Assembly (NCBI RefSeq): GCF_031769215.1 | Contig: NW_026782645.1 | Location: 310,001 to 374,000 of the forward strand | DNA length: 64,000 nucleotides | Reading direction: 5' to 3' | Origin: Ylistrum balloti | Lineage: Eukaryota | Part shown: one piece after another, positions 1 through 64,000 of the stretch | Layout: each line of letters opens with the position of its first letter | Numbering within the stretch: position 1 is the stretch's first letter | Made by a program: the position numbers and the translations under genes | The notes under the pieces: model-generated | What the model was told of the DNA's origin: nothing | Seen by the model: only the letters and a program-made list of their open reading frames with translations | Database searches by the model: none

Positions 1-40
1 ATTGTCTCACTTAAAGCTAAACACCAATTGCAACACTTGA

Positions 41-156
41 CAGTAAACTTACGTGGCATTACCGCTCCACAGTAAACTTACGTGGCATTACCGCTCCACA
101 GTAAACTTACGTGGCATTACCACTCCACAGTAAACTTACGTGGCATTACCGCTCCA
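41..156. repeat. 29-bp tandem repeat x4 containing the exon-10 splice donor
   Basis: cagtaaacttacgtggcattaccgctcca at 41, 70, 99, 128. Confidence 0.95.
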
Positions 157-301
157 AATCTGCGTGGATCATCCTTAAGGAGTCTTTCCTTGAGTGACCT
201 ACGCCCTACACCATTTGCTCCAACAATAACTAGTGTTTTCCTCTCGAAAGGTGGCATCCGTGCTACCTCTTCATAGATCGTCAAGTCACATCTGTCAAAA
301 T
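140..301 (-). CDS. MPP6: MPP6-like coding exon 10, start of guanylate kinase-like domain (DFDRCDLTIYEEVARMPPFERKTLVIVGANGVGRRSLKERL...); gene continues beyond window start
   Basis: FDR....IYEEVA.MPPF.RKTLV..GA.GVGRRSLK motif; AG at 303-302, GTAAGT at 139. Confidence 0.95.
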
Positions 302-405
302 CTACAAACCAATTATATATAAGCATGAAATCTACAAACCAATCATATATAAGCATGAAATCTACAAACCAATCATATATAAGCATGAAATCTACAAACC
401 AATCA
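298..405. repeat. 30-bp tandem repeat x3.5 containing the exon-10 splice acceptor
   Basis: tctacaaaccaatcatatataagcatgaaa at 301, 331, 361, 391. Confidence 0.95.
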
Positions 406-715
406 AATGTAACCATTATATTCATGCTTTTTCCAGTTGAATTATCTTCTAAACAAAAAATTTGTTTTCATCTTTTTTCCGTTTTAATTCATTGTTTGAA
501 GGAAGATCATCCAGATAACCACAAATCTAATTATAATTCAAGAGATTTCTAAACATACTGATTTCAAGTAAAGAACAGTAATAACGAGGAAATCAGCCTA
601 AATTTACATCAACATAACTAAAGTTAGACCAAGGTCTGTCAGATTGTTAATATAACAATGTTCATTAATGTCATAATAAAGTGAGAACTGAACCCGTAAT
701 TATTGATTCACCAAC

Positions 716-775
716 CTGTGGTATTTTTTGTAGCATATTTGATCTTTTTCTTCTTCCGTCTTTTTAAACCACATA
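716..775 (-). CDS. MPP6: MPP6-like coding exon 9, basic HOOK region (LCGLKRRKKKKIKYATKNTT)
   Basis: 60-nt exon, ttttttccag acceptor, GTTGGT donor, phases match both neighbours. Confidence 0.88.
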
Positions 776-998
776 CTGGAAAAAAAACACAAGACAATAT
801 TCAGTCTGTGTAAATACATAGTGTTTGTTCTACATGTCAGTCACATGTATGTGGGATGGAGACATCACAAGTATTTCTTGTTAATCTCACAAAATATAGA
901 AATTACTTGCTTTTGAAACAATGAATTCCTAATTTTTCTATTAAAAAGACCCCCCAAAACAACCCAATAATGAAGTTATTGATCTATCACATACTTAC

Positions 999-1116
999 AT
1001 AAACTAGATTTTGAATAGTCATAGTCAGGCTGTACGAAGGCTTTTCTCTTCTCCTCCAGGGACTGTGAGGGAATCAAACCTGTTTGTCCATCCTCGTCTT
1101 TGGTCACAACCCTCGC
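999..1116 (-). CDS. MPP6: MPP6-like coding exon 8, SH3 end (ARVVTKDEDGQTGLIPSQSLEEKRKAFVQPDYDYSKSSL)
   Basis: GLIPS..LEEKRKAFV motif of MPP2/6; AG/GTAAGT. Confidence 0.93.
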
Positions 1117-1140
1117 CTGTGTAAACAGGGCAAAAGATAT

Positions 1141-1337
1141 ATGTCAAGGTCACAGAAATGTAAAACAATCCATGTCAAGGTCACAGAAATGTAAAACAAT
1201 CCATGTCAAGGTCACAGAAATGTAAAACAATCCATGTCAAGGTCACAGAAATGTAAAACAATCCATGTCAAGGTCACAGAAATGTAAAACAATCCATGTC
1301 AAGGTCAAACAATCCATGTCAAGGTCACAGAAATGTA
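1141..1337. repeat. 31-bp intronic minisatellite x~6
   Basis: atgtcaaggtcacagaaatgtaaaacaatcc repeated. Confidence 0.95.
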
Positions 1338-1476
1338 TAACGATAGATGCCAAGGACATAGAAAAGTCAAATATTCTTTGTCAATATTTAAAAAAGTTAA
1401 GGTTAAAAAAATATCAAATTCTATACAGAACTTGTTCCTGACAAATGTTTCTGATAAAAACATTGCCTTGACCTAC

Positions 1477-1608
1477 CTGCCACCAGTTCGGGTCTTCTGA
1501 ACTGAGGATTTGTAAGACGTCACCATCATTAAATGAGAGGCCAGCATCAGCACAGGGAATGAGTCGGTCTTTCTTGGGGTCATAGTTGAAGTGTGCACGC
1601 ATGTATTT
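1477..1608 (-). CDS. MPP6: MPP6-like coding exon 7, SH3 ([26 protein letters not shown]...DPNWWQ)
   Basis: Classic MAGUK SH3 motif, AG/GTAGGT boundaries, 132 nt. Confidence 0.95.
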
Positions 1609-1796
1609 CTACAGAAAGCATCAATACAATGTTAATGACCAAAGACATACGTATCAGGTGAACACTGCCCATCCTACATATAAACTTTAGTAACTTTGAC
1701 CCAATATTTAACAATCAACCCCTTCAGAATTAAGATATACCCATCATTTAGTGTAGAATTATTTATATTCCAGAATAATTAAAGTTTAACTTTTAT

Positions 1797-2490
1797 TGTG
1801 TTACTGTTAATCTTATCAGTGGGTCTACCACCCTTGTAAATTTCATGTGTTACTGTAAATCTGATCAGTGGGTCTACCACCCTTGTAAATTTCATGTGTT
1901 ACTGTAAATCTGATCAGTGGGTCTACCACCCTTGTAAATTTCATCTGTTACTGTAAATCTGATCAGTGGGTCTACCACCCTTGTAAATTTCATCTGTTAC
2001 TGTAAATCTGATCAGTGGGTCTACCACCCTTGTAAATTTCATCTGTTACTGTAAATCTGATCAGTGGGTCTACCACCCTTGTAAATTTCATGTGTTACTG
2101 TAAATCTGATCAGTGGGTCTACCACCCTTGTAAATTTCATGTGTTACTGTAAATCTGATCAGTGGGTCTACCACCCTTGTAAATTTCATGTGTTACTGTA
2201 AATCTGATCAGTGGGTCTACCACCCTTGTAAATTTCATGTGTTACTGTAAATCTGATCAGTGGGTCTACCACCCTTGTAAATTTCATGTGTTACTGTAAA
2301 TCTGATCAGTGGGTCTACCACCCTTGTAAATTTCATGTGTTACTGTAAATCTGATCAGTGGGTCTACCACCCTTGTAAATTTCATGTGTTACTGTAAATC
2401 TGATCAGTGGGTCTACCACCCTTGTAAATTTCATGTGTTACTGTAAATCTGATCAGTGGGTCTACCACCCTTGTAAATTTCATGTGTTAC
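1797..2490. repeat. 49-bp intronic minisatellite x14
   Basis: atcagtgggtctaccacccttgtaaatttcatgtgttactgtaaatctg every 49 nt. Confidence 0.97.
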
Positions 2491-2541
2491 CTGTGGCTTC
2501 AGTTCTTAGGTTTAACACAACTGGGACAATTTTTGTGTTAC

Positions 2542-2690
2542 CTGTGATTTAATCTGTGGATCTACCACAGTTGGGACAATTTTTAATGTTATGGATCCTT
2601 CTGTGAACCGGATAATCTCCATCAGCTGCTCCGGAGAGAACACCTGGAGACCATTCACTTCTTTTATGATGTCTCCTACATGTAGTAAAC
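2542..2690 (-). CDS. MPP6: MPP6-like coding exon 6, PDZ (GLLHVGDIIKEVNG...SITLKIVPTVVDPQIKSQ)
   Basis: LLHVGD..EVNG PDZ signature; tctttttcag acceptor, GTAACA donor; 149 nt restores phase 0. Confidence 0.92.
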
Positions 2691-2905
2691 CTGAAAAAGA
2701 AAGTCATTTTGAGAACTACAAATAGTCAGGTATTCTGACAAACCAAAAAGTCCAGACCATGTAATGTATTCAGAAGTCACATGACCATTAGATGTTGAAT
2801 GGTCTGTTATTTGTATCAGAAAATACTATGGGATTTTAGGCCAACATGTGTGGTGGGTTATGATAGATTCAAGGGAGATCACTCTGAGATATTGCTATAT
2901 CTTAC

Positions 2906-2984
2906 CTTGCTTGTCTATCATGCTTCCAGACATGATTCGTGCAATGACAAGGTCACTGTGTTCATCAATCTTCACCGTGATTCC
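2906..2984 (-). CDS. MPP6: MPP6-like coding exon 5, PDZ (GITVKIDEHSDLVIARIMSGSMIDKQ)
   Basis: PDZ motif, AG/GTAAG boundaries, 79 nt. Confidence 0.92.
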
Positions 2985-3587
2985 CTGTAACACACAAATA
3001 TAATGTCTCTCAACAACACAATTTAAATTAGTATGGCCTTGAGATCTACATGTTCAGGCCAAACAAACAAATTATAGTAAATTATAGTGACAATGTCTCT
3101 CAACAATGCTAGAAACAGTCAATTAACTGGTTGTGACCTAGAGATAAACATATACAGGTCAAACAAACATCTGAAGTCTCTCAAAAAGTTTATTTAATAA
3201 TAAAGTTCAAGTGATTTGTACTAAGTGCATCTTAATTGAGATCTATAAAAAAATTGTTTAATTTTAGCAGATGTTTCATTTAATTTGTTCAAAAACAAAA
3301 TGTCATGTTTTATCTTCTATGAAGAGAACAATATAAAACTTGTTGGTTTCCTGGTTTACAGACATCGTGTTTTACATATTGAAGAAACAACTTCTGCCAT
3401 CTTGACTCAACATTCAAAACCTCCATAAGGTCATGTTACACAGGGGCATTAAGTGTACAAACCACAGGAAAATCTTATCATTATGAAATCTCTGTAGGTC
3501 AGACCAAACCAAACCAATTTTGTACTTAATATGTTTCCTGTCCCTTATAGCAATGTCCAGTCTTCAGTCACCAGAGACTTAACTTAC

Positions 3588-3746
3588 CAAGGGAGCATTT
3601 TTGTCCTTACGAATCCCAACGAGGCGGACTTGGTCAGCCACGTTGTTGAAAACCATGGGAGGTGGAGGAGCACTCAACTGTGTGACGTCGTTAACTTCCT
3701 CTTCATAATTCTTGTCTGCAACATCGTCATACGCAGCCATCATGGC
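3588..3746 (-). CDS. MPP6: MPP6-like coding exon 4, end of L27, linker and start of PDZ (AMMAAYDDVADKNY...VRLVGIRKDKNAPL)
   Basis: ttttag acceptor, GTAAGT donor, 159 nt in frame. Confidence 0.9.
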
Positions 3747-3974
3747 CTAAAATACAGCAAGAAATGTTCTAAAAAAGTAGGTCATGGGTCATCATTTAAA
3801 CATTTCTGAGTGCTTTTAATCAAAGTGGTGTGATACCTGATGCAGTGGTGTGATACCTGATGGAGTGAACTGGCTTTAGTCTTACTAAGTAAGGAAATCT
3901 TTGTTTGATAATAAGCCTGTGTTACACCATTTCCAGGTTGAATGTGTTTTATTCCACAATGGGGTGAGACTTAC

Positions 3975-4127
3975 TATAAAATGCGGTGATGAGAGAATTT
4001 TCTCCAGCTCTTCAGCTTCAGAATCAGTTCCTAAACTGGCAATCTCATTGATACAGTCAGCCACCATCCTACTGCCTGATTCGTCACTCGGCTCGTCCAC
4101 AGGGTCTTGTTCCAGGCGTTCTTGGGC
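3975..4127 (-). CDS. MPP6: MPP6-like coding exon 3, second L27 (AQERLEQDP...ELEKILSSPHFI)
   Basis: ttattacag acceptor, GTAAGT donor, 153 nt; resembles the AHERLE...EPHF segment of MPP6. Confidence 0.9.
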
Positions 4128-4270
4128 CTGTAATAAATGCACTCTTTCAAAACATTTCATGGTGTGTCAAATGAGGTAGTTTCCATCCTGAGGAGTTCCT
4201 AGTAAATCTGCCTGCATTTCAAGAAATGCTACCCATCATCATGTTTTTAACTAACTGAACTGGTAACCCA

Positions 4271-4510
4271 AGTAGAGGACTCTCAAGGATCTGTTAGAGG
4301 AAGGCTACACTGGCTTACCTGTACTAATGAGTCCAGTAGAGGACTCTCAAGGATCTGTTAGAGGAAGGCTACACTGGCTTACCTGTACTAATGAGTCCAG
4401 TAGAGGACTCTCAAGGATCTGTTAGAGGAAGGCTACACTGACTTACCTGTACTAGTGACTCCGGTAGAGGACTCTCAAGGATCTATTAGAGGAAGACAAC
4501 ACCGACTTAC
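4271..4510. repeat. 64-bp tandem repeat x~3.7 duplicating the 3' end of exon 2 and its donor
   Basis: Minus-strand GTAAG donors at 4510, 4446, 4382, 4318. Confidence 0.95.
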
Positions 4511-4632
4511 CTGTACTAGTGACTCCAGTAGAGGACTCTCAAGAAATTGTTGAAGGAAGGCTAAGTCATTTTGTTCGGCACCGACTTTATCTCCAATGTC
4601 ACCAAGGTTGTCCTGCAGAGTTTGTAGCGAGG
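4511..4632 (-). CDS. MPP6: MPP6-like coding exon 2, first L27 domain (ASLQTLQDNLGDIGDKVGAEQNDLAFLQQFLESPLLESLVQ)
   Basis: AG/GTAAGT boundaries; resembles the MPP2/6 N-terminal L27; 122 nt keeps frame. Confidence 0.85.
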
Positions 4633-5142
4633 CTTGAGAAAGAATTATCTCAGATTAAAAGTCATGTAAAATAGAGAATCATGTGAAGTCATAAGAACTG
4701 TAAAACAAAACCTTTATTGGAACTTACCCTGCTCCACAAACTTTTATTTTTGATATCAATATAAGTGACACAACTCCCTTGAAATAAATTGAAGGTTAAA
4801 AATAATTGAGAATAGGTTCACAGCTTGTTTCATTTCTGATGTATCAATCATATATGTGAACCATGTTACAGAGAACTTGGTAAAAAAATTCATAAAGGGG
4901 CATTACTCTTAGGAAATTAAACTAAAATAAAAAGCAGTGAACTTATCACTATCTAGCAGATATATAGATTAATTACTATCTCATGGGACAGATTTATGAA
5001 TGTAATGGCAGATCAAATATGTGTTTGACTGATATAAATGGTACAATGATGAAACAATAAATTCACAATATCACATTTTTTTATTTCTATAATTCTTCAT
5101 GTTATCAAATGAAATACAACCTGGATATTAGGTGAGGTCACA

Positions 5143-5540
5143 AACTGACATGATATTTCACACTATACAAAACTGACATGATATTTCACACTATACAAAA
5201 CTGACATGATATTTCACACTATACAAAACGGACATGATATTTCACACTATACTATATGGATATGATATTTCACACTATACAAAACTGACATGATATTTCA
5301 CACTATACAAAACTGACATGATATTTCACACTATACAAAACTGACATGATATTTCACACTATACAAAACGGACATGATATTTCACACTATACAAAACTGA
5401 CATGATATTTCACACTATACAAAACTGACATGATATTTCACACTATACAAAACTGACATGATATTTCACACTATACAAAACTGACATGATATTTCACACT
5501 ATACTATATGGATATGATATTTCACAGTATACAAAACTGA
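5143..5540. repeat. 28-bp minisatellite x~14 abutting the exon-1 donor
   Basis: acaaaactgacatgatatttcacactat repeated. Confidence 0.95.
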
Positions 5541-5548
5541 GGACTTAC

Positions 5549-5579
5549 CTAAGCCCGCCCCATCAGTTGCAGCCGGCAT
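5549..5579 (-). CDS. MPP6: MAGUK p55 subfamily member (MPP6/PALS2- or MPP2-like), coding exon 1 (MPAATDGAGL)
   Basis: ATG at 5579 with an in-frame TGA upstream, acceptor ttttcttttctcag at 5597, donor GTAAGT at 5548; phase 1 fits the next exon. MPP6 vs MPP2 cannot be resolved by eye. Confidence 0.75.
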
Positions 5580-6061
5580 CACTCAGCAGGTGGAATCTGA
5601 GAAAAGAAAACATCACTTTGTTGATAAATCAAAGTACATGAACAAGAATCCATAAGCTATCCTAGTCACATGTTTAACTGATCTACGTTAATTACATGTA
5701 CATTAGGTATAATTAATGATAAATAACAATTAATTACACTTCCAGGCTAGATAACCACATAAGTTTGTGAAAATAACCTGACATGTTCTTCCTTTTGTAA
5801 TTGTAAAGCAACAGCTGATCTATTGTCTCCAATGCACAATGTTATTACCACTTTTCCTGTGTTAGGACCTGTTCTCAATTATATACATTATTATAACTTA
5901 AAACAGAAGGCCTATTGTACATACTGAAATATCTGACAGTCAGGGGGATGAATTCTGTTATATGTATACACAGCAGACTTTGTAACATTTTTATATTGTA
6001 CCTCATAGGTATAAGAGACGTATCATTTTCTCAAAATATGTAAACATTGTGTATTTCATTG

Positions 6062-6811
6062 ATCTAATTACACTGCGTAGGCATATACAAAGGGACACTG
6101 ATATTTACTGTGATGTTTATGTTGTTGTCTGAAAACATCTAATTAAACTGCGTAGGTATATACAAAGGGACACTGATATTTACTGTGATGTTTATGTTGT
6201 TGTCTGAAAACATCTAATTAAACTGCGTAGGTATATACAAAGGTACACTGATATTTACTGTGATGTTTATGTTGTTGTCTGAAAACATCTAATTAAACTG
6301 TGTAGGTATATACAAAGGTACACTGATATTTACTGTGATGTTTATGTTGTTGTCTGAAAACATCTAATTAAACTGCGTAGGTATATACAAAGGGACACTG
6401 ATATTTACTGTGATGTTTATGTTGTTGTCTGAAAACATCTAATTAAACTGCGTAGGTATATACAAAGGGACACTGATATTTACTGTGATGTTTATGTTGT
6501 TGTCTGAAAACATCTAATTAAACTGCGTAGGTATATACAAAGGGACACTGATATTTACTGTGATGTTTATGTTGTTGTCTGAAAACATCTAATTAAACTG
6601 CGTAGGTATATACAAAGGTACACTGATATTTACTGTGATGTTTATGTTGTTGTCTGAAAACATCTAATTAAACTGTGTAGGTATATACAAAGGTACACTG
6701 ATATTTACTGTGATGTTTATGTTGTTGTCTGAAAACATCTAATTAAACTGTGTAGGTATATACAAAGGTACACTGATATTTACTGTGATGTTTATGTTGT
6801 TGTCTGAAAAC
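6062..6811. repeat. 75-bp tandem repeat x10
   Basis: catctaattaaactgcgtagg...tgtctgaaaa at 75-nt spacing (6136, 6211, 6286, 6361...). Confidence 0.96.
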
Positions 6812-8199
6812 ACAAAAAAGAGAAAATGATACAAATAAAACTTGATTTGAAATGTTATTTACACCAATGAAATGCTGTTTTTAAAGCTGATATATAAACT
6901 CTCTAGTCTTTACATTACTAAACCTAACCATGGTATAGTTTGAAGATTTTGCTTGCGAGTGTGATACACAAAACTTACTTGTATTGCTAAAAATTTAGGG
7001 AAATTCAACTCTGAACTTAATAAATTTTTTTTAATATCAACATGAAACTTGGTACATAGGTGTTATCGTCGTATTTATAAAATATTTTCTGATGTTGCTA
7101 ACTTTATTGAGTATTTTCAAAGTTACAGCCTAAGCCATCCATGTTGTTTGTATAAAGCATGCATGCTGTTGATCTTTCTAGAGTAAAATAGTCATACCTT
7201 AGTCTTTTTTTCATATATGAAACTGAAACTTCATACATTATAATCATATCAACAACATATCTTTAAATGTTACCAGCTTTATTAGATATTCAAGAAACAA
7301 ATCAGCTACTTGCAAGGATGACACACAAGTATATGTGTACCGCTGATGATTGTAGGAAGTTCAACTCTCCCTAACTCAACCATTTTTTTTCAAACATTAA
7401 AGTGAGATGTGGTGCATACGTGTATTAGAGTCACATGGAGATTTGACATATGTTTTGAGGTTGCTAACTTTAAGTAGTATTTTTTAAAGATATTTTCTGC
7501 AGATACTTTCTGATTCATGGTTGTCATCACTTCTTGATGTCGTTTTGATAGATCTGTCAAAAAGTATTGGCCATGATCTTGCATTTTGGCTATATAACTG
7601 GGTATTTTTTTCAGGTAGTCCGCCAAGCTTTATCAACTACCTATTTGTATACATAAAGCCTTTCACATTAAGACATGATAGTCCTCCCAATCATTCTGCA
7701 CTGAGTGGGTTTTCGTCCTTAACAACCTAGAACAACATAAACCATCTTTTCTTTATCTATTCCAAAATGGATATTTTTGGTTGTGTTTGGTCAAACACCA
7801 GAATAATTCCAAAGAGTTTTACGGAGTATGGATCTGAGTCTTATTGATCATGGAGCTGAGTCAGAACCAGATTTCAACTTTTTTATCACAAACATTGATA
7901 TACATTATTTATTTGCTGAATTTTACAAAATGCACACATTCATTGGTCGGACACCAGAGCGTGGAGAAACTAGATTGTACATTTGTATGATATGAGTAAG
8001 TCATAATTAACATTGACCGGAGGGGTATCGCAATGTCAATAATTACACGTCTGAGGTACCCGTGGGGTAGTGTTTGTTTTACATGTGTACACAGTGGGGT
8101 ACCAAAGGGGTAATGCAGTTTCGGCAAATCCCTGGCGTGAACCTTACATAACCGGAACATATTGACCCACCATGTAGGTTGTATACATAAGTTACAAAA

Positions 8200-8700
8200 G
8201 AAACACAAATTCGTGCAATCTGTTGAAACTGGAAGAGCGTTCTTTCACAATTCACTGCCAAACTTGCTGTAGTATTCGCTTCCGTATTGGGGTCGGCCAT
8301 GTTTTCTCACACCTGAGTCGACTGACAAATTTTAGTGTTTTCTGGCTTGAACGTCAGAGGGACGATCAACTGGTTTAACGCAAAATGCTTATATATCTGC
8401 CAGCTCTCGATGACACGACACATTCGCTCTCAACTTGTAACATTTGATATTTTAACAATATTTACCTCACCTGTAATTCCTCGTTAGGGCTTTCCAGGAC
8501 GCGATGAGAGAGCACCTGGATCACGTGACACAAATAAACTAACCGAACTATTTTGTCACGCCCTTTTTCATTGGTCCGAAATCACAGGCATTCCCGTACC
8601 GCTGAACATCCAGCGGTTTAACAGAAATACCGTCGAACTTACTCATCAGTTCTCGTCAGTGGACATAAAACCTTTTAAAATAACACAACAGTCATATTTT
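8200..8700 (-). promoter_or_regulatory. Probable promoter / non-coding first exon region of the MPP6-like gene
   Basis: Locally CpG-richer stretch, minus-strand donor-like sites CAG|GTGAGG (8470) and GA|GTAAGT (~8642), TCACGTGA E-box near 8521; inference only. Confidence 0.35.
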
Positions 8701-10684
8701 GTAAAGGAAAACCCATTGCAACGCGTAATTAATTATTTAACGCAAGTCTCGTTATATCTATCTTCAAAATTCAACTGTGCGTGATTTACAAAATCAAATA
8801 TTTTGTATTTTTTAAAAATGTTTTATTTACTAAATTACTTTTTTTGTTGTCGCGTGATTTTTATTTCAAAGCGAGATAAATGAGGAGAATTTGTGTCTCC
8901 TTTGAGTTCAAGACGATCTAGTTATATATAGTGAATATCAGTTACCGTTTCCCCATTAGTAAGGGGAGGTAACTCGTGAAGTATTGTGATATTACGATGG
9001 CTGAAAATGTATGATTATATTTTCTTGAATAAAAGCAATCTTTTCAAATCACTCCAACATCAAACAAATTGACTTTCACATATTGTTTTCATGTGTTTTT
9101 CTGTTTACCATAAAACAATTAACATCTTCATTTTTGAATACTTGATCACTATCATTAAACAAACTGATCAATCTGTCTTTACAGGTGGTTATTATTGCAA
9201 TCATTTATTTCTTCGTTACTAAAGTACAATCAAAGTATGGTTTTATTTTTTTGGTAAATATGAAATAAAAACATATGGATTCTCTGATCTAAAAATTTAA
9301 GCAGAATGACACTTTGAAAGCTTAGATATTTTGAAAAAGAAATATTGGTAACTATGATAACTGATTACACAGTTTATAGCATATTAACATAGAAATATCT
9401 TTAAGGTTCAATTTCAATTTCATTGCAAACTAATCATTGTTAAAAAATATTTAAGTTTTCTTTCTGTCCTAGTGATGAATCAATTAGATATTTGGTGATT
9501 AAACCTTAATAAAATTTTTAATGACCTTATTTTGAATATTTTTTCTAAATGAAGATTTTCATTTCATCACATTTTTTTTCTTCTTTTTTTAAAAGATATT
9601 TTCAACATTTCTTATTTTATAGATTGAGAAGTTTTAAACTTACAAATATTCTAGTGTATTAAAATGCCTTTTTTTGTATTGGTAGAGTTTTAAATATGAG
9701 TTTGAAGAGATGGCAGCATTGTGTTTATATTAAACTGAAGGATTTTTATACTCCAATTTATTTACATTCATTTGTTGTGATACAATTTTATCTGATCTCA
9801 TATTTTACATTTTTATGCCAAGTTTGTTTCTATTCAGTTTGGTTAAATATCACATCCTCAAACTGATGTTATCTTTATCACAATGATGTCAAATGTTGTT
9901 CCATCATATGTGTACCAGTAATTTTGTCAAATGTGAAGCTCCTTGATGAACCATTCAAAGTTGTGGGACGGAAAGTTGGAAGAGTTATCTACCGTTTGTT
10001 TAAAGATGTGCTGATGATGAATGACTCTTTGGTACATTTTTAAAAATTGTGTTTCAGTTACAAAATAAAAGTGCTTAATTATCAGTGAAATACTATTTGT
10101 TGTAATTCCTATTTAAAATTAGACCTACAACTTAAGGTGTCTACAAATGGTAAAAGATGTTCTCGAAGAGGTTGTGTTTGCCAGACTAAAACAGACAGGT
10201 GTGCTTAACTGTGTGTTAGAAAAATATTATATGGGATCTTATAACCCTAAATCCTTGTTAAATGTCAAGGTCGAATTTGGTTCTACTATATATCAGTTTA
10301 GCTACCGAATTTGAAATCATGATTGATTCTCACAGTGAGGAATGTCTCTTCAAATTTCATATTCTTCAAATTTTGACGAAAGCTTTCATTTATTTCGATT
10401 CTTAATTTAACTAGTGGTACCTGAAGTAATGGATTTACAATGAAAACTTACACATGATTAAATGCTTTGACATGAAATTCAAGGGAGATAACTGTTAACA
10501 TGACTGCAAGTAGTAAATCCTGGACTGAAAACAAGGAATAAGTGAAATTTCACTTGTGGAATGAATGTTTGCTGTATATAAACCAGCAGTAGCTTTACTT
10601 GTGTGTAAAATAGACACACTGTACAACGACATACTGTGTAATTAACTACACTGTAAAGTGACACATTAAGACTATCTTGATACA

Positions 10685-12376
10685 TTAAGACTTGCTGTAT
10701 ACAAATTATGAATAGCTGTATACATTGTGACTAGCTGGATACATCAGACTTGCTGTATACACATTTAGACTAGCTGGATACATCAGACTTGCTGTATACA
10801 CATTGTGACTAGCTGGATACACTCCTTGTGACTAGATGGATACATCAGACTTTCTGTATACACATTTAGACTTGCTGGATACATCAGACTTGCTGTATAC
10901 ACATTTAGACTAGCTGGATACATCAGACTTGCTGTAGACTCCTTGTGACTAGCTGGATACATCAGACTTTCTGTATACACATTTAGACTAGCTGGATACA
11001 TCAGACTTTCTGTAGACAGATTTAGACTAGCTGGATACATCAGACTTGCTGTAGACACATTAAGACTTGCTGGATACATCAGACTTGCTGTAAACACATT
11101 AAGACTAGCTGGATACATCAGACTTTCTGTATACACATTAGGACTAGCTGGATACATCAGACTTGCTGTATACACATTTAGACTAGCTGGATACATCAGA
11201 CTTGCTGTAGACACATTTAGATTAGCTGGATACATCAGACTTGCTGTAGACACATTTAGATTAGCTGGATACATCAGACTTGCTGTAGACACATTAAGAC
11301 TTGCTGGATACATCAGACTTTCTGTATACACATTTAGATTAGCTGGATACATCAGACTTGCTGTATACACATTTAGATTAGCTGGATACATCAGACTTGC
11401 TGTATACACATGATGACTAGCTGGATACATCAGACTTGCTGTAAACACATTTAGACTAGCTGGATACATCAGACTTGCTGTAGACTCCTTGTGACTAGCT
11501 GGATACATCAGACTTGCTGTATACACATTTAGATTAGCTGGATACATCAGACTTGCTGTATACACATTTAGATTAGCTGGATACATCAGACTTGCTATAG
11601 ACACATTTAGATTAGCTGGATACATCAGACTTGCTGTATACACATTATGACTAGCTGGATACATCAGACTTGCTATAGACACATTTAGATTAGCTGGATA
11701 CATCAGACTTGCTGTATACACATTAGGACTAGCTGACTAGCTGGATACATCAGACTTGCTGTAGACACATTTAGATTAGCTGGATACATCAGACTTGCTG
11801 TAGACACATTTAGATTAGCTGGATACATCAGACTTGCTGTATACACATTAAGACTAGCTGGATACATCAGACTTTCTGTATACACATTTAGACTAGCTGG
11901 ATACATCAGACTTGCTGTAGACTCCTTGTGACTAGCTGGATACATCAGACTTGCTGTATACACATTTAGACTAGCTGGATACATCAGACTTGCTGTATAC
12001 ACATTTAGACTAGCTGGATACATCAGACTTGCTGTATACACATTATGACTAGCTGGATACATCAGACTTTCTGTATACACATTTAGACTAGCTGGATACA
12101 TCAGACTTGCTGTATACACATTTAGACTAGCTGGATACATCAGACTTGCTGTATACACATTATGACTAGCTGGATACATCAGACTTGCTGTAGACACATT
12201 TAGATTAGCTGGATACATCAGACTTGCTGTATACACATTATGACTAGCTGGATACATCAGACTTGCTGTAGACACATTTAGATTAGCTGGATACATCAGA
12301 CTTGCTGTAGACAGACTTGCTGTATACACATTATGACTAGCTGGATACATCAGACTTGCTGTATACACATTATGAC
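10685..12376. repeat. 39-bp minisatellite, roughly 43 copies
   Basis: ctagctggatacatcagacttgctgtatacacatttaga; the 13-aa periodic ORFs are a by-product. Confidence 0.97.
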
Positions 12377-13128
12377 AAGGTAGGCAACGTAGGGAATTAG
12401 CAATTTCCACCCTCTGTAAGTTCATTGTTTCGAGTTCTAGACTAATCATTTCTTCATTTTGGTTTACAGTATATAAATAGTTGTACATACAAGAGTCTTT
12501 AAAATGATATTGACGACTGCCTGCAAAAGATATCAGTGATATGGTAGAGTAACGACCGGTTTGTCCGTAATCTGTATAATGTGACAAAAACATGTCTCGG
12601 TCATGATATATACCCAAGGGTTTCCTCACAGGAGCGAGCGTTAAACAAGAGGTGAAATGTGTAGTATCATGGACGAGGGTAAGTGAGAAACAGTTGTTTA
12701 GAAAGAAAAAAAAACTTTGGATAAAGTCACCTCTTACGAATGTTAAAAAACAGGGCTATTAGTTCTGTTCTCACGCCCTACCTGTAGCTCACTCAAAAGG
12801 GGAGCGGCATCATGTCTGGAACTGAAGTATCTTTTTTATAGGAGATATAAAACCCTATATATATATATAGACCAGCTGACACTGAGAACAATGGATACAA
12901 CAGACCTTCTACATAAACCACTTACCTTGATATTTTCCTTCAACTTAACAATGACAACATACGTTAAAGTTATCTTCCCTTTCTTTTTAACATCTACTTA
13001 AAATGTTAGTTTGATATTCAAGGTTTCATGAACATCATGCATACAAAATATTATAAGGACACAAAGATTTTAACTCAATGTGTCACAGGATACTAAAAAT
13101 CTACTTCTCTAGAACCGAAATCTAGTCT

Positions 13129-13607
13129 TTAACGGTCACACGTGTCTTTAAGTAGATGTGACGAGTAAAGTGTGGACGACTTGAGTCGGACGAAAGCATC
13201 CCATACAATTCTGGGTAAGTAATGATAACTCTGGAAACCGGTCTCTCCGTACACTTTGATACGTTGTAGGTAGCCAATCAACACAGATATAACATCTTCT
13301 AAGTCGCCTACGTCATCATTAGGGTAGTCTAGCAAGGAAATATTTGGTGACGTCACCATCAATGCCACTTCCGCTTGGTTACCCGGCCACTGTTTTTTAA
13401 AAGTCGCTACTGTTCTAAGCCCCATGTGGGGTTTCTGGACAATGATTAACGTTTTAGGTATCTTATCATTTCGCTTCAACAGTTTGTAACTGTATTTAAA
13501 ATTTTCGCCGGTATTTTGAGAATTTTCTTCAGTAAGTATTTTGTTTTCTGGTACTCCCAGGGAAACCGCCACATCACGAAATATCTCGGCTTCACTTTTA
13601 CGCCATC
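13129..13607 (-). CDS. DUF218 protein exon 3 (GWRKSEAEIFRDVAVSLGVPENKILTEENSQNTGEN...VQKPHMGLRTVATFKKQWP...), stop at 13129; total CDS 786 nt, 261 aa
   Basis: SEAE.F...A...GVP...I..E..S.NTGEN and VQKP.M..R DUF218 motifs; ttcacag acceptor, phase 1 matches exon 2. Confidence 0.92.
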
Positions 13608-13952
13608 CTGTGAACCAAAAAATGGAAATAATAATTATATTTTTTAAAAAAAAGAAGAATAAAACATACATACAGAAATTTGATGTGTTGGAGCGACATT
13701 CATGCTCCCGTCGGTAACCGTGGAGAAGACTAAATTTTTAACTTATATTATTGGCTTGAAATAAGACCAAAAGTCCTGCACCCAGAGAAAGGATCTGGAA
13801 TCGCCGATAAAGAATCTGCCTGAAGATTGTCTTTATTGTTTTCACTGGAGTTAGGCAAGACTCTCGAATACTAGTCCTACCTATTTTGTGAAAACTTTTG
13901 AAGTTTGGAAAAAAATAATTGACCAAAACCAAATCAGAATATTACTATGCAA

Positions 13953-14722
13953 CAATACACAGGGACTTGGCACGAATCCCGCGGTCCAAATACACAGGGA
14001 CTTGGCACGAATCCCGCGGTCCAAATACACAGGGACTTGGCACGAATCCCGCGGTCCAAATACACAGGGACTTGGCACGAATCCCGCGGTCCATGTATGT
14101 TAAATCATTTCCAACAATACACAGGGACTTGGCACGAATCCCGCGGTCCATGTATGTTAAATCATTTCCAACAATACACAGGGACTTGGCACGAATCCCG
14201 CGGTCCATGTATGTTAAATCATTTCCAACAATACACAGGGACTTGGCACGAATCCCGCGGTCCAAATACACAGGGACTTGGCACGAATCCCGCGGTCCAT
14301 GTATGTTAAATCATTTCCAACAGTACACAGGGACTTGGCACGAATCCCGCGGTCCATGTATGTTAAATCATTTCCAACAGTACACAGGGACTTGGCACGA
14401 ATCCCGCGGTCCATGTATGTTAAATCATTTCCAACAGTACACAGGGACTTGGCACGAATCCCGCGGTCCATGTATGTTAAATCATTTCCAACAGTACACA
14501 GGGACTTGGCACGAATCCCGCGGTCCATGTATGTTAAATCATTTCCAACAGTACACAGGGACTTGGCACGAATCCCGCGGTCCATGTATGTTAAATCATT
14601 TCCAACAGTACACAGGGACTTGGCACGAATCCCGCGGTCCATGTATGTTAAATCATTTCCAACAATACACAGGGACTTGGCACGAATCCCGCGGTCCATG
14701 TATGTTAAATCATTTCCAACAG
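13953..14722. repeat. Mixed 36-bp / 57-bp tandem repeat running into the LINE 5' end
   Basis: aatacacagggacttggcacgaatcccgcggtcca with or without tgtatgttaaatcatttccaac. Confidence 0.96.
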
Positions 14723-15618
14723 TACTGCTAAAATTGGAAATTAGGAGTGAACACCCAGAAAACTAAAACTTTCATTTTTTCTAAAAGAAAGAATAAAACT
14801 AGAAATAGTTTTTTACTTTACAATAACGAACTTGATATACAAAGCTCGTTCCCCTACCTAGGAGTTCTTTTTAATTACAATGGTAGTTTTGCCGCGGCAA
14901 AAAAACACTTGTCTGAGCAAGCTCGAAAAGCCCTGTTTGTAGTATACCGAAAAATAAGAAATATTGATTTACCGCTTGATTTGAAATTGAAATTATTTGA
15001 TGCATTGGTATCCCCGATTTTATTATATTCAAGAGAAATATGGGGATATGAGAACTGTTATCTTATTGAAAAGATACATTTACAATTTTGTAAGAGAATT
15101 TTGGGGTTGAAGAAAAGTACAACCAATTTTATGGTCTACGGAGAAATCGGAAGATACCCTATTACTATAGATATTAAATTAAGAATGGTTAAATATTGGT
15201 ACTCACTAATCCTGAATGAGAATAAATTATCAAGTTGCATGTATAAATTGATGTATTCACTCAACGAAACAGGCCAAATAGAATTCAAATGGAAAAACTG
15301 CATCAAAAATATTTTAAACAGTGTTGGATTAGGTCATGTATGGATGTTTCAGAAAACTTGTTTACCACATATCAGTTTTTTAAAATCTGAAGTTGCTCAG
15401 AGACTGAAGGACCAGTTTGTCCAATCTTGGTTTGACGAAATGGGAAAATCGTCCAGAGGACAAGTATATAGTATTTTCAAAAATGAATTTGGTATTGAAG
15501 ACTATTTATTACGGTTGAATTAAAAAAGATGCAGAATTTATCTGTAAATTCAGAACAGCAAATGTTAAATTACCGGTAGAATTAAGTAGATAAAAATCTT
15601 GAAATCTTGAAATCTTGT
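14700..15618 (+). mobile_element. Truncated, decayed non-LTR retrotransposon (LINE) fragment: RT C-terminal region, in intron 2 of the DUF218 gene
   Basis: YC*NWKLGVNTQKTK...YLGV...LFDALVSPILLY...IWG...YGEIGRYP...KFRTANVKLPVE; stops at 14729 and 15521, a frameshift, and an (aaatcttg)3 tail. Clade not assignable by eye. Confidence 0.88.
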
Positions 15619-15992
15619 ATTGTGTCACTAATATATGTGGACCGTGGGTTGGGAATTCGTACCAAGTCCCTGTGCATACCATATCATATTTCTTCGGAAA
15701 TGATATTATGACGGAATGAAGGACAAGAGTAGCACTATAGGGTCACAAAATGGCTGGGTGTAAAATAAACAAACTCCAAATTACACATACATATTGATGG
15801 AAGAGAACCAAAACTGAAAGTCACCACAATAATCTCAATCTATACAACTGTCATTATTTAAATGTTCTTAACATTTCATTTTACATATTGCTAGCATGTG
15901 TCGCGTTGGACGAGTAGTTAAGGCGTCGGATCGTCTTTACCCCTCCCCCACCCAACCCCCCAACGCCCTCCCCCACCTCAGATATTATATCT

Positions 15993-16161
15993 NNNNNNNN
16001 NNNNNNNNNNNNNNNNNNNNNNNNNNNNNNNNNNNNNNNNNNNNNNNNNNNNNNNNNNNNNNNNNNNNNNNNNNNNNNNNNNNNNNNNNNNNNNNNNNNN
16101 NNNNNNNNNNNNNNNNNNNNNNNNNNNNNNNNNNNNNNNNNNNNNNNNNNNNNNNNNNNNN
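15993..16161. other. Assembly gap (N run)
   Basis: Ns; further gaps at 36864-37045 and 53645-53773. Confidence 0.99.
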
Positions 16162-16392
16162 CTGTCTGCCCCACCCTCTCTCTGTCTGTCTCTGTCTGAC
16201 CCCCTCCCCCCTCCCCCTCCTCTCTCTCTCTCTCTGTATTTCATGACATGGATGATACGGGACTTTCAATTCTAAACAAACATTCCCCATAAGTGAATTA
16301 TAACTAAATGCTGTACCTTTTTGTACAGTTTGCAATAAATGAAATGTAAGTAGTTAATACTTTGTTCTATACTATATCATTTTAATCCATAC

Positions 16393-16516
16393 CTCTTGTT
16401 AAATTTCCGGATTTGCCAGAAAACATCAGAAAGTCTCCGTATCCGTTTAACCAGAGACGAGACGCCTCCATAGCAACTCTTTTATCGTGACTTCCGAGGC
16501 CAAGTATCAGATCACT
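16393..16516 (-). CDS. DUF218 protein exon 2 (SDLILGLGSHDKRVAMEASRLWLNGYGDFLMFSGKSGNLTR)
   Basis: LGSHD.RVA..A..L and FSG..G.LT motifs; tttccag acceptor, GTATGG donor; 124 nt. Confidence 0.9.
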
Positions 16517-17144
16517 CTGGAAAGGTACACAGGTTAATATTAACGTTTATGTTTTAGTGGTGATGTTATTTTAGAGCGCAATTTTTGCTGAAAGTATGCG
16601 CTGAAATATGGCTCCGCTAATCGTCGGTATGTTTTGTTTATGTCAACCCGATGATAAATTCGCGCGTTCAATAATAATTGCTATATTTAAACCATACACA
16701 GAAGTAACAATTAGTGTTGTCATATTTTAGCGCAATACTTTCAGTGTGAAAATCGTTAAAGTGAATCGTAGGTCTGTAAGAGATACTGGGGCCTTTTGAA
16801 ACAGAAAAGTACGACTAACGGAAATCACAAATAAAAACAAATTTTATGATTTAGTAAATCGTTGTCACTTTGTATGATGGAATGATTTTAAAAATTTTAA
16901 TAATTTCTCATAAAAAAGTGGACACAACCCTGGTTCTATGAAGATACATTTATGGTTACTTGTATGAACATATGTACACAAATACATCGGCTCTCTATAC
17001 TATATTCACGAGTATAAAAAAGCGAGAGTATTTTCAAGGCGAGACAGGGCAAAATTAAACGTCATTGTTTCCGAGTGTTTACGGAAATATTTACGGACAT
17101 TACCGAAGATATTTGTTTACCTCTGTGGCGAAAAATGATCTTAC

Positions 17145-17327
17145 CTTTTGTAATTTATCGTTTACTCGCAGAAATTTCCAAACTGTTAATGCATCGCGTA
17201 TATGGTTTTCTGGAATCAGTCTGCATGTATCGTTTTCTCTGTCATAGGTGGCATTTGTACTTAACGGAGTGAGTACAGAGGATAGAAAGAATATCACGAG
17301 GTGAACCTTCCACTGGGTCAGGGCCAT
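17145..17327 (-). CDS. DUF218 (YdcF/SanA/ElyC-like, SCO4629-like) protein, exon 1 with probable signal peptide (MALTQWKVHLVIFFLSSVLTPLSTNA...DALTVWKFLRVNDKLQK)
   Basis: ATG 17327, AAG|GTAAGA donor, 61 codons; the A..VW.FL....L.K segment matches the family N-terminus. Confidence 0.8.
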
Positions 17328-18102
17328 GTTGACAGATCGGACTAAATCCTGATAACACGGCCCGTACATAACTTAAAGTTCTGTTAGTCTTGATATCACA
17401 ATAACAATTTTCTAGTTTTCAAATAGTTTACTTCAAAGTGTAGTTTTGTTGACATCACTGATAGTAGCTGTTTGTTCCGAAATGACTTGCTACAGGTTCA
17501 TGAAAGTGTATATTGTCGCAATGTTATATCCAAGTTTTCATATAATCATGTGTGTAGAAACACTTTATTTACAAAATAGCGTGATTCGTTTTGTTTCTTA
17601 CAGTACTGATAAATGTTGAGTTGATTTTCAATTTTGACGAATATGTAGATTTCCATTTGATACAGTATATATGATATGATTAGTGATGATTTTATATACC
17701 GTTAAAGCGACGATTATTGTGAAACATTTGTTTTATTTTTGTTAAAGCGTTAGAGATATATTGCAGCGTATTCGATTTGTTCCATTATATCTCGGACCAT
17801 TTATATTTAAGTATGTGTGATTATACATACATCGTGTATTCGACAAACACAGAAAATGATGTATTCAAAATTCATAGCGCCAAGGCAAACTATTTGAAAA
17901 GGATTGCACAAGGAGAATGATACAAAGTGATCCGGAAGAATAAGCGTCTTCTGCTTCATTGACAAAACCCGCCTTATGAATCTTGGTCAATCCAAGAAAG
18001 TACTTTCACGTTCTCAAATGAGAACTAGAACTTGATTATAGATTTTACACAGTTAAATGTATATCTCTCATACAGAATACAAGCGCTGATGATTGCTACA
18101 TA

Positions 18103-18185
18103 CAGTCGAACCTCGTTATCTCGAACTCGACGGATCCTGGGGGAAAAAAACTTCGAAATAAGTGAGTTTTCGATTAAAGTGAGTC
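18103..18185. mobile_element. Partial MITE with the same terminal repeat, just 3' of the innexin 1 stop
   Basis: TA|CAGTCGAACCTCGTTATCTCGAACTC; second end not found. Confidence 0.65.
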
Positions 18186-18275
18186 AGTCGAAAGGTTTGT
18201 GTAAAGTTAAGAAATGTTGTTTTCAGAAGAGTGGGGTTTGTTTAACGTTAATTTAAAACGTGCAGCGCACGTTCA

Positions 18276-19518
18276 TCAGTGTCTTTCTGTAAGATTACTT
18301 TCGATTCCTTCTTGCTCTTCGTCTTCAGATTGTTTACGTGAGTACCTGTCCCAGAGTCGGTGTATGACGTCATCAACAACAGGCTTGCGGTTTAACTGCC
18401 AGAGATACAATAACACGTCTAACTTCAAATACTCGTGCACGAAACTACGGACAATTAAATTGCTTCTTAACTTCTCTGTATTGAAGTATTTGCTTAGTTG
18501 ATAAGAGTTTATTTTCTCGATTGTTTTAAAACTTATACGTTGTAAAGTAATCACATGATAAAAGAATGAAAATATATTCAAAATGGACACACAAAATAGA
18601 GTTACCCAGATCAGCAGAAATAGTTTCTCGTTGATCATATTAGACGGTAGAGCACATTGAATTGTATATACTTGTTGGTTAGCCTGCTGACGAATGTTCA
18701 GATCGCAGAAAGCTGATCTAGGGAATCGCCTGTGGTCTTCCCACATTAAATCTGGCATGTTTGAAAAGTAATCAGAACCAAATTTTATAAAATCAATTCC
18801 AAGCAGGAATTCCACAAGATAAAATTGAGAAATAGAATTCACTACCATGAACACGTCTGTAATCACCAACCAGATTGTGTAGCGATACCCGGTCAGGAAA
18901 GGAAAGACTATCTCCGGAAAACACATGTCAGAATTCCGTAAGTCTATTAAACGAATAAAATAGTTTTCGATATTTTTGATAACTTCCTCTTTCATCTTTG
19001 GTTCAGTTTCATCATCTTTCTTTCCAAATACATATGTATCCATGATATCAAGGCAGCAGTTGTGATGAAATCCCTCTCTGTTGGCTCCTAGTCTCCATAG
19101 AAACCGGGGTATACAAAATAAAACAGCCTGAAGAATTAGAATATATGTTACCCAGGGATAATATTTCAGAAATTTTTCGTCGTCCTCATTTTCATCTCTA
19201 CTATCAAAACTGGGTTGGCTTTGTAAGGATTCATCAAACGCCACAGAATAAAACCCTTGTACAAAGCATGCGTAGTTTGTGTAATGGACACGTGACTTTG
19301 AAAACTCTGCCGGACAGTAACAGAAGACGGACACTCCTTCATTGTCCTTAGCGAGGAAGACGTCGAGACCATACGAGAGGAAAGACGATATGAAAAGAAC
19401 AGCAGCAACATATATGTTTAATCTTTGACAGAAACTGTCTCCTGAATCACTCAACTTCCGCAAACGACGGGTCAAGTTGAAGAATTTCTCGATCGGTAGA
19501 CTGTAAGAAAACAAATTC
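18276..19518 (-). CDS. inx: Innexin 1 (divergent), main exon; predicted 421 aa with exon at 22819-22841
   Basis: DSFCQRLN, FCYCP..F......NYAC, YYPWV, FPRSAFCDLNIR, QCALPSNMINEKLF, LDVLLYL; four TM segments; tacag acceptor at 19519, phase 2. Confidence 0.93.
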
Positions 19519-19677
19519 CTGTATCTTAATACAAGTAACAGAGCACCAATATAAGTGAAAATAAAGTTTTACAGAAATAACAGTGAAAAAACTTAAAACA
19601 AACTCAAAGAAAGCGTGAATGTATTTTGATGTAAATAATAAAAATGTATTTATCTTGCTTTGTTATAAACAACAGGT

Positions 19678-22278
19678 GTGACCTTTACAATATGTGTAGT
19701 GACCTTGACAATATGTGTAGTGACCTTTTTAATAATTGAAGTGACCTTTACAATATGTGTAGTGACCTTTACAATAGTTGTAGTGACCTTTACAATAGTT
19801 GTAGTGACCTTTATAATAATTGTAGTGACCTTTACAATATGTGTAGTGACCGTTACAATATGTTTAGTGACCTTTACAATATGTGTAGTGACCTTTACAA
19901 TAGTTATAGTGACCTTTACAATATGTGTAGTGACCTTTACAATAGTTGTTATGACATTTACAATATGTGTAGTGACCTTTGCATTAGGTGAAGTGACCTT
20001 TACAATATGTGTAGTGACTTTTACAATAGTTGTTGTGACCTTTACAATAGTTCTAGTGGCCTTTACAATAAGTGTGACCTATACAATAGTTATAGTGACC
20101 TTTACAATAGTTGTAGTGAACTTTACAATAGTTGAAATGACCTTTACAATATGTGTAGTGACCTTTACAATAGTTGTAGTGACCTTCACAATAGTTGTAG
20201 TGACCTTTATAATAATTGTAGTGACCGTTACAATATGTGTAGTGACCTTTACAATATGTGTAGTGACCTTTACAATAGTTATAGTGACCTTTACAATATG
20301 TGTAGTGACCTTTACAATAGTTGTTATGACATTTACAATATGTGTAGTGACCTTTGCATTAGGTGAAGTGACCTTTACAATATGTGTAGTGACCTTTACA
20401 ATATGTGTAGTGACCTTTACAATATGTGTAGTGACTTTTACAATAGTTGTTGTGACCTTTACAATAGTTGTAGTGACCATTAAAATATGTGTAGTGACCT
20501 ATACAATAGTTATAGCGACCTTTACAATAGTTGTAGTGATCTTTACAATATGTGTAGTGACCTTTACAATATGTGTATTGACCTTTACAATAGTTGTAGT
20601 GGCCTTTACAATATGTGTAGTGACCTTCACAATAGTTGTAGTGACCTTTAAAATAGTTGTAGTGACCTTTAGAATATGTGTAGTGACCTTTACAATATGT
20701 GTAGTGACCTTTACAATAGTTGTTGTGACCTTTACAATAGTTGTAGTGACCATTACAATAATTGTAGTGACCTATACAATAGTTATAGTGACCTTTACAA
20801 TAGTTGTAGTTGTAGTGACCTTTTAAATAATTGTACTGACCTATACAATAATTATAGTGACCTTTACAATATGTGAAGTGACCTTTACAATAGTTGTAGC
20901 GACCTTTACAATAGTTGTAGTTGTAGTGACCTTTTAAATAATTGTACTGACCTATACAATAATTATAGTGACCTTTACAATATGTGAAGTGACCTTTACA
21001 ATAGTTGTAGCGACCTTTACAATAGTTTTAGTGACCTTTACAGTAGTTGTTGTGACCTTTGCAATATGTGTAGTAACCTTTACAATAGTTGTTGTGACCT
21101 TTACAATATGTGTAGTGACCTTTTTAATAATTGTAATGACCTTTACAATAATTGTTGTGACCTTTACAATATGTGTAGTGACCTTTACAATAGTTGTAGT
21201 GGCCTTTACAATATGTGTAGTGACCTTCACAATAGTTGTAGTGACCTTTAAAATAGTTGTAGTGACCTTTAGAATATGTGTAGTGACCTTTACAATATGT
21301 GTAGTGACCTTTACAATAGTTGTTGTGACCTTTACAATAGTTGTAGTGACCATTACAATAATTGTAGTGACCTATACAATAGTTATAGTGACCTTTACAA
21401 TAGTTGTAGTTGTAGTGACCTTTTTAATAATTGTAGTGACCTATACAATAGTTATAGTGACCTTTACAATATGTGAAGTGACCTTTACAATAGTTGTAGC
21501 GACCTTTAAAATAGTTGTAGTGACCTTTGGAATATGTGTAGTGACCTTTGCAATATGTGTAGTGACCTTTACAGTAGTTGTTGTGACCTTTACAATATGT
21601 GTAGTGACCTTTACAATAGTTATAGTGACCTTTACAATAGTTGTAGTGACCTTTACAATATGTGTAATGACCTTTACAATAATTGTTGTGACCTTTACAA
21701 TATGTGTAGTGACCTTTACAATAGTTGTAGTGACCATTACAATAGTTGTAGTGACCTTTACAATAGTTGTAGTGGCCTTTACAATATGTGTAGTGACCTT
21801 CACAATAGTTGTAGTGACCTTTAAAATAGTTGTAGTGACCTTTAGAATATGTGTAGTGACCTTTACAATATGTGTAGTGACCTTTACAATAGTTGTTGTG
21901 ACCTTTACAATAGTTGTAGTGACCTTTACAATAGTTGTAGTGACCTTTACAATAGTTGTAGTGACCATTACAATAGTTGTAGTGACCTTTACAATAGTTG
22001 TAGTGGCCTTTACAATATGTGTAGTGACCTTCACAATAGTTGTAGTGACCTTTAAAATAGTTGTAGTGACCTTTGCAATATGTGTAGTGACCTTTACAGT
22101 AGTTGTTGTGACCTTTACAATATGTGTAGTGACCTTTACAATAGTTGTAGTGACCTTTACAATAGTTGTAGTGACCTTTACAATATGTGTAGTGACCTTT
22201 ACAATATGTGTAATGACCTTTACAATAGTTGTAGTGACCTTTACAATATGTGAAGTGACCTTTATAATAGTTGTAGTG
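19678..22278. repeat. 21-bp minisatellite (~124 copies) in the innexin 1 intron
   Basis: gtagtgacctttacaat(agtt/atgt) units. Confidence 0.97.
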
Positions 22279-22818
22279 TGAAAATGAGTAGCAACGTTTT
22301 CTCTACTACTCAAAAACACTCAGAAATCGGGGGTAGGGGAGAATGTGTTAGATAATTAATTTTAATATAAAAGAATTGATGTCAAAAACACAGAACTTTT
22401 TTCATTTTCTTAAAATTCGTTTAATGTCTCAATATAACAATTACATTGGTTAAGCTTACATATGATTTATTATAGAAAAATTGGAATTAGAATAGTTTGC
22501 GTATAACGACAATGTGGAACCCCAGCACAATGATAATTAATATCTAGAATAATCATACCGTTTACAAAGCACATGCAGAGTCCTTCATGTATCATTAAAC
22601 ATTTGTATTCGTTAATTGATAAAATAAAACATTACAGTAGTCATTTAATGCTAGTGACCGACTCACAAGTCAATAACCCAACCCCCCAACCCCCCCCCCC
22701 CCCTCCCCCCCAACCCCCCAAATCCGCCGAACGTTACACCGGAATGACTGCCAAAATAGCGAGATGCATAGGACCACAAGTATATCATTAGAAACTTAAA
22801 AAGTTTTATCATACTTAC

Positions 22819-22841
22819 TCGGCCGAAAATATTTTCGTCAT
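22819..22841 (-). CDS. inx: Innexin 1 first coding exon (MTKIFSAE)
   Basis: ATGACGAAAATATTTTCGGCCGA|GTAAGT: 23 nt, phase 2 matches the main-exon acceptor. Confidence 0.7.
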
Positions 22842-23681
22842 TTCCCACAGATGTCTCAAACGTCGTTTGCGGTTTTTTGTTGGTGTGCTTCAACGATATC
22901 AGAGTGAGTAAGTCAGTCAGCCAGGAAGTGTCACGAACGAAAACGTTTCGGCTAACTTTGATAACGGTGATAATTTTTGAGGGGATTTTTGGGCGGAAAT
23001 AAGGTTATCTAGCCGGAGTGTACTCCAAATTGCACGATAATCTGATATGGTTGTAGGGAACTCACCGCTAACTTCTGTCACCTGGGCTGGAGATGTCCCC
23101 CATTTCAAGTGTGTTCATACGAAGAATATGATGCAATATTGATTGGATTCGGTGACAGAAAACATTTGACGCATTAGATGTACTGGAAAGGTCAGTTAAG
23201 ATTTTTCGTGGTACATCTTAACTTATAGGCGAATTTCAAAGGCGGTTATTTATTTCCAGAACTCGAAATGTGTTTAAACTCATTAAATGAAATAAATGTT
23301 ATACCAAATAAGGAATCAAATATCGAACTAATGACCAAATGCGACAAGAAGAAATAAGGAACACCTGAAAGCCGACACAACACTAGGGAATACCCCCTCC
23401 TCCAAACCCTCACTCCGGAAAAAAGGAAGACTCTATGCTATCCAGATGAGTTCACATATGTCTCTTAATACAGTATTTGGAATCGGGCAATGAGCAATGA
23501 TATCGTCAATGAAAATATACGATGGTATTTTGGTTTCCAACAACGGACCAGCCACAGTGGAAATTTAGACAAGCTGTTGCCTTATCGATGTTGGACGCAA
23601 AGACGTTTGACCATGCAACGCCCGCAAAATGTCATCTTCTCCCTTCTAGAATTATGTCTTGAATCTTATGTCCCGCAATTT

Positions 23682-26600
23682 CGTTCCACTGTTCACGTTC
23701 TTCCCACTGTCCACGTTGTTCCACTGTCCACGTTGTTCCACTGTTCACACTGTTCCACTGTTCACGTTGATCCCACTGTTCACGTTCTTCCCACTGTTCA
23801 CGTTGTTCCCACTGTTCACGTTGTTCCACTGTCCACGTTGTTCCACTGTTCAGGTTGTTCCATTGTTCACGTTGTTCCCACTGTCCACGTTGTTTCACTG
23901 TTCACGTTCTTCCCACTGTCCACGTTGTTCCAATGTCCACGTTGTTCCCACTGTTCTCTTTGTTCCACTGTCCACGTTGTTCCCACTGTCCACGTTGTTC
24001 CACTGTCCACATCGTTCCATTGTCCACATTGTTCCACTGTCCACGTTGTTCCCACTGTTCACGTTCTTCCCACTGTCCACGTTGTTCCACTGTTCACGTT
24101 GTTACCACTGTCCACGTTGTTCCACTGTTCACGTTCTTCCCACTGTCCACGTTGTTCCACTGTTCACGTTGTTTCCACTGTTCACGTTCTTCCCACTGTT
24201 CACGTTCTTCCCACTGTTCACGTTGTTCCCACTGTTCACGTTGTTCCACTGTCCACGTTGTTCCACTCTCCACGTTGTTCCACTGTTCAGGTTGTTCCAT
24301 TGTTCACGTTGTTCCCACTGTCCACGTTGTTTCACTGTTCACGTTCTTCCCACTGTCCACGTTGTTCCAATGTCCACGTTGTTCCCACTGTTCTCTTTGT
24401 TCCACTGTCCACGTTGTTCCCACTGTCCACGTTGTTCCACTGTCCACATCGTTCCATTGTCCACATTGTTCCACTGTCCACGTTGTTCCCACTGTTCACG
24501 TTCTTCCCACTGTCCATGTTGTTCCACTGTTCACGTTGTTACCACTGTCCACGTTGTTCCACTGTTCACGTTGTTCCACTGTTTCACTGTTCACGTTGTT
24601 CCCACTGTCAACGTTGTTCCCACTGTTCACGTTGTTCCACTCTCCACGTTGTTCCACTGTCAACGTTGTTCCCACTGTCCACGCTGTTCCAATGTCCACG
24701 TTGTTCCACTGTCCACATCGTTCCATTGTCCACATTGTTCCACTGTCCACGTTGTTCCCACTGTCCACGTTGTTCCCACTGTCCACGTTGTTCCACTGTC
24801 CACGTTATTCCCACTGTCCACGTTGTTCCTACTGTTCACGTTGTTCCATTGTTCACGTTGTTCCCACTGTCCACGTTGTTCCCACTGTTCACGTAGTTCC
24901 ACTGTCCACGTTGCTCCACTGTTCACGTTGTTCCCAATGTCCACGTAGTTCCACTGTCCACGTTGCTCCACTGTTCACGTTGTTCCCACTGTCCACGTTG
25001 TTCCAATGTCCACGTCGTCCACGTTGTTCCACGCTGTTCACGTTGTTTCCACTGTTCACGTTGTTCCATTGTTCACGTTGTTCCCACTGTTCAGGTTGTT
25101 CCCACTGTTCACGTTGTTTCCACTGTCCACGTTGTTCCACTATCCACTTTGTTCCACTGTCCACGTTGTTCCACTGTCCACGTTATTCCCACTGTCCACG
25201 TTGTTCCCACTGTTCACGTTTTTCCACTGTCCACATTGTTCCATTGTCCACGTTGTTCCACTGTTCATATTGTTCGACTGTCCACGTTGTTCCCACTGTC
25301 CTCGTTATTTCCAAGTTCCACGTTGTTCCACTGTCCACGTTGTTCCCACTGTCCACGTTGTTCCCACTGTTCACGTTGTTCCCAGTGTTCACGTTGTTCC
25401 CACTGTCAACGTTGTTCCCACTGTTCACGTTGTTCCACTGTCCACGTTGTTCCACTGTCAACGTTGTTCCCACTGTCCACGCTGTTCCAATGTCCACGTT
25501 GTTCCACTGTCCACATCGTTCCATTGTCCACATTGTTCCACTGTCCACGTTGTTCCCACTGTTCACGTAGTTCCACTGTCCACGTTGCTCCACTGTTCAC
25601 GTTGTTCCCACTGTCCACGTTGTTCCAATGTCCACGTAGTTCCACTGTCCACGTTGCTCCACTGTTCACGTTGTTCCCACTGTCCACGTTGTTCCAATGT
25701 CCACGTAGTTCCACTGTCCACGTTGCTCCACTGTTCACGTTGTTCCCACTGTCCACGTTGTTCCAATGTCCACGTAGTTCCACTGTCCACGTTGCTCCAC
25801 TGTTCACGTTGTTCCCACTGTCCACGTTGTTCCAATGTCCACGTAGTTCCACTGTCCACGTTGCTCCACTGTTCACGTTGTTCCCACTGTCCACGTTGTT
25901 CCAATGTCCACGTAGTTCCACTGTCCACGTTGCTCCACTGTTCACGTTGTTCCCAATGTCCACGTAGTTCCACTGTCCACGTTGCTCCACTGTTCACGTT
26001 GTTCCCACTGTCCACGTTGTTCCAATGTCCACGTCGTTCCGCTGTTCACGTTGTTTCCACTGTTCACGTTGTTCCATTGTTCACGTTGTTCCCACTGTTC
26101 AGGTTGTTCCCACTGTTCACGTTGTTTCCACTGTCCACGTTGTTCCACTATCCACTTTGTTCCACTGTCCACGTTGTTCCACTGTCCACGTTATTCCCAC
26201 TGTCCACGTTGTTCCCACTGTTCACGTTTTTCCACTGTCCACATTGTTCCATTGTCCACGTTGTTCCACTGTTCATATTGTTCGACTGTCCACGTTGTTC
26301 CCACTGTCCTCGTTATTTCCAAGTTCCACGTTGTTCCACTGTCCACGTTGTTCCCACTGTCCACGTTGTTCCCACTGTTCACGTTGTTCCCAGTGTTCAC
26401 GTTGTTCCCACTGTCAACGTTGTTCCCACTGTTCACGTTGTTCCACTGTCCACGTTGTTCCACTGTCAACGTTGTTCCCACTGTCCACGCTGTTCCAATG
26501 TCCACGTTGTTCCACTGTCCACATCGTTCCATTGTCCACATTGTTCCACTGTCCACGTTGTTCCACTGTCCACGTTGTTCCCACTGTCCACGTTGCTCCA

Positions 26601-26695
26601 CTGTCCACGTGGTTTAACTGTTCACGTTGTTCCATTGTCCACATCGTCCCGCTGTCCACGTTGTTCCCACTGTCCACATCGTTCCATAGTTCGTA
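23682..26695. repeat. Complex short-period satellite (ccactgt/tcacgttgttc subunits) with internal block duplications, between the divergent innexins 1 and 2
   Basis: Near-identical ORF-track peptides recur at offsets of 437 nt and 1008 nt. Confidence 0.96.
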
Positions 26696-27724
26696 GGAAA
26701 CTGAGTGAAGTCAAAATTTGTTGATAACTAGATGGGGAGTTTATTAAACCCAAAATTCGATAAAAATATTTTTTTATGTTTTTTTTTTTAAACCAAGACA
26801 CTGTTTAAAGCATTCTATGATAGAGTCATCTTTAGAACTCACGCAACTAAATCAGCCAATGAGAAACTAGGATTCTCTACCTAAGTTAAAATTTGGTAAA
26901 AGATTTTGCTCTCTCTGTGGTTTGAAATGATAACTGGTGACATTTGAACGAAATCTTCACGTTTGTTTTATTTGTGTTTATGAAAATGTATTATAACAAA
27001 TTTAATGTATGTGGGTCGGATTTTGACATGTGTAAAATGTCGGGATTTCCCCCCGAAGTGGGTAGTTAGTTTCACATGTAAACTTCGGTTGTTGATATGC
27101 GATGGCTTTTGGGCAGCCTTTCTCACTTGATCAAAGGACCAACATAAAGGTCCAAAGTATAGTATCAATGAATCAGTGTTATCTGTTTGTCCTCAGCCCT
27201 TGAGGAATTACACAGGATATAGTCAAGTGCTGCAGGGCTCTTTACTTTAAGGAAACCTTACCACCCGTAGTCCTGTTATAGCAAGGAATGACAAAATTGG
27301 ATGTGTTTTATAAGCAGATAAACAGTATCTTTAGACACGTCCCAAAGTATTGTAGGTGGATAATTACGTGCCCTTAATAAAAAAATTTCTTCTTAAAAGC
27401 AATTTGGAATTAGACACGCTCTTTGACATGCATTTTTGTCTCATTGAAAAGGGATAAAAATGCCGTTTTTGCTTAACCATTCGTAGTCAATTACATGGTA
27501 TTAAGGTTATTCTAGTATCCGGGTTGTATTCCATAAGATATTAAGTTAGGAATGCGCGCGAGGCACGTTAGCAAGTCTCCATTAGAATTATGAATGAATT
27601 GACTATAAAAATAAATATGAGTTAAATAAGTTTGGGGAGGAAAATACGTAAAAACAATATTTTAATGATAAACTTAACTAAATTATGTTATTGACACAAA
27701 ATATATTACCAGTAAAGTTGACGT

Positions 27725-27732
27725 TATAAATA
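27725..27732 (+). promoter_or_regulatory. Candidate TATA box for innexin 2
   Basis: TATAAATA about 180 nt upstream of the predicted start codon. Confidence 0.35.
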
Positions 27733-27904
27733 CGAAATGGCTAACACAACCGATTCCCGTATCCAGCCACACTGTTCTTTCTGTCTGTCATGTGACAATG
27801 CTGATAACGATAACAAAAATGTTTACATGCACTATAACGTGGCTAGATAGGAGAACATCACTACTCCTTGTATCGATGGAACAGGAGTGTTTCCACTAGC
27901 AGCT

Positions 27905-27912
27905 ATGGGGTC
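27905..27912 (+). CDS. inx: Innexin 2 first coding exon (ATG GGG TC; MGS)
   Basis: ATGGGGTC|GTAAGT, phase 2; gives MGSFED, like the MGFFDD/MGFLED starts of the paralogues. Confidence 0.78.
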
Positions 27913-28441
27913 GTAAGTCATTATCATTTCTAACAGTACAGTCGCTATAAAATTCCATTTCTGCAACTTCTGTCTGTGCTTCTGCGTTTTGAGTAGTTTT
28001 CTGGGTATATCTGATACATATTTATTGGCATTTATGTTTTTTTTCATTATTTACCGTTCATGTTTGTTCCTTTTAAAAGTTAAAAACGCGAAAGTAGAAA
28101 GTTAAGGTAAGTGAAAGAATTTTCGAAACTGCTAAAGCGAATTGCCATGAGTCGCTGTTTCAAGTTTTGATTCTCAAATATTACAGAATTTTTATACCGG
28201 AATATATACGTTGTATATATATGGTATTGTTTGATATAAAGCACTATTCTTTACATTTTATCAACATTGTTATAAATGCATAATTTTCTGTCACAAGGAC
28301 GTCAAATAGTCTTTCGGTAAGAAAATGAATTTGATTTCCAATTTCAATGTTTCATTAATAAGTATGTTTAACTCTACGTGTAGTCTGTTTCACTCTTTAT
28401 TTATTTATTTTTTTGTTGAAAATTTGATTTTTAAATTTTAG

Positions 28442-29603
28442 ATTCGAGGATGCATGCACAGCGATTGAACGTGATAGGGACAACAGGGCCAATAACAGAA
28501 TTGGGGAATTTTTCATCCAGCATCTTAATAGTAGCTATTGTTCTGTCCTGTTTGTTCTTGCGACAACAGCGGTGGTGGCTAAGGAAGTATTTGGCGAGCA
28601 GATCAAATGTTGGTGCCCGGATCAATTTACTGATAAACAGGTTGAATTTACAAACAACTACTGTTACGTCAGAAATACCTATTATGTATCATCTCGACAA
28701 ACCATTTCACCTTATCCCGAAGACAGAAAAGTCTACGAGATATATTACTATCCTTGGGTGCCCGTCGTTCTTTTTACTCAATGTGTACTTTTTGTTATTC
28801 CAAAATGGACGTGGATGCAGCTACAGACATTTTCAAGTTTTAGTTTCGTATCTAGAACTACAAAGAATCGAAACATCATGAATGCGGACGATCACACAAA
28901 TATCGCTCATTCTGTGAACAAATGGATTTTAATTCGTATGCAGAAAAAGAAACAGGGAATTCGTTTACGAAAACAAGCGTACAGCTTCGAGATTTCACGG
29001 GAGAGTTACCTTGCAAAAACCTATGTATTCTGCTGTTTCTTGTATGTTCTTAATTCTATCGGACAATTATTCTTACTGGACAAATTTTTAGGTAATCATT
29101 TTTTGTCTCTAGGAACTGATATCGTGTTTAAGAGAAAATACGAAGAGCACCGACCAGGGATGTTGCGTTTTCCAACTGTGACGTTTTGTGACACTTTCGT
29201 CCGACGTATGATCAATATTCAAACATACACCGTGCAATGCTCGCTCCCAAATAATTTGTTCAACGAAATTATTTTTATTTTGACGTGGTTTTTGCTCGTC
29301 CTTCTATCAATAGTGAACATAGTCAGTTTGGTCGACCATTTTGCTATTTTCCTTCGACGACGTAGAAAGATGTTTATCAGAAAATGTCTACTACTCAGCG
29401 AAAACCAGGGTAGTACCCACAAATATGTCGGAAATGATAGCGAACTATTTGACGACTTTTTGGACAACTATCTCGGTGTGGATGGAGTGTTTGTGATATC
29501 GTTAGTCAGTTATCAGCTTGGAGCAGTTTACTCCAGCATTCTCGTGGAAAATATCTGGGATAGTTTTAATGAGCATAAAAACAATGACGAGAAAACGAGC
29601 TAA
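28442..29603 (+). CDS. inx: Innexin 2 (divergent), main exon; predicted 389 aa
   Basis: Frame open from the ttttag acceptor (28441): FEDAC...EFFIQHLN, FGEQIKCWCP, NNYCY, YYPWVP, FPTVTFCD, QCSLPNNLFNEI, LGVDGVFVI. Confidence 0.93.
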
Positions 29604-29940
29604 TGATTACCAACGGTACCAAACGTTGAACTTTTGAGAGTGAAGATTAAAAATTCGAACATTCTTTTACATGTTTACGTAAATGGAATTTATGTATTGA
29701 AGTGATAGCGTCTCCGCCATGTTCATGGTTCGAACCAAGTGTTTCTCAGAAAGCGGAGATGTATATTGTCATACTGTGGTGTCATGGTTTACATTCGTTC
29801 TTTAAAAAATGATAGAGATATGAAAATTAGGAAATTTATTGAATTATAGGGCTAGAGTACATCCCAATCTAGATCCTGACATTTCTTTCGATCACAATTA
29901 AATGTTCTCATTTGCCTCCCAGGCCTCAAAAATTAGGCAC

Positions 29941-30795
29941 TTAGTATCACTGATGAGTCTTAGAAGGACGAGACAGCTGTATGATGTAGCATCACTGACG
30001 AGTACTAGAAGGACTAGACAGCTGTATGATGTAGCATCACTGACGAGTCCTAGAAGGACTAGACAGCTGTATGATGTAACATCACTGATGAGTTCTAGAA
30101 GGACGGAACAGCCGTATGATGTAGCATCATTGATGAGTCTTTGAAAGACGAGACAGCTGTATGATGTAGTATTACTGACGAGTCCTAGAAGGATGAAACA
30201 GCTGTATGATGTAACATCACTGATGAGTTCTAGAAGGACGGAACAGCTGTATGATGTAGCATCATTGATGAGTCTTTGAAAGACGAGACAGCTGTATGAT
30301 GTAGTATTACTGACGAGTCCTAGAAGGATGAAACAGCTGTATGATGTAGTATTACTGACGGGTCCTAGAAGGACAGAACAGCTGTATGATGTAGTATTAC
30401 TGACGAATCCTAGAAGGACGGAACAGCTGTATGATGTAGTATTACTGACGAGTCCTAGAAGGACTAGACAGCTGTATGATGTAGTTTTACTGACGAGGCC
30501 TAGAAGGATGAAACAGCTGTATGATGTAGTATTACTGACGGGTCCTAGAAGGACGGAACAGCTGTATGATGTAGTATTACTGACGAGTCCTAGAAGGACT
30601 AGACAGCTGTATGATGTAGTATTACTGACGAGGCCTAGAAGGATGAAACAGCTGTATGATGTAGTATTACTGACGGGTCCTAGAAGGACGGAACAGCTGT
30701 ATGATGTAGTATTACTGACGAGTCCTAGAAGGACGGAACAGCTGTATGATGTAGTATTACTGACGAGTCCTAGAAGGACGGAACAGCTGTACGAC
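29941..30795 (+). ncRNA. Tandem array of 19 x 45-nt minimal hammerhead ribozyme motifs (array 1), mostly core-mutated
   Basis: Unit consensus YATYA CTGAYGA GTCC TAGAA GGAC GRRAC AGCT GTA TGATG TAG; cores every 45 nt from 29950 to 30760. Confidence 0.88.
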
Positions 30796-31799
30796 GCTGT
30801 TTACTTTATTGTTTGGTTTTTTTTTTTTATCAAATTGTAAATTAATATTAAAAGGCACGATTCACTTGTGTGGTTTTTTCAATCTTATGTCATTGGACAA
30901 GACTGGTTGGATGGTATTTCGTTTCAATTTTCCGCTTGTAGGTAATGATAGCTTTCTTCTAAAACAACATTTTTTCATAAAACAGAAAAGCAGTTTGCAA
31001 GTGTTCATTCGTATTATTCTTTTTCACACTTAAACTTTCAGATAAAGGGATGAACGTCGAAATCAGGACTAAAGGGAAGTAACTCTTACATGTAAAATTA
31101 CCACATATTTGTCTGTTGCGGAATGCGAAGAAAAAGAACTCAAATTTCAATTAAAACATAGAGACAGTATCATTTTGTAATTAATATTTCCTTAATTAGC
31201 TTGGCATTTGGATTGTGATTGACTAGACTGAATAAAAAAAATAACAAAACAAAGAACTGAAGTACATAATTGTTCCAATACATTTTATATTACAACAAAC
31301 GATACAATCATGTCTATTAGATATTCAAAATATAACATTCAGCACCTACAAGTCAACACGGGGGTTGACAAAAATGACTTCAGTAACTTGAAGTGAAGTA
31401 CTTATCATATCAATTTTATCTATATATTGAAAACAATTAACTTAAGCAATTTTCTATCGTGAAGGATTTTCGGATTTTTGTGTTTTTGTTTTATTGCATA
31501 CATGATAATTACAGTATTAATTGAATGCTCTGATCAGTGCTTTTTAATGTGTATGTCGCTTATTTTCATTCTTCTTTCTCGAGGTACATGCATGTAGTAC
31601 CAAATAAATAGGCATATAGAGGCAAAAACATGCCTGTGTCCATCAACTTTTATATTTAGTAAAATTACTGGACAGAATTCGACGCTCAAGAAAAAATCTA
31701 TCTATATATATGTATATAGTCTTGTAAGCCTAGAACATAAATTGTCTATTTTTGATATAGGTAAACATCAATCACATAATATATGAATAAGCAACCCTT

Positions 31800-31950
31800 A
31801 GTCTTTCTCTGTCTTTTTCTCTCCCTTTCTCTCTCTCTGTCTTTCTTTCTCCCCTTCTCTCTTTGTCTTTCTTTCTCCACCTCTCTATCTGTCTTTCTCT
31901 CTCCGTCAGTCTGTCTGTCCGTCTGTCTGTCTGTCGCTCTCCCCCTCTCT
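31800..31950. repeat. CT/CTGT microsatellite tract
   Basis: Pyrimidine-rich (ct)n/(ctgt)n. Confidence 0.85.
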
Positions 31951-33261
31951 CAAATAATATGTTTGAATTACATTATAAAAGCTTAATATATATACGAAAA
32001 CGTTTACAAACAAAATTTAAGAATTTCAACACAAACGGCAGGATTTTAATTGCTAAGCGATGTTATATAATGTTTACAATGACAGAATATTTTGGACATA
32101 ATGCAGTAACGGATTTTATTGTAATCGTTTTGGTTTTTAATTGTTTAGCAATGGTATACATGTTAAATTGACATACAACATAATTACTTCACTTTTAGTT
32201 AAGTTCTCACTTGGTTGAGTTAAGAGTTCACGGAGACCACGAAATCCCTACATCTTTCTGTAAAATGTCAGTTAACTATTGTCTTCAGTTGACGTTCACG
32301 CCGAGGAATTAGGAATGAAACCAGTAGATAGGAATTACTGAAAAAATACGGCTTGCATTCGTGTGTAGTTTGACATAAGTCTGGCTCAATTAGACTCTTG
32401 TCTGCCAACAGAGAATTATGAAGCGATCAAGCCTCTGAGTGAATGAGTTTAGGTTGGCATAAGTTAATTTCTCTAACACAAATCGCAGATATAATATTTT
32501 AACGACGTGTTCAGAAGATGTACACAAAAAATCCGATGTTGTAAACAAGGATATTTGGTCTACCTAAGGTAAATCAATGGTTTAGTACGCTTAAGTCACA
32601 ATTTTTGTAGCTGTGGAATTCTAAGGTTCGTTACATTATGGTCCAGTTTTATACACATAAGAGTAATTATCACAGCAGTGGTTTCAATCTTTTCGAACAC
32701 GAAATAGAACAAATATTTATAACATTTCTGCCTTGTACACACGACTTCAAAATTTTTGCACTTTTTCACTTCAAACAAAGATACCTTGTTATGAAATATG
32801 AAAAAAGAGACTTTGGCAAAAGAATTATCATAAACATTTAGAGTAAATTAGAAGAAGTGTGCCTAGTGTTCAGACGGAAGATATAAACGTAACCGTTACC
32901 GCTTTCTACTGGATATTACGTCGACCAAGAGTTGAGTCCATTCCACTGCTACAAACAGGAACACTGGGAAAATGGTCTGTGGCCCGACGCCATCTTTACG
33001 AACTGTTTCAATCGTGTGATAAAATATCAGCTATATTTTGCGTCGTTAATGTCGGGGTTTAAATTGTTATATGTCACTAGTTTCAAAACCTTTATAATAA
33101 AAAGGCACTTCAGACAGTAAGCCAATTAAAAGAATATAAAAAAAACATTTTTGCACGTCGATAGAATAAATCATTTAGGTGATAATGAGTATAGACGAGC
33201 ACTTCCGGTAAGGAAATGGCAAATATGGGTTATTAAACATGTTGTGATAGTTAATGGCTGT

Positions 33262-34456
33262 TCATGTTTCTGAATCCAGGGACAAAAATGTCTTCACATG
33301 TGGTTTGTCGCAGTAGTCCTTCCAGAGTTTGGCTACAATCTCTGACGCCACAACTGGGCTTGTGTTGTGACTGATCAACCAGATGAGAAAGACGCCATCT
33401 TGTCTCAAGTACTTGTCAACAAATTTCACCTGAACATCACTAAGTCTACTGCTGTGACGCAGTTCCGGTGCAAGCTGTTCGTCATCAATGTATTTCCGGA
33501 TGTATTCGTTTTTCCGCCGCGGGAAGAAAAGCATAGCAAAGTTGTATACAAAATTTACGATGTTTACAATTGACATTATCACCAGCAGGAACCACAGGAT
33601 GATAAACATCTTCTCATTAAACAGATTGATCGGTAAGGAACACTGAACGGTCCATCGTTGGACATTTTGGAGTTGTCGAATGTTGAAATCACAAAATGTA
33701 ACACGAGGAAATCTCCTCAAGTCTTCCCATTTCTGATTAGTTGATACGCCTTTCACAAAGTCTGGACCCAGATTCAAAAAGTCATTGCCCATCAGAGCAT
33801 CTACCAGGAACAATTGCCCAATAGTGTTCGCCGTGTACAGACCGCATGTTATCAAGTAGATCAAAGTCAGATAATTTCCGAAGTGTATTCCACGATGCCC
33901 CATGCTTTCCTTAAGTGCTTGTATACGCTGGTATGCGGAACTTCTCCCGTCTCTGATTTCAATCCATTTATCTATATAGGACGCAATATCAATCATTCTC
34001 TCAGCGCGTTTCTCTGGGCCTAGATACGTTGCATCACTAGCAAGATTCAGAGTCTTCTTAATGTTTATGCCAGACTTGGGGTAAAATCCTTTCCAGAAGA
34101 TTTTTGGGCAGTAGAAGAGGAACGCCATGAGAACGAAGATAAGAGGGACCCACTGGTAATACATTATTTCTGTATCTTGTCTTTCGTCGTCCTCCACCGG
34201 TAGTATTTCATCAAAAGGGACACCATATGTGTTCTTTATCCAGCAGTAACTGTTGGCATACGACACGTGAAATTTGGCGAACTCGGCAGGACACCAGCAT
34301 TGGATGGGTTCACCGACATATTGCTTTGCGCACACCAACAGCGCAAGTATGATCAGAGAAACGACACAGAACTTCCGGTTCAGGACGTGTATAGATGTAT
34401 CGTCACTCAGTGTAGTTCTGATGACGGAAGTACTCTGCTTTGTTACGTCTTCAAGG
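33262..34456 (-). CDS. inx: Innexin 3, main exon; predicted 400 aa
   Basis: KQYVGEPIQCWCP, NSYCWI, YYQWVP, FPRVTFCDF, QCSLPINLFNEK, YLRQDGVFL; gttcacag acceptor at 34457, phase 2. Confidence 0.96.
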
Positions 34457-35695
34457 CTGTGAACATATAACGATAATTTTACATTAGAACTTCTATCTCT
34501 AGCTATCAAGACATTTGATTAACGTTAAATGAATATTACACATTATTTCACAAACTTACAAAATTTCCTAAACATGATATGTCTATAACATTTTCCCTTT
34601 CTTGCGCAAAACGTCAGAATGATGAACCTAACCGAGGACAAATGTTTTCTTTCCGCCTCTCGGGCTAGCTGATATTTGTAACAACCAGGTAATCGTTCGC
34701 GCGCTTGAATGGAGACGGAAAACGGAAATATCTATTCTTAATTAAAACTTAAAGCTGTGGCCGCCAAGAAGAATTTTTTAGTATAAACAACCATAAAACA
34801 TTGTTTTGTTCGAAAGTAAGACGGGCATATATATAAGGCATGCATTCTACATAAACTAGCGTGCTGACGATAAACTATGGAAATTGTTCACAAGTTCGAA
34901 GTCAATCTTTCCACAGTCGTTTTTATTATCTTTGTGACTCGCATACTTTTCATTACTGTGTAAATGACCCTTGAACGATCACGATGCGGCCATATAAGGT
35001 GTGAATGGCCCGGTGAAGTTTAACAGGGCAATTGTTGGTAGCTAAACCGAGAACACAGGGACATGCAAATTAATAACGATTTCGCTTGTTTGTGGTTTTT
35101 GCGATAGTGTTTTCACCTAAATACTGAAGAAGAGTGGTTCAATTTTACTTCTCAGTCTAATCTCCATAGCAACCAAAATGATGACGTACTTGTGTTGATT
35201 TTGCTACACTATATCTGGTTCCCTCTGTCCCTGTCCGAATTTTCATACACCGAGATGTAGATTTCGCATGAAAAATAAATTCTTAATTATCAAAAGTAAA
35301 AAATGTGTTTAAAACTCTCCAATAAGTTGGAGTATTTTTGAAACAGTTTTTAGCGTTTATTTATTTTAAATATTAAACTAAAATAGTTTAAGTCGTCACA
35401 TCAGGCGTTTATTAGTGTTTGTGTGTAAGGGTTCGGGTTGGAGAAAGTCATCGCTGTATACGAATGTAGTACCAGTTTACATAAAGCTGATATTTATCGC
35501 TCTTCTATCCTTAGCGTTTCTCAGTTTAAAGACTGACAAAAAAAAAAAAAAAAATATCGCACCGGGGTTCTTAAACAGGTGATTAATATTTATGATAGTG
35601 AGTCCTACTGTCACGTGTCCGTTTCAGAATGAAAACATTTCCAGTTCAACAATGAACGTAAGTATGATACAAATTATTTAAAACCACAATATATA

Positions 35696-35845
35696 CAGCT
35701 GAACCTCGTTATCCTGAACTCGTTTGAATATTTCGTCGGCCCCTGCCTTACTTTTCACAAAACATTAGACCTCACTTAAATCGAATAATCTGTCACTCGA
35801 ATTTCACTATGATCCAACTGAGTTCGAGATCACGAGGTTCGAATG
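35696..35845. mobile_element. MITE with the same terminal repeats
   Basis: TA|CAGCTGAACCTCGTTATC ... GATCACGAGGTTCGAATG|TG. Confidence 0.8.
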
Positions 35846-36736
35846 TGTTTCTCTGGAACAGTGTATCTATTCTCTTACCCTAACATCATGTCATATCATG
35901 ACGTCACACGCAAATGCATGTACAATTTGCATATGTATGCGGGGCAGTAGAATAATAGAAAAACAATCTTTCGTCTCTTTGTTGGTATTATAGACAGATA
36001 TCAATGCTCTTTTTGCACGCCCCATCACGCCCACAATACGGTGATTCGAAATAGTGATCACGTGATTTAAAAGCATGGACTTTTTATATTTCGATTTGTG
36101 TTGAAACCAAGGCAGTGAATTTTCAATGCTGGTATATAGAAGTTGATAAGACAGAATCTCCTGTCCTCAAGTAAAATATCAGACTTTTAGTAATACACAT
36201 ATCCACATTTTAAAGTCGTTGGCGACGAAAACAAGTCAGGTAGATTTTGGAATAATGCCAGTATATCGACATAAATATTTGTCTACAATTTCCGTTTATG
36301 CTGAAACATGACCAGGTGAGTATGACGCAGGTAAGTGCGACCTTATCTTACCAAACGAATAAAACGATAAAACGCCATACCTGCATACCAGACTTTCAGA
36401 TATTGTACAAAATTACAGGTGTAGAATTACATAAAGCAGAGCTTTATTATACCAGTATATCATTGTGATTTATTAGTGTATAGATTTAGTCAGGAAAAAT
36501 CAAAACTCATCCCCAAAATATCAACTGTTGGTAATTTCAATAAATGATACAAACTTAAATAGAACACCGAGTATATAAGTCTCGGAACCTGTCACAAGTT
36601 ATCTCTGTAGTGGTAAGTTATGTAAAACCACATTTGACTGCAGCTATTTAATTCTGATATATTTTGTTACATTTTAATAAGATTTAGGAATCTAGCTGCG
36701 TTACTTAGTATACATGTCGTTATATTATTGCATGTG

Positions 36737-36863
36737 AAGAGAGAGAGAGAGTGGGGGAGAGAGAGAGGGGAGACAGAGAGGGGGGATGAGAGGGAGGAGA
36801 GATAGAGAGAGAGAGAGAGAGCGAGAGAGAGAGCGGGAAGAGAGAGAGGGGAAAAAGAGAGAG
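36737..36863. repeat. (GA)n-rich tract next to an assembly gap
   Basis: Purine-only GA repeats ending at the N run. Confidence 0.9.
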
Positions 36864-37298
36864 NNNNNNNNNNNNNNNNNNNNNNNNNNNNNNNNNNNNN
36901 NNNNNNNNNNNNNNNNNNNNNNNNNNNNNNNNNNNNNNNNNNNNNNNNNNNNNNNNNNNNNNNNNNNNNNNNNNNNNNNNNNNNNNNNNNNNNNNNNNNN
37001 NNNNNNNNNNNNNNNNNNNNNNNNNNNNNNNNNNNNNNNNNNNNNTGTCGTACTCTGTTTGTACTACTTCTGATTATGTACTACGTCCTGTTTTTTCTGC
37101 ACACAGGTACCGAACAGCACAAGCATTTGGCAACACTGCTATGTTATAAAGTTTAAAAGAAAAAGATTTAGAAAGAGAAAAAAATTAAATGTTTACTGTA
37201 TGTTTACCTGTCAAAAATTTTACAAACCAGGTATATCATGTATATTATTTAAAATACAAGTGCTTAATCTTTACCCACCTAAACGATCAAAACCAGAT

Positions 37299-38520
37299 AT
37301 ACCCCCTCTCTCCTTGTCAATACCCCCTGTCTCCTTGTCAATACCCCCTGTCTCCTTGTCAATAACTCTTCTCGAATTGCCAATGCCCAATCTCTTCTTG
37401 TCAATACCCCACTCTCCTTGTCAATACCCCTCTCTCCTTGTCAAAACCCCCTCTCTCCTTGTTAATATCCCCTCTCTCCTTGTCAATACCCCCCTCTCCT
37501 TGTCAATACGCCCTTCTCTCCTTGTCAATACCCCCTTCTCTCCTTGTCAATACCCTCTGTCTCCTTGTCAATACCCCCTGTCTCCTTGTCAATACGCCCT
37601 TCTCTCCTTGTCAATACCCCCTTCTCTTCTAGTCAATACCCTCTGTCTCCTTGTCAATACCCCCTGTCTCCTTGTCAATACCCCCTCTCTCCTTGTCACT
37701 ACCTCCTCTTTTTGTCAATACTCCCTCTCTCCTTGTCAATACACCCTCTCTCCTTGTCAATATTCCCTCTCTCCTTGTATATATCCCCTCTCTCCTTGTC
37801 AATACCCTGTCTCCTTGTCAATAGCCCCTCTCTCCCTGTCAATAACCCCATCTCTTCTTGTCAATATTCCCTCTCTCCTTGTCAATACTCCCTTCTCTCC
37901 TTGTCAATAACCCACTCTCTCCTTGTCAATACCCCCTCTCTCCTTGTATATATCCCCGCTCTCCTTGTCAATACCCTGTCTCCTTGTCAATACCCCCTGT
38001 CTCCCTGTCAATAACCCCATCTCTCCTTGTCAATACCCCCTCTCTCCTTGTCAATAACCCGCTCTCTCCTTGTCAATACCCCCTCTCTCCTTGTCAATAT
38101 TCCCTGTCTCCTTGTCAATACTCCCTGTCTCCTTGTCAATACCCCCTCTCTCTTTGTATATATCCCCTCTCTCCTTGTCAATACCCCCTGTCTCCTTGTC
38201 AATAACCCCTCTCTCCTTGTCAATACCCCCTCTCTCCTTGTCAATACCTTCTTCTCTCCTTGTCAATACCCCCTCTCTCCTTGTCAATACCCCCTCTCTC
38301 CTTGTCAATACGCCCTTCTCTCCTTGTCAATACCCCCTTCTCTCCTTGTCAATACCCTCTGTCTCCTTGTCAATACCCCCTGTCTCCTTGTCAATACGCC
38401 CTTCTCTCCTTGTCAATACCCCCTTCTCTCCTAGTCAATACCCTCTGTCTCCTTGTCAATACCCCCTGTCTCCTTGTCAATACCCCCTCTCTCCTTGTCA
38501 ATACCTCCCCTCACCTTGTC
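37299..38520. repeat. ~21-bp pyrimidine-rich minisatellite in the innexin 3 intron
   Basis: ctctccttgtcaataccccct repeated. Confidence 0.96.
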
Positions 38521-41146
38521 AAACTACGTTGGTGTCTGTGAGGTGTGTCTTGATCTCTCATTTTCCCAACTTTACATGTATGAAACCCGTTAGTTATCTG
38601 ATATCTCATGTAGGTCATATTCTACTCGTTTTTGGCTTGGTATTATTATACACCCCAAGCATATGTGTGTATCTTGTGAAGTCTGAAAGATGATATAAAA
38701 AGTAAGTAAAATGGTTTGAAACGATATATATTACTGTATGTGGGTCAACGGTCTCGCATGAGAGAGTATCTATGTGTCTTTGTAATAGTATCACATCTCC
38801 TATTTCAACTCTAAATAACCGGAAAATTGAATCTATTTACATGTAAAATGTAATTAATCCTTATCTAATTGTGACTTAACAAAAATGACGTAAGTGGGCG
38901 GTCTACATTTTCGCCCTAAAGCGCCCATGGTTTCTAGTCTGTGTGAAAACTACCATACATGTCTTATTCGTTTCTCTATTTTGAAATTCCTAATCTTTTC
39001 TAGTCATCAGAAAGCTTGAAACTTTTTAATACGGAATATTTGACATGCACATTCAGCGTGTCACTACGCACATCGAATATAACACCGATTGCTGGTAAAC
39101 AACCGAATTTCGTAAGATATTTGAAACTTTAAGATGTTTATTTATCTATTTGGTTATTTACTTTTGTACACAAAGCGCAACGCCTTGGTCAGAGAAGTCC
39201 TCTCGCAATTAAATCAGTCAATGAGGGACAGCAATTCCTTTTCATTCTTAACAGATCCCTAGCTGAATTGAGGTTTGTTAAAAATGTGTGCCCACTGTGG
39301 CTTAAGCTTTATAATTGGAAAAAAATAAAGATATATTATATTTATCTGGCTTCAATGAAGTTTTAACACATTGCAGTGTATGTGGGACGGGTTTAGACAG
39401 GTGTAAAATGTCGTGCCCCATTCCCCCCTGAATGGGTAGTGAGTTTAAGTTGTAAACTTTTGGTTGTTGACTTCTGAAGGCGACGTCAATCCGAGATGCC
39501 ATTTAACCTACTGAATTATGTCATTTGTAGTCTTTCACTGGCACGTTTCTATGGATATAGACAGTTGTTACTTCTGTTGAACTTCAAATATTAATGCTAT
39601 TTTGTTAGATGTAATACCATTAAGGGATTGATTTTAGTTGCGTGACTCCTAGCACTTTGAGAAAAAACACAAGGCGTTGTGGGGGATGTTCGGCTTTGGG
39701 TGTGGTTGGGTTGGGATTGTGATAGTTACTGAAACATCGTCCTTGTTGGGTCGTTTGGACAGGAATATGTACATAGCAAACACGCATTTTAAATGATAAG
39801 ACCATAATTCTTTAATCAATAAAGGATTTACACTGTTAGTTTTATAGAGGCGGGCTATCGAGGGGCGAGTTTGGTCGTTTGCGTGGACAATCAGTGACGT
39901 CAGAAAGATAGCTGTAGTGAATGCGAAGTTTTTCTGTTTCGAAATAACTATCAATCCAGTCTACATCGTGGGACACGCGTTATCTCGAATGTACGAAGAC
40001 GTAATGTTGATAACGGTCTTCCCCTTTACATCACAACTACATCGCGTGTCCTTTTATCTCAGAATGTAAAGAATGTCTTGTGTAAATAAATGGTGACATC
40101 ACAATACTGTTTACCTATAACTGTACAACAGAATAACTAGCCAGAAAGCCATACTTAAGACACGCCACAGGAACAGACCTTTTACACTTCCGATGAAATA
40201 TTACGACCGAGGTTTGATTTCACACAAAAGACGTAAAAAGTGGAATTACACGGACTTGCTTCTTGGTGTCGATTTCCCTATTTTAACAGTTTCAGTTGGA
40301 AACACAGATTTGAAATATAAGGTCATAAGTTTTCATACCATCAATGCTTGTTCTTCGCAATAAAATTAATTTCTTGTTAAATTGATTTTCTTTCATAAAA
40401 CATTCAGTCGTGGTCTAGAAGTAATAAAACTGAAATAACTTATTTGTGGCGTTCATTGAATTGTGAACATTGATTTATTTGGGTATCGAAATGTTCCTAT
40501 TTGATTACATGTGACCGTATGTATGATCTACCTGTGTGTGGTCAAGTGACCAGTTCGTCCGAAATGTCTGGAATGTTTGACCACACATTACTAGCGTCAC
40601 TACATAATACCTTTTGACCGTCAAGACTGGCCTGGAGGCAGGTTTCAATTACGTAATGACCTTGACTTGTATACGTTTGTATGTAAATGTCATTGACAAT
40701 TTAGAGTATATTTACAACACATTGACTGTGTTCAAAGTTTTTTCTTATAAAAGGATGAAATTGCGGGATTGAAATACAATTAAAACAAGTGAAAAGTAAA
40801 CAGAACAGTGGGTTTTAGAAAAAGAGTCACTTTTTATAAATTACATGTATTATGGTGACGTCATCATATTATACTGTTTACTTAACGAATATTTTAGATT
40901 ACACGTGAACTTATGGTACCTGTTTGTTTATATGTCACCGTGTATCGCGTGTTGTGTTCGATGCTCGTTGCAGCATGTATGCCTTGTGGATTCGTTGTTA
41001 ACATTGTTCTCATTTCGGAACGTGACATTGCACACTTGAATTGACCATGATTTACATTGAAGGAGTCGCCGTTGAGGTAGACGACGCTTCCGCTCCCGGA
41101 ATACATGGTCTAATTGTCCATGCACTTTTTTGTGGTTTCCGTGTAA

Positions 41147-42212
41147 CACAGTTTGTAGAGGAGAAATCGGTGGCATTTTATCGGGGTGGTGCAGTTTGTA
41201 GGGGAGAAATCGGTGGCATTCTATCGGGGTGGCCAGGTTGTAGAGGAGTAATCGGTGGCATTTTATCGGGGTTGCGCAGTTTGTAGGGTTGAAATCGGTT
41301 GCATTTTATCGGGGTGGCCAGGTTGCAGAGAAATCGATGGCATTTTATCGGGGTGGCGCAGTTTGTGGGGGAGAAATCGGTGACATTTTATCGGGGTGGC
41401 GCAGTTTGTAGGGGAGAAATCGATGGCATTTTATCGGGGTGGCTCAGTTTGTAGAGGAGAAATCGGTGGCATTTTATCGGGGTGGCGCAGTTTGTAGAGG
41501 AGAAATCGGTGGCATTTTATCGGGGTGGCCAGGTTGTAGAGGAGAAATCGGTGGCATTTTATCGGGGTGGCCAGGTTGTAGGGGAGAAATCGGTGGCATT
41601 TTATCGGGGTGGCCAGGTTGTAGGGGAGAAATCGGTGGTATTTTATCGGGGTGGCCAGGTTGTAGGGGAGAAATCGATGGCATTTTATCGGGGTGGCGCA
41701 GTTTGTAGGGGAGAAATCGGTGACATTTTATCGGGGTGGCGCAGTTTGTAGGGGAGAAATCGATGGCATTTTATCGGGGTGGCTCAGTTTGTAGAGGAGA
41801 AATCGGTGGCATTTTATCGGGGTGGCCAGGTTGTAGGGGAGAAATCGGTGGCATTTTATCGGGGTGGCCAGGTTGTAGGGGAGAAATCGGTGACATTTTA
41901 TCGGGGTGGCCAGGTTGTAGGGGAGAAATCGGTGGCATTTTATCGGGGTGGCCAGGTTGTAGGGGAGAAATCGGTGGCATTTTATCGGGGTGGCCAGGTT
42001 GTAGGGGAGAAATCGGTGACATTTTATCGGGGTGGCCAGGTTGTAGGGGAGAAATCGGTGGCATTTTATCGGGGTGGCCAGGTTGTAGGGGAGAAATCGG
42101 TGGCATTTTATCGGGGTGGCCAGGTTGTAGGGGAGAAATCGGTGGTATTTTATCGGGGTGGCCAGGTTGTAGGGGAGAAATCGGTGGCATTTTATCGGGA
42201 TGGTGCAGTTTA
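41147..42212. repeat. 42-bp G-rich minisatellite in the innexin 3 intron
   Basis: gtaggggagaaatcggtggcattttatcggggtggccaggtt repeated. Confidence 0.96.
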
Positions 42213-44081
42213 TAATGAACTTCCGGTTTTTAATTTCTGTGTTTTTTTGTGTTTTGTTTTTGTTTTGTTTTGTTTTGTTTGAAGGGGGATGTTATGACAA
42301 TATAACTGATTTGTCGTTCGAATTTTATTCGTAGCTCAGTCTTAATATATTAGAAAGATCACAAACTTGTTTGTTGAATTTTAAATCGACCTTCGAGGCC
42401 GAAATGGAAAATCAATATAAGGATTCGCTACATATGTTGTCAAACATTATGGTTAAATCCACAACGAATTTTAATAACGGCACAGGGGACCTGTGTCGCT
42501 GTTAATAAATAATGTAGTTTATAGATACCGTAGACGGTATTCGAGATTAGCGAGTACACGGCATGTAAGTTCACCCCTCCTATCTTGAATGCTGTACTGA
42601 ATATAGATAATGGATATATATATATATCTTTAACTGAATCATCTGGACCCACGGACTGGCACATATACGTGCCAGTCCGTGGGTCCAGATGATTCAGATG
42701 ATACTTGTACATAAGGCAAACAGTTAAAAAAACAACATAATATCATTTCATCTTATACAAACTTTCCATTGAGAAAAATGAAACATCTATTGCATATATT
42801 CTTATCATATTTATTTCCATTATTTATCTATAACGTTCAAAATGGGATCTTTTCACAAACAAATAAGATAAATTTAAAGAAAAATGGTATCATCGGATGT
42901 TCTTTTTTAAGAGCTAGTTTAATGGTTAAAAAGGAAATTTGCTAAGTAAAGCGTGTGTTAAGTGGGCGCCATACAAACAATGATAATTATCAACATTTTT
43001 TCCATAAAAGGTTTAGTCTCCGGAACTCCTGTATAATTGTAATCCGTACTTATTTATTAAGTTTTAAGGTGATCTTCCGGAGAAAGTGACACGTTTCATA
43101 GGGACTTGATACCAGTGGGTTTACGTGTATTATAACTACAGAGCATGTTGGGAGATGACCGTGTGTGTGACGAGTCCCTTTGATCTGTACAGGCTCAGCC
43201 GTAACGAGATTGATATGTATTATGATATTTACATATTTCAAACGGACGAATAACTGTAATGATTATTTTTTCAAGAAATTATAAATGACTAACTGTTTTC
43301 ACGAATACTTATAAAGTTTCATCGACAGCAAAGAATACTTATTTAACTTATATAAAAAATACCGCTCCATTTTATGACAAGAAATGCTTTATAAATAGGA
43401 ATATTCAATGTTTTGATATGGTATACTTATACTAATTAAGACAAGCATTTCGAAGCTAAATTTTGAAAAATCAATTTTTAAAATGCCAAAATATGTAATG
43501 AAATAAGAGACTTAAGTAAGATCAACGATGAAATGTTTTCAATTGGTGTGGATTGAAATGAGATTACTTATAAAACGGGGTACCATTCCATTTGCATTTA
43601 TCCATCGAATCTATTGCTACACAATAAGGGGAACGTTTCAATGAAACGTGACCAGGGTATATTGACATATCAAAAATCACAGCCATGATGCCTTTTTCAA
43701 ATTACTTTGAATACCGTCACGGGTCCCTGCGCATGATTTTTCGTTTTACGCATTAAAACACTTTCAGCGAATCAGAACACGCTAGATATCGGATCTACAA
43801 CAAGACCAGTAAAGTTTTTTTTAATGTAGTGTAGATATAAAGTACGCGAAAAGTAAAAAATTCTCCGTATTTCAACTTAACCTCGATTTCCTGTTTATAA
43901 GACTACGCTATACTCGCTGTTTGTGGATTTTAACCAGTGTACCCAAAGTCATAGACAATTGAAAATACCATGGATTTTTTTCTGAATGAATACGTGGTGT
44001 GTTGACAGTGTAGAAAAATATCCCCTTTTTCCACACCTCGCCCAAAAACAACGATTTCATTGGCAAATATCTTATACTTAC

Positions 44082-44089
44082 AATCCCAT
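44082..44089 (-). CDS. inx: Innexin 3 first coding exon (ATG GGA TT; MGF)
   Basis: aaATGGGATT|GTAAGTA, identical to the exon upstream of innexin 4; phase 2; 9.6-kb intron. Confidence 0.8.
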
Positions 44090-45580
44090 TTTCAATGTTG
44101 TTAGTGACTGATTTCAATTTCACGAAATCTACATCCTTGTCAAACTTTGTCAGCCATCTTGGTTTGGAGTCCTACGCACGCCTGTATACCTGTGATCTAC
44201 TTGTAGGTGTTTGCAGGTAAGGTAAACATGAAGTAGGTATATAGGTACGTGTCGTGCTGCTTGACAGGTCACAGACGGGGCTGATACAGCGATTATGTAG
44301 CGATGTTGTGAAAAATCCCCACAGGTAAATACACACCTTATCCCCTTACCTGTGATTTTTTTTACCTGTACAGGAAGATCTTTAAAGGCTACACACGTGA
44401 AGTAGTAGGCAGTTACTTGACACCTTTTCTGGTGACTCATTGAAACTAACTTTAATGTAGTGTAACAAGTTTCCATAGAGACTTTGCTCTCCCGAAAATT
44501 GCAAATAAAAATAAATGAATAATTAGAAATAAAAACAACTAATGATTATAATAACAAACAATATAATATGTATGTTATAATATATAATTATATATATAAT
44601 ATATTTATGTAAAATATACACAATGATCTATATATTACTAGAACATATAGGTCTCTCACAAATATGATTTTAGGCATTTGCTGTATAACGTTCACACGTT
44701 TTTGTACCTACTGACCTGTCCGCACTGCTTGACCCCGGACACTGGACACTAGTGCTCAGGTAAATCCGTCTACGTTCAAACAATCTGCATTTTGATTTCC
44801 GAAGGAACAGAATTTCTCTAATATAAAATGAAAGTATCTATGGAAACGAGAAAACATATTCATCAACCACATTTCATACGTTCCATTTCATCCTGATTTT
44901 CCGATATCTGTTAAAACTGAGAACATTACTACAGTGTATAACAATAATGACGCGTACAATACGATAACAAAACCCGTCCAGTTTTAAGCAACTTAATTTT
45001 TTGCACGTATTCTTAAAAAATCAACAGCTATCTGCCCAAAGCTATAGCCTTTGATGGAGTCACATGAAAAGAATTCAAGCTTAAAAACTCCCGCTTTGTT
45101 TTATCTGCAGTATACTTGGTAGTCTTGTCATTTGCTGGAAGGACTTTTGACGTGGGATAAACGACGTAATTTATTCTCTAATTAGTCCTAGCTATTAATT
45201 GATTATTATAATTAGTTCACCGTGACGACCTAATCATGGTGACACATATCCAACTGCAGGTGACAATCGCTTCAAATTGTTCTTTTGTAGTTAAGTAACG
45301 ATGATAAGTGAAAAGCTATAAAGCGGGTTTTCCCACTAATCTTGCATTCTCGGCCCCTACTCTCAGAGTTACAGAGTTACTGCCCTTAGTTTCATACTGA
45401 TGGTACACAGCGGTAGTCTTGAGAGCCGATTGGAACAGGGGAGGAGGGTCACTGATAAAACTACCCAGCCTTGAACATTATTGTATTGACCGATCTTTCC
45501 CTGATAACATTCTAGTCATATTTATGTTCATTTTCCAATTTATTTAGATGTTGCAATATGGTATTTCCTCGCCCCATATA

Positions 45581-45745
45581 GAGTCGAGCTTCGGGACCGT
45601 TGGAAAATTTCGAGTTAACCAATTTCCATTTTTTCAATTTGAATGAGGTCGAACGCTTGGTGAAATGTTTGCCGGGAAAGACGAAATACTAAGAATTAAA
45701 CGGCGTCTTCGAGTTATGCGAGTTCGAGATAACGAGGTTCGACTG
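45581..45745. mobile_element. MITE with the same terminal repeats, left end decayed
   Basis: TA|GAGTCGAGCTTCG ... GAGTTCGAGATAACGAGGTTCGACTG|TA. Confidence 0.72.
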
Positions 45746-47571
45746 TAAAGTGTACACATGCGTCCCGTGTATACAAGTTTTACATATTATAAAATAATGT
45801 TAACCCTTCGTGGTCCTGTGGCTGCTAATAGAAATCACTAATTTCCAGGGGTTTTCCCTCTTGCGGATTTAAAAGAAATAAAAGTGATTTAACATATATA
45901 CAGAAACACCCCTATATAAAAATGTCTATCGATAAAAATCACTTGGTTTGTCAACTGTTGTAAGGATCTCTTTTTTCTTCTGTCTTTTTTAAACTTGGGA
46001 TTCCTTCCTTCCATTCCGCAAGTTCCGGAGAGAAATACAATGTAATAATTTAACTTATCAGATACAGACTGCTATAAAGACCACGTGGCCTCGAGGACAA
46101 ATACCTGTGTATAAAGGTCACTCGGATTTATTTTTCCTTTCCGTTATAATTAAGTCTCGGTATGAAAACACCTCTGTTGACTGAAACGTTTTTTAAAAAT
46201 TAAAATGACCGATTTTCCAAAGTTTATTTGAATAATGATATAGAGTTTATGGGTTAAGCTAGGTTTAAATATTCGACGACTATTTGACATTTTCCGTGTG
46301 CGTAACACAAGGTATATCTTCTGTAGTGATATTAGGCAATATATTGCTGATCACGGACTACACGCTGGTGACGTAGTTGCACGGGTACACATCTGCAGTA
46401 CATAACGATACGATATTTAAATGTCCACATAATCTTGAAGTTTAAGATTAGTTTGTAGTAGTAACAGGAAATCCATGTTTATTACAAGTACCTGTTGATA
46501 AGCGCGTGATAAGTTTGAATCAATTGTCGCCAAACGAAAGGCTTTCATCGTGTTTGTAACCTGACAAACTTCAAGGGCTGCCATAAAGCGCCTCAAAGAA
46601 CATGATACTAATCATATTACTACATGTAACACTGTGCGTGTGTCAATCATTTGATTTATAAAGCTTGTAAACTATTAGTAGATATCTTTACCAAACATAA
46701 ACGTATATATGGCTTGACTCTGTTGTTTCGGAAATACGGTAAAGGTTTTCGATTGCAATTGGGATTTCAATCACTGGTCTTAATTCATCCGAATAGTGGC
46801 ACACTTCAAAATATACATATTACAAATTACGAAATTTATTGACCTTGGCGTGATAAACATGTACCAAAGAATATTCTGATGTACATCAACATCAGTCCAT
46901 TGTCTGTAGAAAAAACGCTTTTGTGAGCTTGATATTTATGTTATTCCCGTGAAATCTATATGCAGTTTGACGCAGTAGTTTCCAATTTGCATAACATTTA
47001 CAGTCGTTCATATCAACAGCAATCTAAATCTTGAAGCCTTTATGTCGGTATTTTTTACGCCAATCTCTACTAGTAAGATATACAACTCTTTGACTGCAAG
47101 GAACGACAACTCTTTACGAGTTAGGGACGACAACTCTGGGTAGAAAATGTCAGTGAGCCTAGCTTTGCACAACTTGTCAGAAAGAAGACAAGAAATGCCT
47201 TCGAAATTAAGCGACATGACTAGAAGAGCAATTATCACCCTATTCAAATCGATGATAGATACACAATATCATAATGTAATATTTTGTTTTAAAAGGAAAG
47301 AAAAAAAACATAAATAAAATGAAAAAGGGGACGGAAGTTATCGCGAGCGTAGCTCGAGCAACCCCGCAGAAAAAAACCATACATACTATCGGTCTCGAAG
47401 CTGTGACAAGGAAGTGGCATTATCATGCAGAAATGCATTACGCATGGCGGGTAGCAATATCACGACAAGAAGTCACGTGTGCAGATAATAAAAGTTTGGA
47501 CGAAAGAAACTATTAGTATATTACTCGGCAAAGATACAGAGATTGTCCGAAAGGGTAAACTACGACAAACA

Positions 47572-49369
47572 AAACACCATGAACTAGTTAGGAACACAAT
47601 AAATACCATGAACTAGTTAGCAACACAATAAATACCATGAACTAGTTAAGAACACAATAAATACAATGAACTAGTTAGCAACACAATTAATACAATGAAC
47701 TAGTTAGCAACACAGTTAATACCATGAACTAGTTAGAAACACAATAAATACCATGAACTAGTTAGAAACACAATGAATACCATGAACTAGTTAGCAACAC
47801 AGTTAATACCATGAACTAGTTAGAAACACAATAAATACCATGAACTAGTTAGCAACACAATCAATACCATGAACTAGTTAGCAACACAATAAATACCATG
47901 AACTAGTTAAGAACACAATAAATACAATGAACTAGTTAGAAACACAATAAATACCATGAACTAGTTAGAAACACAATAAATACCATGAACTAGTTAGCAA
48001 CACAATCAATACCATGAACTAGTTAGCAACAAAATAAATGAACTAACAACACAATAAATACCATGAACTAGTTAAGAACACAATAAATACCATGAACTAG
48101 TTATGAACACAATAAATACCATGAACTAGTTAGAAACACAATAAATACCATGAACTAGTTAAGAACACAATAAATACCATGAACTAGTTAGCAACACAAT
48201 AAATACCATGAACTAGTTAAGAACACAATAAATACCATGAACTAGTTAGCAACACAATAAATACAATGAACTAGTTAGAAACACAATAAATACCATGAAC
48301 TAGTTAGCAACACAATAAATACCATGAACTAGTTATGAACACAATAAATACAATGAACTAGTTAGGAACACAATAAATACCATGAACTAGTTAGCAACAC
48401 AATAAATACAATGAATTAGTTAGGAACACAATCAATACCATGAACTAGTTAGGAACACAATAAATACCATGAACTAGTTATGAACACAATACATACCATG
48501 AACTAGTTAGCAACACAATCAATACCATGAACTAGTTAGGAACACAATAAATACCATGAACTAGTTAGGAACACAATAAATACCATGAACTAGTTAGGAA
48601 CACAATACATACCATGAAATAGTTAGGAATATAATAAATACCATGAACTAGTTAGGAACACAATACATACCATGAACTAGTTAGTAATATAATAAATACC
48701 ATGACCTAGTTAGCAACACAATAAATACCATGACCTAGTTAGCAACACAATAAATACCATGACCTAGTTAGCAACACAATAAATACCATGAACTAGTTAG
48801 CAACACAATAAATACCATGAACTAGTTAGCAACACAATAAATACCATGAACTAGTTAGCAACACAATAAATACCATGAACTAGTTAGGAACACAATACAT
48901 ACCATGAACTAGTTAGGAACACAATAAATACCATGAACTAGTTAGGAACACAATACATACCATGAAATAGTTAGGAACACAATCAATAATAAATACACAA
49001 TGATACCATGAACTAGTTAGGAACACAATTAATACAATGAACTAGTTAGAAACACAATAAATACCATGAACTAGTTAGAAACACAATAAATACCATGAAC
49101 TAGTTAGGAACACAATAAATACCATGAACTAGTTAGCAACACAATAAATACCATGAACTAGTTAGCAACACAATAAATACCATGAACTAGTTAGCAACAC
49201 AATAAATACAATGAATTAGTTAGCAACACAACAAATACAATGAATTAGTTAGCAACACAATACATACCATGAACTAGTTAGGAACACAATACATACCATG
49301 AAATAGTTAGGAATATGATAGATACTATGTTCCTTACTAGTTCATTGTATCCATTGTGTTCCTAGCTAT
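47572..49369. repeat. ~30-bp minisatellite ending in an inverted copy of the unit
   Basis: aaataccatgaactagttagcaacacaat repeated; reverse-complement copies at 49323-49369. Confidence 0.95.
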
Positions 49370-50444
49370 TCACTCCATCAATGTTGACCAAAGTTATGTC
49401 AACACTTTGCATGTCGCCTCAGATAACACGCATTATAGTTTTACATCAATCATTCACATGATCTTGATTTTGGGAAGCTTTATATCTAAAATGTGGATGT
49501 AATTATTGACAGAGCTTCTAGTTATCCTCTGCGCATGCGCCACCAATTTGAAGCACGGCAGTAATTGGTTGGTCTTTATCGGCGTATGTAACCACATTAG
49601 ATGGAACAGCCCAACTATAGTAAATGGTGAACTCGGCTATTACAATCTAACGACTTTCCAACAGTTATCAGGTAGATTTTTTATTTTTTGTCCTCGTAAC
49701 TTATCATGACGGAAGTCACAAAGGATGTCAAGAGTAGAAAATAAAACTCAGAGAGAAGAACAAGGAAGAATGAAAGATCAAAGACACCGAAGCCTCCTCC
49801 TGACTGTGCAATGGACACACTTTTAATTACCTCTGACGACCCTGTAGTATGCAACAAACCGCTTTGTAAACTGGTACTTGTATAAAAAGACGTTGCCGGT
49901 TCCCAGATTTATGACATCATTCATGACATCATTGATGACGTCACATAAGGATACTGGCGAAGAAATGTTTATATTTTTAGTAAGCAAAGTTATGTCCGAA
50001 TTATTATATTATTCCGTGCCCAGAATTAGAAGAAACAAAATCATGGATTTCACAGGGGATCATGTGTACCTCCTGCCGAACAGCTACAGCGTCTCTAATT
50101 CTGTGTGACACTGACTGTCCGGACAGCAATGCTATTCCATCTACTTGGTAAGTGTATTGGCCAATTGTTGGAGGATATATTGGATGTTTGCTATTCCATC
50201 AATCAATCCATCCATCCGTTAAACGTGTTCATTATCCTAACATAGAAGCCCCTGATAATTAACAGTTTGGTTAATTAAGTTTAATTAAAATATGCATCAA
50301 CAGGTCAACAACACCAGTAAATATACTGTACCAGTAAATCTGATTCAAAGGGAGATAACTTCAACAGACTTTTAGAAATTACGAAGACTTGACGAACAAA
50401 TAGATATTTCAGTTTGGAAATCAAGAGAGATAACTCTTGCGTGC

Positions 50445-51642
50445 CTACGGTTCTATGTCCGATATGGTCAAGAACGTTTGAACGTAGGGTTTTTTACAGT
50501 AATTTATCCACAGTTTCTCAACAAGTTCGGACCCCACGACTTGACTAGTGTTATGACTTACTAGCCATAAAAGTAGAACACCGTCATGTCTCAAATACAT
50601 ATCAACAAACTTCGTTTCGACATCGAGTAGTTTCGTACTATTTCGGACTTCTGCAGGGAATCTTGTACAATCCAGGAACTTCCGAACGTACATGTTCTTT
50701 CTCCTCGGAATAAAAGTCATAGTAATGCTAATCACAAGATAAATTCCGTTCACTACCGACATTGTGATGAGCAAAAACCACATTAAAACGAAAACTTTCT
50801 CGTTGAATAAGTTAATAGGAAGCGAACATTGAATTGTCCATCTTTGAACGTTTTGTAGTTGCCGAATATCCATATCACAAAACGCAACTCGCGGGAATCT
50901 TTTTAAGTCCTCCCAATTTTTATTGGTAGCCATTCCGCGGACAAAATCTGGCCCAAGATTCCGAAAGTTATTCCCCAGTAGAGCGTCAATAAGAAATATC
51001 TGTGAAACAGTATTCATTAAGTAAAACAGACAAGTCATTACAAAGACAAATGACAGGTAGTTTCCAGAATGAATTCCACCAAGATGGAGCTTTTCTTTCA
51101 TTCGCCGAATTTGGTGATGGGCAGATGACTTTCCTTCCCGAATATCTATCCATTTGTCAATGTATGACGCGATAACGTCCAGGTGCTCCGTGCGCTTTGT
51201 CGGGGACATGAATGTTGCTTCATTTGACATTTCGAGAATTTTCTTTGTGTTGATACCTGAATATGAACTCAGTCCCTTCCAAAATAATCTCGGAAGGTAA
51301 AACATTCCCGCCAAAAGTACAAGAATCAGAGGAACCCATTGATAATACGAGATCTCGCTATCCTCCCGAGAAATATCCGAGACCGGGAGTATTTCATCAA
51401 AAGGTACGGCATAATTATTTCTTATCCAACAATAACTGTTTGTGTAAGCGACATGGAATTTCTCGAAAGTTGCAGGACAGAAACACGTGATCGGTTCGCC
51501 AACGTATTGCCTTGCACTTACAAGGGCAGAAAGGATAATCAAAAATGCCACACACAACTTCCGGTTTGCCTGTTGAATATAGGTGTCATCACTGACGTCA
51601 AAGGTCACGACGGAAATCGCATTTCCGGTGAGGTCGTCGAAG
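50445..51642 (-). CDS. inx: Innexin 4, main exon; predicted 401 aa; close tandem paralogue of innexin 3
   Basis: RQYVGEPITCFCP, NSYCWI, YYQWVP, FPRVAFCD, QCSLPINLFNEK, YLRHDGV; ttcggcag acceptor at 51643, phase 2, in-frame stop just upstream. Confidence 0.96.
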
Positions 51643-53024
51643 CTGCCGAAATAACATCATACATGTGTAAAGTCATGAATTAGATAAAGACACAAATAAA
51701 AAGAATACTATTTCCTATACTTACATATATCATTATGTTATAAGTCTTAAAATGACTTCATTCTTGGTATAGATTTGTTTTCAATTAAAATAAATCATGG
51801 TGATGAAAACGTCATGTTAAATCATTGAAACAACTTCTGACCTCCAAGAAATTGAAAAAAAAGACTTTAAATGACTTTAAATGACTTTAAATGATATCAT
51901 ATATCTCTCTTTAATATTCCTTTTATCCGATATTAATCAAGCGTTACTGGTTTTGTTTCCGTGCATGTAGAACCATACTTGTGTATTGCACTAAGCTTTT
52001 AATTCCACAGGTACTTAGTCCCCGCTGAAAGCTCCTTGAAACTCTTACTCATTCCGAGCCCTTAAAGCTTGTATTATTGTACAGGTACAATAATGAAGTC
52101 GTGTTATGAATGTGCCAATGGATGTTGAAGAGATTTAAAAACTTCCTTAAAATAATATAAAAAATTTAAAATTTAAAAAGCATTTAAATATCTTAAATTT
52201 TTTTACTATATTTTTTCAGTGTCTCTTAAGTCAAATTATAACAGGTCGTATTTTGTATGTATATATTATTAAGTTAACGTCATTTCAAAATTTTATGCGA
52301 CATTTTAATAAAATATTTTATTTCAATTTTTTTATTTATAGCAGACATGAAATGACCTACTCTGACCTAAATTAATGACAATTGACATTTTATGTTGTTA
52401 ATGATAAATAGAAAACGCGGACATCTCACGGTCTTCTTCACGGTATAGGGGTTCACATCGTCATAGAAGCGTTGGTCACAGGAGAACAGGTGTGGTATGA
52501 CAATCCCAACTGATATTTGAAGGAATCGTTTTTCAGTTAAAGATAAAAAGGATCAAAGCAGCACGTTAACACTTAATCAGAACATCCCTGATTACTCTTC
52601 ACGACACTGTTCTGATTTTCTGTAAATTTTTAATATTCGTTGAGGGTTTATTTTCGATGGTTTCGGGGCTAATCTGAAATCACGAATTCAAATGTCATCA
52701 ATTTGTTAAAACAAGTTCAATTGGATTCACTGGGCTAAATTTGTTCGCGAATTAGCAGTATTTACAAAAACAAAAACAACTAGAAATTGTTTTTTTGATT
52801 TAATAATTATTTTATTGCAAAACTATGTACAATTGGATTGGGCACAAGTTTTTCCAACTTATTAAGCCCTCTCCATTACATGAATGGTAAAACAATACTT
52901 AACTACAAGCAATGTAACAATATATTGAATCATAATATTTTTCATTGAAAAAAAAAAGAAGGATGTAAAGAAGAAAGGAGGATAGGTGAGGAAGGAAGAA
53001 GGGAATATATAGTACAAAGGAAGA

Positions 53025-53644
53025 AATGCAGAAACTAGCCAAATCGCCCAGAGGCATCAATAAATTTTTGAACAGCTCTAGCTAAAAGTGAGGTTTTAGC
53101 TGAACTTAGTCGTACGTCTCCATTTAACAATTGCTAACAATTTTGCGGGCTTTTCACTTCTTTGGCGACAATCTACCGAAAAACAAAACATTAACTTCAT
53201 CGGAAGGATATTCTGCATCGATCTGAAGAAGAAAATTTCAAGAAAATTCAAAATTGAAAAAAATTAAAAAATTTGTTAAATTTTGAAAACTTTACCCAAC
53301 AGCGAGCTTTTTTGTTCGACATATTCTCTGATAACATATCATGACAAAAATTTAGATAAGGAAATCCTCTACAAATAATACAACTGCATAAACTCTGTAT
53401 AATCAACGGTTTTCGAGATATTGTCGTTTTTAAGTTTTTAACTTATGACGTCATGGCGGCCATATTGGATTTTTGACCTACTTAAAAAAACGGCATCGCC
53501 AAGTTCATATACGTATCTACATAAAGGTGAATAGAATGTATATCTATATATTTCAATTTAAAAGATTACGAACCCACAAAATTGGAATAATAATAATAAG
53601 AAGAATGATAAGAAACCGAACAAAAACAATAGGTCTTTTCACCA
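53025..53644. mobile_element. Probable non-autonomous interspersed repeat, truncated by an assembly gap
   Basis: Begins aaactagc and ends in an aataataataag...aacaataggtc tail, a layout I associate with bivalve non-autonomous elements; family not verified. Confidence 0.35.
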
Positions 53645-54328
53645 NNNNNNNNNNNNNNNNNNNNNNNNNNNNNNNNNNNNNNNNNNNNNNNNNNNNNNNN
53701 NNNNNNNNNNNNNNNNNNNNNNNNNNNNNNNNNNNNNNNNNNNNNNNNNNNNNNNNNNNNNNNNNNNNNNNNNAGATTGCGACCAACGAATTTACACGGT
53801 TTAACGGTTTACACTAAGTTTTTATACTATGTAACGTCATAAACACAACATTGAAAGTTTCCTCTCAAGAACTGATGGGGTGGGGGTGGGGGTTTCAGGT
53901 AGGTAATCCACTTTATCAAAATATGTCAGTTTCCTATGCTATCGTATTAGCATTTTTAAACCGTTGTCACAAATTTATATTTGGTACCGGGACAGCACAA
54001 ATAGCAGATCGTAGGATGTGATAACTTGTGAAGATCTGAGGTTCTTGGTTCGACTTTACTACTCGGACGATCAGTGTTTCTTAGAATGTTGACAATCCTA
54101 ATAAATTCCTACACTGTAATGGTTATGTCCTTGAGGAAGAGTCTTTCTACTAGGAGACCCCAAGCCAGGGCGGTAAAAGGAGCCGACGTAGAAAGTGATA
54201 ATGACATTTGTTAGCTAAGATTGAGTGTCTTTCTTTCAAAAGTGGCATTCTGCGTGATAGATAAGTTAGTATAAAAAATACTCCTGAATGACATACTAGT
54301 ACAGACGAGATATAATTTTTCATATTAA

Positions 54329-55058
54329 AGCCCCAATATACGTAACATTCACCAAAAATTTAGTGTAGAATCACACATAATTATTGAGATATTCTCTAAT
54401 ATGTAGTTCAAATTAAGTTATTCAAACAATAGTTACCATGACTTTGTGCATAAAGTATTGATATATGAGCAGTTGAAACTCGCTATTTGTAAACACACCT
54501 CTATTTTAAACACGCCGCCATCGAAATTACGATTGTTGCCGAACCACGTCGGAAAGTTCATGACCTGATCTCGCGAGAGTTGAGGTTTCTACTTATAGAG
54601 GAAGCACATGCAGCTATGTCTTCGGTAAGTTTTTGTTTACAAACATTGTTTGCGAAGTCTTGTTGTAGACTTGAGGTATTCCTGTGATAAACATTCAGTT
54701 TTTGGGAAATTATTAGAAGGAATAATTAGTTTAGAAACGATACGACGCACAATTATAACGTAAGAATTCAGAACTGGCCTGATGTATGATTGGAAAAAAA
54801 GGAAGCGACTGGTGAACGTCTGTACTGTGTCTGCCATGTTTACACACGCGGAATATGCACATGCGCAATGAGCGGTAATGTATGAATTATTGTGGGTCCC
54901 ACATTGTTTATTTTCCAATTTTTTCAATTTTTATTTAAATTGAAAACAGTCAGTTTTATTTTCTTTAATTAAAGGAAAGTATTTGTTTTGTTACATATAT
55001 TACGGGGAAAATAAGATAAAGTTTGTTTTTTATAGTGATTTTTACGTATATTGGGGCT
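54329..55058. mobile_element. Non-autonomous DNA transposon, Kolobok-like
   Basis: 24-bp TIRs AGCCCCAATATACGTAA(C/A)A(T/A)TCAC (22/24) starting with AG, flanked by TTAA (left) and TTTAA (right); superfamily is an inference. Confidence 0.6.
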
Positions 55059-58000
55059 TTTAAAGTGCAACACAATAAAAAAATCTTGGTAAAGTTGTTA
55101 AAAAATATGCTATATACTTAAAAAGTAGAACGATATACTTTAATTTTATCCCATAGTTTTCGTGTTACCAGTGTAATAATACTTTTTAAATTTCCGTTGC
55201 ATACATGTGATATTACCAGCGGAAATGGGATTTGCTGAAACTTCCAGTGGGTTCCATTTTGATGTCATTAATTTATTGTGTCAAATTCAACGTGACGTCG
55301 TCAAAGAGAACGGTATAAAATGTCACTATCGTCTATTTCGATTTGGTAAGTCTTTAAAACGGTTGATTTCGCGAATATTTGATAAAAGGAATTTAGTATT
55401 CGTTTCCATTTAATATGAAATTTATGGAATTCAACAAACGTTTTTCCAAATTTATTGGTTCGTTTCAAAAAATTTGTAGGAAACCAATGTGTGACTTTTA
55501 TGCTAAATACTGTGTTTATTGCTTAAAATAAAAATGTAGTGCTCATATGCGTGTTCTTTGCGCAACAGATATAATGAGGATTTCCGATATTCCCTCAACA
55601 TTTCAATTTAAGCAAATACTTATGAGCATGCCGTTTTTGTTATTATTTATCTTACTTTACATTTCTTTTTAATTATTTTTTTTTATCCTAAATAAATGTA
55701 ACATGATCAACAACCAGAAACTGTAGCGCCTCAATATTTGAGCGCAGTACTTTCAAAGCGAAAAGCACCAAAATATTTATTAATTAATTTGTTTATTTTT
55801 TTATTGTAGTTATTGTCATGTTGATATGAATATGACTGCCTCCGAAGATACGGATAGAGAAGAAAAGATAAAAAAATACTGTTTAAGAATTTTATCCTCG
55901 AAGATCATTTTGTTTGAATGTTTAGAGTTCTAACTTTTCTTGATATCAAAGACAATGCCAACAAATGATGGAACCGCTCAGGACCGCTTTATAGTGTTAT
56001 CATAATGAAATGTCATACCATGGGCATGGTGGCATAATACCCTGTATATAACTACGGTGTTAAAGTATTACCAAAACTGACAAACAAGTTCTTATCGCCA
56101 ATTTGTCTAAAAGCACTAAAGGGCTGCCAAACCTGTACATCTGTTTTATTTTCTTGTATGTATCCGAGTTCCATACCTTATAGATTAATGAAACAAAATA
56201 AAATGATATATAATTATATAATATATTTGAAACCTATTAATTCACGATACAATTTATATATAGAAACACAGGTACTTAAAGCTATTATGACGTCGTTGAC
56301 ATAATTCTGTTTAATATGCAAATTTAAATGAAGCATGATTGATGACGAATGAAAAAAGAGTGATCAGGCGTGTTGTAAAAGAAAAAAAATCATAGACGCT
56401 GTGATTTATTACAAAACTGTGCTATTTTATCTTATCATTTAAACCTTAATTACTCAAATATGACTTACAGGATTCTATTTACAGCGAGGTCAATAGAAGA
56501 ATTCAGTCCTTCAGCAGTTGCCAACAAGTTTTTCTCGTCAGCATAATGCTGTTTTATAAGAAAGTGTCGTACCCTCCACTCTGTCAAACATTTCCAATGC
56601 TTGCAAAAATTGGGGAAAATTCCATTTCTTGGTTTTCATTTCTTACCGTAACGCAGTTAAATGTGAACGCATGGTACGCTATTTTAATTTTAATTCAAAT
56701 GTTTAAATCTGAGTTTAATACCAACTCTTCCAGAAACTCGATTTCAGGAGGAAAGAAAAAAATATTCATATCTAAAAATGGAGCCGCTAAATGATTTCGA
56801 ATTTATCAACGTATGTTAAACTAAATCATATGAGAACTTTTTCGAGAATACACAACTGGACCCGCAGTTTTGTATTGACATGAAGTACTCTTTGGATATA
56901 TAAATAGTACAATGTCTGTGTAAGATTAATTTCAATTGGTTAATGACCTACCAACAGTAATGGTCATTAAGGACAACCTCCGTTTAAATACTGAGCTGTT
57001 GAATGTGGCGTATATGTGGAAAGAAGAGGGAGATTTTACGAACGAATTAAGCCGGAAAAAGCTCAGTGACAATAGTAGAAAGACAAGAAAACCATAATTG
57101 AGAATGTTGTGAAATTGAAAACAAGATGAAAAATGCTTACATAATAATTCATGTGTGTCTTTCTAGTTCACGATAATCAACATATGATTTAAGTGTTGTT
57201 TATATTATGATCGAGTCCAACGCTACGGTACTTTCAAAGAACAAAATCTCATATATACTGTATATAATAGAACATTTAAATCTAGAACGAAGTATACCTT
57301 TAAACTTCGTTGTAGATCAAAGTTGTACACATGTATATGGTACTGTTAGTATAAGCCGATTTGGTCTATAGAGCAGTATACCTTGGTGGTTTAACCACAT
57401 ACAGTGAATTATAATATTACTGCAATGATACTCACACACCATATCAAACTTAAATAAAACGTCTATATTAACTAATTAGTCTGGAGTTGAATTCATTAAA
57501 ACAGTGTTATCCTCCTTGTACGTTTTCATTAATTAGCTTGAACATTTTTCTCTAGTTCACATTTTGCCCTACTTTTATCAAATTTGTGTTTGAATTAAGA
57601 TTCTGTTGAAATGTTGGCCGTTTCTTTGCTGTTTTTAGATTAAATTATAGAGGAATGTGTAAAGAAAATGATTTTACTTTTCCAGTCCTGGCCAGTTAAT
57701 ATATGGCTTACTAAGAATGACTTCTAACTAAAACAGATGACCAGTCTACCTGTTTAATGACTGAAACTTTACATTCCTTGGTAGGTCCAAAACCACTTCG
57801 ATTATTAATGTTTTCCTATATTCGATCACCAATATGTCAATATGTTACGACAATTTTCTCATAAAAACAATCAGGATAAAATCTGTTTCAATAATAGCAA
57901 AAATTACCCTTTGTTGTGAGTTGTCCCTAGTTCAAAGCATTAACAAATTATGTTTGATATTCAAAACAAACCAATTTTATCCATTAACTAAGACACCCAT

Positions 58001-58100
58001 GCATTAACGCTATTGAAAGTTAACGAATCAAGGTCTCTTTCATCTATAATTCCATATCCGAGGAAATACACAATATATATATAAATATCAAATTACTTAC

Positions 58101-58108
58101 AATCCCAT
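58101..58108 (-). CDS. inx: Innexin 4 first coding exon (ATG GGA TT; MGF)
   Basis: aaATGGGATT|GTAAGTA; phase 2 gives MGFFDDLT; 6.5-kb intron. Confidence 0.8.
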
Positions 58109-60679
58109 TTCTAGGTGACTTCAGGAGTCGGCCGTCCTCAGGTAGACATAACTATCCAAGCCACGGTGTGTACATGGAGATCCTAGTTGGTATATACCCG
58201 TAGGAACACTTGTAGATGTGTATTTAAAGCTCTTACGACGAAAGCCAATTTTCGGGTATGTTTAAAGTGTCAGGACCCGTTAGTATTTCGAAATAAAAAT
58301 CTTGGCCTTTATTTACATGAGTAAACACTATATAAGCCGATTATTTTGTGTTAGTATTATATACGCATATTATTAAGCACGTTTTCTCAAGTTTGGCCAT
58401 TTGACCAAAGGTCATATGGTCTGAAGAAAACCATGTTATATTTTCTGTATGAAAAAGTAATGACCACAAGTTTTGAAATGAATGAATAATATTGCCATCT
58501 TTCCCTTAAATGCCTCCCCGAGAAGGGGACAGAAAAGAGCGAAAAAACTCTCCAGATACTACACCCTAATATAAGTTTCATCCCGGGATATACACGCAGA
58601 GTTGGTATGTAGGAAATTGGAGTCAAATCGAGTCTATTTAACGTCAACGCAGGCGAGTCTGCCTCTGTATCAACATTTCAATATCGTAAAAGTTTCATCT
58701 GATACCCAAAGTTTCTTGTATACATACAAAGAAGCATGTAACCCAGTCGTTACATCACCGGCATAATAAGCATAAAATGATTATATAAACTATGGTATGT
58801 CTCGGCTAGGGGAGAGAACCCAAAACTTTCCTTACAAGGGGCAAATATTCAACTAAATAACGTGATAAACAGCTGTACGATACACTTAGGAAACCGTCTA
58901 CTGTATCTAACTTTTAATTTTTATCAAAAGGTGATATTACACGTGTCCTTTGTACAACATTTTCTTTGAATTACGATTCAATTCCAGAATGTAGTTCATT
59001 TGGTTTGTTTTTTTCGATTTCCATTTTTTTTATACTTCGGCGTCTCTTAACCAGAATCTTATATCTAATCGAAATGCACTTTGTTATAACTCTGGAAAAA
59101 CTGACGTCGCTAGGTGTGAGAGCATTTTCAGAAATTTTAAACATAAAAATTAAATATGCATAATGCATTTGAGTTTCATAAATAAGACTAACGAATACAG
59201 TATACGTTTGGTTTATGAAAGAACAAAAGAATTTATACTATAGGATGGTAGGTGATGAATCATATCGGTTAAAGAAAACTAGACAGAAGGAAATTGCCAA
59301 AATAAATGATTGGTGATTGTATTCGTGTCTATATAAACAGGATTGATAAATTACAAATATGTACATAAAACATTATATTCATAAAGTATCTTTCAAAAAT
59401 ACGTATGTCACGTTGACTTTAAGTCTAGAGTGATGGATACGAGAGTGATTGTGTAGTATGTCTCTTTAACCGATCTCCCCTTTCATGTACAGTAGTCCTT
59501 TAAAAATGTCCTCTTTTGTAGTGTTAATCCTTTCAGTCAGAAGAAAAATGATCACGTGATTTAAATGTCGGCCTGTTGAACAAGCAGTGTCTCTTTGTAT
59601 GAACTTTCAATTATGTTTGCTGTGTCAATTGTTGTCAACAAAGATATGCAACTTGAATATGATTTTAATTCATCAAATTTTTGAATCAGACTTATTGAAT
59701 TTAAATCAAATTTCATGGGAAACTCGGGACTAGACAAACCTGATATCTTGTGAAAAAAGCCCAAGAAAATACCAACATCCAACATAAACATTATCCAAAC
59801 TCAGATTCAATAAAACCAGGGCATAGTATAAAAAAAAAAAAAAAATACACAAAGACTCTTGAAAAAATACAAGGAGAATAAGACCAGCTTGAGATAAGAT
59901 GTTTCGGAAGAGTAAGTGTTCTCTGCTTCATCGGCGACATCAGCCATGTGCACATTGGTCAGTCAAAGTTAGCAATTTCACGTTCGGAACGCTTGATCTC
60001 TGTACGTTTTCAAATGTCTCCTGGTAAATCTTCTTTGTTCGTATTTTCCACCAGTTTCAGTGAAGTTTAATTAATTAATTTAATTAATATTCTGTTGTCG
60101 TCCCGACAGTACTTTTGTTTGAGCTTTGACTATGGATCTTGAAAATGAATCGATGGGTGAAGCCGTTTACTATTAAAACAGAGAAAGCCAAACTGTACAG
60201 GTTGACGGAACACAGTACACCTATCTGATGCCCGAAATAAAAAAAAAACCTTATGGTAAATAATGTACTTATGTAATTAATAAAATTGTAGAGAGCACTT
60301 AATTGTTCAAATTAATAGAATATCACTTTTAAACCAAAATCTTTATTTTCTAAGATCATGATAATTGACAAAGGGTATTATAAGGGATAACAAAATTCTG
60401 AAATTAACTCACAATGTTGCCATATTGGAATATTAAAGGAAAAGCTGATGACGGAAGTCCTTTTGTAATGTAGTTAATGGCGGACAATGGCAAAAAGTAG
60501 AAATATTAATAAAATTGATTTCATTGATACATTAAGAATTAATTTGTATAAATACATACACAGTTCATGTGTTTTTTTTTATCTCATTCCTCTTTACATA
60601 GCATCAGAAATAGCATCAAACACGAAATGGAAATTTGATAAGGAAACAAGTTTTACAACTTATCCATCTTCCAGATGTA

Positions 60680-60841
60680 CAGTTGAACCTCGTTATCCTA
60701 AACTCGTATAACTCAAAGACCCCGTTTAATTCGAAGCATTTCGTCGGTTCCTACCTAACTTTACACAAAAAATTGATCATTTGAATCGTAGGTTTCTAGA
60801 AGTTTTCACATGTTCGAATTCGAGATAACGAGGTTCGACTG
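60680..60841. mobile_element. Tc1/mariner-pogo-type MITE (162 bp)
   Basis: TA|CAGTTGAACCTCGTTATC ... GATAACGAGGTTCGACTG|TA terminal inverted repeats with TA duplication. Confidence 0.85.
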
Positions 60842-61697
60842 TAATTAAAACGTAACACATAATATTAGTCTGTTTTACTAATTTCTCAGGAGATGTAAAA
60901 CACATATTCTCTATTTTGTTGTTATGTACAATGCAAGAAGCATTTATTGAAGTTTATATCTAATGTATTACACCATATTGTATAGTAGATGACCTATTTT
61001 TCCTAAGATGTTGACTTTTAACATTTGTACATCAAAGTAAATATAGGAACGATTTGCATAAAACTTTTATGATACTCTTAAATATAGGGTTTCATTAATC
61101 ATAAAAAAAGTTAGCTCAAACGTCAATGTTTTGATTGACGACAAAATTACTGACAATAAATATGCATGATAGACTAAGAAAGCAATACTCCCCCTTTTTG
61201 GAAAACCGGCGCATTGGTGAGGGAACAGCCGTAGCATTCACAATGTATTGTATGAAGGACTTAATATTGGTGTTCATTTTCATGATTTCAAAATTTTCCA
61301 ACGACGTGAGTATACAATTTATTATTAAGCACTATCAAACTAATGCACTTTCCCACTTACGTTGGAATATTTTGATCGCAAAAATGAAAAGAAGTAGTAT
61401 GATAAAGTTTTCCACGTATAACATTTTTTCCGAAAGAACAAAATTATTTTTGTTTTACACAATTATTTGTAGTATATTTATACTAAATTAAAATGTGCTA
61501 TTGTCGTGTGCGTGTTGTCCGTTATGACGTAGTCAATAGGTGTACCAGCTCTTTGTTCCTTTTGTATGTAACTGAAAAAAAATTCAATGAACTAGTGGCT
61601 GTCTTGGTAAACTAACTTAATTTTAACATAGATACTAAGATGATAAAGAGCTAAATTGTGAAAAAAACTCATTTCATTGTATTTCTTAGTTATATTG

Positions 61698-61699
<2 letters not shown>

Positions 61700-61750
<51 letters not shown>
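61700..61750. repeat. (GA)n microsatellite
   Basis: Perfect GA dinucleotide run. Confidence 0.95.
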
Positions 61751-61754
<4 letters not shown>

Positions 61755-62148
61755 TCAGAGTATGTACTTGACGTTTTTTCTAAAATAATCAGACAAATGA
61801 CTTAATTACGGGGATTGTGCACCTTCACATCTAGATTTTCACATTTGTTTCAATCATTTTGAAACACACGTAAAGAGTTTATATAAATTAGATAGACACT
61901 ACAAATGATTGTGTAAAACCGATTTGTTTTGTTCTTCTGGAGAAAATGATATACTGAGAGTTCGGAAGTAATCATCCTTCCCACTAACTACTGCTGTGGT
62001 TACTAACTTTGTGACTATTCATTGACAAAGTAGAAAATAATACTAAACACAAATGTCGACATAATTTGGTAATATTTCATTCAGGCAATTAGCAATTTAT
62101 CCATCTAAAATTTGAAAGAAAATATTTATACACAAGTGAATATTTCAC

Positions 62149-63090
62149 CATACAGCTGTTTCGTCCTTTTAGGACTCGTCCTAGACGTTACACCATACAG
62201 CTGTTTCGTCCTTTTAGGACTCGTCCTTGATTGTACATCATAGAGCTGTTTCGTCCTTTTAGGACTCGTCAGTGATACTACATCATACAGCTGTTCCGTC
62301 CTTTTAGGACTCGTCAGTGATACTACATCACATAGCTGTTTCGTCCTTTTAGGACTCGTCCTTGATGTTACATCATAGAGCTGTTTCGTCCTTTTAGGAC
62401 TCGTCCTTGATGTTACATCATACAGCTGTTCCGTCCTTTTAGGACTCGTCAGTGATACTACATCATACAGCTGTTTCGTCCTTTTAGGACTCGTCCTTGA
62501 TGTACATCATACAGCTGTTTCGTCCTTTTAGGACTCGTCCTTGATGTTACATCATACAGCTGTTCCGTCCTTTTAGGACTCGTCAGTGATACTACATCAT
62601 ACAGCTGTTTCGTCCTTTTATTACTTGTCAGTGATACTATATCATACAGCTGTTTCGTCCTTTTAGGACTCGTCCTTGATGTACATCCTACAGCTGTTTC
62701 GTCCTTTTAGGACTCGTCCTTGATGTTACATCATACAGCTGTTCCGTCCTCTTAGGACTCGTTAGTGATACTACATCATACAGCTGTTTCGTCCTTTTAT
62801 TACTTGTCAGTGATACTATATCATACAGCTGTTTCGTCCTTTTAGGACTCGTCCTTGGTGTTACATCATACAGCTGTTTCGTCCTTTTAAGAATCGTCCT
62901 TGATGTTACATCATACAGCTGTTTCGTCCTTTTAGGACTCGTCAGTGATACTACATCATACAGCTGTTTCGTCCTTTTAGGACTTGTCCTTGATGTTACA
63001 TCATACAGCTGTTTCGTCCTTTTAGGACTCGTCCTTGATGTTACATCATACAGCTGTTTCGTCCTTTTAGGACTCATTCATGATGCTAAA
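62149..63090 (-). ncRNA. Tandem array of 21 x ~45-nt minimal hammerhead ribozyme motifs (array 2)
   Basis: Minus-strand unit TATCA CTGACGA GTCC TAAAA GGAC GAAAC AGCT GTA TGATG TAG; same family as array 1, opposite orientation. Confidence 0.9.
62909..62950 (-). ncRNA. Fully canonical minimal (type I-like) hammerhead ribozyme unit; predicted cleavage after GUA, between 62914 and 62913
   Basis: UAUCA-CUGACGA-GUCC(UAAAA)GGAC-GAA-AC(AGCU)GU-A^UGAUG: all conserved core nucleotides and three helices present. Confidence 0.88.
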
Positions 63091-64000
63091 GGCCTAAATT
63101 TTGAAAACTAGGGGGCGATAGAGGAAAGTCCAAAGAGATAGAATGTATGTATTAAAATATGAAAAGAGAAGATTTTTCAAAATCAAGTGTCACACTCTTA
63201 CATACGTAATACTTATACAATAAACAGCTAGCGGTCTTATAGAATGAAGATTTTATCTGCTATTATCAGTTAAATCAAGATAATATATTCCTACCGTAAG
63301 AAATGAAAACAAAAGCTGAGCTGTTCTATATCAATGCAGTAAATAGTGATCTTTGAGAGTGTATATGTATTTTGAGTGTATGTAAAAATGCTTCGGCTCT
63401 TTTGATCGGTGTAGATGTTTATATCAATTAGAAGGCACAATCAGGTGTATACTTTGGGATAATATTTATGTCCAATGCAAGTGGGTGTACGTGGGAATTG
63501 CAGAACTGATTCATGCATGTGTCCATGTGCTTTTAGCATGTTTAAATAACATCTTGTATTTCTTTTTGATATATTTTTTATTACGATCAATATATGGTCA
63601 ACAACAATTACATACATACGAATATATAGAGACATGAAATACTCACCTTTGTTGTCATATAAACACTTCAACAAGATGACAACTCTTATATTCGCAGGAT
63701 CTCGTACACGGGTATTTTGTTCGTGGCTTCCGCGTGAACAGGATGCGCTTCCCAATTACATCACCAGTAAAGATAATTCCAAGAACCAGACACTTTATAC
63801 GCCATCCAGTAACATACCTGCCTATTTACAGGCCTGTCAAACGAAGACATTTACCCACAGTCGGTCATCATGTCCCAAATAATCAACGTCATACACAGAA
63901 AGGCATTCCAGATAAAGATAAGGCAGTTGAGTCTAAAAGTTCTCTTGAAACAATGACTGCTTTGTTTGATGGTATTGAAAGGTTATTAAACAAATCTGCG

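Follow-up and report, generated by a model that had tools for sequence, protein, structure and literature searches.

Two arrays of a 45-bp repeat in the scallop Ylistrum balloti raise the question of whether a self-cleaving RNA can make up the whole unit of a tandem repeat, and whether such a repeat still cleaves or now evolves as ordinary satellite DNA. Within the window (the whole stretch of 64,000 nucleotides that was analysed), Tandem Repeats Finder reported one period-45 array at 62149-63075 (A1; 20.6 copies, 89% matches) and another at 29942-30791 (A2; 18.9 copies, 88% matches). The arrays were split at the GUA site in the RNA sense (minus strand for A1, plus strand for A2), which gave 21 units in A1 and 19 in A2, with no spacer between adjoining units (Table 1). 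An earlier reading made from the letters alone (hereafter, the sequence-only reading) had described two 45-bp arrays in opposite orientation without spacer, which is borne out by both Tandem Repeats Finder and the unit splitting. A 21-nt probe had 40 copies in the window, all within A1 and A2 (none expected from shuffles). The 45-mer that had been quoted as the sequence of each unit has no exact copy; there are two copies with a single mismatch, of which one is a variant with A13 changed to G. One reading frame of the array is open, because 45 is divisible by three, but stops occur in some units and about half of all 15-codon units are open by expectation, so the arrays were rejected as coding sequence.

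The resemblance to hammerhead ribozymes was assessed with Rfam, a check that had been proposed in the sequence-only reading. Hammerhead was indeed the sole family matched, and in both arrays, but no match in the 64-kb window reached the gathering thresholds (48.5 for RF00008, the type III model, and 34 for RF00163), and permissive thresholds were needed. The best RF00008 score was 46.9 bits (E = 3.8e-07 window-wide, 4227 families), while the best RF00163 score was 30.7. Every Rfam match with E <= 0.05 in the 64 kb was a hammerhead lying within A1 or A2, which argues that the resemblance is specific and not due to chance. The best alignment was to the type III model across a unit boundary, and not to the type I model. 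It covered 62915-62967, made up of the palindrome upstream and the only fully canonical unit in which stem II and palindrome are perfect, and the MFE structure of this segment was a three-way junction.

The cross-junction fold of 53 nt was the MFE structure at -15.9 kcal/mol (z = -3.2), a value matched by no shuffle out of 200. For a lone type I monomer the hammerhead fold had -2.8 kcal/mol versus -8.6 for its MFE structure, and on this energy difference the type I monomer was ruled out as the active fold. A single 45-nt unit is thus not expected from the folding models to be an active ribozyme. The catalytic fold in an array transcript would be a three-way junction over the unit boundary, the sole one predicted to be thermodynamically favoured. 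In this fold stem III would be an 8-bp duplex between the ACAGCUGU palindromes of adjacent units, stem I would be the hairpin UGAUG-UAG-UAUCA, and stem II would be formed by GUCC and GGAC around a loop (UAAAA in the best-scoring alignment). As modelled, this arrangement would equal a type III hammerhead, or half of a classical double hammerhead. The type I architecture that had been proposed therefore stands in part: the remark on dimers was right, but the favoured fold appears to be a type III junction with stem III formed across two units. Over the 40 units, 96% of cells in the three helices round the core are paired. The value with shuffled partners was 95.7%, 33 of 500 shuffles reached the observed one, and double changes were present in three cells. 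Covariation is not significant because the units are too similar, and it was rejected as support for the fold.

To describe the state of the catalytic core, each unit was scored at C3, U4, G5, A6, G8, A9, G12, A13, A14, A15.1 and U16.1, plus H17. Combined, the 40 units give a fully canonical consensus, with all 11 core nucleotides, H17 and three helices. Individual units had been read as carrying a complete core, and the arrays as made entirely of ribozyme motifs. The first statement holds for the consensus and for the six units (two in A1, four in A2) with all 11 invariant nucleotides and H17 intact, but not for the other 34, and the second fails on the substitutions at invariant core positions in those 34 units. 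In A1, the majority unit has AG instead of C3-U4, and the Tandem Repeats Finder consensus reads AGGACGA, not CUGACGA. The CUGANGA box is missing from 13 A1 units (AGGACGA in most) and from the partial first unit (UGAAUGA); A13G is present in four units, one of which also has G5A, and G8A together with a broken stem II in two. In A2, the GAA box is altered in most units and C3U or A9G is present in some. All four core-intact A2 units carry a C11.1 to U change, leaving a G10.1-U11.1 wobble, and in two of the four stem II has a further defect, a G.A mismatch.

Table 1. Positions of the two arrays, their core-intact units, their flanking motifs and the neighbouring innexin genes, counted from the first letter of the window.
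Feature	Position	Strand	Remarks
Array A1	62149-63093	-	21 head-to-tail units of 45 nt, two of 44; in the majority 'B' unit AGGACGA replaces the CUGANGA box
Canonical unit of A1	62914-62958	-	Intact core; the only fully canonical unit in which stem II and palindrome are perfect
Second core-intact unit of A1	62241-62285	-	One mismatch, in the distal palindrome
Leader of A1	63094-63125	-	Adjoins first unit; common to A2, 27/37 identical including the start of unit 1
Array A2	29937-30795	+	19 units of 45 nt; loop 2 UAGAA; GGA, UAG, GAG or AGA mostly replaces G12-A13-A14
Core-intact unit of A2	30162-30206	+	C11.1 to U wobble; identical unit at 30297-30341
Core-intact unit of A2	30477-30521	+	Weak stem II (G-U wobble and G.A mismatch); 4/5 stem I pairs
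Core-intact unit of A2	30612-30656	+	Stem II as in 30477-30521; full stem I
Leader of A2	29905-29936	+	Adjoins first unit; motif TCAAAAATTAGGC in the window only at both array starts
12-mer ATTCACTTGTGT downstream of A2	30860-30871	+	Same 12-mer downstream of A1, 62130-62141 (-)
Innexin coding exon	28572-29603	+	A2 begins 338 nt past the stop codon, same orientation
Innexin genes, single-exon coding regions	18276-19514 (-), 28572-29603 (+), 33262-34509 (-), 50445-51650 (-)		Cluster of four

In classical mutagenesis of the hammerhead core, substitutions at the scored positions lower cleavage by orders of magnitude. From the scored cores, we infer that activity has been lost and that the ribozyme is mostly dead in the window. 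Self-cleavage into 45-nt monomers, which had been anticipated for an array transcript, is not expected because the cores of 34 of the 40 units are mutated. At best, cuts are predicted next to the two A1 units and the four A2 units, with fragments of ~135-670 nt: an A1 transcript would be cut next to two units ~670 nt apart, and an A2 transcript at up to four sites 135-180 nt apart.

The pattern of conservation was compared among classes of position. In both arrays the core columns had the lowest mean conservation of any class (0.83-0.86), the loops had 0.88-0.95, and the stem III/cleavage-site block had 0.98-0.99. The sequence-only reading had named a lack of extra conservation of the core relative to the loops, among copies genome-wide, as part of what would refute it; within the window, such a lack is observed. 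To lessen the effect of block duplication, distinct minor alleles were also counted per column. This gave 1.22 substitution events per core column versus 1.14 at other non-substrate positions (P-value = 0.85), a comparison that is weak as a test of selection because it draws on two arrays, each composed of units that are not independent of one another. The substrate strand (palindrome, GUA site and UGAUG) had 0.50 events per column, a non-significant trend (P-value = 0.07-0.09), and its fewer changes could hint at residual constraint.

Relationships among units revealed how the arrays are built. Unit identity peaks at a lag of three units in A2 and of three to four in A1, with several identical pairs at such lags, and the arrays have higher-order periods of 135-180 bp and array-specific variants. 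Identity between units is 0.88-0.90 within an array versus 0.83 between arrays. The lag peaks and the excess of identity within arrays are hallmarks of local homogenisation and higher-order repeats. The majority variants of the arrays are the core-mutated ones. A1 and A2 accordingly have the properties of satellite or minisatellite DNA, namely head-to-tail arrangement, array-specific variants, higher-order repeats and amplification of dead variants. Both arrays begin in the same phase after a common leader, and the 12-mer found downstream of each may be a remnant of a joint 3' flank. The local alignment score between the 600-nt flanks of A1 and A2 was within the shuffle range; with a leader of ~35 nt and one 12-mer as the sole shared sequences, a common mobile element round both arrays was rejected.

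The genes of the window were identified with Pfam. Outside the tandem arrays, the scanned ORFs with a match were four innexins and one DUF218, the other scanned ORFs having no significant match, and no RT or endonuclease ORF was found among them; this agrees with the earlier statement that no autonomous element is visible in the window. The DUF218 domain (E = 2.9e-14) is in an ORF of 180 aa at 13129-13671 (-), beside a 35/57-bp satellite. The order and orientation of the innexin cluster are kept in Pecten, Argopecten and Mizuhopecten. A1 shares its strand with another innexin CDS and is situated ~10.5 kb upstream of it, and innexin orthologues in other scallops have long 5'-UTR introns. A placement of A1 in an innexin intron was set aside, since the CDS is a single exon and 5'-UTR exons are not locatable without transcripts. 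A sense position within genes would make active ribozymes costly, which could account for their inactivation. Exclusion of retrozymes from genes has been reported (Li et al., 2026, preprint, 10.64898/2026.07.22.740005). The innexin beside A2 matches a Ylistrum balloti protein at 100% identity, which assigns the window to this scallop.

Syntenic innexin loci from three other scallops, Pecten maximus, Argopecten irradians and Mizuhopecten yessoensis, were then compared. In their combined 154 kb, neither an Rfam hammerhead nor a full 45-nt unit was found. In Pecten maximus, a 23-bp satellite of 51 copies was detected on the minus strand (L004:8223-9400), ~600 bp upstream of the orthologous innexin. 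Its unit corresponds to the 3' half of the 45-bp unit only, comprising the 3' strand of stem II, G/AAA, ACAGCUGU, A17 and UGAU, without the CUGANGA box. In Mizuhopecten yessoensis there is one degenerate solo copy on the minus strand (L006:3285-3343), which has GUCC-UAGAU-GGAC-GAA, a decayed palindrome and a 5' box mutated to CCAACGG. The Pecten half-unit satellite and the Mizuhopecten solo copy indicate that the family is older than Ylistrum, and judging from the compared loci, A1 and A2 at their two sites are lineage-specific. Amplification is as effective for a fragment that cannot act as a ribozyme as it is for the full unit; the higher-order repeats and this non-catalytic half-unit together argue that amplification has no need of ribozyme activity. 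Tandem repeats make up 52% of the orthologous locus in Pecten, 8.5% in Argopecten and 2.8% in Mizuhopecten. Weak covariance-model matches at 17.3-18.7 kb of L004 were attributable to an unrelated 49-bp satellite and were discarded. The sole Rfam match at gathering level in 88 kb of scallop loci was a tRNA gene in the Argopecten locus (L008:3008-3086, -).

In metagenome and viral collections, the exact pattern of the unit junction had no match. A relaxed pattern identified only three lake metagenome contigs (L001-L003) with a retrozyme-like tandem repeat of ~565 nt from a freshwater eukaryote; the type I hammerhead carried by this repeat is canonical and has a stem I of 6 bp (GCAAUG/CAUUGC). 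The module CUGAUGA-GUCC...GGAC-GAA-ACAGCUGU-A is identical in the ~565-nt repeat and the 45-nt unit. The 45-nt unit is thus the catalytic module of a retrozyme-type hammerhead with the body shrunk to a 3-nt loop. The description of the unit as an extremely reduced, ribozyme-only repeat is upheld, the cargo part of a retrozyme being the 3-nt loop here, and a hammerhead-derived repeat of the metazoan type I, dimer-dependent kind is supported.

Taken together, A1 and A2 are probably a hammerhead-derived minisatellite that has for the most part decayed and evolves at the level of DNA. A single complete minimal hammerhead, of the metazoan retrozyme/Penelope type, would be the ancestor of the 45-bp unit, and the canonical consensus of the 40 units is the pattern expected of copies that came from an intact ancestor and later decayed. 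We infer both that this ancestor was active and that amplification took place at the DNA level. Because the units are mostly dead and the dead variants are the amplified ones, the arrays appear to evolve now as ordinary satellite DNA; they would change by unequal exchange or slippage and by local homogenisation, with higher-order repeats of 135-180 bp and no selection for catalysis. The evidence in the window points to decay, not function. One caveat is that dispersal with a common leader needs a mobility mechanism, which is unexplained by satellite dynamics alone; another is that arrays outside the window may have kept far more of their cores intact.

One alternative, along the lines of the sequence-only reading, is a living ribozyme-only retrozyme, in which every unit would self-cleave to yield 45-nt monomers, tRNA ligase would close these into circles, and a borrowed Penelope-like RT would copy the circles by rolling circle and seed new arrays. 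The canonical family consensus, the same start phase of both arrays behind the common leader and the precedent of known retrozymes (PMC7229834) are consistent with it. We nevertheless consider it unlikely for the family as a whole, given that 34 of the 40 units are core-mutated and dead variants are amplified, that the core is conserved no better than the loops, and that Pecten has a 51-copy array of a half-unit unable to be a ribozyme; moreover, the common leader lies outside the 45-nt circle, and the window is without an RT or endonuclease ORF. Quite unlikely, in our estimate, is a smallest possible retrozyme in which the minority of intact cores would cleave, in cis or in trans, the near-invariant substrate strand (ACAGCUGUA^UGAUG) of every unit, the resulting 45-nt or 135-nt RNAs would circularise and be copied by a Penelope-like RT, and array-level selection would keep the substrate sites while the cores decay.

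A further alternative is exaptation or constraint, the invariant block ACAGCTGTATGATG being kept for protein sites of the CAGCTG (E-box) kind or for transcript cleavage or termination 3' of the innexin; in a variant of this explanation, the few intact cores would cleave the conserved sites in cis or in trans. The block is 98-99% conserved in both arrays and kept in the Pecten 23-mer, A2 lies in sense 338 nt 3' of the innexin stop codon, and every unit has substrate and enzyme arms, so that trans cleavage should be sterically possible. The lower event rate of the block is non-significant, however, and the orthologous loci of three scallops are without the arrays, and we regard exaptation as very unlikely. 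An ordinary minisatellite that merely looks like a hammerhead might be suspected in a window of which 26% is tandem repeat of many unrelated families, the more so as no Rfam gathering score was reached. Chance resemblance is hardly credible against a window-wide E of 3.8e-07 among 4227 families with hammerhead alone matched, a consensus with all 11 core nucleotides, H17 and three helices, and an identical catalytic module in an independent retrozyme-like repeat.

The scallop family can be placed among known systems. In metazoans, type I hammerheads whose helix II has 4 bp and whose helix III has 1-2 bp and a palindromic loop are active as dimers in tandem repeats (PMC4209133), and the logic of the double hammerhead is known for newt and Penelope-type motifs (PMC4209133; PMC6765202); for the newt, double-hammerhead cleavage was proposed by Forster (1988, as cited in PMC4209133). 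A study of 2011 noted 'cryptic mutant hammerheads' associated with repeats. Animal non-LTR retrozymes (Cervera and de la Pena, 2020, PMC7229834; Li et al., 2026) likewise form head-to-tail repeats with one type I hammerhead each, have a stem II of 4 bp and a stem III of 2 bp closed by a palindromic loop, are low in GC, depend on dimers for folding and exist as solo and multimer copies. Their reported monomers are ~220-400 nt with a structured non-ribozyme body, whereas the scallop unit is 45 nt with a 3-nt loop as its body, and most scallop units are core-mutated. The minimal hammerheads of PLEs (Cervera and de la Pena, 2014, PMC4209133) are also type I, without evident loop-loop contacts, with a short palindromic helix III and with activity expected only as dimers. 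These PLE motifs are situated in pLTRs that flank an RT/GIY-YIG ORF, and their helix II is typically 6-8 bp long. The scallop units, by contrast, abut one another and have a 4-bp helix II, with no PLE ORF close by in the window.

Hammerheads are also carried by satellite DNAs with units of ~330-500 bp, namely newt satellite 2, Dolichopoda pDo500 and Schistosoma Sm-alpha (cited in PMC7761336 and PMC3088659). These resemble the scallop arrays as satellites whose transcripts contain a type I hammerhead, but in them the ribozyme is a small part of the unit, whereas the scallop unit is wholly ribozyme. The Helentron-carried arrays of Crassostrea gigas (PMC7492417) are similar in being shorter than 1 kb in gene-rich bivalve DNA, with one conserved flank and many unrelated arrays; they differ from the scallop arrays, for which no Helitron/Helentron ends or ORFs were identified in the window and whose unit is of recognisable RNA origin. 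A literature search of incomplete coverage found no published description of a 45-nt ribozyme-only unit, of this unit sequence or of scallop hammerheads, in keeping with the sequence-only reading, which knew of none for spacer-less 45-nt hammerhead arrays. In newt satellite 2, retrozymes and Penelope pLTRs alike, the ribozyme is a minor portion of a unit several hundred nt long. A ribozyme that makes up the whole satellite unit marks the lower size limit of hammerhead-bearing repeats, and the full units, 135-nt blocks, 23-bp half-unit and degenerate solo copy form a clear natural series leading from a mobile ribozyme to satellite DNA of the plain kind. Any intact and expressed arrays elsewhere in the genome would predict self-cleaved or circular RNAs of 45 nt, smaller than any described.

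Besides A1 and A2, the window holds over a dozen unrelated families of minisatellite with periods of 17-149 bp, and other arrays reach 3 kb (for example 19678-22278, 23683-26686 and 47572-49313). A 64-bp satellite at 4271-4563 (+) contains CUAAUGAGUCC-AGUAGA-GGAC, that is, a hammerhead-like 5' box and stem II without the GAA box. Rfam is silent on this satellite, which could be due to chance or be another decayed derivative. At 58866-58881 (+) there is a solo TAAACAGCTGTACGAT followed by ACAC, which is closer to the Pecten 23-bp half-unit than to the 45-bp unit.
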